This document shows, one piece after another, positions 1-64,000 of a DNA stretch of 64,000 nucleotides; the first letter of the stretch is position 1; each line of letters opens with the position of its first letter. Source of the stretch: Candidatus Latescibacterota bacterium (GTDB lineage Bacteria > Latescibacterota > UBA2968 > GCA-2709665); the NCBI GenBank assembly GCA_965226795.1, contig CBDDDZ010000005.1, positions 2,784,001 to 2,848,000 on the forward strand, in the 5' to 3' direction. A program made the position numbers and the translations under genes. Under the pieces are notes generated by a model. It had not been told where the DNA came from. It searched no databases and saw only the letters and a list, made by a program, of their open reading frames with translations.

Positions 1-31
1 TGCCGGTGAAAACTTGAAAGTCGTAACTCAA
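1..31 (-). CDS. prs: 5' end of probable ribose-phosphate pyrophosphokinase (runs off window)
   Basis: AAGGAGG RBS followed by TTG start; reads MSYDFQVFTG, resembling the Prs N-terminus (..lFaGN). Only 10 codons visible. Confidence 0.45.
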   Translation of the reverse strand, partial: MSYDFQVFTG

Positions 32-317
32 AACGTCAGCCTCCTTGTAGGAGTACGAATCTCGGGGTTGAAGAATTGTCTCGGGAAAGGACGGGTGAAA
101 TATATAACCCGTCTGACTGAGGAGCAATTAAATTTGACAATGGGAAGCGATTCGGATTGCGCTCAACCCGTCGCCGTTGCCCGTTCAGGGACGATACGGA
201 TCAAGACCGGAATCCGTCGGCGCGAGCGTATCGGGGCGTCCCGAATCGTCACTTTCGCGCCGGAATCCCCGAAGCGGACTGCGCGCCCCAGAAATCGTGG
301 CATTGGAAAAATAGAGT

Positions 318-1004
318 ATGTTGAAGATCCTCTACCAGGACGACCATTACGTTGCCGTTGACAAACCGAGCGGCATCTTCGTACACCCCACCCGACTCGG
401 TCCACGGGAACCGAACTGCATGTCCAGGCTGGGCAGGCAACTCGGTCGTTCCGTGTACACCATTCACAGGCTGGACCGCGCCACCTCTGGTGTGCTTCTC
501 TTCGCACTGAGTTCCGAGGCGGCCCGGGAAATGTGCCTCCTTTTCGAGAACCGCCGCATCCAAAAGGAATACCTGGCCGTGGTACGCGGATTCACGCCTG
601 AATCCGGAAGGATAGATCACCCCCTGCGTGAACACAAGAAAAAGGCAGCGGTGGAAGCGGTTACCGACTTCGTCCGCGTAGGCACCGTCGAACTCCAGGA
701 ATCCGTGGGCAAACATGCCACCGCGCGCCTCTCACTGGTACGAGCCGTTCCTCAAACCGGCCGCATGCACCAGATCCGGAAACACATGGCCCATATTTCC
801 CATCCTGTTGTGGGTGACACCACGTACGGCGACGGCGCGCACACACGGTTCGTTCGTACCAGGTTTGGTTTGTGCCGTCTGGCGCTCATGGCCGCCCGGC
901 TGTCATTTTTGCATCCATATACCGGGGAAGGGGTTGCCGTGGTCGCGGATCCTACGGAAGATCTCCAGGCGACGTTTATCGGGTTAGGCTGGAACGAAAC
1001 GTAG
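318..1004 (+). CDS. truC: tRNA pseudouridine(65) synthase TruC-like (RluA family)
   Basis: ILYQD..VAVDKPSG, catalytic HRLDRATSG and PQTGRMHQIR motifs; no S4 domain. Confidence 0.85.
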   Translation: MLKILYQDDHYVAVDKPSGIFVHPTRLGPREPNCMSRLGRQLGRSVYTIHRLDRATSGVLLFALSSEAAREMCLLFENRRIQKEYLAVVRGFTPESGRIDHPLREHKKKAAVEAVTDFVRVGTVELQESVGKHATARLSLVRAVPQTGRMHQIRKHMAHISHPVVGDTTYGDGAHTRFVRTRFGLCRLALMAARLSFLHPYTGEGVAVVADPTEDLQATFIGLGWNET

Positions 1005-1081
1005 CCGGCACCTACCGGCCCTTGATGCACCACCCCGCACGGAAGACGAATGTAAGACAACCGAGAAACGGTCTTATTTGC

Positions 1082-2035
1082 ATGCCCGTCAGCCCGGAAC
1101 ACATCACACTTATCCGAAGTGGCGCCATCGGAGACTTCGTGCTTACTCTCCCCGCGGTGGACGCCCTGCGCAGGGCTTTCCCACGCGCTACCCAAAGACT
1201 CATCGGTAACCCCACGACTCTGCGACTCGCACCCGTCGACAATCTTGTCGACATCAACAGCGCCGAAATCGCCGGGCTATATAATCCCGAAGGTCCGGTT
1301 CCCGAACGCACCCGCGCTCTCTTCTCCAATGTCGACCTACTTCTGGCCTACGCCGTCGACCCGGATTGCAGCCTTGAAGCCCGACTCACTGAGATGGTAT
1401 GCGGCCGGGCAATCGTATACGACCCGCGTCCGAAAGGGGGCATCCACATCATCGACCACCTCCTGGCGCCGTTTGGAAGGTTGTGTATTCCCACGCCAGA
1501 CCCGATCCCCCGGATCCGTCTGCACGAGTATGAACTGGTTCACGCCGACGACATCCTTCAAAAACACCGCCTGCCCTCCCCTTTGGTGGCCATTCACCCG
1601 GGAAGCGGTGGCCGGGGAAAATGCTGGTCGCTATCCTCCTTTTTTGAGCTCGCCCGCGGACTCCGCCTCCGCGGCGCAGGCGTCGTAGCCCTTTGCGGAC
1701 CCGTGGAAGGGGACACCGTCGATGAACTGCGGGCGCACCTCCCATGCCTGATTCCTCCCGACCCTCGCAGCCTTGCCTGCCTGCTAAACAGTGCCGACCT
1801 TTTCATTGGAAACGACTCCGGGCCGGGACACGTAGCCGCAGCAGTGGGCACCCCTACGCTCACCCTGTTTGGGCCTACGGACGCGGAAACGTGGGCGCCG
1901 CGCCATCCCCTCGCCCGTGTTCTGAAGGCCCCGGACGGACACCTTTCTTCCCTTTCGGTCGAATCCGTCCTGCAGGCCGCGCTCGAACAGCTTGCGACTG
2001 TCACATCCCCGCCACCGGATTCGCACCGCCCTTAA
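1082..2035 (+). CDS. Glycosyltransferase family 9 (ADP-heptose:LPS heptosyltransferase-like)
   Basis: GAIGDFVLTLP, IHPGSG..K.W and FIGNDSGPGHVAAAVGTPTLTLFGPT motifs; start taken at ATG 1082. Confidence 0.9.
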   Translation: MPVSPEHITLIRSGAIGDFVLTLPAVDALRRAFPRATQRLIGNPTTLRLAPVDNLVDINSAEIAGLYNPEGPVPERTRALFSNVDLLLAYAVDPDCSLEARLTEMVCGRAIVYDPRPKGGIHIIDHLLAPFGRLCIPTPDPIPRIRLHEYELVHADDILQKHRLPSPLVAIHPGSGGRGKCWSLSSFFELARGLRLRGAGVVALCGPVEGDTVDELRAHLPCLIPPDPRSLACLLNSADLFIGNDSGPGHVAAAVGTPTLTLFGPTDAETWAPRHPLARVLKAPDGHLSSLSVESVLQAALEQLATVTSPPPDSHRP

Positions 2036-2079
2036 TGCCGGTACTGACGTGATTCTCCTACCGGTTCACCGCATTGAAT

Positions 2080-2108
2080 TTGACAGCATGAAACGTTTGT
2101 GGCATATT
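2080..2108 (+). promoter_or_regulatory. Putative sigma70 promoter
   Basis: TTGACA-17nt-CATATT with a TG extended -10, upstream of the PhyH gene. Confidence 0.5.
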
Positions 2109-2178
2109 ACGTCCCAACAGCGAAAGCGTATTGACGTCGTCTTCTTCCGTCAAGGGCACCGAAAACAAGGAGATTCGT

Positions 2179-3141
2179 ATGAACGCCCTGCTCGACCTGA
2201 CCTTTCGCGGGAATCCGCTGGTTGGATCCATTAATGACGCCGGCGAGTTGCGGCGCTCGGACGACATTTCGCACGATCCCATCGCGCTCCACGCCCGCAT
2301 GGCCGACGACGGGTACCTCTACCTTCCCGGACTCCTCGACCCCGAAGAATCGCTGGCTGCGCGCCTGGAAGTGATGAAACGCCTTGCCAGGCTGGGCTCA
2401 TTGGATGAAACCCGTCCCCTTCTCGAAGGAAAACACAAACCCGGCGGCAAGCTCGGCTCCATGTTTGACTTCACACTCAATAATCCGGCACTGATAAAAA
2501 TCCTCTACGACGGATCCATGATCCGGTTTTATGAACGATTCCTGGGTGGTCCCGTCACCCATTTCGACTATACATGGTTTCGGGTTAAAGCCCCGGGTGC
2601 GGCGTCGCCCACCCAACCCCACTACGACGTGGTCTACATGGGCCGTGGTACCCCCAACCTCTACAGCTCCTGGACCCCGCTCGGCGACGTACCCTTCGAA
2701 ATGGGCGGCCTGATCATCCTTGAAAATTCCCACAAGAGCGAACGCCTTCGGCACACCTATGCACGCACCGACGTAGACAAATACTGCGAAAATGAAAATC
2801 GGGCCAGACGGATCGTTGAAACCGCCAGAGTGCAGGAACGCGATCTCACCGGCGAGGAACAGTCCGGAATCCGCTGGAATTCCACAGGTTCGTTTGCGCC
2901 CGACGCCATTCAGGCTCGAAACGAACTGGGCGGCCGCTGGCTGACGGCGGACTACAAATTGGGCGACGTGCTGGTCTTCTCCATGCGTACTTTGCACGCC
3001 AGCTCAGACAACCACACCGACCGCATCCGTATTTCCTCGGACTCCCGCTATCAACTCGCCTCCGAACCACAGGACGAACGATGGATCGGGGCCAGCCCGC
3101 CTGCGCATGGAATTCGCGCAAAACAAGGTATGATCTGTTGA
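2179..3141 (+). CDS. Phytanoyl-CoA dioxygenase (PhyH) family Fe/2OG dioxygenase
   Basis: DGYLYL, HYD facial-triad motif, WTPLGD, GGL, GDVLVF...H.S..N...IR.S.D.RY; AAGGAG RBS before ATG 2179. Confidence 0.88.
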   Translation: MNALLDLTFRGNPLVGSINDAGELRRSDDISHDPIALHARMADDGYLYLPGLLDPEESLAARLEVMKRLARLGSLDETRPLLEGKHKPGGKLGSMFDFTLNNPALIKILYDGSMIRFYERFLGGPVTHFDYTWFRVKAPGAASPTQPHYDVVYMGRGTPNLYSSWTPLGDVPFEMGGLIILENSHKSERLRHTYARTDVDKYCENENRARRIVETARVQERDLTGEEQSGIRWNSTGSFAPDAIQARNELGGRWLTADYKLGDVLVFSMRTLHASSDNHTDRIRISSDSRYQLASEPQDERWIGASPPAHGIRAKQGMIC

Positions 3142-3224
3142 CCTTTACTCGTTGATGGCTTGAATTCCCAGACATGCTCCTGACATAAGAAAGTTCCGGA
3201 CTTCAGCAGACAGACCCGTTTTTT

Positions 3225-5147
3225 TTAAATCCCGTCTTTCGCGCCACGTTCGCGCATCTGCTGTACAAACGAGTTTCCCGAAAAATCGCCGCGCACTGCC
3301 CTGAAGTCGGCCTCCACTTCGTCCCCGCCACCGTCGGCGCCATAACCGATCGCCGCGGCGCTGCCAAACTCCTTTTCTGCATCCGCCAGCACCTTTTTCA
3401 TAGACGAGGCGCGCGCTTTCCGGTGCGTTGCTTTCAATTCCTCGAAGTCCTCCGGCGTCAGCGCTTCCACACCGGTGCCGGTACGAACCCGGAACGCCCG
3501 CCGCACCCATGCCCACTCATCCCTTTCGTACATCCCGTTGGCCGACTCGAATGCCGCATTGAACTCCGCTACCGTGTCAATTCTTCCGGACACAATATCC
3601 GTTTCAATCTGCGCCAGCCGTGCCCCTGCAAGCAATAAACCGCCCACGTCCGCCCAACGCTCATCGTATACCTCGCCTTCAACCCGGCCCAGCGCCTTTC
3701 CCTCCGCCGCTCGCTGAAGGATCTTTCCAATGAGGTACATGTCGATCGCCGCCGCGTAATTCCTGATGCCGTGGCGCAAGACCAGGCGCCGTATCCTCAC
3801 CCCGTTGTGGCGCACGTGCTCCACCTCTCGCGGCGTCCTGCAATAAAGCGCATTCAACAGCGCCTCTCCCTTCATCATCCGCTCGACCGTGTAGGGACTG
3901 AACACCTCGTACCGGATCTGGTCGCGCTTTACGGAAGCCGTGCGCCGATCCCGGTTTGGCCACTTCTCGCCATCGCGAACCGTACCTACCGTGTGCAGGT
4001 TCATCGCAGGCGTAAGGAAACTCGCTCCCTTTTCCTCAACGACGTAGGAAAACGGCAAATCCCGAATATCGAAATTCGTCATATGCTTACCGATGACAAC
4101 CGTAAACGGTCCCACCGCGCTCGGTAGAAGCATATAGGAAGACGATCCAGTCTTGCTGCCGCGTTCAAGCACACCCTGGTGCACCGGACCGAGCTTATAC
4201 ATGTGGTTACTCTGGTTCGTCCCGCTACCGGCGTTGTAGAACGAAAACAAACCCGCAATCAGCAGCGTGCTCTTGTGGTGAGTCACTGTATAAGGGCCGC
4301 CGAACACCGCACAGGCTTCGCCGTTAAAGCACTCCGAATTGGCGAAGAAGAGGGAATTCTCGGCCGAAAACTGCTTCCCGACCTCTACTCCCTGTCCAAT
4401 AAAGCACCGGTTAATAATGGCGCCGCTATCCACCCGGGAGCCCTCGGAAATGATGAAATCTTCGGCCACAACCGATGCGCCAACCCGTGTTCGCGCATCC
4501 ACCTCGCTCAGGACGGTTCCGTTTTTCAGCATCGCCGCCCCGGTGACCACCGCGCAGCTACCGATATTCACGTCCACAATCTCATTTACATGGGCGACGA
4601 CGGCGCGTTCGCCAACCATTCCTACATCCGACGCTTTCTCAGCGACGAATGCGTCCACCATTGCCTGGAGGCGCACAGTCATCTCCGTCCGATACCGGTG
4701 CATACTCATCAGGTACGCGAACTGGCTGGACATCTCATTGAACATCGGCACCTCCCGCCCGCCCCCCTCGTTTACGGGTTCCACGACCACGCCATTTCCG
4801 AATGTCGAACCGGCCCGCGTCGTCATCTGCCCCACATCCGTTATGACCGCACCTTCGCCAACGCGGTAATTCGCGAGATGACTGCGCACGTGCGTCACAC
4901 GCACGTTATCCCCCAGTTCGCAGTTTATCAGCGTGGCGTACGAAATTTCCGCCGGCAATTCCACACCGGCGAATGACACGGTGCCCTCCAGAGCACCCAT
5001 CTTTACCTGTCCGTCAAAAACGACATGTTTCACCCGTTCCGGATTGAACCGTTGCTTCACCTCTACCTTCGACCAATCCGCGGCCGCGCACCCGTTCCGT
5101 TCCAGCGCCGCGATCTCAGCCCGGGAAAGCGCACGATAGCCAGCCAT
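3225..5147 (-). CDS. DUF4954 family protein (left-handed beta-helix repeats)
   Basis: YRAL...EI..LE.NGC.A.DW N-terminus, NEGGGREV, GPYTVTHHKSTLLIAG and NAGSGTNQSNHMYKLGP motifs. Confidence 0.85.
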   Translation of the reverse strand: MAGYRALSRAEIAALERNGCAAADWSKVEVKQRFNPERVKHVVFDGQVKMGALEGTVSFAGVELPAEISYATLINCELGDNVRVTHVRSHLANYRVGEGAVITDVGQMTTRAGSTFGNGVVVEPVNEGGGREVPMFNEMSSQFAYLMSMHRYRTEMTVRLQAMVDAFVAEKASDVGMVGERAVVAHVNEIVDVNIGSCAVVTGAAMLKNGTVLSEVDARTRVGASVVAEDFIISEGSRVDSGAIINRCFIGQGVEVGKQFSAENSLFFANSECFNGEACAVFGGPYTVTHHKSTLLIAGLFSFYNAGSGTNQSNHMYKLGPVHQGVLERGSKTGSSSYMLLPSAVGPFTVVIGKHMTNFDIRDLPFSYVVEEKGASFLTPAMNLHTVGTVRDGEKWPNRDRRTASVKRDQIRYEVFSPYTVERMMKGEALLNALYCRTPREVEHVRHNGVRIRRLVLRHGIRNYAAAIDMYLIGKILQRAAEGKALGRVEGEVYDERWADVGGLLLAGARLAQIETDIVSGRIDTVAEFNAAFESANGMYERDEWAWVRRAFRVRTGTGVEALTPEDFEELKATHRKARASSMKKVLADAEKEFGSAAAIGYGADGGGDEVEADFRAVRGDFSGNSFVQQMRERGAKDGI

Positions 5148-5541
5148 ATGAGATTTATCCTCCCTTCGTGGTCCGATTCAGTGGCGCGTATCTCACTAAA
5201 AAACCGTTCATTATCGATTCAAAAGGACGGGTAAGATATTCAGCCCCGAGCCCGACAGCAAGCATTTTCTGTCGAATTCCCTGCACGTTCAGCCACAGCC
5301 TGACACCGGGCAAAACGCTTTACTTAAAGCCGACCTTTTGGTATATTTGCTGTCCTTTATGATCACTCGCCGATTCTCGTAACGGCGGTTTGCGATCAGG
5401 GTTCCAGGTGTCCGGATCCCAGGACTGGTGCGGGTTTCGATGCGCGGGCCAAATAGGCACAACCGAATCTGCAATCGGTATACGCCGCTCACAGCAAAGA
5501 ATGCGGGATTTTTCAGGTAAACTTCGGACGAAAGGAAGTCA

Positions 5542-6300
5542 ATGGCGGGCAGCATCAGGCTCAGAGTATGCGAGACCAGCGCCGCGGTGGCGGCAGAAGC
5601 GTCGGAAATCATCGCAAATCTGGTCCGCACCAGGCCGGATGCGGTCATCGGATTGGCCACGGGATCCACACCGGAACGGACCTATGCCAGGCTCGCGGAG
5701 TTGCATCGTAACGAGGGTCTCGGGTTCGCCCGGGTTACCTCGTTCAACCTGGACGAATACTGGGGCCTGGATGGCGACCATGACCAGAGCTACCGTTATT
5801 TCATGAACGATCGCCTGTTTCAAAAGATCGACATTCGGCCGTGGAACACCCACCTCCTGAACGGTACCGCCGCCAATCCCGAGTTCGAATGCAGGGCTTT
5901 CGAAACCAAAATACTGGCCGCCGGCGGCATTGACCTCTGGCTGCTCGGTATTGGCACCAACGGACATATCGCATTCAACGAACCCGGCAGCCCCGTGGAC
6001 AGCCGCACGCGCCTCGTCAACCTCGCTCCGAACACAATTTCGGCGAACAGTGACGGCCGTTTCTTCAAGGATGCCGCCAGCGTCCCCCGGTTCGCCCTCT
6101 CGGCCGGAATCGGCACCATTCGAGAGGCACGGAGTATTCTGCTGCTGGCCACCGGCTCTCAGAAGGCCGGCGCCATCGCGCAAGTTCTCGAAGGCCCGCC
6201 CTCACCGGACTGCCCGGCCAGCCTGCTGCAGAGCCATCCTGACTGCACATTTATTGTGGACCGTGACGCCGCTTCAGAACTCAAATCCAGTCAAATCTGA
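5542..6300 (+). CDS. nagB: Glucosamine-6-phosphate deaminase
   Basis: GLATGSTP, FNLDEY, LLGIGTNGHIAFNEPGS motifs. Confidence 0.95.
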   Translation: MAGSIRLRVCETSAAVAAEASEIIANLVRTRPDAVIGLATGSTPERTYARLAELHRNEGLGFARVTSFNLDEYWGLDGDHDQSYRYFMNDRLFQKIDIRPWNTHLLNGTAANPEFECRAFETKILAAGGIDLWLLGIGTNGHIAFNEPGSPVDSRTRLVNLAPNTISANSDGRFFKDAASVPRFALSAGIGTIREARSILLLATGSQKAGAIAQVLEGPPSPDCPASLLQSHPDCTFIVDRDAASELKSSQI

Positions 6301-6364
6301 ACTATAGTGTCCTGCACCAAGACGGGGATTCTTTCAACCTTCCCGAAATTACACGGAGCGTCAA

Positions 6365-6610
6365 ATGGATCGCGAAGAAATCAAGGCTGGCGTGTACCGG
6401 GTCATATCCCGGGTTCTCGGAATCGACACGACGCAGGTCGGAGAGGATCAGAGCTTCACGGAGGATCTGGGGGCTGAATCCGTACAGTCCGTAGAACTCA
6501 TGGCCGGCTTTGAAGAGGAATTCGATATAGAAATGGACGAAGATGGAGCCCTGGCCGTACAAACCGTGGGTGGCGCCATCGACTTCATTGCGAAGTATGT
6601 AAATGGTTGA
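6365..6610 (+). CDS. acpP: Acyl carrier protein
   Basis: 81 aa, acidic; DLGAESVQSVEL (phosphopantetheine Ser, variant of DLGADSLD), EEEFDIE, TVG.AI.FI. Confidence 0.85.
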   Translation: MDREEIKAGVYRVISRVLGIDTTQVGEDQSFTEDLGAESVQSVELMAGFEEEFDIEMDEDGALAVQTVGGAIDFIAKYVNG

Positions 6611-6651
6611 TACCGAAACACCTGTCCCCGATCATGCCAGGAGTGGGTACC

Positions 6652-8043
6652 ATGAAAACAAGAGACATCATCGACGTCGACGAGCCAAACCTCCTCGACG
6701 AACAATTCGGCTACAACCTGCCTCCCGGAATTCTGTTTGACGGCCCCCTGTACGAAGAAATTGGAGACCGGCTCGTCAGATTCGACCCGGAGGAAGCCCT
6801 CGCCCGCGACCTCGTCATTACCGATACCACTTTTCGGGACGGCCAGCAGGCCCGCCCGCCGTATACGGTGGAACAGCAGGTCAGACTCTACGATATGATG
6901 GCCAGGCTCGGCGGGCCAAACGGCATTATCCGCCAGACCGAGTTCTTTCTCTACACCAAAAACGACCGACGCACCCTGGAAGAATGCCGTGCGCTCGGGC
7001 ACCGTTTTCCCGAAATCACCTCCTGGATCCGGGCCGACAAGGGAGACTTTCGCCTGGTCAAGGAAGCAGGTGTACGGGAAACCGGGATGCTCACGCCCAG
7101 TTCCGACTATCACATCTTTTACAAACTCAAAAAAGACCGCAGGAAGGCATTCAACGACTACCTGGAGGTCGTCGAAGCCGCCTGGGAATCCGGCATAAGA
7201 CCACGGTGCCACCTGGAGGACGTCACCCGAGCGGACATCGAAGGCTACGTGTTGCCATTCGTCCAGGAACTGATGCGCCGTTCCGAGCAGGTGCCGCCGG
7301 AACTCCGCGCCAAAATCCGGCTCTGCGACACCATGGGTTTCGGGATCAGCTATCCCGGGGCGCGCCTCCCGCGCTCAATTCCCAAACTCGTCTACCGGAT
7401 GACCAACGACGGCGGGGTTCCGCACGATTGTCTGGAATGGCATGGGCACAACGACTTCCACAAAGTTCACGTCAACGGGGCTACCGCCTGGCTCTACGGC
7501 TGCAATGCACTCAACACGACGTTGTTCGGTTTCGGCGAACGCACCGGCAACCCTCCCCTCGAAGGTGCGATACTCGAATATATCGGCCTGCGCGGAAGCC
7601 TTTGCGGCATAGATACCATGATGATCCAGGAAATGGCCGGCTACATGCGCTCCATCGGCGTTGACATCGCTCCAAACTACCCGTTTGTGGGCAGGGATTT
7701 CAACACCACGAGGGCCGGCATCCACGCGGGCGGCCTGCGTTCCGATGAACGCATCTACAACATTTTCGATACCACCGCACTGTTCGGACGACCACCCCGG
7801 GTGGCGATAACGGACAAAACCGGTGTCGACGGGGTTGCCCTCTGGGTCAATGAGTTCCTGGGTCTCAAGGGCAACGCCCGGCTCAGCAAAATCAAAGTTC
7901 ACAAAATCGCCCGGTGGGTTATGGATCAGTACGAAATTCATGGTCGAATGAGCGCAATTACGGACAAGGAACTGGAAGAACAGGTCAAAATCAACCTCCC
8001 GGACCGGTACGCAATTTTTCAGGCCGGCCGCAAGGCCGGCTGA
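6652..8043 (+). CDS. Re-citrate synthase-like (IPMS/homocitrate synthase DRE-TIM family)
   Basis: ITDTTFRDGQQARPPYTVEQ, RCHLEDVTRAD, CDTMG, EWHGHNDF, GERTGN; no LeuA regulatory domain. Alternative TTG start at 6607. Confidence 0.75.
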   Translation: MKTRDIIDVDEPNLLDEQFGYNLPPGILFDGPLYEEIGDRLVRFDPEEALARDLVITDTTFRDGQQARPPYTVEQQVRLYDMMARLGGPNGIIRQTEFFLYTKNDRRTLEECRALGHRFPEITSWIRADKGDFRLVKEAGVRETGMLTPSSDYHIFYKLKKDRRKAFNDYLEVVEAAWESGIRPRCHLEDVTRADIEGYVLPFVQELMRRSEQVPPELRAKIRLCDTMGFGISYPGARLPRSIPKLVYRMTNDGGVPHDCLEWHGHNDFHKVHVNGATAWLYGCNALNTTLFGFGERTGNPPLEGAILEYIGLRGSLCGIDTMMIQEMAGYMRSIGVDIAPNYPFVGRDFNTTRAGIHAGGLRSDERIYNIFDTTALFGRPPRVAITDKTGVDGVALWVNEFLGLKGNARLSKIKVHKIARWVMDQYEIHGRMSAITDKELEEQVKINLPDRYAIFQAGRKAG

Positions 8044-8086
8044 TCCGCCCGTTTCGCAGTAAATTTTCGGATGATGGCGACTTATC

Positions 8087-9106
8087 GTGACGACCCGTAC
8101 CGTCTCCCACACCGCACTTAACGCCTTTTGCGTTGACCTCCTCAAAGCGGCCGGTGTACCTGAATCCGACGCCGGAATCACGGCCCGTATCCAGGTTGAA
8201 GCAGACCTTCGTGGCGTACATTCCCATGGCGCGCGCGGAATTGCGGGCTACATCCGCCAGATCCTGAGAGGCGAGATCAACCCGAATGCCCAGCCCCGGG
8301 TCCTTAGCGAAGGGGCCGCGTACGTCCATATGGACGCGGATAACGCCCTAGGACAGGTGGCCGCGTATAAGGCTATGCAGCGCGCCATCCAGAAAGCGGA
8401 AGGGGCGGGCATCGGGATGGCCGCCGTCCGCAATACCAATCACTATGGCGCCGCAGCCTACTATGTGAACATGGCGGTCGAGGCCGGTATGGTGGGCTTC
8501 AACACCACCGGTGGACGCAAAAACCGAGGAAACATGGCGCCGTACGGCAGCATCGAACCCGCCATCGGGAACGCGCCCTTCGCCTACGGTATCCCCGCCG
8601 GCCGGGAACGCCCCATCATCCTCGACATGGCCACCGGGGTAGTTGCCGCCGGAAAAATCGGCATCGCCAGGGACCGAGGCGAGAAAATCCCGCTGGGCTG
8701 GGCTCTGGACGCGGCGGGGCAACCCACCGACGACCCCCGGGAAGCCCATATTGTCGTACCCCTCGGGCCAAAAGGATCGGGCCTCGCCATCGTGATGCAA
8801 TGTATCGGCGGCATCCTGGCCGGCGCCGCCTTTCCTGACGTCGAAAAGTTCGGCTATCTGTTCATCGCGATCAATGTATCCACGTTCGCCGATCCGGAAT
8901 CCTTCACAACGGAAGTTGACACCCGTATTCAGACCATCCGCGAGGCCAGACCCGCAACCGGCGTAGACCGCGTCTACTACCCGGGAGAACCTGAATGGAT
9001 CGCTCGCGAGCGCAACCTCGAAAACGGCATCCCCATGCTTCTTCCCCATGTGACCGACCTGGAATCCGTTGCTACCGAACTGGGCGTCTCGAAGCGATTG
9101 GGATGA
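8087..9106 (+). CDS. Ldh_2 family (malate/L-lactate/ureidoglycolate dehydrogenase-like) oxidoreductase
   Basis: EADLRGVHSHG, NHYGAA, LDMAT, WALD..G.PT.DP, KGSGLA, YPGE motifs. Confidence 0.9.
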   Translation: MTTRTVSHTALNAFCVDLLKAAGVPESDAGITARIQVEADLRGVHSHGARGIAGYIRQILRGEINPNAQPRVLSEGAAYVHMDADNALGQVAAYKAMQRAIQKAEGAGIGMAAVRNTNHYGAAAYYVNMAVEAGMVGFNTTGGRKNRGNMAPYGSIEPAIGNAPFAYGIPAGRERPIILDMATGVVAAGKIGIARDRGEKIPLGWALDAAGQPTDDPREAHIVVPLGPKGSGLAIVMQCIGGILAGAAFPDVEKFGYLFIAINVSTFADPESFTTEVDTRIQTIREARPATGVDRVYYPGEPEWIARERNLENGIPMLLPHVTDLESVATELGVSKRLG

Positions 9107-9192
9107 CACACCCGCGGCAGATCCGCGGCTGGTAATGAAGTCTTTTATATCCGAGCCATCGTCGAGGCCCCTTCCCGCGCTGCGAAAAACCG

Positions 9193-9927
9193 ATGGACAT
9201 CCTCGTCCTGACAGCCACCGCTTTCGAGCAGGAAACGCTCCGCCGGAGTATTCCGCATCCGACGACGCGGACATTCGCCTACCGCGCACGCACGGAGGGC
9301 GAACTGGGGCCCCGTCGCGTCGCCCTGATCGAAACCGGTATCGGCGCCGTCAATACGGCCCAGGCGCTGACCGCCGCTCTGGAATCCTGTCGACCCGACT
9401 TCGTTCTGCAAATCGGCGTCGGCGGCGCCTACGCCGGCTCGCAACTGGACGCGGGAGACCTCGCCGTGGCCACCGAAGAGAACGACGGGGAACTTGGGGT
9501 CCTCGCACCGGACGGCTGGCTGCCGGCAGATACCATCGGCATCCCCGTCCTCAGCAAGATCCGAAACCACTACAATACCTTTCCGCTTGATACGTTCCTT
9601 GCCCGACAGGCGGTGACTCGGATCCTCAATGCCGCGTGGCCGGATGGAACCCCGGCCGTGCGTTCCGGTCCTTTTGTCACCGTACAACAATGCAGTGGCC
9701 TCGCCGCCAGAGGCAGCGAACTCGCCGCGCGGTTCAACGCCATCTGCGAGAATATGGAAGGCGCGGCCGCCGCGCATCTCTGCACGCTATACGAGGTTCC
9801 TTTCGTGGAACTGCGAGGCATCAGCAACCTCGTCGAAGACCGGAACCCCGGAGCATGGAAGCTTGGTCTGGCGGCCGCGAACGCGCAACAGGCTGCCCAT
9901 GTCCTGATAGAGGACCTGACGCCCTGA
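9193..9927 (+). CDS. mqnB: Futalosine hydrolase
   Basis: PNP/MTAN fold: TGIGAVN.A, GVGGAY, ENMEGAAAA, ELRGISNLVEDR...W; adjacent to mqnD. Confidence 0.9.
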   Translation: MDILVLTATAFEQETLRRSIPHPTTRTFAYRARTEGELGPRRVALIETGIGAVNTAQALTAALESCRPDFVLQIGVGGAYAGSQLDAGDLAVATEENDGELGVLAPDGWLPADTIGIPVLSKIRNHYNTFPLDTFLARQAVTRILNAAWPDGTPAVRSGPFVTVQQCSGLAARGSELAARFNAICENMEGAAAAHLCTLYEVPFVELRGISNLVEDRNPGAWKLGLAAANAQQAAHVLIEDLTP

Positions 9928-10072
9928 ACCGTATAATCGTATACAGACCAGGCGTACACGGTCGATAGATTTCATCGGACGCGACCGCAGATGTGACGAT
10001 CAGAAAACCCCTTTCTGACGGCGAATGCATCCCCTTCGGCCAATGTGGAGTTTCGCGGTTCACGAGGACCTT

Positions 10073-10906
10073 ATGGCTTCCGTTTCGCTCGGCTACTCTC
10101 CCAGCCCGAACGACACCTACATCTTCTACGGCCTCGCCCATGGAAAAATCCCCGGTGCGCCCACGTTTGAGACGATTCTCGAAGACATAGAAACCCTAAA
10201 CCGGCTGGCCCTGGATGGCCGATTGGACGTTACCAAGGTCTCCTTTCACGCGCTGGGCCATCTTCGGGACCGGTACTGCCTCCTCCACTCGGGCGGCGCG
10301 CTGGGCCGCGGCTGCGGCCCGCTCATTGTTGCCGCCACACCCCTTCAGCCGTCGGATTTGACCGGCGGAAAAATCGCGATTCCCGGAAGACTGACCACCG
10401 CGGTCCTGCTGTTGCGCCTGTTCGATCCGTCCCTCGACGAACTCGTCGTTCTGCCCTACCACCGCATCATGGATGCCGTACGGATCGGCGAAGTCCGCGC
10501 CGGGCTCATCATTCACGAAAGCCGATTTAACTTTCCGAATTTCGGACTGCACGAAGTCATCGATCTGGGCGAATGGTGGGAACGCACCACCGGCCACCCC
10601 ATTCCGCTGGGAGGCATCCTTGCCCGCCGGGACCTGGGCGCCGACCGGATCCGGGCCATTGATAAGGTTGTACAAAAAAGCGTGGATTACGCCCACACGC
10701 ATGCGGACAGGGTCCGAAACGACATCCGCCGGTACGCCCCGGAAATCGATGCGCCCGTCGCGCAACATCACATTGACCTCTACGTCAACGCCTACACAAG
10801 GGACTACGGGCCGGACGGTGAGGCCGCCATTGCCGATCTCGTCGCCCGCGCCGAAACCGCTCGCATTATTCCCGCATCGGACAAATCTCTCTTTATCGAT
10901 GGTTAA
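10073..10906 (+). CDS. mqnD: 1,4-dihydroxy-6-naphthoate synthase
   Basis: LGYSPSPNDTYIF, GGALGRGCGP, IIHESRF, DLGEWW, PIPLGG, HIDLYVN motifs. Confidence 0.93.
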   Translation: MASVSLGYSPSPNDTYIFYGLAHGKIPGAPTFETILEDIETLNRLALDGRLDVTKVSFHALGHLRDRYCLLHSGGALGRGCGPLIVAATPLQPSDLTGGKIAIPGRLTTAVLLLRLFDPSLDELVVLPYHRIMDAVRIGEVRAGLIIHESRFNFPNFGLHEVIDLGEWWERTTGHPIPLGGILARRDLGADRIRAIDKVVQKSVDYAHTHADRVRNDIRRYAPEIDAPVAQHHIDLYVNAYTRDYGPDGEAAIADLVARAETARIIPASDKSLFIDG

Positions 10907-10924
10907 GTGAAAGGAACCGCTTCA

Positions 10925-11830
10925 ATGTCGAAACCCAGGATCGGATTCGTCGGACTCGGGATTATGGGAAAACCCATGTCCAAACACCTGCTTCAGGCCG
11001 GTTACGATGTCGTAGTGCACAACCGCAGCCGGGAACCCGTGGCGGAACTGGTTGACGCCGGCGCCCGGGAAGCCCATTCCCCCAAAGCGGTAGCCGAAAA
11101 CAGCGCTATCGTCATCACCATGCTGCCCGACTCCCCGGACGTGGAGGAAGTTGCTCTCGGACCCGGCGGTATTATCGAAGGCGTGAGCCGGGGCGACATC
11201 TACGTCGACATGAGCACCATCGCTCCCAGCGTTGCCCTGAACGTCGGCAAGGCAATGGCCAGGAAAGGCGTTCACTGCCTGGACGCGCCGGTAAGCGGAG
11301 GCGATGTCGGAGCGCGGAATGCCACACTTTCCATAATGGTGGGCGGAGAAGAGGATGTATTCAACACAGTACAACCCGTCTTCGCGGCGATGGGACAGAA
11401 TATCGTGCTCTGCGGACCCCTCGGCGCCGGTCAGACCGTGAAAGCCTGCAACCAGGTCCTGGTTGCCGTCACGATTGCCGGAGTGTCGGAAGCATTGACG
11501 CTCGGCGCCAAGGCGGGCGTCGACCCTGCAAACATCGTCCAGGTCCTGAGCGGGGGCCTTGCCCGCTGCGGCGTACTCGAGAACCGGGGGGAACGCATGG
11601 TCAACGGAGACTTCGACCCCGGCTTCCGCATCCGACTCCACTACAAGGATCTCAACATTATCATGAAAACCGGCAGCGACTACAATGTGCCGCTGCCGGT
11701 TACGAGCATCGTTCATGAATTGTTCAACCTGGCGCTGGCCAAGAACCGGGGCGAACTGGATCACACCGGCCTGCTGACCGTCGTCGAAGACCTGGCCGGT
11801 GTCAAGGCCCGGACCGCCCGACCGCGCTGA
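10925..11830 (+). CDS. garR: 2-hydroxy-3-oxopropionate (tartronate semialdehyde) reductase / beta-hydroxyacid dehydrogenase
   Basis: GFVGLGIMGKPM, LDAPVSGG, GQTVKACNQ, F.PGFRI.LH.KDL. Confidence 0.75.
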   Translation: MSKPRIGFVGLGIMGKPMSKHLLQAGYDVVVHNRSREPVAELVDAGAREAHSPKAVAENSAIVITMLPDSPDVEEVALGPGGIIEGVSRGDIYVDMSTIAPSVALNVGKAMARKGVHCLDAPVSGGDVGARNATLSIMVGGEEDVFNTVQPVFAAMGQNIVLCGPLGAGQTVKACNQVLVAVTIAGVSEALTLGAKAGVDPANIVQVLSGGLARCGVLENRGERMVNGDFDPGFRIRLHYKDLNIIMKTGSDYNVPLPVTSIVHELFNLALAKNRGELDHTGLLTVVEDLAGVKARTARPR

Positions 11831-11837
11831 CGCGCCC

Positions 11838-12407
11838 TCAAGCCGTCCAGCGCATCACGTCGCCCAGCGGCTTTCGCCTGGGCGAGGGTATCTCCCTGGG
11901 ATACCCCATATAGAAGAATCCGATGATATACTCCCGGTCCTGCTCCACGCCGAGCAAATCGTACGTCTCCTTCTGCATTGTAATGGGTCCCGTGCTCCAC
12001 TGCATACCCACCCCCAGTTCCCAGGCCGCGAGTTGCACGTTTTGCATTGCGCAACAGACCGCCGCATAATCCTCCCGCCGCCGCTGTTCGTCTCCCTCCT
12101 GCAGGCAGGATACTGCCACGATTGTGGGCTTGGACATGAACTTGTCGTAACCCGCCTGCCAGAGCTTCTTCCGGTTTTCTTTGTCGACGTGGTCGGGCGC
12201 CTTGCCCTCCTGGATGTCCCCGTATCGCCGCCCCAGCGTCTCTTTCGTCCGTTCCCCGAGAACGACAAAACGCCACGGCTCCGTTACATGGTGATTCGGC
12301 GCCCACGGGCCGAACTCGAATATGCGCGTCAGCGTCTCGTCAGACACGGGCCTGGAACTGAATTTAAAGATCGTCCGCCGCGCCCTCAGCACATCGAGAA
12401 CATCCAT
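11838..12407 (-). CDS. Nitroreductase family protein (YdjA-like)
   Basis: RRTIFKF, APNHHVTEPWRFVV, QNVQLAAWELGVG..WSTG. Confidence 0.88.
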   Translation of the reverse strand: MDVLDVLRARRTIFKFSSRPVSDETLTRIFEFGPWAPNHHVTEPWRFVVLGERTKETLGRRYGDIQEGKAPDHVDKENRKKLWQAGYDKFMSKPTIVAVSCLQEGDEQRRREDYAAVCCAMQNVQLAAWELGVGMQWSTGPITMQKETYDLLGVEQDREYIIGFFYMGYPREIPSPRRKPLGDVMRWTA

Positions 12408-12486
12408 CCCGACCCTCCACAAAATGGACAAGCACCGGGTCACCTCGGATGAGTTTCACCCATGGACCCCTGTGATGACCGCGTGT

Positions 12487-13740
12487 TCATACCCGTTGTC
12501 CCACCAACGCCTCTGTGACCTTCCGAACCGCCCGGGCAGCGGCGTTCGCCTCGTCCACGGTATTGTGCTGGGTCATCCTGACCGCGCCTACCCGTTCTCC
12601 GTAGGTCCTGGCATTCGGACACGCCTCAAGCGGATACGCTCCCTTTTTCAGCCGGCCGGGCCTGTAGCTGTTGAATACTGCCGGATCCCGGTGCAGCCTG
12701 CGGAAAACCTGCCATCCGACCACATACTGCTGAGGGTTCGGGAATGCCGGAATGCCTTCCGCCGCGACCATCCGGCAGAAGTCCACCGCATTCACCCCGA
12801 GCACCTCCGGGTCTACGGAAAACAACGCCCACCAGTAACTGGGCTTCGTCCCTGCCGGCTGCGGATGCGGCTTGACGCCCGGAAGCCCCGAAATCCCTTG
12901 CTCAAAAGCCTCGCCGAACGCCTGGCGACTGGCAATCCACCCCGGCACCCGCTTCAGTTGCACCGATGCCAATGCGGCGTTAACGTCGCTCAGCCGCACA
13001 TTCAACGCCGGAAAGGCGGGTGTCGCCGGTGCTCCCGGGAACCTCGGGTAGCATTTGTCGGAAAACAAATCCGCCGTTTCGGCCAGTTTGCGCCGGCGGG
13101 TCAGAACAAACCCGCCCTCGCCCGACTTCATGTGTTTGCTCTCGTTTGTGCTCCACGCGCCAAGTTGGCCGAACGTGCCGAGATACCTGCCCTTGATGGA
13201 CGCGAGATGCGCCTGTGCGCAATCCTCGATGACGAACAGCCGATGGCTGCGGGCGACTCTCATGACCGCGGGCATATCCACTGCGTACCCCCCGTTATGA
13301 ATCGGCATGATCGCCCGTGTAAACGGCGTGATTGATGCTTCCATCGCGGCGACATCCATCAATAGCCCGTCCGGCTGCACGTCGGCAAAAACCGGAATCG
13401 CGTTCAACTGGAATATCCCCATAATGCTGCCGTAGTCGGTGAGCGGGCTCAATATGACCTCGTCTCCCGCGCCGATACCCGCAGCTGCCAACGCCACGTG
13501 GATGGCTGCGCTCCCCGAACTCGTCGGCACGGCATATGGCAACCCGTAGAGCTTCTGCAACCCCTCGCGATAGGCCATGACGGCCTTGCCCCGAGCCAGC
13601 GGCAGCGCCGGGCCGGCAAGCAGCTTCTCCAGCGCAGCCAGTTCCTCCCTGAAGTGGAACGCTCCCGAACGCCAAGGCTTGCGGTATACGGGCCTGCCGC
13701 CGTGAATCGCCAGATCGGACTTCCTCGAACCCTTAGCCAA
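12487..13740 (-). CDS. DegT/DnrJ/EryC1/StrS family PLP-dependent aminotransferase
   Basis: SSGSAAIH.AL, GDEVI, PVFADV, IEDCAQAH, SKHMKSGEGG. Confidence 0.9.
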   Translation of the reverse strand: MAKGSRKSDLAIHGGRPVYRKPWRSGAFHFREELAALEKLLAGPALPLARGKAVMAYREGLQKLYGLPYAVPTSSGSAAIHVALAAAGIGAGDEVILSPLTDYGSIMGIFQLNAIPVFADVQPDGLLMDVAAMEASITPFTRAIMPIHNGGYAVDMPAVMRVARSHRLFVIEDCAQAHLASIKGRYLGTFGQLGAWSTNESKHMKSGEGGFVLTRRRKLAETADLFSDKCYPRFPGAPATPAFPALNVRLSDVNAALASVQLKRVPGWIASRQAFGEAFEQGISGLPGVKPHPQPAGTKPSYWWALFSVDPEVLGVNAVDFCRMVAAEGIPAFPNPQQYVVGWQVFRRLHRDPAVFNSYRPGRLKKGAYPLEACPNARTYGERVGAVRMTQHNTVDEANAAARAVRKVTEALVGQRV

Positions 13741-13796
13741 ACCACCCTCCTCGAGTCTTGAACAGCCATACCGGCAGGTCCTGACACCTGCGGCGG

Positions 13797-14903
13797 CTAT
13801 ATCCCTAAGGAAACCGCGTATTTTTCCAGCACCTCTCTGTCAATCTCAATTCCCAGGCCCGGTTGCTGTATCAGCGGCACGTACCCGTCCACGGCCTGGA
13901 TCGGCTCTTTGGCAAGCTCGGTACGCAGCCGGTTCTCGGTCATGTCGAATTCAAATAACGATGGGAACGGATTCAGCGTATCGGGCGCGTCGGGCAGGGT
14001 TGCCTGCCAGTGTATCGTCGCGGCCAGACGAATACCGGTTCCCCACATGTGGGGCAACACGCGCACGTGGTTGGCGCTTGCCAGCGCCGCAATTTTCCGG
14101 CACTCCGTAAATCCGCCGGCGTCGCTGATGTCGGGCTGAACGATATCCAGCCCCCGTTTCTGGATAAGGTTGCGAAACTCCCACCGGCCCTGGAGCGCCT
14201 CGCCACCCGCGACGCGCACCCCCAACGCCTGACGAATCTCGCGGTAGCCGGCCACATCGTCGGTTGAAATCGGTTCCTCAAACCACAACAGATCGTTCTC
14301 CAGGAGCCGACGCCCGACGTCTATCGCCATGCCGGTATCGTAACCGCAATTGGCGTCCACCGCAAGTAGAATCGAATCGCCGATCGCACCGCGCACGGCG
14401 GCGACGTTTTTTACATCGTAATCCACGCCGAATCCGATCTTCATCTTCACCGCCCGAAACCCCATATCCACGTACGACCCCGCCTCTTCAATTAACGACA
14501 GGGTCATCTCGGCCTTCCGTTGCCTGAACAATCCGCTGGCATAGGCCGGAATCCGTTCCCGGAACGCACCGCCCAACAGACGGTATATGGGCATCTCCAG
14601 GGCTCTGCCCACAATATCCCACAGCGCGATATCCACGGCGCTCAGTTCGGAAAAACCGACACCGCCCCGCAGATACAGATCGTTCCAGATGACTTCAACA
14701 TCAAACGGATCGCGGCCCACGAGCCGCGCCCGCAGCGCCGTCTCGTTCAGACCCGCGACCCCTTCACCCCATCCCGTCACACCCGCGTCCGTGATGACCT
14801 CGATCACACCGGCCGTCCGGGCCGTATTCCAGGCGATCGAGTTCGCAAACGGCTCTTCCAGGGGGTAACGGAGATTGTAGACCTTGATATCGGTTATCTT
14901 CAT
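13797..14903 (-). CDS. Mandelate racemase/muconate lactonising enzyme family protein (enolase superfamily)
   Basis: DIALWDI.G, KMKIG, VDAN, WFEEP, GE, DIVQPD, PGLGIE. Confidence 0.9.
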   Translation of the reverse strand: MKITDIKVYNLRYPLEEPFANSIAWNTARTAGVIEVITDAGVTGWGEGVAGLNETALRARLVGRDPFDVEVIWNDLYLRGGVGFSELSAVDIALWDIVGRALEMPIYRLLGGAFRERIPAYASGLFRQRKAEMTLSLIEEAGSYVDMGFRAVKMKIGFGVDYDVKNVAAVRGAIGDSILLAVDANCGYDTGMAIDVGRRLLENDLLWFEEPISTDDVAGYREIRQALGVRVAGGEALQGRWEFRNLIQKRGLDIVQPDISDAGGFTECRKIAALASANHVRVLPHMWGTGIRLAATIHWQATLPDAPDTLNPFPSLFEFDMTENRLRTELAKEPIQAVDGYVPLIQQPGLGIEIDREVLEKYAVSLGI

Positions 14904-14922
14904 TCCGATCTACCGACCTTCA

Positions 14923-15747
14923 TCAAACTGAAGTCCGTCGTCTGTTGTATGCAACCGCCTCCGGGAACCGACCTGTCAGATGGTCCAGTGCTTCGATGAT
15001 TCCGCATTCGCAACTTGAAGCTGCGTACGGCAAGGTCCCGGTAGCGCGAAACCGTTCGCCGTTCGTGACATGAAAATCCCCACGCCGATCCATGAACTGC
15101 CCCCAGTGGCCCATTGTATACCCGATATCGGAGATCATCACAGCGCTCTTCGGCCAACGTTGTGGAAACAGGGAGCGGAACCGCGGCGTGGAATTCATCC
15201 AACTGGAGCAACGCACCATTGTGATTTCAGGGCGCCGGGCCAGTGAATCCAGCAGCATGCGTATCAGGGACGCGGCGAAATGCGTGAACATTTCGCTGAG
15301 GGGCGATCGGGGCCGGTACACGTTGTCGATATGAATATTCAGACGGCCCGACCCGGTATAGTCGTAAGACCAGCATTCGTAGGGCCTTTCCCCCGCGGGA
15401 CCGTCGCCGCCTTTCTTGAGGCGCGCTTCAAGAAAGGGCCACAGCAGGTTCAGCCCCACCACTTCAAATCCGTCTGTTGCGGCATCCTCCTTACACTCGG
15501 AGCACAGGGCCGCCAGCCTGTCGACCACGGCCGCCCACACAGGACCTACATTATCCCTGGATGGATGGTGTTTCCCGTCGTAGAAAGAGGTGTTCCGATA
15601 AATGTTAACCCGCTTATTCACCACGTCGGCAAAGGGTTCCGCCCCGGTTCTCGCCAGGCGCCACACATACCAGAGGGAAAGCCTCGTAAACCCCTTCACA
15701 TAGCGATAACGAACCGATTCCATACCCGGGCGCCGAAATAGCAGCAT
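14923..15747 (-). CDS. Hypothetical protein, possibly with a remote GNAT-like C-terminal fold
   Basis: Fills the gap in a co-oriented gene run; LNIHI and CSSWM motifs; start uncertain (15747 or 15723). Confidence 0.6.
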   Translation of the reverse strand: MLLFRRPGMESVRYRYVKGFTRLSLWYVWRLARTGAEPFADVVNKRVNIYRNTSFYDGKHHPSRDNVGPVWAAVVDRLAALCSECKEDAATDGFEVVGLNLLWPFLEARLKKGGDGPAGERPYECWSYDYTGSGRLNIHIDNVYRPRSPLSEMFTHFAASLIRMLLDSLARRPEITMVRCSSWMNSTPRFRSLFPQRWPKSAVMISDIGYTMGHWGQFMDRRGDFHVTNGERFRATGTLPYAASSCECGIIEALDHLTGRFPEAVAYNRRRTSV

Positions 15748-15787
15748 CCATATCGATAACGCGCGACTGGACGCGCGTGAAAGGGGG

Positions 15788-16678
15788 CTATCTTCTCCCT
15801 GGAAACGTCAACTCGGCAACGCCGGACTTATCCAGTTCGCCCTTACCGATCTCAATCATGCGGTCGAACTGCCTCTTGGTCGCATCCGCAAGCGGCAAGT
15901 TCAGCCCGGCGTTTCGCGCGAGATCAAGGGCGATGCCGGAGTCCTTGGCTGCGTGTGCAGACGAGAAATAACATTCGTGATCCCGGGCCACCATGTCCTC
16001 ACCGTCCGTTTCCAACACCCGGGAGTTGGCGCCCGTTTGCGAAAACACCTGCTGCAGCATCTCCAGATCGAGGCCAAGAGCCGCTCCCAGCCCAAGGCCT
16101 TCCGCCAGGCCTGCGGTATTGATATTCATTACCATGTTTACGAGCGCCTTGACCTGCGCCGCCGTTCCGGCCCCTCCAATGTACTTCAAATCCGTGCTAA
16201 TCGAATCCAGGATCGGCCGCACGTCGTCGAATACTTCCTTCTTGCCGCCGCACATCAGATAAAGCGTGCCCTCGCGAGCCTGGGTGATACTGCTTGCCAT
16301 ACACCCCTCCAGGCTTCTGGCGCCCGCCTCTTCCGCCAACGCCTCAACGTCGACGTGCACCTGGGGGGTGATGGTTGCGCAATTGATGAAGACCTTTCCG
16401 TCCGCACGGTGTAGCAGACTATCTCCCTCGGTCGAAAAGACCGCGCGCATCGCGTCGTCGTCTGTGACGACCGTAATGATCTGATCCGCTGCTGCGGTCA
16501 CACCCGCCAGCGCCCCGGATGCCTCGCACCCGAGTTCCCGCGCCAATTCGGCCGCGGTATCGGTTCGGACATCGTAAACTGACGTCACGGAAAATCCGTC
16601 ATCCTTCAGATGCCTTGCAATATTTGCGCCCATTCGCCCGACACCCACCATACCGATTCTGAAATCTGAAGTCGCCAT
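15788..16678 (-). CDS. NAD(P)-dependent oxidoreductase, 3-hydroxyisobutyrate dehydrogenase family
   Basis: GMVGVGRMGANIA, VKALVNMV, KDSGIA; GGAGG RBS. Confidence 0.88.
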   Translation of the reverse strand: MATSDFRIGMVGVGRMGANIARHLKDDGFSVTSVYDVRTDTAAELARELGCEASGALAGVTAAADQIITVVTDDDAMRAVFSTEGDSLLHRADGKVFINCATITPQVHVDVEALAEEAGARSLEGCMASSITQAREGTLYLMCGGKKEVFDDVRPILDSISTDLKYIGGAGTAAQVKALVNMVMNINTAGLAEGLGLGAALGLDLEMLQQVFSQTGANSRVLETDGEDMVARDHECYFSSAHAAKDSGIALDLARNAGLNLPLADATKRQFDRMIEIGKGELDKSGVAELTFPGRR

Positions 16679-16762
16679 CTTTACCTCCGGCATACAAAGA
16701 GCGTTCAACTGCCGGCGCCATTACCAATGCAGCCAACGGTCGAACGCTCCGGTCGGAACATC

Positions 16763-17197
16763 CTACAGGCTGTTGTGGAATTCCGTCCAATCGTCGAGAT
16801 TGTTCAGGTTCACCGCGTCCGGAATCGACCCGTCATCCTCCACTCCGGCCGCCGACAGAATCGCCCCCCGCGTGTCGTCGTCGTGGTGATACCCGCGTAT
16901 GGCCTCGTTCGAAGCCTCAATCTCCTCCTGAGGTATGCTGCCGCCGCGCTTATTCACCACCCAATTCTCAAACTCGATATACGTCGGAAGGTTGCTCTTC
17001 ACGTAGTCCACCGCCGCATCTCGATCGACTTTCAATCCGTCCAGCACCATCTGGTCGTAACCGGCGCCGCATTCGGGATAGTCGTCCGCCAGCTGTCCTT
17101 TTGCGGAAAGCGTCAGCTTCAACCACAACCGGGGGAGGTGGATGGCGCCCAGAGGCCCTGCAACACCGGAACTGATAAGGGGAATCGTGCCTGTCAT
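16763..17197 (-). CDS. DUF5069-like domain protein
   Basis: LGAIHLPRLWLK, CG.GYD..VLD.L, C-terminal LDDW; AAGGAG RBS. Confidence 0.7.
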   Translation of the reverse strand: MTGTIPLISSGVAGPLGAIHLPRLWLKLTLSAKGQLADDYPECGAGYDQMVLDGLKVDRDAAVDYVKSNLPTYIEFENWVVNKRGGSIPQEEIEASNEAIRGYHHDDDTRGAILSAAGVEDDGSIPDAVNLNNLDDWTEFHNSL

Positions 17198-17229
17198 CGT
17201 GTGTCTCCTTCTGTAATGGGGAGTTGGAG

Positions 17230-17341
17230 TAGGTGTCCTGTCTCAGAGATATGTCGCCGACCTTCCGCAGGTCCCGGCGCTTTGACAGCCGGGCGACTCG
17301 GCGGCCGAATTTCGGCAATCTATTTCCGGGTCAGAACATTA
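17230..17341. mobile_element. Short MITE-like element (~112 bp)
   Basis: Both ends match the ends of 36025-36733; the two ends are imperfect inverted repeats of each other. Confidence 0.55.
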
Positions 17342-17530
17342 GATGGAAACCGCGTTATGGACACCGCAGCCAATGCACCCCGTTCATCGGCCTAAGTATT
17401 CCATAAATGTACAGGATGAAACCCCTGTCAACATGAAAAACGCCGGACTTTTGCCTTTGCCCGATCCGGGTGGACTGCAATACAACCGAATCCGGCGCAC
17501 GCCTGGTGTAATTCGCGTTGTGAATGCAGC

Positions 17531-17577
17531 ACACAAAACGAGCGGATGAAAACGACGCTCATCCGCTCGTTTTGTGT
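17531..17577 (-). terminator. Hairpin/terminator downstream of the DUF151 gene
   Basis: Perfect 19-bp inverted repeat ACACAAAACGAGCGGATGA / TCATCCGCTCGTTTTGTGT with a 9-nt loop. Confidence 0.7.
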
Positions 17578-17591
17578 TGGGTTGGACAATC

Positions 17592-18263
17592 TCATTCTTC
17601 CCGGCTGTTTTTCAACCGGTCTATTTCGTCTCGCAGCCTGCCGGCTTCTTCGTAACGCTCCTGCCGGCTGGCCTGTTCCATTTTCCGTCGGAGATCGTTG
17701 ATCCGTACCTCCAGAGGGTCTCCCGCATCGACTGTCCCGCTCTGGGGACCTTCCGCCACCGTCATCACGGCCTCTTCCTTGTCCTCCGAAAGCTTGGGCG
17801 GCGCCCAGGCTTCGATCGCCTCGGGTTCCTCGGCACCCACTCCGGGCCGATCCTCGTGTCCGGCTTCGGTTAGAACGGCCTCAGATACGTATATGGGCGC
17901 TTCGTAACGCAACGCCAGGGCGACGCAATCGCTCGGACGGGCGTCGACCCGCCAGCGTTTCTCGCCGCACGCGAGCGCCAGTTCCGCGTAAAAGATACCT
18001 TCTTTCAACGCCACAATATGGACCCCTTCTACTGTGGTGTCGAGTTGACCCAGAATAGACCGAACCAGGTCGTGCGTAAGCGGGCGTGGCGGACGTTCGT
18101 TCGTCAGTTCGGCGTAGATGGCGCTGGCTTCCATCAGCCCGATCACGATAGGCAGCAGTACGTTGTGCTCGCTGCTGCACAGCCAGATCATTCGCTGTTG
18201 GGAAGCCTGTACCGGTCGTAACGCGTTCAGCGTCCGTTCATTGTCGATCTTGACTTCAATCAT
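17592..18263 (-). CDS. Bifunctional nuclease (DUF151) with C-terminal UvrB/C coiled-coil motif
   Basis: LPIVIG..EA.AI, RPLTHDL, FYAEL, DARPSDC.ALALR; E.YEEAGRLRDEI. Confidence 0.9.
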   Translation of the reverse strand: MIEVKIDNERTLNALRPVQASQQRMIWLCSSEHNVLLPIVIGLMEASAIYAELTNERPPRPLTHDLVRSILGQLDTTVEGVHIVALKEGIFYAELALACGEKRWRVDARPSDCVALALRYEAPIYVSEAVLTEAGHEDRPGVGAEEPEAIEAWAPPKLSEDKEEAVMTVAEGPQSGTVDAGDPLEVRINDLRRKMEQASRQERYEEAGRLRDEIDRLKNSREE

Positions 18264-18349
18264 TGGCCTCCTCCGGATTTTCATCGCTCAGAACGCGACT
18301 CGCAATATACGAAAATCAGGTTCACCGGCAAGGTTAATTTACGCCTTTT

Positions 18350-19651
18350 TCAAACGCGTTTCGACGTGAACCGTTCCATCAGGCTGATGCACACCGCCTC
18401 GATCCGTTCGGCACTCCCCGGCGCCACCCGCGACCAGGGTCCCGCCACGACTTCGTATCCACCTTCCGCGTAGGCTCTGCGGATGGGAAAATATCCGAGC
18501 CATCCGTTCGCATTGCCCGTCACGAACCAGGCGCCCGCCTGTTTGATCGCGAGCCCGGTCTCGACGAATACCTCGCCCGGAAGCGCGACCCAGCGCAGCC
18601 GGCCCAGCGCCATGGCCTGTACCTCGACCTCGAGCGGTCCTTCAGCGAGTTTGCGCGCGAGCCGCAGCGCCCGACGGTTGTCAGATGAAGGATTCTGCGC
18701 CGCAGTTCGCTCCGCCTCGTCCACCGGCGGACAGGGCCTCCCCTCCAGTTCCAGTTGATCCGTAACGTATGCCACGTCGGTCGACCCGAGGGGAGACCCC
18801 TGCTTCATCCGGGCAATCTCATCCAGCGCCGCGAGACCCAAAGTCCGCCCGATCCGGGACACGTCCTCGAAATTGGTCGTCACGTGGATCGAGTTCACAT
18901 TGCCACACGCGCCGTTGACAAACAGACAGGGCGTGCCATCCAGCCCTTCCTCCACGCAGGCTGCCAGCGCGCCGGGATAATCCGCAGACACCGGCGGCAG
19001 GACCATGGCCACGACCGGATGGGCGGCATAGTTCACCATCGCCGCGTGAGGCTCCCCCGTCGCTGCTTCCAGATACAACACGGACAGCGCCTCATCCACG
19101 GCCCACGGTCCGTCGGCCTCCTCCCGTGAAGGCAGCGCCCCGCCATGGTTCAATGAACCGTCTCTCAAGAGAACTCGTCGATGGCGGGCCACGCCCGCGA
19201 GCCGTGTAACCCCCGCGTAGGCCCGAACGGCGGCTCGCTTTTCCCACGCCTCGGTAACCGTGGCCGCCAGTGTCTCCAGGTGCGCCTCCAGCCAATCCTG
19301 AATCCCCTCCGTTTCCCGGAACGGCGTCAACCCGATCAATTCGGGCGTGGAGTGGGAGTGGGTGGCCGAAAGCATGACACCCTCTTCGGACAAGCCGGTC
19401 CGTTCGGAAATCCGCGCACGCAACTCCTTCGTGAAATTTCGTCCCGGGCCCAGAATCGTGTTGTCGTACCCTATCGAGTCGACGGCCAGCACCGCAACCG
19501 ACTTGCGACCATCGTCGAGGACCAGGGCCCTGGCGTACAGATCGTCGTGAATACCCTCGAACGGCTCGCAGGTGCCGTTCCCGGAAGACGTCAGATACGG
19601 CACCCACGTGGGAGGGGTCACACACCTTTTCGCCGCGCCGGCCATCAGCAT
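18350..19651 (-). CDS. Neutral/alkaline ceramidase-like N-terminal domain hydrolase
   Basis: GIHDDLYARALVL, SATHSHSTP, NYAAHP, SADYPG, NGACGNVN, LPGEVF, GGYE. Confidence 0.75.
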   Translation of the reverse strand: MLMAGAAKRCVTPPTWVPYLTSSGNGTCEPFEGIHDDLYARALVLDDGRKSVAVLAVDSIGYDNTILGPGRNFTKELRARISERTGLSEEGVMLSATHSHSTPELIGLTPFRETEGIQDWLEAHLETLAATVTEAWEKRAAVRAYAGVTRLAGVARHRRVLLRDGSLNHGGALPSREEADGPWAVDEALSVLYLEAATGEPHAAMVNYAAHPVVAMVLPPVSADYPGALAACVEEGLDGTPCLFVNGACGNVNSIHVTTNFEDVSRIGRTLGLAALDEIARMKQGSPLGSTDVAYVTDQLELEGRPCPPVDEAERTAAQNPSSDNRRALRLARKLAEGPLEVEVQAMALGRLRWVALPGEVFVETGLAIKQAGAWFVTGNANGWLGYFPIRRAYAEGGYEVVAGPWSRVAPGSAERIEAVCISLMERFTSKRV

Positions 19652-19815
19652 TTTCAGCGCTCCTCCAAAAAAACCTCGCGACGAGTCGGCTGCCGGAGCG
19701 GCGTCGCGTCTCGAGACGTCCCCGCCATTTCTCCGTCGATGACACCGGGCGCGGCACGAACGCGGATTATCGCCGCGCCGGACGCCCGTTTACGCGGGCA
19801 CAATCCATTCCCGGG

Positions 19816-19844
19816 TTGACATGTGCACATCCAACCGATAAATT
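19816..19844 (+). promoter_or_regulatory. Putative sigma70 promoter containing a palindromic site
   Basis: TTGACA-17nt-TAAATT; the palindrome ATGTGCACAT overlaps the -35/spacer. Confidence 0.5.
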
Positions 19845-19874
19845 ACTCACACATCCGTCAGATGAGGAAACCCC

Positions 19875-20702
19875 ATGGAACTTTCGCTTTCCGTACGTGT
19901 TGCCGAAAGCTTCAGCAACAAACGGGTGGTGGACATACCGCTACCCATCCTTGCGGGCATCGCACGAAGGGCCGGATATGCAGCGCTATGCATGCGTGCC
20001 TCGGTTGTGGGGGTCCGGAGCACTCCGGAAACCGTGAAATCCGCCCGCAATCGACTGAGCAGGGAACGCCTCGCAGTTTCTATGGTCACAGGCGACTTCG
20101 CCGTTCCGGAAAATGGCGACGACGGCCCGGGTTGCCTCCGGGGCATCGCCCCCTACCTCGACCTGGCGCAGGCTCTGGGAAGCGATCTCATTCGCGTCTG
20201 CATCAAGACCGAGGCCGATATCCCATTCGCGCAAAAATCGGCTGACGAGGCCGCCGAACGCAACGTCCGCCTTGCCCACCAGAGCCATACCCTCAGCCTG
20301 TTCGAAACCGTCGAAGGCTCCCTGGATGTCCTCAGGAGAATAGGCAGATCCAACTTCGGACTGATCTACGAACCTGCCAACCTCGCCCTCTGCGGGGAAG
20401 ATTACGGCCCGGACACGCTGCGCAGATTTCAGCCGTACCTGTTCAATGTCTATCTGCAGAACCACGCGCCCGACCCCGATGGCGACCGTCCGATGACCAC
20501 CTGGGCGAACGGTACCGTGATGTCCTCCCTGCGTCCCCTGGATGCTGACGAAGGTATCGACTTCGGCAGCGTTTTCGAGGGGCTGCACGCCATCTCCTAC
20601 AGTGGCTACGTCACCGTTCACCAGGCATTCGGCGGCCGGCTGCCCCCGGACGAAGCCGCCACCCGATCCGCGAAATTCCTCAAGTCGTTCATTGTTCAGT
20701 AG
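19875..20702 (+). CDS. Sugar phosphate isomerase/epimerase (xylose isomerase-like TIM barrel)
   Basis: AGY..L, LA.ALG...IRV, NFGLIYEPAN, G.IDF..VF..L....YSGYVTV. Confidence 0.8.
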   Translation: MELSLSVRVAESFSNKRVVDIPLPILAGIARRAGYAALCMRASVVGVRSTPETVKSARNRLSRERLAVSMVTGDFAVPENGDDGPGCLRGIAPYLDLAQALGSDLIRVCIKTEADIPFAQKSADEAAERNVRLAHQSHTLSLFETVEGSLDVLRRIGRSNFGLIYEPANLALCGEDYGPDTLRRFQPYLFNVYLQNHAPDPDGDRPMTTWANGTVMSSLRPLDADEGIDFGSVFEGLHAISYSGYVTVHQAFGGRLPPDEAATRSAKFLKSFIVQ

Positions 20703-20745
20703 ACGGGTTGCGTCGTTTGGACAGGAACCAAACCGCGAAGGCGGC

Positions 20746-21126
20746 CTAAGCGTCTCGCTCCCGGTCGTATTCCGCGGTGATTTCGTGTCCGATCCCGCCC
20801 CGGACGTTGAACCGGCCGACCACCACCATTTCCACGGGCGCGCATATTAGTACCAGATCGTCCAGAATCCGGTTTGTCAGTTCTTCAAAGAAAACGCCCC
20901 TGTCGCGAAACGATCTGAAGTAGTGCTTGAGGGACTTGAGTTCCACGCACTTCTCGCCCGGCACGTAACGCACCACGATCGTGGCGAAATCCGGCTGCCC
21001 TGTAAGGGGACACAGCGACGTAAATTCCCGGCACGTGAACTCGATGGTGTACCGACGTTCCGGCCGCGGATTCTCGAAGACCTCCAGGATTTCGCTCGCC
21101 TGGCCCTGCAATCCGACGCCCTTCAT
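20746..21126 (-). CDS. queF: NADPH-dependent 7-cyano-7-deazaguanine reductase (unimodular QueF)
   Basis: EFTSLCPLTGQPDFA (catalytic Cys and Asp), ELKSLKHY motif, FNVRGGI. Confidence 0.93.
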   Translation of the reverse strand: MKGVGLQGQASEILEVFENPRPERRYTIEFTCREFTSLCPLTGQPDFATIVVRYVPGEKCVELKSLKHYFRSFRDRGVFFEELTNRILDDLVLICAPVEMVVVGRFNVRGGIGHEITAEYDRERDA

Positions 21127-21147
21127 CTGAAAAGGCAGAACCGGGTT

Positions 21148-21540
21148 CTAGACCCCGGCCTCTGCCGTATCCACGGTTACCGTTGTCGCAATACCCCCTC
21201 GAACCGTGAACTCGACGATCACCACCAATTTCACCGGATGGCACGCCTGAACCAGATCGTCCACGATCCGATTGGCCGCCGCCTCGCATGACAACGCCTC
21301 ATTCCGGTACGTTCCCAAATACTGCTTGAGCGATACGGATTCTATACACCTTGCGCCCGGTACGTACCGAATGGTGACCGTCGCAAAAACCGGTTCATTC
21401 GTCACCGGATAGACGGCCGTGAATTCCGGGAAGACGCACTCGATCGTATACGGCCGGCCCTGTTGGGGGTTTTTAACCGTCTCCAGACCCACCTCGACAC
21501 TCCGTGAACGTGTTCTGACAGACCCGGGCCGGCCCGCCAT
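21148..21540 (-). CDS. QueF-like paralogue lacking catalytic Cys/Asp
   Basis: EFTAVYPVTNEPVFA, IESVSLKQYL, FTVRGGI; colinear with the adjacent QueF. Confidence 0.85.
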   Translation of the reverse strand: MAGRPGSVRTRSRSVEVGLETVKNPQQGRPYTIECVFPEFTAVYPVTNEPVFATVTIRYVPGARCIESVSLKQYLGTYRNEALSCEAAANRIVDDLVQACHPVKLVVIVEFTVRGGIATTVTVDTAEAGV

Positions 21541-21567
21541 TGCGCGGACCCCTCGCCGCCGGCGACA

Positions 21568-22590
21568 TCAAAACCCGGGCACCGCCACGGGCTTACCCGA
21601 ACGTACCGATTCAAAAAGCGCCACACAGATTCCCGCCGTACGGACGGCCTGCTCCAGGTTCACCTGTGGCTCCGTGTCGTTTTCTATAGCCTGAAGCAAG
21701 TCCTCTATCAGCTTCTGCCGGCTGTCCCTGGCATCGTCCGCCACCGCCACGGGCGCCCATTTTCGGCTCTGCAGATCCGAGACCAGGTGGGCGGGAGGGG
21801 CCTGGGCGGTCAGAAACGTCTTCCGCGTGCCGTAAATCTGCACGTTGCGGAAACCGGGCCGGGCCGAACCCATGGTTGTAAACGTCTTGGCCACGCATCC
21901 GTTTTCAAAGCGGATGATACCCACCACGCAATCCGTCACATCCAGGCCGTGCGATCCGGCGGATATCCCGTTGCCGTAAGCCGCCACCTCCAACGCGGGT
22001 GAGTCTACAAGCCACTGGATCACATCCACGGGATGAATGCTGCCGCCGGCCGCCGCGTTATAATTGGGACCAAGCCCGCCGCGCCATCCATCCTGGAACA
22101 GATTCAGATGGTTGGAAATATAATCCGCCTCGGCGTAAAACAGGCGGCCGAACGCACCCGCGTCGACCTGGCGCTTCAACTCCTGAAATGTCACGTCGAA
22201 CCGGATCTGACATCCGTGCGACACCTTCCGCCCCGTTCGGCGGGACGTCTGCGCGATTCTTTCGATATCCTCGAAGGACGTGGCCAGTGGTTTCTCCACG
22301 AGCACGTGCTTCCCGGAGTCCATCATCTCAACGGCCGGGTCGGCGTGCAGATGGTCGGGCGTGCAGATCGACACCACGTCGATGTCGTCCCGCTCGGCCA
22401 TTTCCCGAAAATCCGTATACAGGCGCCGCACCCCATGCGCCTCCCCTACCTTTTCCAGTAGTTCCTCGTTTACGTCGCAGATTGCCGTAACCACCGCACC
22501 GGCTTCCCGGTATGCTGCGATATGCCCGGTGCCCACACCCAGTCCGATCACTGCCGCGTTCAATGCCACTCGCCAGACCTCCTCTGACAT
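21568..22590 (-). CDS. Gfo/Idh/MocA family oxidoreductase
   Basis: VIGLG, DVVSICTPDHLH, GKHVLVEKP, IHPVD. Confidence 0.9.
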   Translation of the reverse strand: MSEEVWRVALNAAVIGLGVGTGHIAAYREAGAVVTAICDVNEELLEKVGEAHGVRRLYTDFREMAERDDIDVVSICTPDHLHADPAVEMMDSGKHVLVEKPLATSFEDIERIAQTSRRTGRKVSHGCQIRFDVTFQELKRQVDAGAFGRLFYAEADYISNHLNLFQDGWRGGLGPNYNAAAGGSIHPVDVIQWLVDSPALEVAAYGNGISAGSHGLDVTDCVVGIIRFENGCVAKTFTTMGSARPGFRNVQIYGTRKTFLTAQAPPAHLVSDLQSRKWAPVAVADDARDSRQKLIEDLLQAIENDTEPQVNLEQAVRTAGICVALFESVRSGKPVAVPGF

Positions 22591-22674
22591 AATCCTCGTG
22601 CACATCTTTCATGGGGTATCGTCACGTACCCATACGCGGCACGACTCCCCGAAGCCTAATGAACCGAGCCGCCC

Positions 22675-23859
22675 TCAACTTCGCCCCGGCACAATCGGAA
22701 CCAGGCTCGCACCGGACGGCCTGGGCGCGCGGGGTCGGATCGGCGGGCGTTCGTACGATCGGTACCGGACATCGAGATGGGGCGTCTCCACCCTCGCATG
22801 CCCCCGGTAACGCGAATCCATCAGCGCATCCAGCGCGCCGCTCACCAGCAACGTACGTTCCACGGGGTACGGCGGTTTACCCGTAAGGTATAGGTCCTGG
22901 ATGTTCCTGCTGAGATAGCTGAAATGGGCGTGCGGATCGCCAGGCAGGAACACCTCCATCCCCCGGACACGGCCAGAAACGCGGCCGGCATATCCGAACC
23001 CTTCCGTGTACCCGTTCAACATCAGGGTCGCCGCCCTCAGACCATCCGCATATTCCAGCAGAAAGACTGCCGGGTGGGGGCAGTGAGCCTCCATCTCGCC
23101 CGAGGCGCTCGCCTCGATATGTTCACGGGCAACGTCTGCAAGCGCGCGGGACCACCGGCCCTCGTTGGCGGCGCGCCACACGGCATCCCCTTCCAGGCAC
23201 TGCACCGCGACGATCCCCGTCTCACCGCCTCGCCTGCGTTCCACCATACACTGCAGCAGTTCAAGCGCGTGGAACCCATAGGAGTCCAGGCCCGAGTACC
23301 CGATTGACAACGCTTCTTCCAGCGGCGCTTCCAGCTCGTACTCGAGATACGGACTTCGCCAGGCCAGCGGCACCGAAGATCCGGCCAAAAACGGCACCTT
23401 CAGCATCATTGCCCGGTCGTACATCCACTTCGAATTCACCCAGTCATAAGCCAGGTGTTTGTCGCTGAATACGGGAACGGACCGGCCGGAAGCGGAAAAC
23501 ACCCCGCACACCTGCTCGAAGAAGAACCGGCGCGGATACATATGCTGCTGTTTTTCATTCCAGGCGTAGTCGCCATGCTCGCCGATGATTAACACGCCGT
23601 CTACCCCCAGTTTCCCGCCGCCGGGCGTCAATGCCTTCGGAATACTGTTGTAGACGGGAACCCCGTGAACCCTGGCCAGTTCGAGGCCCACGTCATTCTC
23701 GTGAACCTGGTCCATATACATGGAAGCGATTTCCACCTGCGGCGGTATCAACCCGTCATCCGACGGAAATCCCTTCAGAAACTTCGTTACGATGACGTCG
23801 GCGTGGGAACGTGGATAATACGTTGTGACAATTGCCGCGATCTTCTTGAGTCCGGTCAT
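22675..23859 (-). CDS. Conserved hypothetical protein (possible Gfo/Idh/MocA-like fold)
   Basis: Long ORF with natural composition: SHADVI, VDGVLIIGEHGDY, PVFSDKHL, AGSSVP, YGFHALE, PYPVERTLL; start at ATG 23859. Confidence 0.75.
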   Translation of the reverse strand: MTGLKKIAAIVTTYYPRSHADVIVTKFLKGFPSDDGLIPPQVEIASMYMDQVHENDVGLELARVHGVPVYNSIPKALTPGGGKLGVDGVLIIGEHGDYAWNEKQQHMYPRRFFFEQVCGVFSASGRSVPVFSDKHLAYDWVNSKWMYDRAMMLKVPFLAGSSVPLAWRSPYLEYELEAPLEEALSIGYSGLDSYGFHALELLQCMVERRRGGETGIVAVQCLEGDAVWRAANEGRWSRALADVAREHIEASASGEMEAHCPHPAVFLLEYADGLRAATLMLNGYTEGFGYAGRVSGRVRGMEVFLPGDPHAHFSYLSRNIQDLYLTGKPPYPVERTLLVSGALDALMDSRYRGHARVETPHLDVRYRSYERPPIRPRAPRPSGASLVPIVPGRS

Positions 23860-24146
23860 GGGAAACCGCCTTTCGACACAATAGGCGAACACGAGGTCCG
23901 CCTTTGCCGGAGCCACTCCTGGCATGGCGCACCGCCTCGGGAACATGGAGCGGGACGAATATCCCCGGTTCCTTCGCCCAAGACGCGGGGCAAATATGGT
24001 AAGCGCCCGAATCGATGTCAAGGCGAAATGAACTTCCCTGATCCGAGACAATGCCCGGGATATCCGGCTTGATTTTCGAACATGGATCTTCTATTTTGGA
24101 TGACGGAAGACAGGGCAACGTACAACGATCCACAGGGGCGCTCGAC

Positions 24147-25337
24147 ATGGTCTATGCCGGCATGAAATCATGGTTACAGGACGAATTACAGTCCATCCGG
24201 GAAAACGGCTTCTACAAGACGGAAAAACAGATCGCCACGCCCCAGCACACGCGGATCGAAACCGTGGAAGGTGAAGCGATCAACTTCTGCGCCAATAACT
24301 ACCTTGGCTTCGCCAACCACCAGGAGATCGTGGACGCGGCCGCCGACGCGTTGAACGAATTCGGATACGGCCTGGCTTCGGTGCGCTTCATCTGCGGCAC
24401 CCAGACCCTGCACAAGACCCTGGAAGGCCGTATCTCCCGGTTTCTGAATACAGATGACACCATGCTTTACACGTCCTGCTTCGACGCCAACGCGGGGCTG
24501 TTCGAGGCCCTGCTCGGCCCTGAAGACGCCGTGATCAGCGACGCGCTCAACCATGCCAGCATTATCGACGGTATCCGGCTCTGCAGGGCGCGGCGCAGCA
24601 TTTATCCTCATGCCGACATGTCGCGCCTCGAAGCCCTGCTTAAGGACGCGGCGGACGCCCGGTTCCGCATGATAGCCACGGACGGCGTGTTTTCCATGCA
24701 CGGCGCCGTAGCGCCCCTGAACGAGATCTGCCGCCTCGCGGACGCCCACGACGCGCTCGTGATGGTGGACGACTCCCACGCGACCGGCTTTCTGGGGGCT
24801 AACGGCAGGGGCACCCCCGAATTGTGCGGCGTTGAAGACCGAATCGATATCCTCACCAGTACGCTCGGAAAGGCCCTGGGCGGCGCCTCCGGCGGATTCA
24901 CGACGGGCCGCGGGGAAATTATCGAGTATCTGCGACAGCGCTCCCGCCCCTACCTCTTCTCCAATAGCCTGGCGCCGTCCATTGCAGCGGGCGGATTGAA
25001 AGCGCTGGATCTCGTACAGACGCGGCCGGAATATCGACGGACGCTAATGCAGAACACCGGGTACTTCAGGAAGACAATGCGTGAACGCGGCTTCCACATC
25101 CCGGAGGGCATCCACCCCATCGTCCCTATTATGCTCGGCGACGAACAACAGACCGCGCGCATGGCCCACGCCATGAATGAACGCGGCATCTTCGTCGTGG
25201 GCTTCAGCTATCCGGTGGTCCCCAGGGGCGAGGCCCGCATCCGCGTCCAGATCTCCGCGGCCCACACCCGACGTCAGCTGGACCGCGCCATCGATACCTT
25301 TGTGGAAGTCGGAAAACCCCTCGGCGTCGTTCAATAA
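24147..25337 (+). CDS. kbl: Glycine C-acetyltransferase (2-amino-3-ketobutyrate CoA ligase)
   Basis: [58 protein letters not shown]. Confidence 0.95.
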
Positions 25338-25417
25338 TGACCTTCTCTCTCGATTCCGACAACGGACGCAGGTGCGGCCGCTCGGGCGGCCGCCCGCAAC
25401 TATAAGAGGACACGCAA

Positions 25418-26185
25418 ATGGACACGGCCCAGCAGCAACCCCTCCAGGACCGCATCGCCATCGTAACCGGGGCGGGACAGGGCATCGGCCGGGCGGTTGC
25501 CCGGACCCTGGCGAGACGCGGTGCCCACCTCGTGGTCAACGACCTCGACGAGTCCAACGCCGAACGCACGGCCGACGAACTGAGTTCGTCGTTCACCAGA
25601 GCCTTCCACTTTCAGGCCGATGTCACCGATGCTCCAGGGGTTCAGGCCATGGTCGACTGGACGGCGGATACCTTTGGCGCCGTCCACATCCTGGTCAACA
25701 ACGCCGGCATCCTCTTTCCAACCAGCGTCATCGACATCGACGAAGACGAATGGGATCGAGTGATCGACGTCAATCTCAAGGGCGCCTTTCTCTGTTCCAA
25801 GGCTGTACTCCCCCACATGCGGGACGCCGGTTGGGGCCGAATCGTCAATTTCTCATCCACCGCCGGCAAGAATATCAGTACCGTGGGCGGCGCACACTAC
25901 ACTGCCGCCAAGGCCGGCGTGCTGGGATTCACCCGCCACCTGGCCAGGGAGGTCGCGGCCTTCAACATTACCGTAAATGCCGTTTGCCCCGGCCTGATCG
26001 ATACCGAAATGGTTCGCGGTACCATCGACGACGACCGTACGCGCGCCTATGCGCGGAGCTTTCCCATCCCCCGCCTGGGCAGACCGGAAGAAGTGGCCGA
26101 CCTTGTGGCCTTTCTCGCCTCCGACCAGGCCGCCTACATTACCGGCGCGTCGCTGGACATCAACGGCGGAGATCTGATGATATAA
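25418..26185 (+). CDS. SDR family oxidoreductase (FabG-like)
   Basis: TGAGQGIG, NNAG, YTAAK, VNAVCPG, YITG..L.INGG. Confidence 0.92.
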   Translation: MDTAQQQPLQDRIAIVTGAGQGIGRAVARTLARRGAHLVVNDLDESNAERTADELSSSFTRAFHFQADVTDAPGVQAMVDWTADTFGAVHILVNNAGILFPTSVIDIDEDEWDRVIDVNLKGAFLCSKAVLPHMRDAGWGRIVNFSSTAGKNISTVGGAHYTAAKAGVLGFTRHLAREVAAFNITVNAVCPGLIDTEMVRGTIDDDRTRAYARSFPIPRLGRPEEVADLVAFLASDQAAYITGASLDINGGDLMI

Positions 26186-26217
26186 GGTTTCACACGGCTT
26201 CCAGGAGAATTCACGGA

Positions 26218-27378
26218 ATGCGGATCGAGGGCGTAAGAACCGTTCTGGTTCATCCGGGCAGCGCGAAAAACTGGCTTTTTGTCAAACTGGAAACCGACGC
26301 GGGCATCCACGGATGGGGCGAGGCCTATACCCAGCACGACAGGGACCGGAGCATTCAGGTTCACGTGGAAGAACTGGGGCGCTACCTGATCGGACGGTCT
26401 CCGTTCGACATCAAGCATTTCACGTACGTGGCCTATACGGACTTCGCGAGCAAACGGGGCGCGATGGATCTCTACGCCGCCATCAGCGCCATTGAACAGG
26501 CCATGTGGGATGTTGTGGGCAAATCCCTGAACCAGCCCGTCTACAACCTGCTCGGCGGCGCCTGCAGGACAAGGATCAAGGTCTACGCCAATGGCTGGGG
26601 AAGCTGGTACGATCCCGGCAAGGGTACGGAGCAACTCGCCGAGCGGGCCGCTTCAGTGGTTGCGCGTGGGTTCACCGCGCTCAAGTTCGACCCCTTTCCG
26701 GGCCCCTGGCGCAGCATTATTGACAAGAAGGACGAGCAAACCGCCGTGGACCGGGTCCGGGCCGTACGCGAGGCCGTGGGCCCGGACGTGGATATCCTGG
26801 TCGAAGTGCACCGCAGGCTCTCGCCCGCACACGCAATCCGGGTCGCGCGCCTTATGGAACCCTTCGATCCATTCTGGTACGAGGAACCCGTTTCCTCCCG
26901 CGACCCTGGTGGTCTGGCAGAAGCCAAACGGAACATCCGCATCCCGGTTGTCACCGGCGAGGAACTCTACACAAAGACCGAATTCCGCGACGTCTTCGAG
27001 CAACGCGCGGCCGACATCATCAACCCGGACGTCTGTAACTGCGGCGGCATTCTGGAACTCCGTGAAATCGCGGCCATGGCCGAACCCTGGCACATCGCGG
27101 TCTCGCCTCACAACTACAACAGCACCACGGTGGGGCTGGCCGCCACAATGCAGGCCGCAGCCGGAATGCCCAACTTTCTGATTACCGAATACTTCGTGAA
27201 TTTTGAACCCGCGGGAAATGAAATCGCCGTCGATCCGTTCGTCGTCAAAGACGGTTACATCACGCTTCCCACCTCCCCCGGCCTGGGCATCGACCTGAAC
27301 GAGGACGCGCTCGCCGAACATCCTTTCCGGCGGTTCCCCAACCGCAACCTACGGCATCCGAGAGACGAAGGGCCGTAG
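26218..27378 (+). CDS. Galactonate dehydratase-like enolase superfamily protein
   Basis: NWLFVKLETD.GI.GWGE, VYANGW, ALKFDPF, EVHRR, YEEP, TGE, PHN, PGLGI. Confidence 0.88.
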   Translation: MRIEGVRTVLVHPGSAKNWLFVKLETDAGIHGWGEAYTQHDRDRSIQVHVEELGRYLIGRSPFDIKHFTYVAYTDFASKRGAMDLYAAISAIEQAMWDVVGKSLNQPVYNLLGGACRTRIKVYANGWGSWYDPGKGTEQLAERAASVVARGFTALKFDPFPGPWRSIIDKKDEQTAVDRVRAVREAVGPDVDILVEVHRRLSPAHAIRVARLMEPFDPFWYEEPVSSRDPGGLAEAKRNIRIPVVTGEELYTKTEFRDVFEQRAADIINPDVCNCGGILELREIAAMAEPWHIAVSPHNYNSTTVGLAATMQAAAGMPNFLITEYFVNFEPAGNEIAVDPFVVKDGYITLPTSPGLGIDLNEDALAEHPFRRFPNRNLRHPRDEGP

Positions 27379-27441
27379 TCTTTGCAGGACGCGATAGGAT
27401 AGTCTCACCCAGTTCATTTATTCACGTGACGGAGGTAACAA

Positions 27442-28548
27442 ATGACTCATGACGATGTACGACAGAGACTTGAGGCGCTGGAAGTTAAGTTACGCTGGCA
27501 GAAGCGGGCGATTGCAGGGATGCTCGTTGTATTCCTCTTCAGTGCGTCGCCCGCTTTGACCCAGGCATCAAAGTGGTTTAACCGGATGCTTCCGGCAAAG
27601 GTGGCATCGCTCAGCCTACGTCACGGCACGACGCCGGGCGACGTGCGGTTTGGCGATCTTTCGCCAGACCGGGCCGACCTCCCGTTACCAGAGACCGGGT
27701 TCGGTGGACTGAGCAAGATCGCTCCGGAGCAAATCATCGATGCGGGTGACACGTTGCGGGTCGGCGCACTTCACATTGTAAATGCAAGCGGGGCGGTCGT
27801 CGCAGCCATCGGGTCGAGTGAGTCTGGAGCAGGTTCGCTGTTGGTTTCAAACAGAAATGGGAATGTGGTTTCCGTTGTGGGCGTAGATCAGAGGGGGCAC
27901 GGCAGGATGGGGGTCCTCAATACGGCCGGTCGGCTCGCGGCCGGCATGGGCGCCGATCCGTCGGACGACGCCAACGGCTGGGTCGAGATACAAAGCAACT
28001 CAGGATCGGCTGCCGGATTCGGCGTCAATGAGGGCGGAAATGCGGTGATTGCGGCCTTCAACAGGGATGGCAAGCTGGTTTCAGGGATGGGTATCAACAA
28101 CAATGGTCACGGCGCTCTCACGATCGCGAATGCGGCCGGGGGGGCCGTTAATGCGCTCTCCGTCGACGGTGCCGGAGACGGCGTGATGATTATGGGCAAC
28201 CGGAACGGCGATGCGGTTTCAATAATGGGCGCGAATGAGAACGGACACGGTATCATCGGGTTCAAGAATGCGTCCGAGCGGGTTGTGGTCGGCATGGGGG
28301 CCGACTCGACGGGCGTTGGGGTGCTGAGTATTGAAGGGGGCAGGTTCAGGGCCTTTGTCGACGGTAACGGCAGCGGAGTGGCGGAAACCCTGGGGAACGA
28401 TGGAAATCAGCGCTGGTCCTCTGAAGCGGCCCCCGTTGGGGACACCGGCACGTCGACCGGGCTGATCGGGGATTTCGACGGGGACGGCGACGTGGATTTC
28501 AACGACTTCGTCACATTCGCCGGGAACTTTGGCAAGACGAGCGGGTAG
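27442..28548 (+). CDS. Membrane-anchored/exported beta-repeat protein with a single C-terminal EF-hand (half-dockerin)
   Basis: GGAGG RBS; N-terminal coiled coil plus hydrophobic helix; ~10 Gly/Asn-rich ~23-aa repeats; GDFDGDGDVDFNDFVTFAGNFGK. Confidence 0.8.
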   Translation: MTHDDVRQRLEALEVKLRWQKRAIAGMLVVFLFSASPALTQASKWFNRMLPAKVASLSLRHGTTPGDVRFGDLSPDRADLPLPETGFGGLSKIAPEQIIDAGDTLRVGALHIVNASGAVVAAIGSSESGAGSLLVSNRNGNVVSVVGVDQRGHGRMGVLNTAGRLAAGMGADPSDDANGWVEIQSNSGSAAGFGVNEGGNAVIAAFNRDGKLVSGMGINNNGHGALTIANAAGGAVNALSVDGAGDGVMIMGNRNGDAVSIMGANENGHGIIGFKNASERVVVGMGADSTGVGVLSIEGGRFRAFVDGNGSGVAETLGNDGNQRWSSEAAPVGDTGTSTGLIGDFDGDGDVDFNDFVTFAGNFGKTSG

Positions 28549-28796
28549 GGACCGCGCATTTCGACAAGCCGCCCCGGATGGCGACCCCTCCCCGGTGCGG
28601 GTAGGGGAGGTATGATCCCGTCCGTCGGCAGGCACGCTCAGAAAAAGGCCAACTAAAGAGACTTGTGTGAGATGGTGGCGGTTAGCCGCCTTGACCCCTC
28701 GCATGAAGAACTATATCTCAGCAATCCGAAGTCCTCACCGCCGCAAACGCCCGTTTCCTGCCGCGCTTTGCGGCCTATCAATTTGGGAGAAAGGCA

Positions 28797-29933
28797 ATGA
28801 ATCCACTTGAAGAACGATTGAATCGATTGGAGACGCGTGTAACGCGCTATCGCAATTTCAACGTCTTATTGTGTCTGCTCCTCGTAACCGTTGTCACGGT
28901 TGCCGCAAGAGAGGGCGTATCTCCATTTCAGGCGAAGTCAAACCCTGAATCGATCCCGATGCCTGAAGGCGACGTGCGAATTCCTGATTTACCGGACCGT
29001 GGCATAGATGCTGTAATGCATCCGCAGGTACGGAGCGCGGGGAAAATGGCTGCGCAGACGCAGGGTGTGATTCGCGCGACAGGACTAGAGATCGTAAACA
29101 GCGATGGACAAGCGGTTGTTGAACTGGGACCCAGCACCGCGGGTGGTGGGCTTATCTTCGTCAATTCAGCGGAAGACAAGAACCTGGTTTATATTGGATC
29201 GTCAGTGTCGAACGGCAATGGATTAATTCACGTCAACTCGACAAATGAAAAGAACCTGGTTGCTTTGGGTTCAGATTCCGAAACAGGAGACGGGCAGATT
29301 GCCATTAGAAATAGAAACGAAGAGCGTTTGATCAGTTTGAACACTTCCGAGAAAAATGGGTGGATAAGAGTCGAGAAAAACGGTAATGAGAATTTGGCGT
29401 ATCTGGGCGCAAACACTTCGGGTAATGGGGGTTTGTGGCTATATAATGAATCGGGAAAACGCCTGGTGGCAATGGAAACGGGCGAGATTTCTGGCCGTCT
29501 GTGGTTGTCAAATAGCAGCGACAAGACCATTGCCTATCTGGGGACGGACGTTGGCGGTGAGGGGTTATTGAAAATCAACTCCAAGACAGGAACGGAGCTA
29601 ATTACAGCGGGTTCAAATACATCAGATGACGGATTAATCAGGGTAAGCAATCGTTATGGCACCGTCGGCGTTGTATTCATTGCCGAAAACGAACAGGGAT
29701 ATGTCGGGATACAGAATGCCCAGGAGAGGCTGCTTGCAGACCTGACAGCGACGGCGGGCGGCGACGGGCTTGTTCGCACGTTGTCCAGGCAGGGTATCAC
29801 GACCTGGTCAAGCACATCTGTTCAGGGCAACACGGGGTCGACGTCGTCTTTAAGGGGTGATATGGACAATGATGGCGATATTGATGGGGATGATTTCCTT
29901 ATCTTCTCTGAAAATTTCGGCAAGAAACGGTGA
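28797..29933 (+). CDS. Paralogous membrane-anchored beta-repeat protein with a single C-terminal EF-hand
   Basis: LEERLNRLE coiled coil plus TM helix; ~11 repeats; GDMDNDGDIDGDDFLIFSENFGK. Confidence 0.8.
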   Translation: MNPLEERLNRLETRVTRYRNFNVLLCLLLVTVVTVAAREGVSPFQAKSNPESIPMPEGDVRIPDLPDRGIDAVMHPQVRSAGKMAAQTQGVIRATGLEIVNSDGQAVVELGPSTAGGGLIFVNSAEDKNLVYIGSSVSNGNGLIHVNSTNEKNLVALGSDSETGDGQIAIRNRNEERLISLNTSEKNGWIRVEKNGNENLAYLGANTSGNGGLWLYNESGKRLVAMETGEISGRLWLSNSSDKTIAYLGTDVGGEGLLKINSKTGTELITAGSNTSDDGLIRVSNRYGTVGVVFIAENEQGYVGIQNAQERLLADLTATAGGDGLVRTLSRQGITTWSSTSVQGNTGSTSSLRGDMDNDGDIDGDDFLIFSENFGKKR

Positions 29934-29936
29934 TCG

Positions 29937-32156
29937 ATGTTTACCTTTCTGAAATTCTGGACAAGGGGATTGGCCTCGATTCGTCAGAAATCCGTAGCCT
30001 GCCTGCAGCGCAGGAAGAGCCAGCTTTACCGGATGTCTCGGCGGATCGGCGACGCCTCTTTAACCCAACTGCGACTGAACCCTGGAACGTTGGCATTCCG
30101 CTCACCTGTGCGGGCAAGATGCCCGCGCACCCGGGCTCAAAAGACAACACGCCATACCGTATCGACGCCCGGCGTCTTTGACAAATTTAGGTTGGTTTTC
30201 CTTGTGCTCGTCCCGCTCTGTCACAGTGGCATGGCTCTTGGATCGCCGCCGATTGACTACGTCAAGGAACGGCACCCTCCGAATCTGGAAGGCGTCCTGG
30301 CGCGTATTCAAAAGAACTGGGTAGCGCAAAAACGGGCGCTGGCCAAGGCGACAGTGAGCCAATATGGCGCGGCGGTAATAGATGGTGAAAATATCACTGT
30401 CGTATTGGAGCCGCCTTATGGGAAGCTTTCGGACAGTATCGACTTTGGGGCTTTGTCAAAGTTGAGCGTCAAGATCGTCGCTCAATCGCGGCATCTGGTC
30501 GAGGTTTCTGCGCCGATATCCGAGCTTGAAAGGTTGACACACGTGGATGGCGTGCAATTTGTGCGGTTGCCCATAAAGCCCAAATTACATGCCGTCGTCA
30601 GCGAGGGCGTGGATCGTATAAGAGCGCAAGTTTATTCAAATGAGGGATTTACGGGACGGGGCATCAAGGTCGGGGTTATTGATATCGGATTTGTCGGGGT
30701 TCCAACACTGCAGGATCGGAGGGAATTGCCCGATCTTTCTTATCGGGATTTCACCAGACAAGGGATTTTTGAACAAGGTGGTCTTTCTGAAACCGCTAAG
30801 GTGCATGGGACGGCCTGTGCTGAAATTGTCCACGACGTCGCCCCGGATGCTGAAATTTACCTTTACAAGGTAAACGGTCTTGTCAGTTGGGAAAACGCCA
30901 AGGACGCGGCAATTGAGGAGGGCCTCGACATTGTCACGGTATCTCTGGGATGGAGTCCCGGAACCGGTTTTGGCAATGGAAAAGGGCTTGCGTGTGGAAT
31001 TGTGGATGATGCATTCAAGAATAACGTATTGTGGGTGAATGCAGCTGGAAATGAAGCCCAAAAAGTCATTCAAGCAGAGTTTCAGGATTCAGATAACGAC
31101 GGATTCCATGATTTCAGTTTAGACATTGAAGTCGTCAACTTGAAAGGCGTCGGGAAAAATAATGAAGTCGAAGCCTGGTTGACATGGAATGAATGGCCCC
31201 TTACGTCAAACGACTACGACCTTCTGCTCGTAAAAATCGATACAGATGGCAGTGTTACTGAAGTTGAGCGTGCAGACACCAAACAACTTCAGTCACCTCC
31301 CAAAGAGCATCTCGTGTATACCGTTCGAGAAGTAGGAAACTATGGTCTTGTAATCTGGAGGGCGCCGGACGCCGAAGTTACCGTCTTCAAATTGACAAGT
31401 GAAAACCACGATCTCTATGGTCCTGTGTCCATTAAAGGGAGAGGATCATTAAGTGTACCGGCGGACGCACGCGGCGCCCTGACCGTTGGAGCATTACATC
31501 ATTGGGAATGGACGTCAGGTCCCATCGCGGACTATAGTTCGCAGGGTCCTACAATTGATGGCCGAATCAAGCCGGACCTGGTTGCCCCCGCTGGCGTTCG
31601 AACCATAAGCTATGGTTCTGAATACCGTGGAACTTCCGCGGCGACGCCGCACGTTGCAGGGGCGGCGGCACTCCTGAAATCCTCCGATCCGGTGCATTAT
31701 AACGCGCGAAATTTATATAGCGCGCTGGTGCAATCTACGGTCGATATGGGTGCTTCCGGACCGGATAACGTGTATGGATTTGGAAGATTGGATTTATCTT
31801 TACTTCCCTTCGGCAAACCCTCCATGGATCTTTCGCGTACGGTTCTCGATTTTGGTGCGGTCCTATTGGGGTCATCTAAGACACTTAACCTTGGGATTGT
31901 CAATCCGGGGCGGGCGACATTGGTTATCACAGATATTCTGTTGCCTACCAGCGAATATGACTTTTCTCAATCCTCCTACGCCGTTGCACCGGGTCGCAGC
32001 GAACAGATATCTGTCAAATCCGACTTTTTCTCCGCAAAGTGTGTTGTCGGTTGGGAGACAAATCCGGCGAATTATGACCATTTTCCAAAGCAAGGTTGTC
32101 TACCGTTACCGCTACTGAAAAAGGCGAGAAGCTACAGGAATTGGGGCGGTTATTGA
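29937..32156 (+). CDS. S8 subtilisin-like serine peptidase, N-terminal part of a disrupted gene (true start probably ~30170-30231)
   Basis: GIKVGVIDIG (Asp), HGTACAE (His), NAAGN, IKPDLVAP, GTSAATPHVAGAAAL (Ser); an ASH/Ig-like domain follows and degenerates after ~32017. Confidence 0.85.
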   Translation: MFTFLKFWTRGLASIRQKSVACLQRRKSQLYRMSRRIGDASLTQLRLNPGTLAFRSPVRARCPRTRAQKTTRHTVSTPGVFDKFRLVFLVLVPLCHSGMALGSPPIDYVKERHPPNLEGVLARIQKNWVAQKRALAKATVSQYGAAVIDGENITVVLEPPYGKLSDSIDFGALSKLSVKIVAQSRHLVEVSAPISELERLTHVDGVQFVRLPIKPKLHAVVSEGVDRIRAQVYSNEGFTGRGIKVGVIDIGFVGVPTLQDRRELPDLSYRDFTRQGIFEQGGLSETAKVHGTACAEIVHDVAPDAEIYLYKVNGLVSWENAKDAAIEEGLDIVTVSLGWSPGTGFGNGKGLACGIVDDAFKNNVLWVNAAGNEAQKVIQAEFQDSDNDGFHDFSLDIEVVNLKGVGKNNEVEAWLTWNEWPLTSNDYDLLLVKIDTDGSVTEVERADTKQLQSPPKEHLVYTVREVGNYGLVIWRAPDAEVTVFKLTSENHDLYGPVSIKGRGSLSVPADARGALTVGALHHWEWTSGPIADYSSQGPTIDGRIKPDLVAPAGVRTISYGSEYRGTSAATPHVAGAAALLKSSDPVHYNARNLYSALVQSTVDMGASGPDNVYGFGRLDLSLLPFGKPSMDLSRTVLDFGAVLLGSSKTLNLGIVNPGRATLVITDILLPTSEYDFSQSSYAVAPGRSEQISVKSDFFSAKCVVGWETNPANYDHFPKQGCLPLPLLKKARSYRNWGGY
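30080..30135. repeat. REP-like palindromic repeat
   Basis: GCGGGCAAGATGCCCGCGCACCC hairpin; suggests the first ~80 codons of the 29937 ORF are non-coding. Confidence 0.45.
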
Positions 32157-32600
32157 TACAACTGTGGCGCTATGGTCTGATCGAGACCAATATACGGTTT
32201 TGTCTTCCCCCAGGTGCTACCCAAGCCGCCGAAAGCGATCGTCGTTGCAGTCTACGACAACCCCTTTGCATCCGGTTCCTGACCTATATCGGTCGATTCT
32301 TCGAAGCGGGATGGGGCCTATAATGATCAATCCAACGCCGATTTCGGGGATGTCGAGGTCGGCAGTACAAAGTCCATAACCGTCACGGTGGCACGAATAC
32401 TGGAGATCGACAGTTACCTCAATCCTTGCAACAATGTTGCAATTACAGCAAGACGCGCTATCGCGGAATTGTTCGTGGCCAGCGATGAGCAAATGAGTGT
32501 TTCGCCCAGCCCTCTACGTTAACGATTCCAGCAAGGCAAAACGGCTATTTTACGCTGCGACATTGGTTATATGAGCCAAACAGAGCGGGGGATCACAGAT
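32017..32600 (+). pseudogene. Frameshift-riddled middle of the S8 peptidase gene (ASH/choice-of-anchor-D-like Ig domains)
   Basis: Recognisable fragments in different frames: TFSPQSV, DFGDVEVGSTKSITVTV (32340), NTGD, SDEQMSVSP, STLTIPARQ (32513). Confidence 0.7.
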
Positions 32601-33307
32601 TGTCAGCGCGGGTGACCATTCACAGCAACGATTCCAAAACGCCATCCGTCAGTTTCCCCGTTGCCGGAAAGGGGTTTCGTTCCCAGACCACGTCCTTTAC
32701 ATTATCTCTTGTCGTCAATGCGCCAAAATGCGACCAGGGTGTGTATTCCACGCCTTCGGATGGCGTAATTGCCATTGAAATTCACGGGCAGAAGGTTAAG
32801 GATGCTATAGGATTTCGCGCCTTGTTTGATTTTGACGCGCCATCCTTGGTTTATGCGGGTTTCGATATTGGAAACGGCATTCCCAACGGTCACTCGCCAG
32901 GACCCTATTATCCCCCCGATTCTTCTTCAGTCGAAGTTATGGCAGCGTCATTTGGCGGAAAAATCGCAGAGCCGTCCGCGAAACTCGGCACGGTGCGCTT
33001 TGGCGTTTCCGATACTTTTCAGACAGGTCAAATAGGACTGCGATATGCGCGCATCAGGAGGTCTGGAAAATTTGAAGTATTCGCCGATCCAGTGGTCTTT
33101 AAGTTTTCAAAACAGGGTGGACGGACGCCCGACTTCGATGGCGACGGTACTGTCGGGTTTGGCGATTTTTTGCAGTTTGCCCAACAGTTCGGGCTCAGTC
33201 AAGGGGATGTAGGGTATGGCGCGCGGTATGATCTGGATGGTAACGGCACGATCGGATTCGGTGATTTTCTCATCTTTGCCAACGCCTTCGGCGCGTCGGG
33301 ATCGTAA
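32513..33307 (+). CDS. C-terminal fragment of the S8 peptidase: end of ASH domain, cohesin-like domain, duplicated EF-hand dockerin-like domain
   Basis: VTIHSND..P....V.GKG; F..FDAPSLVY.GF..G; PDFDGDGTVGFGDFLQFA..FG and YDLDGNGTIGFGDFLIFA..FG. Confidence 0.8.
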   Translation, partial: STLTIPARQNGYFTLRHWLYEPNRAGDHRLSARVTIHSNDSKTPSVSFPVAGKGFRSQTTSFTLSLVVNAPKCDQGVYSTPSDGVIAIEIHGQKVKDAIGFRALFDFDAPSLVYAGFDIGNGIPNGHSPGPYYPPDSSSVEVMAASFGGKIAEPSAKLGTVRFGVSDTFQTGQIGLRYARIRRSGKFEVFADPVVFKFSKQGGRTPDFDGDGTVGFGDFLQFAQQFGLSQGDVGYGARYDLDGNGTIGFGDFLIFANAFGASGS

Positions 33308-33342
33308 AGTTGAAACGGGGTCCCCACTTTGCACTGCGCCGG

Positions 33343-33460
33343 CCCTGTGCCTGTCGAATGGCAGCGGAACGCGCATTTCGACAGGCTTGCTTCGACAAGC
33401 TCAGCACAGGCAATGAACGCGCTTCGACAAGCTCAGCGACCACGTTTCGACAGGCTCAAC
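33343..33460. repeat. Cluster of TTCGACA(A/G)GCT(CAGC) REP-like repeats
   Basis: Direct copies at 33377, 33391, 33423 and 33446 plus an inverted copy at 33343-33358. Confidence 0.8.
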
Positions 33461-33611
33461 GAACACAACACAGGCAACGACCGTAGCGAAACCAACGGAC
33501 GTCATTGAACCGGGCTGGTCGTGTACTTCCCGTCCGCTTTGAATAGTCACATCAGGATATTTGTATCGTGCCGCGCCTGACGGCGGTATCGATCCGTTAT
33601 CTGAATTGCCC

Positions 33612-34883
33612 ATGTCCCAACGATCCGAAGGTCCCTCCGAAACCCCACCCCGATTTCACGGCGCCCTCGCGCCGCTGAATAACCCCGACTATCGCCGGCT
33701 GCTGGCCAGTAACGGCCTCTGGTGGCAGTTCATGTGGATGGAAATCATCGTGGCCGGCTGGCTGGTCCTGGAACTGACCAACTCGGCCTGGCAGGTGTCG
33801 CTTATCGGTTTCTACCGCATGGCCCCGCTGCTGTTGGTCGGCTTTGTATCCGGACCCCTCACGGACCGGTTCGGCCGCCGGAAGATTATTATCTTCTCCC
33901 AGGCCGTCAACCTTGCCGTATCTCTCCTGATCGCCCTGATTATCCTCGCCGACCGCCTGGCCGTTTGGCATCTGGCCGTCGGCGCACTGGTCATGGGTAC
34001 GACCTGGGCGGTGGATTGGACCGCCCGGAGGTCGTTGCTGCCGGACCTGGTCGGCAAAGCCCGAACCATGGACGCCATGCTCCTTGAAGGAATCTTCCAG
34101 AACATCGCCCGGGTTGCCGGGCCCTTTTCCAGCGGCGCCCTTTACGCAACCCTGGAACCCCTTGGCTGTTATCTGATTCTGACCGGGATCGCCCTGGCTT
34201 CTCTACTGATCCTTGTGCGGCTCTCGAGACAACCCGTTCTCGAAAGAACGCCGACGGACGCTTCCCACTGGACCCGGACGTTGGAAGGGCTGCGCTATAT
34301 CCGCCGCAATCCGTCGATTCTGGGTGTTGCTCTCATTACCATTGCGATGAACTTACTGGTCTTCCCCTACCAGACCCTGTTGCCGGTGTTTGCACGGGAT
34401 ATCCTGGATCAGGGCCCTGTCGGCTTCGGCGTGCTGGCTTCCGCCAACGGAGTCGGCGCGTTCGCCGGCCTCTGGATTGTGAGCAGGCTCCGCCGCTATG
34501 TCAGTATAAGCTGGCTCTACGCGGCCGGCTCGTTTCTGATGGCCACCGCCGTAGTTGCATTTTCAATGTCCGCCGACTTCTATCTTTCCTTGGGCCTTCT
34601 CATCCTGTCAGGCATCGGCCACGCGGCCTTCGGTCTTCTCCAAAGCACCATCGTCCTGCTCTCGGCACGGGACGACATGCGAGGTCGAGCCATGGGCGGC
34701 ATCGTGCTCGCTATCGGCACGGGTCCGCCGGGCCGCCTGAGCGCGGGCGCGCTGGCCGAACGCTTCGGCGCGCCTTTCGCCGTGGGGCTGACGTGCGCCA
34801 TCGCGGCCCTGTTCGTCGTTGCAATCACGCTCGCCATGTCGGGTTTCCGGAACGCCTCGGCAGCACGGGAGGCGAACGCGTGA
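33612..34883 (+). CDS. MFS transporter (MFS_3/EntS-like)
   Basis: ~12 hydrophobic segments; G.LTDRFGRRK, LLPVFARDIL, MRGRAMG. Confidence 0.9.
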   Translation: MSQRSEGPSETPPRFHGALAPLNNPDYRRLLASNGLWWQFMWMEIIVAGWLVLELTNSAWQVSLIGFYRMAPLLLVGFVSGPLTDRFGRRKIIIFSQAVNLAVSLLIALIILADRLAVWHLAVGALVMGTTWAVDWTARRSLLPDLVGKARTMDAMLLEGIFQNIARVAGPFSSGALYATLEPLGCYLILTGIALASLLILVRLSRQPVLERTPTDASHWTRTLEGLRYIRRNPSILGVALITIAMNLLVFPYQTLLPVFARDILDQGPVGFGVLASANGVGAFAGLWIVSRLRRYVSISWLYAAGSFLMATAVVAFSMSADFYLSLGLLILSGIGHAAFGLLQSTIVLLSARDDMRGRAMGGIVLAIGTGPPGRLSAGALAERFGAPFAVGLTCAIAALFVVAITLAMSGFRNASAAREANA

Positions 34884-34964
34884 GAAAACCGTCCCAAAGG
34901 GTCGGTATCTCCACCATCCATCTTATTTTCAGAATGTTCTGTTTGCATTGCCGCGAAACTGAAT

Positions 34965-35948
34965 CTACAGAATTCGTTCGATCGCCTCCTTCAGTGACAC
35001 CTCCAGCCTCGGGCCGTACTGCGCCACCACGCACATCGACGCGTAGTTCGCCAGTTTTGCGGACCGGACCGCGTCGAACCCGTGGGTGATCCCGAACAGA
35101 TAGGCCCCGGCGAACATATCCCCCGCGCCGTTGGTATCCACCGCGTCCACGCTGAATCCCTGCGAGCGGAACCGTTCGCCTCCGTCCCACACAATGGCGC
35201 CATTGGCCCCGCATGTCACCGCGTATGCGCCCACCATCGATTCCAGAGCGGTGCAGACTTCGTCGGTTTCGTCTGATCCCGTGAACGACCTGGCTTCGTC
35301 TTCATTGCAAAACAGCATATCCACCCCGCCGACCACGAGCGCCCGCATCCGTTCCCCGAACGCGCCCACAATGAGCGGATCGCTCAGCGACAGCGACACC
35401 CGGGTTCCCCGCGCTTGTGCGTTGACCTGGGCGGCCTGCGCCGCGGCGAACCCCTCATCGGACGCCGCCAGATACCCTTCAATATACAGATAGTCACTTC
35501 GGCCGATCACCTCGGGCTCGAGTTGCTCCGCGCCGAACGTTCCGGTAATGCCCAGATACGTATTCATCGTGCGATCGGCGTCGGCCGTGATCATGACCAG
35601 GCACTTGCCCGTAATTCCCTCACCCTGAAATCCGTTGGAAGCCACTCCGGCCGCCGCCAGATCCCTCAGATAAAAGTTCCCGAACGGGTCTTTCGCCACC
35701 TTGCATGCATAGTAAGCGCTTCCGCCCAGATTCGCCACGCCGATCATCGTATTAGCAGCCGACCCGCCCGACGAACGCTTCAGAACGTCATCGCCCAGGC
35801 GTTCAAGCAATTCGTGATGCCGGTCCTCGCCGATCAATGTCATCACGCCCTTCTCGATACCAGCCGCCGCGAGAAAGTCGGACGTTACACGATACTGAAT
35901 ATCCACCAGCGCATTGCCGATGCCGTACACATTATAGGCCCTGCCCAT
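34965..35948 (-). CDS. PfkB-family kinase (adenosine kinase-like)
   Basis: GIGNALVDI, GGSAANT, DRTMNTYLG, FCNEDEA, DTNGAGDMFAGA. Confidence 0.9.
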   Translation of the reverse strand: MGRAYNVYGIGNALVDIQYRVTSDFLAAAGIEKGVMTLIGEDRHHELLERLGDDVLKRSSGGSAANTMIGVANLGGSAYYACKVAKDPFGNFYLRDLAAAGVASNGFQGEGITGKCLVMITADADRTMNTYLGITGTFGAEQLEPEVIGRSDYLYIEGYLAASDEGFAAAQAAQVNAQARGTRVSLSLSDPLIVGAFGERMRALVVGGVDMLFCNEDEARSFTGSDETDEVCTALESMVGAYAVTCGANGAIVWDGGERFRSQGFSVDAVDTNGAGDMFAGAYLFGITHGFDAVRSAKLANYASMCVVAQYGPRLEVSLKEAIERIL

Positions 35949-36126
35949 ACGCGCTCCTTGCATAATCGGTTGAATTTCTTATCATAATGCCATTCACAGA
36001 GTAGCTCTACACACCAGGCCGGTCAAGTGTCCCGTCCCAGAAATATGTCACCATTCTTCCGCCTGCCTCGCATGCTTCAGCAGGCAGGCCGATTCATCCC
36101 GTCTCGCGGCGTTGCTTGCGCTGCTT

Positions 36127-36199
36127 GTGCTGAGCCCGTCGAAGCAAGCTTGTCGAAGTGTTTACACTGCTTGTGCTGCCAGCGTTGAGCTTGTTGAAG
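36127..36199. repeat. Inverted copies of the TTCGACAAGCTCAGC repeat
   Basis: GTGCTGAGCCCGTCGAAGCAAGCTTGTCGAAG is a near-exact reverse complement of the compound unit at 33376-33407. Confidence 0.75.
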
Positions 36200-36237
36200 C
36201 AACCGCGTCTCGCCACCCCCAAACGTCCCCTATTCCC

Positions 36238-36447
36238 TTGCCCTTTTTCTTGCATCGCCCAAGAAAAAGGGCGATGCAAGAAGGGCGCCGCTCGGCGCGG
36301 GGCCGGTTTTTCCGCGAATTACTCCAGTCGCGGTTACGTACACATCCGTCCTGCGCACGCGTAAGCATGCTTCGTGCAATGGCGCTAAACGGAATAGCGC
36401 GGAAAAACCCCCCACACCACCGGCTGCACGATGGGAGAATTGCAATT
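36238..36447. repeat. Structured intergenic repeat, copy A
   Basis: Alignable over ~200 bp with 62560-62799. Confidence 0.8.
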
Positions 36448-36757
36448 CGATGATGATGTTTAACGTTAAAGCGCCCAGAACCAATCTCCACCCGCGTAGC
36501 GGTTGACCTGTTGCGGGAGTTATGCGGAACAACAGGGGACGCATGGTTATAGGCGTTCGAGGTAGATGGTGAGCGGCACGTCTCACGCTTCGCCCGTTAT
36601 GGTCCCACCTCTTCACGGCGCTGACGCCAACTGATTGAGTTTTTGATTCAAGCTGACCGCTTATTACTGATAGCTGTTTTTGCTGCTTCTGGTCGGCCGA
36701 ATTTCGGCAATCTAATTCCGGGACAGAACACTACCGATAATTACAAAGGATTAGGAT

Positions 36758-37559
36758 TTGAGCACAACCATTACCTGCAACGTGCGGGAACAAGCCATCC
36801 TCATTGACGTTGAAACCGATGGCGAAAACGAAGGTTCGCGCAACCACGAACTCTGGCGGGCGAATACCTTCAATGAGAAAGAGCCCGATACGCTGGACTG
36901 GATCGACACCTGCTTCCGACCCGGAGAAACGATTTACGACATCGGCGCGAATATCGGCCAATACGCTCTTTACGCGGCACGTAAACTGAAGGGGCGGGCT
37001 CCGATCCTCGCCTTTGAACCGGAAGCCCTGAATCAGGCCAAACTGAACAAAAACATCCTGCTAAACGACCTGGGCGAGGTTGTCACCGCCTATCCCATCG
37101 CCGTATCGGATCGCACGGCAATTCAACACTTCAAGCAGGGATCGCACGGCAATTCAACACTTCTACTCCAAAACCTTCGCCCCGGGGGCCGCGCTCCATG
37201 CGCTGGGCGAACCGGTTACGCAGGGCGCCGTGCCTTTCGCGCCCCAGAACCGCCAGGGGACGATGGCCGTGTCGCTGGACGACCTCACCGGTCGATTCGG
37301 CCTGCCGTTTCCCAACCACGTGAAAATCGACGTCGACGGCATCGAGGACAAGATCGTCGCCGGCGCATCCCGAACCCTTGAAGATCCCAGATTGAAGACT
37401 GTGCTTATCGAAGTTTACATGTTCGAAGACATGGCCCGAAAAATCGAAGCCGCCTTTTTCAGTCGCGGCTTCTCGCTGGCCAACGCCGGACCCGTCGACT
37501 ACACGGAAGGCATCGTTCAGAATCTGATCTTCAAGCGAGGGCCGAACCCATCACTGTGA
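36758..37559 (+). pseudogene. FkbM family methyltransferase, frameshifted by an internal duplication
   Basis: YDIGANIGQY and AFEP in frame 1; PNHVKIDVDGIE in frame 2; 25-bp direct repeat at 37108-37132 / 37139-37163 adds 31 nt. Confidence 0.85.
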
Positions 37560-37573
37560 ATTGAGACGATACC

Positions 37574-38848
37574 ATGTCCGTTTTCGAGAAAGACGATCTG
37601 GAACGCCGGCGACGGTGTGCTTCCCGAGCCCTCGGAGGCGACCCGCCGATCGTGCTCTTCGGCGCGGGAACTCCCGTTCCCAAACCCGGCGGGCAGGACC
37701 AGACCTATCCCTTCATTCCCTATCCCGAATACTACTGGCTCACCGGTTCCAGACGCTGGGGCGGCGTGCTTGCCTACGATCCGCAGGATGGCTGGAAACA
37801 CTTCGTGCGTCCGGTTTCACAGAACGAACGGCTGTGGGAAGGCGGCGGCGAAAAGGTCGAAGGCGAGGACGTCGCCGAACTCCCGGGCTGGCTGGAACAA
37901 CGCTCAGGCCGTCCTGTCGCGGTCATTGGCGCAGCGGTGGACAATGTCGACGGCGATCTTCAACGGGCAGCGACGCTTCAGGTCTCCCTTGACCAAGTCC
38001 GCCGCCGAAAGGACGATGCAGAAATCGAATTGATCGAACGCGCGGCCGCGGCAACCGCCGCCGGCCACGCGAAAGCCCGCGAATCCATCCGTCCAGGCGT
38101 CAGCGAACGCCGCGTCCGCGTTGAACTCGAAGCCGAAATGTTCCGGTACGGCGCCGACGACGTGGCCTTCGACACCATCGTCGGCGCAGGAACCCACGCG
38201 GCCGTGCTTCACTTCGAACCCGGCGCCCGGATTGTGGAACCAAACGACCTGGTACTCATCGACGCCGGCGCATCCATTGCCGGATATGCGGCCGACGTCA
38301 CGCGCACCTATTCCGCCGGAGACCGTTTCACGCCCAGACAGCAGGCTATTTACGACCTTGTCCTTGCAGCTCAACTGGAGGCCATCTCCACGTGTCGGAA
38401 AGGCGTCGAGTGGCACGAAGTACATCGCGCCGCGGCGGGCGTCATTGCTCTGGGGCTTCGGGACCTGGGCGTACTCAGAGGGAAACCGGACGACGTCCTC
38501 GAGAGCGGCGCCATTTCGCTCTTCCTGCCCCACGGCGTCGGCCACATGGTCGGCCTTGGCGTCCGGGACGTGGGCGGCAGGGCGGCCGGACGCGAGGTCG
38601 GCGTTTATTGCGGTATCCGGATGCGCGTAGACCTGCCCCTGGAGGAGAAATTCCTGATGACCGTCGAGCCCGGAATTTACTTCGTGCCTGCTTTGCTCGA
38701 CGACGCCGAACGACGCGAACGCTTTGCCGGAATGGTGAACTGGGACGCACTGGAGGCATGGCGGGCCGTCGGCGGCGTCCGCATTGAGGACAACGTGCTC
38801 ATCACCACCGCGGAACCCCGTATTCTGACGTCCGAGATCCCTAAGTGA
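37574..38848 (+). CDS. Xaa-Pro aminopeptidase (M24B, aminopeptidase P family)
   Basis: LIDAGA...YAADVTRT, PHGVGHMVGL.VRD, TVEPGIYF, GGVRIEDNV. Confidence 0.9.
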   Translation: MSVFEKDDLERRRRCASRALGGDPPIVLFGAGTPVPKPGGQDQTYPFIPYPEYYWLTGSRRWGGVLAYDPQDGWKHFVRPVSQNERLWEGGGEKVEGEDVAELPGWLEQRSGRPVAVIGAAVDNVDGDLQRAATLQVSLDQVRRRKDDAEIELIERAAAATAAGHAKARESIRPGVSERRVRVELEAEMFRYGADDVAFDTIVGAGTHAAVLHFEPGARIVEPNDLVLIDAGASIAGYAADVTRTYSAGDRFTPRQQAIYDLVLAAQLEAISTCRKGVEWHEVHRAAAGVIALGLRDLGVLRGKPDDVLESGAISLFLPHGVGHMVGLGVRDVGGRAAGREVGVYCGIRMRVDLPLEEKFLMTVEPGIYFVPALLDDAERRERFAGMVNWDALEAWRAVGGVRIEDNVLITTAEPRILTSEIPK

Positions 38849-38925
38849 TCCCGGTGGACACACGGGATGGGCAGGATCGAAGACCGGCACCCCCCAGAGC
38901 AGCTTGCACGAGGATCGAATAGATC

Positions 38926-40287
38926 ATGCCTGATCCAACCGCCGTCAATACACACGCCCCCGGCCCACGCGGGCTCCCGCTGCTCGGCTGCGTTTTTCCG
39001 TTCCGCAAGGATCCGATCGGGTACCTGATGGATGCCTGGTCCAGGTACGGCGACGTGGTCCGGATCGACATCAGGGGCAAGACGGTGCACCTCGTCACCC
39101 GGCCGGAGCACATCGAACACGTGCTCGTGCGCAGGAGAAGCACCTATTTCAAAGGCTATGGATACGAAGACCAGAAACTCCTGCTGGGCGAGGGTCTGAT
39201 AACGAGCGAGGGAGAACTCTGGGAGCGCCAGCACCGGATCATGCAGCCGTTCTTCACGCCAAGAGGAACGATGCGCTTCATGGATGTAATGGTGAACGCG
39301 ATCCGCGACATGCTTGCGCGATGGGAGCCTCTCGCGGATGGCGAACGCGTGATCCACGTCGACGAGGAGATGGCGCGCCTCACGGGGAACATCATCGTTC
39401 GTATCCTGTTCAGCAGGGATCTGAACGAAGAGACATCGCGCATCGACGAGGCATTCCAGTACTGCGTGGGGTTCATCGACCGGCGTTCCGCCGATTTGAT
39501 TGCGCTGCCCATGTTCGTCCCCACGCCAGGGAATCGCCGGTTCAAGCAATGCCTGAACGCCATCCACCGGTACATCGACGAGCAAATCGACGAGCGGCGC
39601 GTTCATCCTGGGGAGGAGGATCTGCTCTCGGTACTGATGGGCGCCCGCGACGAGGAAACCGGCGAGCGCATGGACCGGAGGCAACTTCGGGACGAACTGG
39701 TAACGCTCTTCGTTGCGGGATATCAGACAACAATGCACGCGCTCACCTGGACGTGGTACCTGCTGGATCAACACCGGCAGGTGGCAGGAAGGTTGTGGGA
39801 AGAGCAGCATTCGGTGCTGAATGGACATCCGCCGACCCTCTCGACTGTTCAACACCTTCACTATGCCAGAATGGTATTCCAGGAAGCGATGCGCCTCTAC
39901 CCCCCGATTAAAGTGATCGTGCGTGAGGCCGCGGACGACGACGAGATTGACGGGTACCATATCCCAGGAGGGTCGCTCGTGCTCGTAAGTCCCTATATCA
40001 CGCAACGCCACCCGGCGCTGTGGGAGCATCCGGAGACGTTTGACCCCGAACGATTCACCCCGGAGCATACAGAACGACGCTCCCGCTACGCTTACCTGCC
40101 CTTCAGCGCCGGACCCCGGATCTGCCTAGGCGGCAATTTCGCGATGCTGGAAGCCGCGCTGGTTCTGGCGATGGTGATCCGGCAGTATCGGCTTCAGCTT
40201 GTTCCAGGCCACCCCGTTGAACCATCTACGGACGTGAAGACGTGGCCGCTCCACGGGATGCCCATGACCATACACCGCCGCAAGTAG
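38926..40287 (+). CDS. Cytochrome P450
   Basis: GLITSEG, AGYQTT I-helix, EAMRLYPP (ExxR), FDPERF, FSAGPRICLG heme Cys. Confidence 0.95.
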   Translation: MPDPTAVNTHAPGPRGLPLLGCVFPFRKDPIGYLMDAWSRYGDVVRIDIRGKTVHLVTRPEHIEHVLVRRRSTYFKGYGYEDQKLLLGEGLITSEGELWERQHRIMQPFFTPRGTMRFMDVMVNAIRDMLARWEPLADGERVIHVDEEMARLTGNIIVRILFSRDLNEETSRIDEAFQYCVGFIDRRSADLIALPMFVPTPGNRRFKQCLNAIHRYIDEQIDERRVHPGEEDLLSVLMGARDEETGERMDRRQLRDELVTLFVAGYQTTMHALTWTWYLLDQHRQVAGRLWEEQHSVLNGHPPTLSTVQHLHYARMVFQEAMRLYPPIKVIVREAADDDEIDGYHIPGGSLVLVSPYITQRHPALWEHPETFDPERFTPEHTERRSRYAYLPFSAGPRICLGGNFAMLEAALVLAMVIRQYRLQLVPGHPVEPSTDVKTWPLHGMPMTIHRRK

Positions 40288-40401
40288 AAGTCAGCCGGCC
40301 ACGACACACGTGCCCGCCCGCCTGGATCACCTTCCCCTGGCCTAAGCCGAGTGCATCTGTGTCGCCAGCGTGGCCGCCCGCTGAAACGTACCCCTCCCGC
40401 G

Positions 40402-42078
40402 CTACCTCTCATCGTCCGCCTCGAGCGTGTACAGTATCGCGCCGGCATCCTCCTCGGATGGTTCGGCGCAGAGAATCCGCCACTTGTACTGGATATCCCG
40501 CTTTCCCGCGCCCGCGGCCCGCAGGACCTCGTCTTCCGCCCAACCCGGGCGCATCAGATGGAGGCACGGCGGCGCCAGCCTTCGGGAGCGGCGCTTCTCG
40601 GCATACTCCACGTTGACCCCTGCCAGCGCGCGATCCAGATGGGGAATCACTTCGTCTCTGAGCAGGTCCCGTGCAACCTCCCCCTTGAACTCCGCATAGA
40701 TTTCGTACCGGCGCGCCCCCACGTTCGCCACCACCCGGAACTGTTCGATCACCGATACATCATATCGGCGGCGGACCTCCTCCAGCGCGAGGAGAAGATG
40801 GTTCACATGCATCTTCTCTCCCGTGATGCTCGTCATGTCGCGGCCCTTGCGGATGAACGCCAGCAACGGGGCATTCCGGTAGAACCCGGTCACCTGTACG
40901 ATGTCGTGAATGTCGTATCGGTAGAGGCCGCCGGGGGTGGTCAGCAGGATCGCATAGTTCACGCCGGACTCCAGTTCGTGGCTGGACAGTACGGGCGGAT
41001 TCGGGTCATCCAAAGATGCCTCCGGGATAAACTCGTAATAGTTGCCGTTCAGTGAGAGAATGCCCGAGGCGGTGTGATCCCGGTTTGGAAGGGTAAAATG
41101 TCCTTCGCTGGCCAGAAAACCCAGGTCGCGCATGGGTGCGTCGCCGTAATATTCCGGCAGCCTCCGGGCCTGTACGCCAACGCTGCCTCCCAGCCAGCAC
41201 CCGATGAGTTTCAGGTCCGGCCAACAATCCGCGGGCAGTAGCGCCCCCTTCCGTTCCGCCACTTCCGCGAGGACCCGCGCGCGGCCCGGCTCCGGCTTCA
41301 TGAGGGCGGCCAGTTTTTCGGCGAGTTCGGGCTGGTCCGGCAAGTCAGTGCCGGTTGTGCCGTCGTGAATCGCACGAACAATGGCCTCCGCGTTCCTGAT
41401 TGCGGTTTCAGCAAGGCGGATGAGCGTGCTGGGATTGGGTGTCCCGATGTATGAAACACGCCTTGCCAGCGCCAGGCGCGCAGCCACGAAATAGCGGCGA
41501 TCGTAGTCCTTGATCTCTGAAACGGCATATGGAATCGCATAGGTGCTGCGGATCGGCCCGGGAATTCGCTGATATAGCATCCCGGACGCGCTGCCGTACG
41601 GAAGTCCCAAGGGGGTGCGACCCTCGATTGCCCGGCTTACGATACCAACAAAGGCGCCATCCAGGAACGAGGGATGGTCCTGAAGCGCACGATAGATCCA
41701 CTCCAGGGAGAAACCGGACGCGCGCCGCATGGATTCGGGCGTGACCGGGATGTACTTCGGTTCGCCCGTGGTCCCGCTCGTCATGTTCAACATGCTGGGG
41801 GCGGCCGCGGTCAGGACCGCCTGCTCACCCGCGATAATCCGGTTGACGTAGGGACGCAGCCCTTCGTAGTCCCGGATTGGGACCTGACGGCGGAAGTCGG
41901 CCTCCGTGCGGATCGTGGCGAAGCCATGATCCCTTCCAAATGCCGTGTTGGCGTTGGTTTTCATCAGGCGGAGCAGAAAGGTGTTCTGCGCGGCCTGCGG
42001 GTGTTCCGCCGCGCGGTCGAGCTTCCGCGCCAACCCGTATCCCTTCATCCGAATGAGCGTCTTGACGAGTTTTCCCAC
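40402..42078 (-). CDS. GH3 auxin-responsive family protein (acyl acid-amido synthetase-like, ANL superfamily)
   Basis: TAFGRDHGF, VPIRDYE, TSGTTGEPKYIP, FLASEG, YEFIP, GGLYRYDIHD.V.V.GF, GEK. Confidence 0.9.
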   Translation of the reverse strand: MGKLVKTLIRMKGYGLARKLDRAAEHPQAAQNTFLLRLMKTNANTAFGRDHGFATIRTEADFRRQVPIRDYEGLRPYVNRIIAGEQAVLTAAAPSMLNMTSGTTGEPKYIPVTPESMRRASGFSLEWIYRALQDHPSFLDGAFVGIVSRAIEGRTPLGLPYGSASGMLYQRIPGPIRSTYAIPYAVSEIKDYDRRYFVAARLALARRVSYIGTPNPSTLIRLAETAIRNAEAIVRAIHDGTTGTDLPDQPELAEKLAALMKPEPGRARVLAEVAERKGALLPADCWPDLKLIGCWLGGSVGVQARRLPEYYGDAPMRDLGFLASEGHFTLPNRDHTASGILSLNGNYYEFIPEASLDDPNPPVLSSHELESGVNYAILLTTPGGLYRYDIHDIVQVTGFYRNAPLLAFIRKGRDMTSITGEKMHVNHLLLALEEVRRRYDVSVIEQFRVVANVGARRYEIYAEFKGEVARDLLRDEVIPHLDRALAGVNVEYAEKRRSRRLAPPCLHLMRPGWAEDEVLRAAGAGKRDIQYKWRILCAEPSEEDAGAILYTLEADDER

Positions 42079-42081
42079 GGT

Positions 42082-43242
42082 CTATCCCTCACCAAGAATC
42101 GTTGTGGTCTCCGCGTGGGCCAGCAGGGGGCCTTCCCTGACTTCGACGCCGAGACCCGGACCCCGAAGCAGCGGTGCACTTCCGCCGTGGCCGAACCTGA
42201 CAGGTTTTTCAGACACGTCTTCGACCAGCAACAGGCTTCCGTAGGAACCCTCCACGAACGCCACATCGTCCAGATGGGCGGCCACGCTCCGCCCCACAGC
42301 CGAAAGAATCGCGGATTCTCCCACCTGGCATCCCACTTGCAAGCGCAGCCCCGCACGGGCGGCCAATCGGGCGATCGCCAACGTGCGGGCAACACCACCG
42401 CACTTGGAGACGCGCAGATTGAAGAAGTCGCAGGCCTCCGCCGCGATCAGCGCCTCCGCGTCGGCCACGGTCACGAGCGATTCGTCGGCCATGATTGGAA
42501 TCGGCGAGAGGGACCGGACCTGCGCCAGCGCCGCCGGATCGCCGCGGGAAATGGGCTGCTCGGCGCAGGCGATGTCATACGGCGCCAGGGCTGCAAGCGT
42601 TGCGACGGCTTCGTCAGGCGTGTAGGCGCAGTTCGCGTCGACTCTGAGGGAGACCGACGGTCCCACGGCCTCGCGGACGGCCGCGACTCGATCGCAAGCG
42701 TCTTCCCCATCGATCTTGATCTTGACGGCCTGAAGTCCGTATTCCACGCAGACCCGCGCGAGCCGGACCGCGTTGTCGATTGAGCCACCCGTAATAACGC
42801 CGCTGTAGATGACGGCAGTCCGCTTGGGACGCAGGATCTCTCCCAGAGACAGTTTCTGATGCTGCAACAGGACGTCGAGCAGGGCCAGTTCGCAGGCCGC
42901 CCTCGCGGCGTGCCACGCAACGACGCCGTTGGATTCGCCATCGGGCAATGCCCGGTCAACCGGGGCCAGGGTACCGACGGGATCCGGACCGGGTGTCAGC
43001 GCCGGAAATTCGGAATCCGTGATGGCCGGCCAGAGACAATGCGCAATGTGATCGATGCACGTCCCGACGGTCTCGCCCGTCACGTATGGACGCGGCAGAC
43101 CTTCGCCGTAACCCAACGCGCCGTCGTCGGCCGTCAGGCGCACGACGACCGAGTCCGAACGGGACCGAACGGAAGCACTATGGCCGAAGGCCTCGACGAA
43201 GGGAATCCTGAGGGCGAAACAGGTTGCGCCGATGATCTTCAT
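42082..43242 (-). CDS. Enolase superfamily protein (dipeptide epimerase/muconate cycloisomerase-like)
   Basis: GYGEGLPRPYVTGET, VKIK, LRVDAN, EQP, ADES, NLRVSKCGG, PGLGV. Confidence 0.88.
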   Translation of the reverse strand: MKIIGATCFALRIPFVEAFGHSASVRSRSDSVVVRLTADDGALGYGEGLPRPYVTGETVGTCIDHIAHCLWPAITDSEFPALTPGPDPVGTLAPVDRALPDGESNGVVAWHAARAACELALLDVLLQHQKLSLGEILRPKRTAVIYSGVITGGSIDNAVRLARVCVEYGLQAVKIKIDGEDACDRVAAVREAVGPSVSLRVDANCAYTPDEAVATLAALAPYDIACAEQPISRGDPAALAQVRSLSPIPIMADESLVTVADAEALIAAEACDFFNLRVSKCGGVARTLAIARLAARAGLRLQVGCQVGESAILSAVGRSVAAHLDDVAFVEGSYGSLLLVEDVSEKPVRFGHGGSAPLLRGPGLGVEVREGPLLAHAETTTILGEG

Positions 43243-43950
43243 GCCGACCCTCGAATCGTGGCGCCGGGGCTGTGGTGCGGTCGCCCTATCTGCTGGACGT
43301 CCGAGAGTCCCTGGATTGACGGGATGGTGACATCGGGTATCTCCTCGGGGCGGCGGGGCACCTGAAACCGCGAAAAACCCTGCAACACGCGAATCGTCCT
43401 CCAGCCCTGAGATTTCGCGGGTCCGATATCGTTATCGAGTCGATCTCCAACCATCAGGGCGTTCTCTGAGTCGCATCCGGCCATCGAAATGGCCCTCCTG
43501 AAAATTTCCGGATCGGGCTTCGATAGGCCGAACTCGGCGGATGAAAAAACAAGCGAAAAACAGTCCCGAATGCGCCATTGCACGAGGCGTTCCTCTGTGC
43601 CTTCGGATTGGTTGGCGATGACGCCGAGCCTGAATTGCCGTGATAGCGTCTCGAGAAGCTCCGGGACACCGGGATACAGGACTTCGTTTTCGTGCTCGTA
43701 GCGCACGGAACGCTCAACGGTGCAAATCCGTTCGTCGGGCAGATCCAGACGCGCCAGCATACCACGAAACGGACTCGGGGCGAAGTCGGTCGCCGCCTGT
43801 TCGCACATCGAAATGAGTTCGTCGACGGAATGGCGTAGACCCAACCCCTCCATGCGCTCACACACGCCCTTGAGACGCGCCCGGTGCGCCCGAGTTTCGT
43901 CCACGAGCGTCCAGCCCAGGTCCAGAAAGATCCATTCGATAATTGTTCAT
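43239..43950 (-). CDS. HAD-like hydrolase (5' end has a +1 frameshift or a non-canonical ATT start)
   Basis: IEWIFLDLGWTLVD motif I lies upstream of the called GTG 43904; LYPGV, IANQ, SKPDP.IF, MVGDRLDNDI. Confidence 0.8.
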
Positions 43951-44148
43951 GGGGATGTAATTTCGCGTCGGAATCGAAATGAACGATTGAGGTGTCTATG
44001 GCGAACCCGAACGTTCCTGATGCGTTTCTTCGCTGGTGACGTGTGATCGTGGATGACCGATGGTGCGCCACGGCCCGTTTGTTTTCGTTCAACCCCTTGC
44101 CCTTCGTTGGAAATCGCGAGCGTTGTACGTCTGACGGGCGGTGCGCGA

Positions 44149-45654
44149 TTATCGATCCACGCCGTATTTCTTCAGCCAGTTCGTGAACGTCTGGTAGCTC
44201 GGGAGGCCCACCAGCCGGGCCGCCCGCGATTTGTTACCCTGTGTCTCATCCAGCGCCCGCGCCAGGTAGTGGCGCGCCACCGAGGCCAGTAGGTCCGGAA
44301 GGCAGAGATCGTCGCCGAGAGGGCGTTCGAGGATTCCCGAGTCGGCCCGGCCGACCGCGGGCATCAGCGCTTCCCGCATGTCCTCGCTATCGACAACGGG
44401 CCCCGCCGTCCACAGCGCGACCCGATGAAGCGTGTTCAGGAGTTCGCGGACGTTGCCCGGCCACGGGTGGGCCATGAGAAGATTTCTTGCGTTTGGAGAA
44501 ATTTTCTTGTGCTCGAATCCCGGCTGTCCCGCATGTTCCTCGTTGACCTGTTCGAGCAATCGATCCACGAGAAGACCCAGGTCGCCCTCACGTTCTCTCA
44601 GGGGAGGCAGCTTCAGGTCTGCCACGGCCAGACGATAGTACAAATCATCCCGGAACCGGCCACCGGCGACTTCCCCTGACAGGCCCCTGTTCGTTGCCGC
44701 TATGATTCTGACATCCACCTCGCGATGCGACCTCGAACCCACGGGCAGGACCCTTCCGTCCTGCAGGATCCGAAGGAATTTTACCTGGGCGGACGGGGAG
44801 AGTTCGCCGACCTCGTCGAGGAAGAACGTTCCTGAGTCGGCGGCCTCGAAATAGCCGAACCTTGCCCGGTGCGCGCCCGTGAACGCGCCCTTTTCGTGGC
44901 CAAACAGTTCGGATTCCGCCAGTTCCGCGGGTATCGCGCCGCAGTTGACCGCTACGAATGGCCGATCCCGCCGGGGACTCGCCCGGTGGATCGCCCGTGC
45001 CAGCAATTCCTTTCCGGTGCCTGACTCGCCCTGAATGAGAACCGGTACCGATCGCGGGGCCACGCGGCGAGCCCTGACAATAACGCGGGCCATCGCCTCG
45101 CTTCGGTGAATGATATCGGCGAATTCCGGCGCCTCCGGCGGGAGTCCCGCCGTCGCTTTTTCAAGGCGCTTGTCAGGACCCCGAAGCAGGTCGGGAATGA
45201 ACTCGGCCGAGATGTCGAACGGCACCGACGTGGTACGCACGCCCTGCTCCGCAGATGACTCGATCAGTTCGGCGGGAAACCGCGTTTTGGCCAGGATGAT
45301 CCAGATCGCGGCCATGGCCGGTGTGCCGGGACTCAGATGGTACGTCAGGTCAGCATCCTCCCCGTGACGCGCCAGCGTCTCCGACACAACCCGAACGGCC
45401 GCTTCGTAAATCTCGCCGAACTCCGTGGGCCCTGAGAGCGGCTCGTGCCGGACCGTGACAGCGGCCCCGGTCCACGGCCGGAGCCATTCGAGAAACGGCG
45501 CCGACACGTTTTCAGTGTAGTCGCTTATCAACACGGCGGCGTCAAACTCGCGCGTGCCGAGCGCCTGGGCGACCGGTCCGATGCCGACGACGGGATCGTC
45601 CGAGGGCGCCCGGAGATCCGCCTGGCCGATCCAACTGATCAGTATCCTTGTCAT
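44149..45654 (-). CDS. Sigma54-dependent activator with RtcR/CARF-like N-terminal domain
   Basis: N-terminal SWIG..D and [49 protein letters not shown]-terminal Fis-like HTH. Confidence 0.88.
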
Positions 45655-45759
45655 AGGCTACCTATATACAAAAAATCTTGTGATATCACAAGATTTCTTA
45701 TGGTTGGTTCCGGGCAAGGAAAGTCCCAACTTGCGTATGCAATGCACGTCTTCGATAGG

Positions 45760-48700
45760 CTATTCCTCCACGTCCGATACGTCGATGTTCACGACAAGGC
45801 TCACGCGTCCGCCCCTGCCGTCGCTGGTGCGCACGATTGCCGCGTATCCACGCTTTTCCTCGAAGTCATACGTCCCCTTCGTGAGGATCTGGCCGGTGTC
45901 CGGCTCAATGTCGAAGTGGTCCGCATCGGCGCCCCACAGGCTGTAGGTCAGCTCATTGCCGTCGGCATCCGTCGCCGCGATGGGATCCCCGATCGCCTCT
46001 CCCGCAGGCGCGTTCTCCGCCACGGAACGCGTCACCGGTGGCATGACGGTGAACAAGGGCGCACGGTTGACCGTTTTGCCGAAGCTCTTCGCAAAGATCA
46101 CGAAATCCTCAAAACCGATCCCTCCGTCGCTGTTCAGGTCGTATCCTGACTCATACTTGGCATCGCCCTCTCCATACCCGAACACGCCCGCGAAACCAAC
46201 AAAATCCGCAAAGGCCACCAGACCACTCCCGTCGAAATCCGCTGAAGGCGGCGCAACAGCCTGCAGAAGGATGCTCACCGAACGCGTCATCGCCTCCGGA
46301 TGATCGCCCCGGATAAGATCTACCCCCGCCACACGGATCTCTGTCTCCGAAAACGCATCCGTCGTCCTGAACCTGACGGTTCCCACCAACCCACTGTCCA
46401 CCATCGCCCGACTCCCCAGAGACGCGATACCCATCTCCACAAAGGTCGAATCCTGCTTCACCAATGCAGTAACATTCGGCAAGGCATCGCCCACGTCGAA
46501 CCCTGCAAACACAACCTGTGTCGCATCATAGCCCACCCGAAGGTCGAGACTGCGCGTACCCCGGATATCCACGCCGAATACCTGTATGGGTAAAACGCCG
46601 CCGGGCGCTATAACAGTAGACGAGACGAATTGATCTCTTTCGGAATTATCCAGATCCAGAGAAAGAGAGAACCGGTCATACAGAATCAGGATATTGGTCC
46701 GAACAATGTCGAGGGCCGTCCACTCGCCGTCGCCCGCCGCGCTATTTGAGTGCACCTGCACCTCGTATTCCGTGTCAGGGTCCAGTCCCGCAATGGTCGC
46801 GCTCGTGTCCGTCACATCCTGTGGGCCCTCCGTCCAATCCCCATCGCTACCCACCCGGTAGCGCAGATCGTAACCCGTAACGGGATCCCCATGGGTCGTC
46901 GGCGCCGTCCAACTGACTGTCAAGCTGATCGACGACGTCTCCGTCACCCTGGGCGAGACCGGCGGCGGAGGCGGCAACGGGGTCCTCACAGGACTCAGTG
47001 TCGACCAATCACTGTCGCCAGCGGCGCTGTTGGCCCGCACCTGCACCTCGTATGCCGTATTCGGGCTCAGACCCGGGATGGTTGCGGTCGTTTCGGCGAC
47101 ATCCTGCGGGCCGTCCATGAATTCCCCGGTACTGCCCTGCCGATAGCGCAGATCGTAACCCGTGACGGGCGCCCCGTTGGTTGTCGGCGCGGCCCAACTG
47201 ACCGTCACACTCGTCGTCGACGTCTCCATCACCACGGGCGCATCAGGCGGGGACAATGCAGGGGTCGGCGGGGGCGGAGGTGATGGCGGGGGAGGAGGAG
47301 GTGGTGGCGGGGGTGGAGGCGGAGGCGGGGGTGGAGGCGGAGGCGGGGGTGGAGGCGGGGGCGGTGGAGGTGGCGGAGGAGGAGGAGGAGGAGGATCCAC
47401 CCGCCCCCTGACGGTGTGCACGAGTCGAGTCGACAGCCGCCGTCCGTTATTGGTGCAGATGGCGCCAGGGATCGTACAGGGGCGGTTAGAGGCCAACTCC
47501 AACCTTACGTCGGCATAGGATTCAGGCTTGGTCACAATCTCCCAAAGGTAGTTGGTGCCGGAGCGGCGTTGGGCGCCAGTCACCGTGCCTCCGGTCACCG
47601 ACACGGCGTGGTCCCTGAAATCCTCGTAAAAAATCAATATGTCATCGCTGAACCGCAACCGAACACGGAAAGCCTGCCCATCATGCGTCCAGGGTGGATT
47701 GACAAATCTCGCCGTCAGAGCATCGGCTGTGGCCACCGCCGGGTTGTGGATCGCGAACGGGGCGTCAGTGAAGATCCAGGGGCGGGCCTGCTTGATCGCC
47801 AGCATATTGTCGCTGGTGATCTTGAACTCGATTTCCATGGCGAACGGGTCGCCTGGCACCGGGTTGTACAGACTCTCGAAGTGGGTATGAATCGTTCCGA
47901 GGTGCCGGCGCAACTGATCCAGCTGATCGTCGCTCATGAGAAGTCGACCCTGCGACACCTGGTTGGAGAACGCAACAACGGTGTGCGTGCCGGAAGAATT
48001 CAACAGGATTTCTTCCGGTACCGAGTGCGCGTCCGGATTGGTGACCAGGTCCTCGCCTAGCTGACTGTTGACGTAGTAGCTCCCGGATGTGCCGTAGGCG
48101 GGGTCAAAGCTGACAGCCACGCCGTTGACCCTTTCGTCCCGGTAACTGGGGTGCACCAGGATGCCCATCGCAGCCGCTTTGTGGTCGATGCGGTGAAAAT
48201 CGCGTTCGACGAAAGCCCGGAAGTTCCAAAGACCTGCGTACACCTCCTTGAGGGACTTGGCCAGATCCTCTTCGTCCTCACTGGGCTTCTGACTCTTGGA
48301 GTCGTACAGACCCGCGCCGTTGAACCCCGGCAGGTCCTCGTTGTTGGTGCTGGACCGGTAGCGCTTGTTGATGCCAGAGGCGAACGATTCGTTCATTGTA
48401 TCGATCGCCGCGATGATCCACTCCGGCGTCGACGCGTCCTCGATGGCTTTGCGCAATTCCTTGAGCGAGTCCGCCTGCGTCGTAAAGTCCGTCTGGAAAT
48501 CTTCGTTGGCCAGCATGTTATCAATGCGTCCGTATAGCCCGTTGTGCTTCATGAACTCGTCATAGAAATAGAACGGAATCGCGAAGCCGTCGGGCGCCGT
48601 CCCTTCCGGAAACCCCAGCGTACCCAGCACAGCCACGTTCGCCGCTTTGACCCCGAACGCCTTCCAGTCCCCAAAGCCGATTTCGCTGAGGGGCTTGATC

Positions 48701-50049
48701 GACGTGAACAAAAGGTCCCGTTGCGGCGTCTGCGCCAGGGCGGGGCGGGACGAGGCGTAGTGGTCATCGACCTCCGCGCGGGTGGCCGCATGCAGGTCCC
48801 AGCCGTCCTCGGTGACGGAGTAGCGGACATAGTTGTCGATCAGAGCGCTGATTGCGCCGTCGTCGATGGCATCGCGAATAAAGGCGTTGGGGATGCGGTC
48901 CTGAATGGCGCGCAGATTGACGTGCGACAGTGGAGTCTGGGACACGGTGGAGATGATGCCTGCAACGCGGGGCAGTTCGTTTGGCAGCGCCTCGTAGATC
49001 ACGATGTCGCGGGGGTGGGGACGCTCGTCCGGTTCCATGATCCGCAGAAGACCGTACCCTTCGCCCGGGTTCAACGCAAGGAAGCTGGTTTCGACCAGTA
49101 CGTCTTCGTCGTACACGAGGTTAATTCGGGATGCCTGGTACAACAGCAGGTCTGCCTGGAGTTGCGGAAGCACGGAATTTCGTATCCACAAGGCCAGATT
49201 GTCCTCTAGCAGCGGCATGCCGGCCGCGAGCAGAGTATACGTGCGAGCCACAACACTGGAGGAGTATCCGGTGTTGTATCGGCTGCCTATCCAGTAGCGG
49301 TAGACGCCCATGCTGCCATCGGGTGCGGCAACATCCGGGTCATAGATGATATTGCCGGGGATAAACCCCGGTCCCGCCGAGAGGTTTAACCAACGCAAAA
49401 AGATTCCATGATTCCGGAGTCTCCTGGTGTTCTGAAAGTAAACACGCGGCCGGTCAGTGTCCATGCCGAGCAGAACGAACTTGAGGTTCCATGTATCGCT
49501 GGTTTCTAAGGAGAGACTCTCGAACGTTTCCTGATCGGAAATGGCCAAAACGCCGTACGTGAAGGCAATGGCAACGGCCGGGTTGACCGGGTTCATGCTC
49601 CCCAAGTTATCGAGTTCGGTCAGATCGTCGATGCAGTCGCCGTCTACGTCGGCCGGGTCGGACACCAGGTACTTTTCCACCCGGTAGCGGCCCGCGGGAA
49701 GGGCCGACACGTTCTCGGCCAGCGCCGTCGTACCGGCTTCGCCGCGCTTCACCAGGACCGGATACTCCACCTCCTTTCCGTCGACGTCGTGCTCCACGTA
49801 GAGTACGAAATAGTCATCCGTCGTGGATTCCACCTCGATGGGCACCGCCGTCACCGCCACCGCCACCACCGTCGGATTATAGCCACCCCCTTCACACGGG
49901 TTACCGCCCTGGGCGAAACCGTGGGTGACCAGGGCCAACGAAACGGCCAATGCTGCAAGGGCCTTTGTCGCACTGCGGCGAACAACGCCTATTGTTAATG
50001 AAACCGCGCACGATCTGGATAATTCTAGCCGCGGGATAGGTGGCGTCAT
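45760..50049 (-). CDS. Exported multidomain protein: phospho-His swivel + PPDK_N ATP-grasp (dikinase core), poly-Pro, 2x FN3, cohesin-like, dockerin-like, cadherin
   Basis: Signal-like ALAALAVSLALVTHGFAQ; GIISTVSQTPLSHVNLRA; FGVKAANV; RSSTNNEDLPGFNGAGLYDS; MEIEFK..IKQARP; two FN3 repeats; DFDGSGLVAFADF / YDLNSDGGIGFEDF; RSVAEN..ATDADG. Alternative start at 50109. Confidence 0.88.
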   Translation of the reverse strand: MTPPIPRLELSRSCAVSLTIGVVRRSATKALAALAVSLALVTHGFAQGGNPCEGGGYNPTVVAVAVTAVPIEVESTTDDYFVLYVEHDVDGKEVEYPVLVKRGEAGTTALAENVSALPAGRYRVEKYLVSDPADVDGDCIDDLTELDNLGSMNPVNPAVAIAFTYGVLAISDQETFESLSLETSDTWNLKFVLLGMDTDRPRVYFQNTRRLRNHGIFLRWLNLSAGPGFIPGNIIYDPDVAAPDGSMGVYRYWIGSRYNTGYSSSVVARTYTLLAAGMPLLEDNLALWIRNSVLPQLQADLLLYQASRINLVYDEDVLVETSFLALNPGEGYGLLRIMEPDERPHPRDIVIYEALPNELPRVAGIISTVSQTPLSHVNLRAIQDRIPNAFIRDAIDDGAISALIDNYVRYSVTEDGWDLHAATRAEVDDHYASSRPALAQTPQRDLLFTSIKPLSEIGFGDWKAFGVKAANVAVLGTLGFPEGTAPDGFAIPFYFYDEFMKHNGLYGRIDNMLANEDFQTDFTTQADSLKELRKAIEDASTPEWIIAAIDTMNESFASGINKRYRSSTNNEDLPGFNGAGLYDSKSQKPSEDEEDLAKSLKEVYAGLWNFRAFVERDFHRIDHKAAAMGILVHPSYRDERVNGVAVSFDPAYGTSGSYYVNSQLGEDLVTNPDAHSVPEEILLNSSGTHTVVAFSNQVSQGRLLMSDDQLDQLRRHLGTIHTHFESLYNPVPGDPFAMEIEFKITSDNMLAIKQARPWIFTDAPFAIHNPAVATADALTARFVNPPWTHDGQAFRVRLRFSDDILIFYEDFRDHAVSVTGGTVTGAQRRSGTNYLWEIVTKPESYADVRLELASNRPCTIPGAICTNNGRRLSTRLVHTVRGRVDPPPPPPPPPPPPPPPPPPPPPPPPPPPPPPPPPPPPPSPPPPPTPALSPPDAPVVMETSTTSVTVSWAAPTTNGAPVTGYDLRYRQGSTGEFMDGPQDVAETTATIPGLSPNTAYEVQVRANSAAGDSDWSTLSPVRTPLPPPPPVSPRVTETSSISLTVSWTAPTTHGDPVTGYDLRYRVGSDGDWTEGPQDVTDTSATIAGLDPDTEYEVQVHSNSAAGDGEWTALDIVRTNILILYDRFSLSLDLDNSERDQFVSSTVIAPGGVLPIQVFGVDIRGTRSLDLRVGYDATQVVFAGFDVGDALPNVTALVKQDSTFVEMGIASLGSRAMVDSGLVGTVRFRTTDAFSETEIRVAGVDLIRGDHPEAMTRSVSILLQAVAPPSADFDGSGLVAFADFVGFAGVFGYGEGDAKYESGYDLNSDGGIGFEDFVIFAKSFGKTVNRAPLFTVMPPVTRSVAENAPAGEAIGDPIAATDADGNELTYSLWGADADHFDIEPDTGQILTKGTYDFEEKRGYAAIVRTSDGRGGRVSLVVNIDVSDVEE
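47266..47394 (-). repeat. Polyproline-encoding low-complexity tract
   Basis: 37 consecutive Pro codons (47284-47394), then Ser, then 5 Pro; internal 18-bp near-tandem units GGTGGAGGCGGAGGCGGG. Confidence 0.95.
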
Positions 50050-50503
50050 TATCAGACTCCCGTTATCCAAGATCCGGCTGGCGAATAGACAAAAAAATAC
50101 CCGATTCATCCCTCCGCTACGTAGCGAAGAGGATGCGGGAAGATTCTAACCATTCGCAGGGGACATGGCAGCTACCCATACAAATTGACTATTGAACTCG
50201 ACGGGTTACCGCACCCACGTGCGATGCAACTATTGGGACAGAGGAAATATACCGCGAGCCGCGTGAAATTGGTGTGGTATATCGGTCAGTTTGATGGTTT
50301 TTTAGTGGAAACAAGACCCAACTGGTATATTGAGGGAGGCGCATGCCGGCAGCGAAAAGCCGGAATTGCGTCTGGCAGACCGATGAGCGAGGAGGTGCGT
50401 TGGAAGGAGAGGTAAAGACGGTGAGTGGACCGGCTCCCACCCGGCGGCAGGAAACAGCGGGTTACGGGGCGCGCAGTCGGCCGCCCACAGTCCCACCCGA
50501 TGG

Positions 50504-50532
50504 TTGACAGTTTGGTATGAATTCAATATCCT
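50504..50532 (+). promoter_or_regulatory. Putative sigma70 promoter for the thermonuclease gene
   Basis: TTGACA-17nt-TATCCT, ~40 nt before ATG 50573. Confidence 0.55.
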
Positions 50533-50572
50533 GTTGCGTTTACATATCTCAAGCCATATTCCGGAGCGCGCT

Positions 50573-50971
50573 ATGGTATGGATTCTCGTTGTTCTTGCCG
50601 CATTGTCGGCAGCTGAGCGGAAGCCGTCGATGTCAACAAGGTACGAAGCAACCGTGGTTTCCGTCTACGATGGCGATACGTTCACCGTTGACGTGGCCCT
50701 CTGGCCGGGCCTGACCTGGCGCGGTAAGGTACGCGTGCGGGGTGTGGATACGCCGGAGATTCAGACGAAGAGCAAGAGGGAAAAGAAACGCGCGTTGCTT
50801 GCCCGCGATTTTGTCCGTGCACGGATCGGCAAAACCGTTTTCCTGGAAAACGTGAAGCAGGGCAACTTCTCCGGGCGCGTCGTGGCAACCGTCAGACTAC
50901 CGGATGGGTCCAACCTCGCGAAGATCCTGATACGGGAAGGGCACGGGAAGGCCTACAAAAGGCGGCGATGA
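50573..50971 (+). CDS. Thermonuclease (SNase-like) family protein with signal peptide
   Basis: VVSVYDGDT, VRVRGVDTPE, GRVVA.V, LIREGHG; hydrophobic N-terminus. Confidence 0.88.
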   Translation: MVWILVVLAALSAAERKPSMSTRYEATVVSVYDGDTFTVDVALWPGLTWRGKVRVRGVDTPEIQTKSKREKKRALLARDFVRARIGKTVFLENVKQGNFSGRVVATVRLPDGSNLAKILIREGHGKAYKRRR

Positions 50972-51015
50972 ACGTCCGGTAGAGGCAAGAGGGAAGACGC
51001 GAGGGGCCGCAAGGC

Positions 51016-51039
51016 GGGCGGTTCGCGAACCGCCCCTAC
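51016..51039. repeat. GTAG-type REP palindrome / bidirectional terminator
   Basis: GGGCGGTTCGCGAACCGCCC-CTAC between convergent genes. Confidence 0.65.
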
Positions 51040-51779
51040 TTGAGAGAGATGATTTCGCGCTGGGACGGGCTGAGGCGGTCGGCGAAGCCGGGGCTGAAAC
51101 GGAGGTGCTGTCCGCCCCAATCCGGCATATAGCCGATGCTGTAGCAGTAGTAGAGCGTGCGACGCGGACGTCCGGACACGTTTACCGTGGATCCGTGGGT
51201 AAGCGCTTCCGTGAACAGAATGGCGTCGCCGGCGCGCGCCGGAACGGCCCGTAACGGGGGAATTTCATCTGGATGACTGCCCCATGGCCTCACGAAATTG
51301 CTTTTGTGCGCCCCCGGGATCACCGCGAAGCAGCCGTCTTCGGGCCCACAATCGAGCATCGGGAACACCGCCTTGGTGAGCGTTGACACCATCTGGCCGT
51401 TGCGGCAGTGGTACTGGCATTTCGGGATGATCGGCGTACCGTGCATGTGCATCCCGGTATAGCCGCCGCCCCACCGATAGATGGTGTAGGTGTGGTTGAG
51501 GCGATACGGACCGCCGGTAACGCATTCGACGGCGCCCAGCAATTCGGGCAGATCCATCAACGGAACCAACGCGTCGTCGCCCTCGATGATGTTCGAAATG
51601 TAGAGGTTTTCGGGCGAACGCTCCTGGCCGAGGACCAGCGGCGGGGGGTAATCCGAGGGGTCCATCGTCTCGAACCGGTCCAGCGCGGCGTTGCAGGCCG
51701 CCACCAGCGCCGGTGGTACGACCTGCTCCAGGACAACGTAGCCCTGCAGGTCGAAGAGATATTTCTGTTCCGGGGTCAT
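51036..51779 (-). CDS. Phytanoyl-CoA dioxygenase (PhyH) family protein
   Basis: YLFDLQGYVVL, DGCFAVIPGAHKS, AGDAILFTEALTHG, RRTL.Y.Y. Confidence 0.88.
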   Translation of the reverse strand: MTPEQKYLFDLQGYVVLEQVVPPALVAACNAALDRFETMDPSDYPPPLVLGQERSPENLYISNIIEGDDALVPLMDLPELLGAVECVTGGPYRLNHTYTIYRWGGGYTGMHMHGTPIIPKCQYHCRNGQMVSTLTKAVFPMLDCGPEDGCFAVIPGAHKSNFVRPWGSHPDEIPPLRAVPARAGDAILFTEALTHGSTVNVSGRPRRTLYYCYSIGYMPDWGGQHLRFSPGFADRLSPSQREIISLK

Positions 51780-51829
51780 CTCGCCTCCTCATTTACCGAT
51801 TTAGCCAACCATTCGCCCGGAGGAATCCA

Positions 51830-53011
51830 ATGTCCAATCCGAACGTTCAACCGCTCGCCCAGGATTTCGTCATTGCGGCGCGCGTGCCCGATCCGGCGCG
51901 GTATTTCTTCCACGACCCCGACCTGGCCCGGCTGGACGACGGCACGCTGCTACTGGCCGCGCCGCAATGGCACCGCCCGGGTTGGGATTATTGCCGCCGT
52001 CTGCGACTCCTCCGGAGCGATGACGGGGGCCTTACCTGGGAGGAGCTTCCCGGCCTGCCCTACGAAGAGGCCACCCCGTTCGTGCTGGACGGGCAACTCC
52101 TCATGTTCGTCCAGGAAAAATGCCACAAAGACTTCCTCGTTGTGGCCAGCGAAGACAAAGGCGGAAGCTGGACCGATCCCGTAACGGTCATTGAAGGTCC
52201 CATCTGGAACATCTCCACCTCACGGGTCCTTCGCCCCGAGGCCCTCTACTGGACAATGGACTACGATCTGCCCAACCAGGGACACGGCGGAAAGACGATG
52301 CTCCGTCTGGATCGGAGCATGGCGCCACTCGACCCGGGAGCATGGACGCTCTCCAATATCGTGCGGCAACCGGAGGTCCCCGCCACGATGACCCGCAATC
52401 TCTTTCCAGACGGCGAACGCCCCCAGCTTTCTGGCGGGTGGAGAGACCCGCTCGTGTGGCTGGAACCCAACACGGTAGAAGTCAACGGCCGTATCCGCGC
52501 CTTCTGCCGATGCGTTTTCGACGAATACGCGGCCGCCCATATTGCCGCGGTATTCGACTACGATCCGGAGGCGCATCGACTGCGCTTTACGCAATTTGCG
52601 GCCTGGCCCGGCGCACAGTGCAAGTTCTACATCATCCACGATCGATCAGAATCCATGTACTGGATGCTGAGCAACCTCATCACAAACTCCCAGGACATTC
52701 TGGGCTGGGGTGAACGCATGCGCGAATCCGGCTATCACGGAGGCCCGGGCAACGAGCGGCGGTGGCTCTACCTGCACTACGGCATCGACTGCCTCAACTG
52801 GTTCCCGGCCGGTTGCGTGGCCCGCTGGCCGGACAACGTCTACCGCAGCTTCATGTATCCCAGCGCCGTCGTGGATGGGGACGACTTCGTTGTGCTCTCG
52901 CGGACCAGCCGGGACTCGGGAGACCAGCACGACGCCGACCTCTGCACCATCCACCGAATTCGAGACTACCGCAGCCTGGCCATGGACCTGCACGCGGGCG
53001 GTCTTCACTGA
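51830..53011 (+). CDS. Sialidase/BNR-repeat beta-propeller protein
   Basis: Asp-boxes SDDGGLTW and SEDKGGSW; YPSAVVDGDD, HDAD; GGAGG RBS. Confidence 0.75.
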   Translation: MSNPNVQPLAQDFVIAARVPDPARYFFHDPDLARLDDGTLLLAAPQWHRPGWDYCRRLRLLRSDDGGLTWEELPGLPYEEATPFVLDGQLLMFVQEKCHKDFLVVASEDKGGSWTDPVTVIEGPIWNISTSRVLRPEALYWTMDYDLPNQGHGGKTMLRLDRSMAPLDPGAWTLSNIVRQPEVPATMTRNLFPDGERPQLSGGWRDPLVWLEPNTVEVNGRIRAFCRCVFDEYAAAHIAAVFDYDPEAHRLRFTQFAAWPGAQCKFYIIHDRSESMYWMLSNLITNSQDILGWGERMRESGYHGGPGNERRWLYLHYGIDCLNWFPAGCVARWPDNVYRSFMYPSAVVDGDDFVVLSRTSRDSGDQHDADLCTIHRIRDYRSLAMDLHAGGLH

Positions 53012-53017
53012 GTCCGG

Positions 53018-53746
53018 TCACGTCTTCGCAAGGATATTCAGATACGCCTCCACCGTGTTCGCCAACCCCATCTCCAGCGCTTCGCCGATCAACGCGTGGC
53101 CGATCGACACTTCCAGGACGCCGGGGATTGAACAGAACCTGCCCAGGTTCTCCAGGTTCAGATCGTGCCCCGCGTTGACGCCAAGGCCCGCTTCCTGAGC
53201 GAATCGGGCCGCGTTTGCGTAACCCGCAAAGACGGCCTCCAGATCCTTATCCTCTCGAAACGCATCCGCATAGGGCTCCGTGTAGAGCTCGATTCGGTCC
53301 GCCCCCGCCTGCGCGGCTCTCGGGATCTCGTCCGAGTCGTAGTCCATAAACAGGCTCACGCGGCTGCCCAGCGCCTTCAACTCCTGAATGACGGGCTGCA
53401 GGCGGTCCCCCTCTCCGGAGAGATTCCAGCCTTGATCCGACGTAAACGCGTCCGGCGAATCCGGCACCAGCGTGCACTGCGTGGGCCTTATCTTCCGTAC
53501 AATGTCCAGGTACCCTTCCTCGAAGGGGTTCCCCTCGATGTTGAACTCCACGTCCGTAACGAGCGCGTTCAAATCGTACACATCCGAGGGCCGGACGTGC
53601 CGCTGGTCGGGCCGGGGATGAACGGTAATACCGTACGCTCCGGCTTCGATGCAGATCTGAGCGGCCCGGGTCACGCTCGGGATGCCGATCGTCCGGGTAT
53701 TCCGGAGCAGCGCCACCTTGTTAACGTTCACGCTGAGTCGGGTCAT
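53018..53746 (-). CDS. pdxJ: Pyridoxine 5'-phosphate synthase
   Basis: LSVNVNKVALLRN.R, GITVHPRPDQRH, NIEG, IELYT, VNAGHDL, EVSIGHAL. Confidence 0.95.
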   Translation of the reverse strand: MTRLSVNVNKVALLRNTRTIGIPSVTRAAQICIEAGAYGITVHPRPDQRHVRPSDVYDLNALVTDVEFNIEGNPFEEGYLDIVRKIRPTQCTLVPDSPDAFTSDQGWNLSGEGDRLQPVIQELKALGSRVSLFMDYDSDEIPRAAQAGADRIELYTEPYADAFREDKDLEAVFAGYANAARFAQEAGLGVNAGHDLNLENLGRFCSIPGVLEVSIGHALIGEALEMGLANTVEAYLNILAKT

Positions 53747-53937
53747 CTCAGTTGCCTTTCCTGGATTCCAATTTCAGGTTGTGTCCGCCAGATGCGGGTA
53801 TCGTGATTCACTTGAAATATAGCCTCTCTGAAATCCGTTTACAAGGCACAATCACCCGCTTCCGCCAGTAGTACACGAGACAGGGGCCATCAGATAAACC
53901 GTCCGTAGGAAACGAGCGCATCCCTCAGGCAAAAGCC

Positions 53938-53967
53938 TTGCAAAATGGCAAATCGCTCCGTTATATT
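53938..53967 (+). promoter_or_regulatory. Possible sigma70 promoter
   Basis: TTGCAA-18nt-TATATT upstream of the zeta-like gene. Confidence 0.35.
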
Positions 53968-54035
53968 GAGACCCGCGCTCGCGTGGAAGGCGAACCAAGG
54001 GCGACCTTTCCCATCTGACTATCCCTGTGACGGCT

Positions 54036-54650
54036 ATGTCGAGTCCGCAGCTTGTCGTTATTGGAGGACCCAATGGCGCCGGCAAGAGCACGGCCGCGCC
54101 ACAGCTATTGCGAGATGCGCTGGATGTAGCGGAATTTGTCAACGCTGACGCCATTGCCTCGGGACTTTCGGGCTTCCACCCGGAGTCGGCCGCACTTCAG
54201 GCAGGCCGTGTCATGTTGAAACGGGTCCGCCGTCTGGCTTCGAACCGAGCTGATTTTGCGTTTGAGTCAACGCTAGCAAGCCGCGGTTTTGCTCCATGGA
54301 TTGACCGCCTCAAACAGAGCGGATATGTCTTCCGATTGGCATTTTTGTGGTTGCCTAATCCGGACGTGGCTATCGCGCGAGTCGCGGCGCGGGTACGAGC
54401 AGGAGGTCACGACATTCCTGACTCAACGATTCGACGGCGGTACTACTCCGGGCTTCGTAACTTTTTCAGACTGTACCGTCCGATTGCGAATGATTGGCGT
54501 TTTTACGATAGTACTGCAACCTCGGGGCCCCGTTTGATCTCAATGGGAGAAAGCACTGCTGATATCGAAGTCCGGGACGTCAATCTGTGGACACGCATTA
54601 AGGAAGGTGTACAAGACTGTGAGAAGGTCATCCAAAAAAGACATCGGTAA
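54036..54650 (+). CDS. Zeta-toxin-like P-loop ATPase/kinase
   Basis: GGPNGAGKST, FVNADAIA, FAFESTL, RVAARVRAGGHDIP..IRRRY. Confidence 0.88.
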   Translation: MSSPQLVVIGGPNGAGKSTAAPQLLRDALDVAEFVNADAIASGLSGFHPESAALQAGRVMLKRVRRLASNRADFAFESTLASRGFAPWIDRLKQSGYVFRLAFLWLPNPDVAIARVAARVRAGGHDIPDSTIRRRYYSGLRNFFRLYRPIANDWRFYDSTATSGPRLISMGESTADIEVRDVNLWTRIKEGVQDCEKVIQKRHR

Positions 54651-54828
54651 AATCTTCAAGGAAGGCACATTGATAGACAATGCCTTGAAGGAAGCTGTCC
54701 GAGAGGCGCTTTTGCATCACAAACGCAACGGGAATTCCGTCGTTACCTGGAAAGACGGAAAGGTCGTGTGGATTCCCGCCGATCAGATTGAGGTGGATAT
54801 GGAAACCGACCGGGAACCCGGCGGATGA
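54619..54828 (+). CDS. Small conserved protein accompanying the zeta-like ATPase (putative antitoxin)
   Basis: Overlaps the 3' end of the ATPase; AVREALLHHKRNGNSVVTWKDGKVVWIP. Confidence 0.7.
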   Translation: MRRSSKKDIGKIFKEGTLIDNALKEAVREALLHHKRNGNSVVTWKDGKVVWIPADQIEVDMETDREPGG

Positions 54829-56267
54829 ACCCGGCCAATCTGCTATTCATCCTCTCCGACCAGCACACGCGGGACATCACGGGTTGCTACGGGCACCCGG
54901 TCGTCCGGACGCCCAACATCGACAGCCTGGCCGGGCGCGGAACCCGCTTCACCAGCGCCTACACGAACTGCCCCATCTGCGTGCCCGCCCGCGCCTCCCT
55001 CGCGACTGGACGATACGTCCACCAGACCGGAAACTGGGACAACGCCTTTGCCTACGATGGCAGCGTACCCAGTTGGGGCCACCGCCTCAGGGAGCAGGGA
55101 TTTCAGGTCGCTTCCATCGGTAAACTGCACTTCCGCTCCGCGGAGGACGATAACGGTTTTTCACAGGAAATCGATCCGCTTCACGTTGTGGACGGCGTTG
55201 GGGACATCCTGAGTTGCATCCGGGATCGCTCCCCGTTCCGCGACAAGCGCGCCGGTATTCTCAACGCCGGCCCCGGAGACTCCACCTATCTGCAGTACGA
55301 CGTTTCAAACGCCGACCGAGCGTGCGCCTGGCTGTCCGAGCGCAAGGACAACGACAGGCCGTGGGTCCTGTTTCTCTCCTTTGTCTGTCCACATCCCCCC
55401 TACGTCGCACCCCCCGATCTCTTCGAGATGTATCCGCCGGAGCAGCTTCCCCTACCCGCCCAGTGGCGTCACGAGGACTGGCCCGACCATCCGGCCATAC
55501 GCCGCTTCCGCCGTTTCTTCAACTACGACCGGCCCTTTACGGAAACCCAATTACACAACCTGACAGCCGCCTACTACGGGACGTGTACGCACCTGGACCG
55601 TCAGATCGGCCGTGTCCTGAACGCGCTCGAAGTCCACAACCTGGCCGACACGACCCGAATCCTCTACACCTCCGACCACGGCGAATCGCTGGGCGCGCGG
55701 GGCCTCTTCGGCAAATTCACCATGTATGAGGAAGCCGCCTCCATCCCGCTCATCCTCGCCGGTCCGGACGTTCCATCGGGCCGCGTGGTGGGCACTCCCG
55801 TATCCCTTGTGGATAGCTTTCCCACGGTTCTCGAGTGCGCGGCCGCCGCGCCTGAGCCCGATCCCCTTCCCGGCCGGTCCCTTTGGCAGATCGCTCGGAA
55901 CGCCGACGAGAATCGAACCGTTTTCAGCGAATACCACGCCGTCGGCTCCCGTAATGCCACATACATGCTCCGGGATCGAACGTGGAAGTACATACACTAC
56001 GTGAACGAACCACCACAGCTCTTCAACCTCAAAGACGACCCGAAAGAAACAACGGATCTCTCGTCTTCCCCGGACCATCAGACCACCCTGAAATCCCTCG
56101 AACGGCGGCTCCGCGAACTTCTGGATCCCGAAGCCGCGGACGCCCGCGCGAAGTCAGCCCAGCAGGCACGGATCAACCGCTTCGGCGGCGAAGAAACCGT
56201 TCGCAACCGGGGGGCCTTCGACAACTCGCCGGTTCCGGGCGAGTCGCCGGCCTTTCGGGTCCACTGA
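54825..56267 (+). CDS. Sulfatase (choline-sulfatase-like)
   Basis: NLLFILSDQH, TPNID, CVPARASLATG (CxPxR formylglycine motif), GKLH, YTSDHG, K..MYE. Confidence 0.92.
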   Translation: MNPANLLFILSDQHTRDITGCYGHPVVRTPNIDSLAGRGTRFTSAYTNCPICVPARASLATGRYVHQTGNWDNAFAYDGSVPSWGHRLREQGFQVASIGKLHFRSAEDDNGFSQEIDPLHVVDGVGDILSCIRDRSPFRDKRAGILNAGPGDSTYLQYDVSNADRACAWLSERKDNDRPWVLFLSFVCPHPPYVAPPDLFEMYPPEQLPLPAQWRHEDWPDHPAIRRFRRFFNYDRPFTETQLHNLTAAYYGTCTHLDRQIGRVLNALEVHNLADTTRILYTSDHGESLGARGLFGKFTMYEEAASIPLILAGPDVPSGRVVGTPVSLVDSFPTVLECAAAAPEPDPLPGRSLWQIARNADENRTVFSEYHAVGSRNATYMLRDRTWKYIHYVNEPPQLFNLKDDPKETTDLSSSPDHQTTLKSLERRLRELLDPEAADARAKSAQQARINRFGGEETVRNRGAFDNSPVPGESPAFRVH

Positions 56268-56334
56268 GGCGCGCGACCGGACACGCCACTCGTCACTTTC
56301 CCGGACTCAGTTAACGAGTATAGGAGCCGCAACC

Positions 56335-57087
56335 GTGACCAACGAAGAAAAATTCAGCTTCGACCTGGAGGGCTACCTGGTTGTCAGGAACGTCCTCACC
56401 GTCGACGATCTGAAAAGGTTGAACGCAGTTACGGACGGGATCCTATCCGAAGGCGCCGAGTCCGGGGCGAGCATAGTCGATCGGGTCTCCTGCTGGGGAC
56501 CCGAACTTCAGGCACTGATGGATCACCACGGGATTGTGCCGTACCTGCTCGAGTTGCTGGGCCCGAAATTCCGCATCGACCACGACTACTGCATCTTTAT
56601 GAAGAAAGGTGCGACGCGCGGAGGGCTGCACGGCGGCGAAACCGACCTCGAGGGGGACCACTGGTACAAATATCGAGACGGCGTGATGCGCAACGGCCTC
56701 ACCGTCGTCACCTACTTTCTCTCGCCCGCAAGAGCCGGTGACGGCGGGTTCGTCTGCGTCCCCGGCAGCCATAAATCCAACTTCATCAACAGCCTGCCCC
56801 GGGACGTCCGGCGCTTCGAACGCGACGCCCATTACGTGTTACAGCCCGAAGTGGAAGCGGGTGACGCGCTCATCTTCACGGAAGCCCTCATCCACGGGAC
56901 AAAACCCTGGACGGCTGATTACAATCGCCGCGCCCTGCTCTACAAATACAGCCCAGGGCACTCGGCCTGGTCCCAGGGATATTACGACCCCGGGGAATAC
57001 CCGGACCTCACGGACCAGCAGCGGCGTCTCATGGCGCCTCCCTCCGTCGGAAAACGCCCGGATACCATTGAGGTCACCGGGGAGTAG
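56335..57087 (+). CDS. Phytanoyl-CoA dioxygenase (PhyH) family protein
   Basis: FDLEGYLVV, LHGG, GGFVCVPGSHKS, AGDALIFTEALIHG, RRALLYKY. Confidence 0.88.
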   Translation: MTNEEKFSFDLEGYLVVRNVLTVDDLKRLNAVTDGILSEGAESGASIVDRVSCWGPELQALMDHHGIVPYLLELLGPKFRIDHDYCIFMKKGATRGGLHGGETDLEGDHWYKYRDGVMRNGLTVVTYFLSPARAGDGGFVCVPGSHKSNFINSLPRDVRRFERDAHYVLQPEVEAGDALIFTEALIHGTKPWTADYNRRALLYKYSPGHSAWSQGYYDPGEYPDLTDQQRRLMAPPSVGKRPDTIEVTGE

Positions 57088-57214
57088 CCCCAGTCCGTAC
57101 CGCTTCCGTCGTCTTTTCCCCTGGCCGGGAACAGACATGATCCTCCGGAGATCCCTTCAGCACCCTCGGTGCGGCGTTTTTTCGACGGTTTCGCAATCGA
57201 TAGGAGACCCTGCA

Positions 57215-58675
57215 ATGCACGCGCTCGAACCCTGTCCGCTATTCATCAACGGGGAATGGGTCGTCTCCACCGGGACTGATACCGAACCGGTCTACAACCC
57301 CTCGGAAGGTACACAGATTTCCGCCACACCGATGTGCGGCGCCGCTGAAATTGACAGCGCCGTCAGGGCCGCAAGCGGGGCCTTTCCCGCCTGGGCCGAA
57401 ACCCCGGCCGTCGAACGCGCCCGGCTCATGTTCCGTTTCAAGGAGCTTCTGGAGAAACACTTCGAGGATCTTTCCCGGATCGTCACCCGTGAAAACGGAA
57501 AAACCCCGGACGAGTCCAGGGGTTCGGTCCGGCGTGGGATCGAAGTCGTGGAATTCGCCTGCGGGGCGCCATCTCTCCTGATGGGACAAGCCCTGGAGAA
57601 CATCGCGGCCAGCATCGACTGCGACACGATCCGGCAGCCTGTGGGCGTCTGTGCGGCCATCACCCCGTTCAATTTCCCCGTCATGGTGCCGCTGTGGACC
57701 CTGCCGATCGCCCTCGTCTGCGGAAACACCTTCGTTCTCAAACCCTCCGAAAAGGTACCCCTGAGCGCCATCCGCATGGTGGAACTCCTGGTGGAGGCGG
57801 GCCTGCCCCCCGGCGTGCTGAATCTCGTCCACGGCGGCCGCGAAGCCGTGGATGCGCTGCTCAACCATCCCGACGTCCGAACCGTCTCCTTCGTGGGATC
57901 TACCCCCGTGGCCCGTTATATCTATGAAACCGCCACGCAAAACGGCAAACGCGTGCAATCGGCCGGGGGCGCCAAGAACTATATGGTCGTCCTTCCGGAT
58001 GCCGAACCGGACGCCACCATTAACGCCATTATGGGCTCTGCTTACGGCTGCGCCGGAGAGCGGTGCATGGCCGGCAGCGTCCTCGTGTGCGCCCACGACG
58101 CCGCCGAACGCTTTCTGCCGCTCCTCAGCGACGCCGCGCGCGGCCTCCGCGTTGGACCTACCGACCGGGATGCCGATGCCGAGATGGGTCCGCTGGTGAC
58201 CCCACAGCACCTGAAAAGAGTGCGCGCTTCCATCCGGACCGGCCTTTCCGAGGGCGCCGATCTGATCGTCGACGGGCGCGACGTGGTCGTGGATGCCTGC
58301 CCCAACGGCTTTTATCTGGGACCGACCGTCTTCGATCGTGTTCAGCCCCGGATGCAGATCGCCCGGGACGAAATTTTCGGCCCCGTACTGTCGGTGATGC
58401 ACACCGATAATCTGGATGCCGCTATCGAGACCTGTAACAACAGCGGTTACGGCAACGCCGCCGTGCTATTTACAGAAAGCGGAGGCGCCGCCCGCGAGTT
58501 CCGCCACCGCATCAACGCCGGCATGGTGGGCATCAACACCGGCGTTCCGGCGCCCATGGCCTTCTTTCCGTTCTCCGGCTGGAACAATTCCTTCTTCGGC
58601 GACTTGCATGTTCAGGGTCACGAAGGCGTCTCCTTCTTCACTCGTCAAAAAGTCACCATCAGCCGCTGGGGATGA
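57215..58675 (+). CDS. mmsA: CoA-acylating methylmalonate/malonate-semialdehyde dehydrogenase
   Basis: RGIEVVEFACG, ITPFNFP.MVP, FVGST, GAKN, AYGCAGERCMA, EIFGP, PFSGW..SFFGD. Confidence 0.92.
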   Translation: MHALEPCPLFINGEWVVSTGTDTEPVYNPSEGTQISATPMCGAAEIDSAVRAASGAFPAWAETPAVERARLMFRFKELLEKHFEDLSRIVTRENGKTPDESRGSVRRGIEVVEFACGAPSLLMGQALENIAASIDCDTIRQPVGVCAAITPFNFPVMVPLWTLPIALVCGNTFVLKPSEKVPLSAIRMVELLVEAGLPPGVLNLVHGGREAVDALLNHPDVRTVSFVGSTPVARYIYETATQNGKRVQSAGGAKNYMVVLPDAEPDATINAIMGSAYGCAGERCMAGSVLVCAHDAAERFLPLLSDAARGLRVGPTDRDADAEMGPLVTPQHLKRVRASIRTGLSEGADLIVDGRDVVVDACPNGFYLGPTVFDRVQPRMQIARDEIFGPVLSVMHTDNLDAAIETCNNSGYGNAAVLFTESGGAAREFRHRINAGMVGINTGVPAPMAFFPFSGWNNSFFGDLHVQGHEGVSFFTRQKVTISRWG

Positions 58676-58678
58676 GCC

Positions 58679-59749
58679 GTGAACAGACGCCTCCAAAAAA
58701 TCTTCTGCGACGTCCTCTCTCTGCCCACGGCGCCCTTTCATGAAAACGCCGTCGCGGCATACATAAGAGCCTTTGCCCGGCGGCGGCGGATCCCGGTGAA
58801 TACAGACCGGTACGGCAACCTCGTCCTTCGGTACACAAACGGCGATCAGGCGGAACCGGTCGCGCTTACGGCCCACATGGACCACCCCGGCTGTGAGATC
58901 CTCAACGCCGACGGACGGAATCTCACCGCACGCTGGTTGGGGGCATGCGACGAGCGCCATTTCCCCGGTGGGCGCCTCACACTCGTCTCGGACGGGGACG
59001 AGATTCCCGGCAGGGCGACCTCGTCGTTGAGCGACGACAAGACCTTTACCGCCCGCGCCGCGCGCCCGCTGCCACAACTCGAAGGCGCCTTCGGCTACTG
59101 GGGCCTCAGACCGGCCGTGTTCGACGGCGGTCTCATCCGGACCAAGGGAGCGGACAACCTGGCGAGCTGCGCCGCCATCCTGGCCACGATGGACCGGCTC
59201 AATCGAACGAAAGCCGCCGCAGACCTGTGGGGGGTCTTCACACGCGCCGAAGAGGTGGGTCTTCTCGGGGCCGGTGGAATCGTACGCGCCCGAACCGTCC
59301 CCCGGAGGGTGCCCATTATCGTACTCGAGACCAGCAAAGCCCTTCCCGGCGCCGAGATCGGCGCCGGACCCGTTATCCGTGTGGGTGACGCGATGAGAGT
59401 ATTCGACCCGCGAGTCGAATACGCCATACACAGCACCGCGCGTGACCTGAAAAAGAAAGAGCGCAATTTCAACTATCAGCGTCAACTGATGAGCGGCGGC
59501 GTCTGCGAAGCGACCCTGTACGTCCTCTACGGCATGACGGTGGGCGCCCTGGCCTTCCCCCTGGGCAACTACCACAACATGGGCAAACGCTGGCCGGCGG
59601 AAGAGATCATTTCCGCATCCGATGCCGCACACATGGTCGACCTTTGCGTCGAACTGGCGCTGAATCCGCCTGTGGGAGAAACCCGCAGCCCAATGAAAAA
59701 ACGCTTTGCGGCCGCCTTCAAATCCAGGGGAAAACGCCTGTTGGCGTAG
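58679..59749 (+). CDS. M20/M28/M42-type metallopeptidase family protein
   Basis: AHMDHPG, ADNLA, FTRAEEVG, GG.CEA, LGNYHN. Confidence 0.82.
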   Translation: MNRRLQKIFCDVLSLPTAPFHENAVAAYIRAFARRRRIPVNTDRYGNLVLRYTNGDQAEPVALTAHMDHPGCEILNADGRNLTARWLGACDERHFPGGRLTLVSDGDEIPGRATSSLSDDKTFTARAARPLPQLEGAFGYWGLRPAVFDGGLIRTKGADNLASCAAILATMDRLNRTKAAADLWGVFTRAEEVGLLGAGGIVRARTVPRRVPIIVLETSKALPGAEIGAGPVIRVGDAMRVFDPRVEYAIHSTARDLKKKERNFNYQRQLMSGGVCEATLYVLYGMTVGALAFPLGNYHNMGKRWPAEEIISASDAAHMVDLCVELALNPPVGETRSPMKKRFAAAFKSRGKRLLA

Positions 59750-59997
59750 GAGACCGGTTTTGTCCCCCGACGGCCCGACACATACTCACTTCCCCTTGTT
59801 CGGTCCGCGACCGGGACTCATTGCTTCCCGCCCCGCTCGGACGTACACCGAACCACCTCCACACATGCCTTCCATACGTCGTCCACTCTGTCGAAATGCA
59901 TCGCCGGGTGCGCTACCCGCCGCGCGCCAGGGCGACCCCCGATGGCCCAACCCCCTAGAGTCCCTGCCGCCAGGCTCGGGTCCGGTACTCTGAGCCT

Positions 59998-61266
59998 ATG
60001 GAATCCTACCTGGATACCCTGCGCCTGTTCAACCGCGACGTCCGGCTGTATCTCGCTGCGACGATCCTCTTCGGCTTCAGCCTATTCGGCGGCATTACCT
60101 CCCTGCTGCTCAACCTCTATATCCTGAGGCTGGGATACGGCCCCACGTTTGTCGGGTGGGTAAACGCCACAGGTGCGTTGTCCTTTGCCGCCTGCAGCCT
60201 TCCGGCCGGGCTCCTGGGGGCCCACTGGGATCCGCGTCGGGTCATGATCGCTGGAATTGCATTCGCCATCGTGGGCAATGGCCTTCTCTCACAGGCTGAA
60301 CTCGTCGTCCCCGGCGCCCCCCGGGACGTGTTTGTTCTGGCCACCAACGCGCTGGGGCTGCTGGGTGTGGCCCTCTACATCGTCAACGGCGCCCCGTATC
60401 TGATGGGCGTTGCCGGAGCGCGGGAGCGGAACCACGTTTTCTCCATGCAGGGCGCCCTCTTCCCGTTGGCCGGCTTTTTCGGAAGCCTTGTCGGCGGCTT
60501 CCTGCCCGGGCGAATCGCCTGGTTGATGAACGTCGCCCCGGACCACCCGGCACCCTTCCGGTACACCCTGCTCGCCGCCTCCACCCTGCTCATTCCGGCC
60601 CTTTTCATCCTCATGGCCACGCGAAAACCCCAAGTCAGGCAACGACAGGTACACGTCGAGGATTCAGACGCGCCGTTCCCGCTGGGGGTCATCGCGCTGA
60701 TCGCTTTGGCCTCGTTACTGCACGTTGCCGGAGAGGGCGCTGTCCGGACCTTCTTCAACGTCTACATGGATGCCGGCCTGCACGTACCGACCTCACTCAT
60801 AGGCACACTGATGGCCACCGGCCAGCTTCTGGCGGTGCCGGCCGCCCTGGCGGTGCCGCTTTTCACGGGCCGCTTCGGCAATCACCACACGGTCGTGTTG
60901 AGCGCCATCTGCACGCCCGCCATGCTGATCCCAATGGCCTTTTTGCCGCACTGGATTCCGGCGGGGTTCTGCTTTATGAATATCGTGGCCCTCGCTGCCA
61001 TACGGCGCCCCGCCTTCGTCGTCTACAACCAGGAGATTGTTTCCCCGCGATGGCGGGCGACCATGTCCGGCGCTTCCTCGATGATGGCTGGCATCGGTTA
61101 TGCGGTCATTGCCATGGGCGGCGGCTACATCATTTCCACCGTCGGATACCATGCTCTCTTCCTGACCAGCGCCGCATTTACCGCGCTCGGCACCTTGATT
61201 TTCTGGGCTCATTTCCGTACCCCGCGGGGCGAGTTCGCCCGGGCGCCAATCAGCAACCCATCCTGA
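59998..61266 (+). CDS. MFS transporter
   Basis: ~12 hydrophobic segments, LLNLYILRLGYG. Confidence 0.88.
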   Translation: MESYLDTLRLFNRDVRLYLAATILFGFSLFGGITSLLLNLYILRLGYGPTFVGWVNATGALSFAACSLPAGLLGAHWDPRRVMIAGIAFAIVGNGLLSQAELVVPGAPRDVFVLATNALGLLGVALYIVNGAPYLMGVAGARERNHVFSMQGALFPLAGFFGSLVGGFLPGRIAWLMNVAPDHPAPFRYTLLAASTLLIPALFILMATRKPQVRQRQVHVEDSDAPFPLGVIALIALASLLHVAGEGAVRTFFNVYMDAGLHVPTSLIGTLMATGQLLAVPAALAVPLFTGRFGNHHTVVLSAICTPAMLIPMAFLPHWIPAGFCFMNIVALAAIRRPAFVVYNQEIVSPRWRATMSGASSMMAGIGYAVIAMGGGYIISTVGYHALFLTSAAFTALGTLIFWAHFRTPRGEFARAPISNPS

Positions 61267-61278
61267 AGGAGACCCGCT

Positions 61279-62172
61279 ATGCAATATCGAACCCTCGGAA
61301 AAACCGGGCTGCGCGTTTCGGAAATCGGCTACGGCGCAGCGCAGATCGGCAACATTAACCTGCCCGAAAACCAGGCTGACCGGGCCCTCAACTCGGTTCT
61401 GGACGCCGGCATCAATTTCATCGACACGGCCGCCATGTACGGACAGAGCGAAGCCCGGATCGGCAAGTTCATATCCCATAGACGGGAGGAATTCGTCCTG
61501 GCCACGAAATGCGGAGACTACGTTGCGGAATCCAACGGTAAACGCGGAATCGTGCGTGACTACAGCCGGGACGGCATCCTGCGTACAATCGACGACAGCC
61601 GAAAAAAGCTGGATATGGACGTGATCGATATCGTCCAGTTTCACGGACTGCCCGATTCGGACGACGATGAACAGGTGGCCTTTGAGGCGCTTCTGGATGC
61701 CAGGGAAAAAGGCTGGACACGTTTCGTCGGCGTTTCGGCAGACGGTCCTTCCGCTGCTGCCGCCGCCCGCCGCTGGGACCTGGACACCCAGGAATTCACC
61801 TACAACATCCTGTACCAGGAATCCGCCGAAAACCTCATGCCGACGCTGAGATCGCAGGGCATGGGGACCATCATCAAGCGCCCCATTTCCAATGCCGTCT
61901 GGGAAAAGACCGTGCGACCCGACGGCGACTATATGGGCGGCCCGTGGGACCGGGCGCAATCCATCCCCCTTGCCGAACTGGCGGGCGAGATGCCCATTCT
62001 CGAATTTGTACTGCGTTTCACGCTCTCGCATCCGGACGTCTGCACCGCCATCATCGGCTCCACGGATCCCGATCACATCCGCGCCAACGTCGGGATCTCC
62101 GACGGTCACCCCTTGTCCGAGGATACCGTACATAAGGCAAGGGCGGCGTTTCAATCGCGATTCGCCGGTTGA
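61279..62172 (+). CDS. Aldo/keto reductase
   Basis: YRTLGKTGLRVSEIGYG, GINFIDTA..YG.SE, ATKCG, IDIVQFH. Confidence 0.92.
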   Translation: MQYRTLGKTGLRVSEIGYGAAQIGNINLPENQADRALNSVLDAGINFIDTAAMYGQSEARIGKFISHRREEFVLATKCGDYVAESNGKRGIVRDYSRDGILRTIDDSRKKLDMDVIDIVQFHGLPDSDDDEQVAFEALLDAREKGWTRFVGVSADGPSAAAAARRWDLDTQEFTYNILYQESAENLMPTLRSQGMGTIIKRPISNAVWEKTVRPDGDYMGGPWDRAQSIPLAELAGEMPILEFVLRFTLSHPDVCTAIIGSTDPDHIRANVGISDGHPLSEDTVHKARAAFQSRFAG

Positions 62173-62559
62173 ATCGGTTAGAGGCAAGAGACCAATCGAA
62201 GGAAAAAACAAATGGGGAAAACCATAATGATGGGTCCTTCTCCCGGACTGTCCGGCCATTTCTATCTTTCTAATTAATTAATTTTTATTATTTTACGCCC
62301 TTTTTCTTTCTCGCCAAGAAACGGTTAGAAAGTAGAGGGAAGAAGTGAGAAGTGTTGATAACATTGTCGGAAGACGCCCCGCATTGGGATTCTCACTAAC
62401 GAGAATGTAGAGACGATTCGACTGGGGAACAAAAAGGACGCCGCAAGGTTCGGGTGGTGAGGTTTGGACCTCTTACCTCTCCCGGCTTTCCTCGTACGGC
62501 ATTTTTGGAACTGCGTTCCCGACGGACACTGCCTTTCCCTTCAACTTTCGATTTTTCTT

Positions 62560-62847
62560 CGTCCTTTTTCTTGTTCGCGCAAGAAAAAGGACCAAAAAGA
62601 ACCGCGCCTGCCTGCCGAGCACGGCTCGGCGCAGGCAGGCCGCTCGGCGCGGAGCCGGTTTTTCCGCGAATTACGCCTGTGACAGTTACGTTCACTACTG
62701 CCCTGCGAACGCGTAGGCACGCTCCAGGCAACGGCGCAAAACGGAATAGCGCGGAAAAACCCCCATCTCCACCACCGATCGCTCCATGGGAAAATTGCAC
62801 GACAGGGCGAGAGAACTGCGCCGCCGCTTCTCCACCGCCGAGCGGCC
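62560..62847. repeat. Structured intergenic repeat, copy B (longer copy)
   Basis: Homologous to 36238-36447; nested inverted repeats; CCTGCC..GGCAGG hairpin inserted at ~62607-62639. Confidence 0.8.
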
Positions 62848-62897
62848 GAGACGAGAACCCGCGAAGCCGCGAAACATTCGCCGCCGCCGTTGGATTT

Positions 62898-62923
62898 GTA
62901 GGGCAACTTTCAAAGTTGCCCAC
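62898..62923. repeat. GTAG-type REP palindrome
   Basis: GTAGGGCAACTTTCAAAGTTGCCCAC. Confidence 0.6.
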
Positions 62924-62981
62924 ACAATGGCGTGGATATCGCTGATTGGCATCGCGTTTCGGTATCGCCAACGCTACGACG

Positions 62982-63029
62982 CGCGGAATCTGTAGGGGCG
63001 ACCGGCCGGTCGCCCCTACAGATTCCGCG
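62982..63029. repeat. Perfect 48-bp palindrome containing a GTAG-type REP
   Basis: CGCGGAATCTGTAGGGGCGACCGG|CCGGTCGCCCCTACAGATTCCGCG. Confidence 0.85.
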
Positions 63030-63214
63030 AATTGACATCGCTGTAGCCATTTCGGGTTGTTCACGGGGCCGACACCGCGTCGAGCGGCCAAATTGAGTCA
63101 CACTGATATCGTATCGCCCGGTATTGAAATACCGGGCGATTAATTTTAACATACTGATTTATAGACATTTATTCTTCACGGATCGACAAATGTCGGATTT
63201 TCCTAAAATTCGGG

Positions 63215-63243
63215 TTGACATATGAACCATCGAAGTGTATTTT
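63215..63243 (+). promoter_or_regulatory. Putative sigma70 promoter in an AT-rich region
   Basis: TTGACA-17nt-TATTTT. Confidence 0.4.
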
Positions 63244-63881
63244 TTTCATTCAAAAATTTTATATATATAACAATCGAACAGTATACAAAATGAACGACGA
63301 ATATGCAGAATTGTTGCCCTATATGCAAAACAGTGAACGAATTTATACTGCCTATCGTCTGTGGCAGCAGTAAAGCGCGCCGTTTGCGTGGATCTGTTTC
63401 GCACGCCAATGGGTAGGGACAATCGATGGTCGAACGAAGCTTTCTGATTCTGTTGGGGCTCATCCTCGCGGTGGCCCCGGTTACGCAGGCATTGAAACCG
63501 CGCCTCGAGGCCGCGCATCCGCGAAAACTATCAGGACCGCAACCTTACGACTATCCACGACGCGCCGGTAGAACACGCGCCTGGTTATCATCTCTGGCAC
63601 ATCTCACTGTCCCAGCGAATTTGCATACCCACAAGGTTTCGACTGGGCGTCGAGAACACATTCAATGAAAAACGACTGGACTATGTTCCCTCGTTGCCCG
63701 GGCGAACGCTCTACGCCGAGTTGATCATGCGTTTCTGATCGTCGTCAAACCCTGAAAGGGAGGAGTCCGTGAAAACCTGACACCCGATGCGCCAGAGAGA
63801 TCAGGCCCTCTCTGCCTGCAGGACACAACGGCACTTCTTTTAAATTTCAACAACTGATACCATTTACATAGCGGGAGGTTT

Positions 63882-64000
63882 ATGAACGGATTTTTCTTGT
63901 GCAGTATCGTTCTGGTGCTCGCGCTGCCTGCGAACATCATGGGCGAGGATGACAAGTCAGTATCCAAACTGAAAATCACGGGATACGGCGAACTCATCTA
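63882..64000 (+). CDS. 5' end of an exported protein, probable outer-membrane beta-barrel/porin (runs off window)
   Basis: GGGAGG RBS; MNGFFLCSIVLVLALPANIMG signal peptide followed by KLKITGYGELI. Confidence 0.65.
   Translation, partial: MNGFFLCSIVLVLALPANIMGEDDKSVSKLKITGYGELI

Follow-up and report, generated by a model that had tools for sequence, protein, structure and literature searches.

The gene and its domain order

The window, that is, the whole 64,000-nucleotide stretch of DNA analyzed here, contains a single open frame at 45760–50109 on the minus strand, which encodes 1449 aa counted from the first ATG. Because GGAG sits 7 nt upstream of a second ATG at 50049, this codon is judged from the sequence to be the likelier start, giving a CDS of 1429 aa (45760–50049) whose frame stays open to the upstream ATG. 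Residues are numbered from the first ATG (50109) throughout, and all features of the gene lie on the minus strand. The open frame had been noticed in a preliminary description made from the sequence alone, and its presence is confirmed here. A frame or assembly artefact was ruled out, as full-length relatives are 63–74% identical and independent contigs span the gene. RNA libraries contained short exact contigs at depth 2–5 on the gene and equally on its neighbours, possibly through DNA carry-over, and provided no evidence for its transcription.

The N-terminus (residues 21–66; 49912–50049) resembles a signal peptide, with RR..K, a hydrophobic stretch and GFA/QG, and is predicted as such from hydropathy and homologues. 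It is followed by a core of about 715 residues, with four domains in this order: Ig-like (bearing a calcium-type loop), alpha/beta, swivel (carrying His396) and PPDK_N ATP-grasp. In the predicted model, the first of these is an Ig/FN3-like beta-sandwich (about residues 77–150; 49660–49881) with weak fold matches (Z 3.3–3.9). The acidic loop DxDxD..D..E (residues 152–165; 49615–49656) probably binds calcium, judging from its pattern; D154, D156, D158 and D162 are present in 113/113 exported relatives and missing from two cytoplasmic ones.

The alpha/beta domain spans about 160 aa (residues 181–340 approximately; 49090–49569). The model (pLDDT 93.7) shows this domain and a single sandwich of about 75 aa. 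Residues 71–340 had no Foldseek match at E≤0.001, and the best VIA score was Z 5.1; an unmatched structure does not by itself prove a new fold, but the modelled domain may represent a new acceptor-binding one. A second invariant histidine, H234, occurs in 115/115 aligned cores and K210 in 114/115; K210, N227, H234 and R328 form a candidate acceptor site. The region before the His domain, earlier suggested as a possible substrate binder, is the likely acceptor site. The alpha/beta domain is also the least conserved part of the core (49–55% identity versus 72–80% elsewhere; dN/dS 0.42–0.58). When the N-terminal region and the His domain were docked as two chains, the score was 0.00, which argues neither for nor against contact between them. 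A partial match to the N-terminal region was seen in G330.

The swivelling phosphohistidine domain (residues 342–445; 48775–49086) was assigned by fold. It matches 2e28 (Z 10.1, rmsd 3.2, 98 aligned), enzyme I 2wqd (Z 9.5) and the PPDK carrier 2fm4 (Z 8.5, rmsd 3.1, 98/128), and contains the motif GIISTVSQTPLSHVNLRA..RIPNA (48960–48880). Its His396 (48922–48924), the predicted phospho-carrier, is conserved in 79/80 relatives of one set and 115/115 of another. These results bear out the swivel domain with an intact histidine that had been proposed, even though Pfam PEP-utilizers matched 0/76 family members; Pfam GWD1_pHisD gave weak matches in 3/76 relatives (best E 8.4e-4) and none for this protein.

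The PPDK_N ATP-grasp (residues 467–783; 47761–48711) carries K488, R585, S587, E591, D592, E761, Q774 and R776; the profile matches residues 486–778 at E 2.8e-27, and the fold matches 5hv1 (Z 30.7, rmsd 2.4, 290 aligned) and HpeI 9goj (Z 23.4). Together with H396, all these residues other than S587 are found in 115/115 aligned cores. The catalytic residues stay invariant down to 42% identity and align with the PEP synthase/RPH motifs; in RPH, Lys22 and Arg117 are required for phosphotransfer (PMC4844700). Purifying selection was seen in 11/11 pairs (dN/dS 0.23–0.39), with dN/dS about 0.23 in the ATP-grasp. No profile for a pyruvate-binding barrel matched the protein, in agreement with the earlier reading, and the scores against the PEP synthase/PPDK model (70.5 bits, cut-off 598) and the RPH model NF041857 (41.9 bits, cut-off 999) fall far below threshold.

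Behind the core lies a stalk that is a generic, interchangeable arm. It starts with an unnamed module of about 115 aa (47395–47742), which has no Pfam match and recurs in 131/433 stored proteins, and continues with a run of 37 prolines (residues 906–942; 47284–47394) and two fibronectin type III domains (46696–47253; fn3 x2 E 9.9e-33) encoded by a 75% identical DNA repeat. A cohesin-like domain (46255–46677; E 0.013–0.072; 12 tblastn matches across the genome), a dockerin-like EF-hand pair (46081–46242; dockerin_GC E 0.097) and a cadherin-like domain (45763–46059; E 1.7e-6) complete it. Among the modules originally named, the poly-Pro run, fn3 and cadherin therefore stand, whereas cohesin and dockerin remain below cut-off; the dockerin-like pair recurs as a generic tag on 44 ORFs of this genome.

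Probable export, mobility and neighbours of the family

The protein belongs to an unnamed family common to sponge symbionts of many phyla and to aquatic microbes, comprising 1,190 50%-identity clusters at E≤1e-30. A sponge-only family was ruled out, since members are common outside sponges. Cluster matches in the atlas were to unnamed PPDK_N clusters only, and our searches of the open-access literature found no paper describing the family. The present genome contains two ordinary PPDK_N + PEP-utilizer genes of about 900 aa elsewhere.

Hydrophobic N-termini were found in 66/67 aquatic loci and 56/64 genome loci, compared to 601/1503 control ORFs, and 68/68 complete aquatic-metagenome relatives end in a T9SS tail; CWB2 and lipoprotein variants also occur among the relatives. 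From these N-termini and tails we infer that the dikinase is likely exported. N-termini, fold and invariant residues together uphold the exported His-swivel plus ATP-grasp core in GWD-like order that had been described.

Within this very large family the core serves as a mobile cassette and moves across phyla. Copies from two phyla share 92% DNA identity, and an archaeal copy also occurs. In the present genome, the gene is part of an accessory insertion of 4,794 bp (45703–50496, without strand), which is absent at the same site in congeners, where 81 bp (G008) or 184 bp (G003) are found; many congeners lack the gene or have broken copies. Neither target-site nor terminal repeats flanking the insertion were among the repeats listed. 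Phage records match at the level of the ATP-grasp only, and viral contigs gave no match. Among 431 proteins, 21 have two cores, and in others the core is fused to a sulfatase (11), a purple acid phosphatase (5), a sugar dehydrogenase (3) or a deacetylase (1). The cassette nature of the core and the exchange of its arm had been missed in the preliminary description.

A gene for a secreted His_Phos_1 protein adjoins the dikinase gene in 46/80 aquatic loci. These form one clade, and the pairing, which persists through a rearrangement, has one origin and is missing from sponge-type loci; no phosphatase neighbours the dikinase gene of this genome. Neighbour clusters at 75 genome loci are mostly stalk modules and opposite-frame ORFs, and the giant ORF itself fills many flanks. 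No conserved carbohydrate genes were found near family loci.

Cytoplasmic relatives in Streptomyces share the acceptor-side domain (profile match over 551 columns, probability 99.8), are 26–28% identical and retain H234 and K210. They are flanked by a BacD-like ligase and an MFS exporter, and such operons point to a small acceptor. Since these cytoplasmic proteins also place the His domain before the ATP-grasp, this order is not peculiar to plants.

Proposed reaction and alternatives

Fold matches of both catalytic domains, invariant residues, purifying selection and the signs of export argue that the protein is very probably an exported, active His-relay dikinase. The step from ATP to phospho-His and the swivelling motion are carried over from the known families RPH, GWD and PEP synthase; the present analysis itself shows the domains and their order, the invariant positions, purifying selection, the mobility of the gene and its neighbours. 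The beta-phosphate of ATP would be loaded onto His396, releasing AMP and phosphate; phospho-His396 would then swing to the site on the alpha/beta domain (K210/N227/H234/R328) and pass its phosphate outside the cell to an acceptor that is small or of peptide size and not a glucan. Where the phosphatase is present, the two may act as a write/erase or two-step unit. The predicted function is phosphorylation of a small acceptor, likely not starch, where ATP is scarce. The operon plan of the Streptomyces relatives, matching that of TalE, favours such an acceptor, and the phosphatase neighbours and fusions also speak for the proposal as a whole. Against it stand the poor conservation of the alpha/beta domain, the single origin of the phosphatase link and its absence at this gene, the low identity of the Streptomyces relatives, the lack of evidence for transcription and the many congeners with a missing or broken gene. 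The His-swivel dikinases of the literature cited here all act within cells or plastids, at millimolar ATP. Dissolved ATP in the open ocean, at 0.06–0.21 nM (PMC3371651), and the Km for ATP of RPH, 8 uM (PMC4844700), also count against the proposal, and the ATP would have to be supplied nearby, for instance by host tissue, particles or cells undergoing lysis. Taken as a whole, an active exported dikinase with a small non-water acceptor is our tentative choice, at somewhat below even chances.

Water or a partner phosphatase might instead take the phosphate of His396, making the protein a surface ATP diphosphohydrolase (ATP to AMP + 2 Pi) that scavenges nucleotides or silences extracellular ATP signals in sponges. 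Of the ATP used by potato GWD in vitro, about 80% ends up as AMP + Pi (PMC13553574), the core is fused with scavenging exoenzymes, and the neighbouring histidine phosphatase gives weak SixA-type matches. However, the fusions are few, kin-linked and without a background rate, 5'-nucleotidase already does this job, and the family is common outside sponges. The third domain with its invariant K/H is moreover retained even in relatives that stay in the cytoplasm, where simply hydrolysing ATP would be a waste, and we regard this reading as rather unlikely. Still less probable is a GWD-like kinase acting on an extracellular glucan, another polysaccharide or a protein. The domain order, the Leu at −2 of the His (compare L990/H992 of GWD) and the few GWD1_pHisD matches beside none for PEP-utilizers agree with it, and a polymer would suit an Ig-like domain and a long stalk; but CBM45 is absent, alpha/beta replaces the all-helical central domain, no carbohydrate genes are conserved nearby, and the nearest relatives of full architecture sit in small-molecule operons.

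Patchy distribution, mobility, frequent breakage and double cores would also fit a catalytically inactive passenger, or a module that binds nucleotides, being shuffled among adhesins, a reading which the invariance of all catalytic residues and the low dN/dS of the ATP-grasp make very improbable. Dikinase reactions are reversible, and the ATP-supply problem would vanish if a high-energy donor (e.g. a phosphoramidate), AMP and Pi were converted to ATP outside the cell. This is the least probable reading, and no exported ATP consumer was found, CotH kinase being absent from the matches in this genome (controls detected in 4/14). A possible partner, the ATP/ADP translocase PF03219, gave matches in 0/5 genomes, with controls equally silent.

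Going beyond the small-acceptor reading, the family may, though we consider this somewhat unlikely, represent an extracellular phosphorylation system not previously described, in which a mobile His-relay kinase is exported, has an acceptor domain whose fold is unmatched, is paired with secreted phosphatases and draws on ATP of host or prey. Sponge symbionts, archaeal as well as bacterial, would share the kinase as a common good, mark a matrix or signal molecule and turn the host ATP signal to inert AMP. A family that is exported, stays under purifying selection and, in sponges, passes between bacterial phyla and to an archaeon would imply a route, not recognised so far, by which extracellular ATP is consumed or degraded by microbes. 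It becomes testable what symbionts do with the extracellular ATP of their host and where enough of it is available for use; the compact core lends itself to assays, in which His396 and His234 would serve as controls.

Comparison with known dikinases

GWD1/PWD of plants and algae share with this protein an acceptor-side domain, a His swivel and a C-terminal ATP-grasp, the Leu-x-His motif and the lack of a pyruvate barrel. The acceptor side of GWD consists of two CBM45s and an all-helical central domain of about 440 aa and 20 helices (PMC13553574). Both are missing here, where residues 67–462 have no CBM match in Pfam at E≤1 and the N-terminal region is too short to leave room for the helical domain; the calcium-type loop, adhesin stalk and export are found only here. 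The likeness to GWD first noted thus holds for domain order but not for CBM45 or the central domain, and an Ig-like domain with about 160 aa of alpha/beta does not support a specific kinship to glucan chemistry.

PEP synthase and PPDK share the PPDK_N and swivel folds and differ in their opposite order, pyruvate barrel, GGxTSHAAI motif and regulatory Thr, all lacking in this protein. The small-molecule dikinases RPH and HpeHI provide the nearest ATP-grasp structure (5hv1), and the same His-relay chemistry is expected (PMC4844700, PMC12167813). RPH is cytoplasmic and has the reversed order of ATP-grasp, substrate domain and C-terminal His; the structural match is limited to chain residues 1–318, with none for the rifampin-binding substrate domain. 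TalE, the N–P-bond-forming kinase of phosphoramidon biosynthesis (PMC6482885), is a PPDK-like kinase whose operon also encodes an ATP-grasp ligase and an MFS transporter, and is likened to the Streptomyces relatives by operon plan alone. Its operon includes a glycosyltransferase lacking in theirs, while the protein studied here is exported and stands alone.

Organization, predicted fold and conservation of the dikinase

The gene described here is a real, selected and mobile member of an unnamed family, encoding a probably exported His-relay dikinase. We found no paper describing this family among open-access publications. According to our ORF reading of the window, a single frame of 1449 codons (45760-50109, minus strand) encodes the protein. 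The ATG at 50049 is the likelier start compared to the ATG at 50109 (from which residues are numbered here), since a ribosome-binding-like GGAG lies 7 nt upstream of it. All the motifs cited in the preliminary description were found in place in the window sequence. Of the domains it listed, Pfam recovered PPDK_N (residues 486-778), two fn3 and one cadherin, while cohesin and dockerin stayed under the cut-off. The gene is present as a single copy in its genome, which carries two ordinary PPDK_N + PEP-utilizer genes elsewhere.

The core (residues 67-785) was modelled with a mean pLDDT of 90. In the fold comparison, the C-terminal part of this model resembles the ATP-grasp of rifampin phosphotransferase (RPH; Z 30.7, rmsd 2.4 Å, 290 residues). 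The His motif had been proposed to lie in a swivel domain and, in agreement, modelled residues 342-445 match the swivels of pyruvate kinase (Z 10.1), enzyme I (Z 9.5) and PPDK (Z 8.5). Z values of 8-10 are of middling strength, but we retain the assignment because three independent swivel domains span the same range and the histidine is invariant. Modelled separately, residues 71-340 (pLDDT 93.7) are predicted to form an Ig-like sandwich followed by an acidic DxDxD loop and then an alpha/beta domain. Foldseek returned no match for residues 71-340 at E≤0.001, and the best Z for the alpha/beta domain in the fold search was 5.1.

We aligned 115 cores: the query, 38 of 75 genome loci hand-picked for spread, 74 of 80 metagenome loci (the 6 partial ones being left out) and two Streptomyces proteins. 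H396, K488, R585, S587, E591, D592, E761, Q774 and R776 are present in all 115, as is a second histidine, H234; K210 is present in 114. The acidic loop is found in 113/113 exported-type members and in 0/2 Streptomyces proteins. Across 11 pairs, dN/dS ranges from 0.23 to 0.39, the alpha/beta domain being the most variable part.

Distribution, mobility and insertion site

One search retrieved 2,742 proteins out of 7,998 scored; the top 120 of these are 63-74% identical over nearly the whole core and have varied tails. In the full scan, 1,190 clusters passed E≤1e-30 and 4,144 passed E≤0.001; the weaker of these will contain ordinary PEP synthases. Of 532 candidate stretches in species genomes, 516 were confirmed, and we kept 75 loci, titled Chloroflexota, Latescibacterota, Binatia, Acidobacteriota, Acidimicrobiia, Thermodesulfobacteriota and Cenarchaeum. 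From metagenome contigs, 503 of 601 candidates were confirmed and 80 loci kept. These relatives (42-52% identical to the dikinase) come from marine or activated-sludge records wherever the name gives a habitat, which rules out a sponge-only family. The host itself is likely a Latescibacterota sponge symbiont, since three of the nearest cores belong to records so titled and the stretch carrying the gene is present in sponge metagenomes.

DNA identity is 92% between the cores of a Binatia record and a Latescibacterota record, and 90% between those of a Dehalococcoidia record and an Acidimicrobiia record. A quick tree of 31 rows rejected monophyly of the five Latescibacterota-type cores (p-AU 4.6e-98) and placed the Cenarchaeum copy among bacterial cores. 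Among congeners, 4 of 14 have a match, as do 17 of 168 genomes across the phylum; several of these matches are interrupted. In two DNA runs, parts of the core reached a summed depth, a coarse measure, far above that of the flanks, which would be expected of a core carried by many community members.

Where this genome has 4,794 bp at the dikinase site, the corresponding stretch is 81 bp in one congener and 184 bp in another. In a third congener (G013, locus L209) the dikinase copy is interrupted, and the site also contains another gene consisting of stalk only and one that probably encodes a DNA methyltransferase. A sigma-54-dependent activator with an RtcR-like N-terminus (44149-45654, minus strand; best match NF038308, under cut-off) is missing from the same site in most congeners. 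This makes the interval between the HAD and nuclease genes an insertion hotspot. At the left edge of the inserted segment, directly upstream of the activator, lies a near-perfect 15-nt palindrome (45670-45699; 93%), a possible operator or terminator. The small staphylococcal-nuclease-family gene (50504-50971, plus strand), divergent from the dikinase and with a signal-peptide-like start, is also present in congeners lacking the dikinase. At 38926-43904, a cytochrome P450 faces a block of GH3-family ligase, enolase-superfamily and HAD genes, conserved in congeners and possibly a small biosynthetic unit. A small Zeta-toxin/AAA_33-like P-loop protein is encoded at 54027-54650 (plus strand).

Export tags and stalk

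N-termini were scored with a crude rule rather than SignalP: of 67 assessable metagenome proteins, 66 have a hydrophobic 11-mer ahead of the core, and at 56 of 64 genome loci one lies within the first 90 residues, versus 601 of 1,503 long control ORFs. The C-terminus is complete in 68 metagenome relatives, and every one of these has a T9SS sorting tail at E≤0.001, with 67 scoring above cut-off; the other 12 of the 80 loci were not assessable. Other relatives have cell-wall-binding repeats or a lipoprotein-type start. This is one core with export tags that differ by lineage, each lineage attaching its own. A distant lipoprotein-type relative (L206:6719-9379, minus strand; 887 aa, 29% identity) lies in an actinobacterial genome.

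The stalk of the dikinase is generic: its EF-hand pair is found on 44 ORFs of the genome and its cohesin-like part has 12 matches there. An unnamed module of ~115 aa with a Cys-x-x-x-GAICT motif (47395-47742, minus strand), without a Pfam match, is common in relatives' stalks and occurs in 131 of 433 stored proteins.

Some observations count against the exported-dikinase reading. Open-ocean concentrations of dissolved ATP are 0.06-0.21 nM (PMC3371651), against a Km of ~8 µM for RPH (PMC4844700). RNA contigs gave no evidence of transcription of the gene.

Acceptor clues and comparison with known dikinases

Secreted His_Phos_1 phosphatases (~172 aa, RH(S/A)E motif; e.g. L158:1369-1890, plus strand) adjoin the T9SS-tagged dikinase in 46 of 80 metagenome loci: in 40 they lie upstream and share its strand, in 6 they lie downstream on the opposite one. 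All 46 loci fall within one clade, so the pairing has a single origin; no such phosphatase was found beside this gene or in the remaining loci examined. As raw counts among 431 stored core-bearing proteins, a sulfatase is fused in 11, a purple acid phosphatase in 5 that are close kin, a sugar dehydrogenase in 3 and a deacetylase in 1, and 21 contain two cores.

Cytoplasmic Streptomyces proteins, 26-28% identical to the dikinase, align over 551 columns, K210 and H234 included. In the 5 loci examined, they are flanked on one side by an ATP-grasp ligase, BacD-like wherever scanned, and on the other by an MFS transporter. This unit (L096:6124-10951, L097:6127-10807, L098, L204 and L205) comprises a PAS-HTH regulator, the BacD-like ligase, a His-first dikinase and the MFS exporter, and its product is possibly a phosphorylated dipeptide. 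TalE, the N-P-forming kinase of phosphoramidon biosynthesis, N-phosphorylates a dipeptide and has ligase and MFS transporter neighbours (PMC6482885); its likeness to the Streptomyces relatives is one of gene neighbourhood. Compared to plant alpha-glucan water dikinase (GWD), RPH and PEP synthase/PPDK, our dikinase fails whichever defining features of each could be tested. By analogy, it is predicted to work like GWD and RPH.
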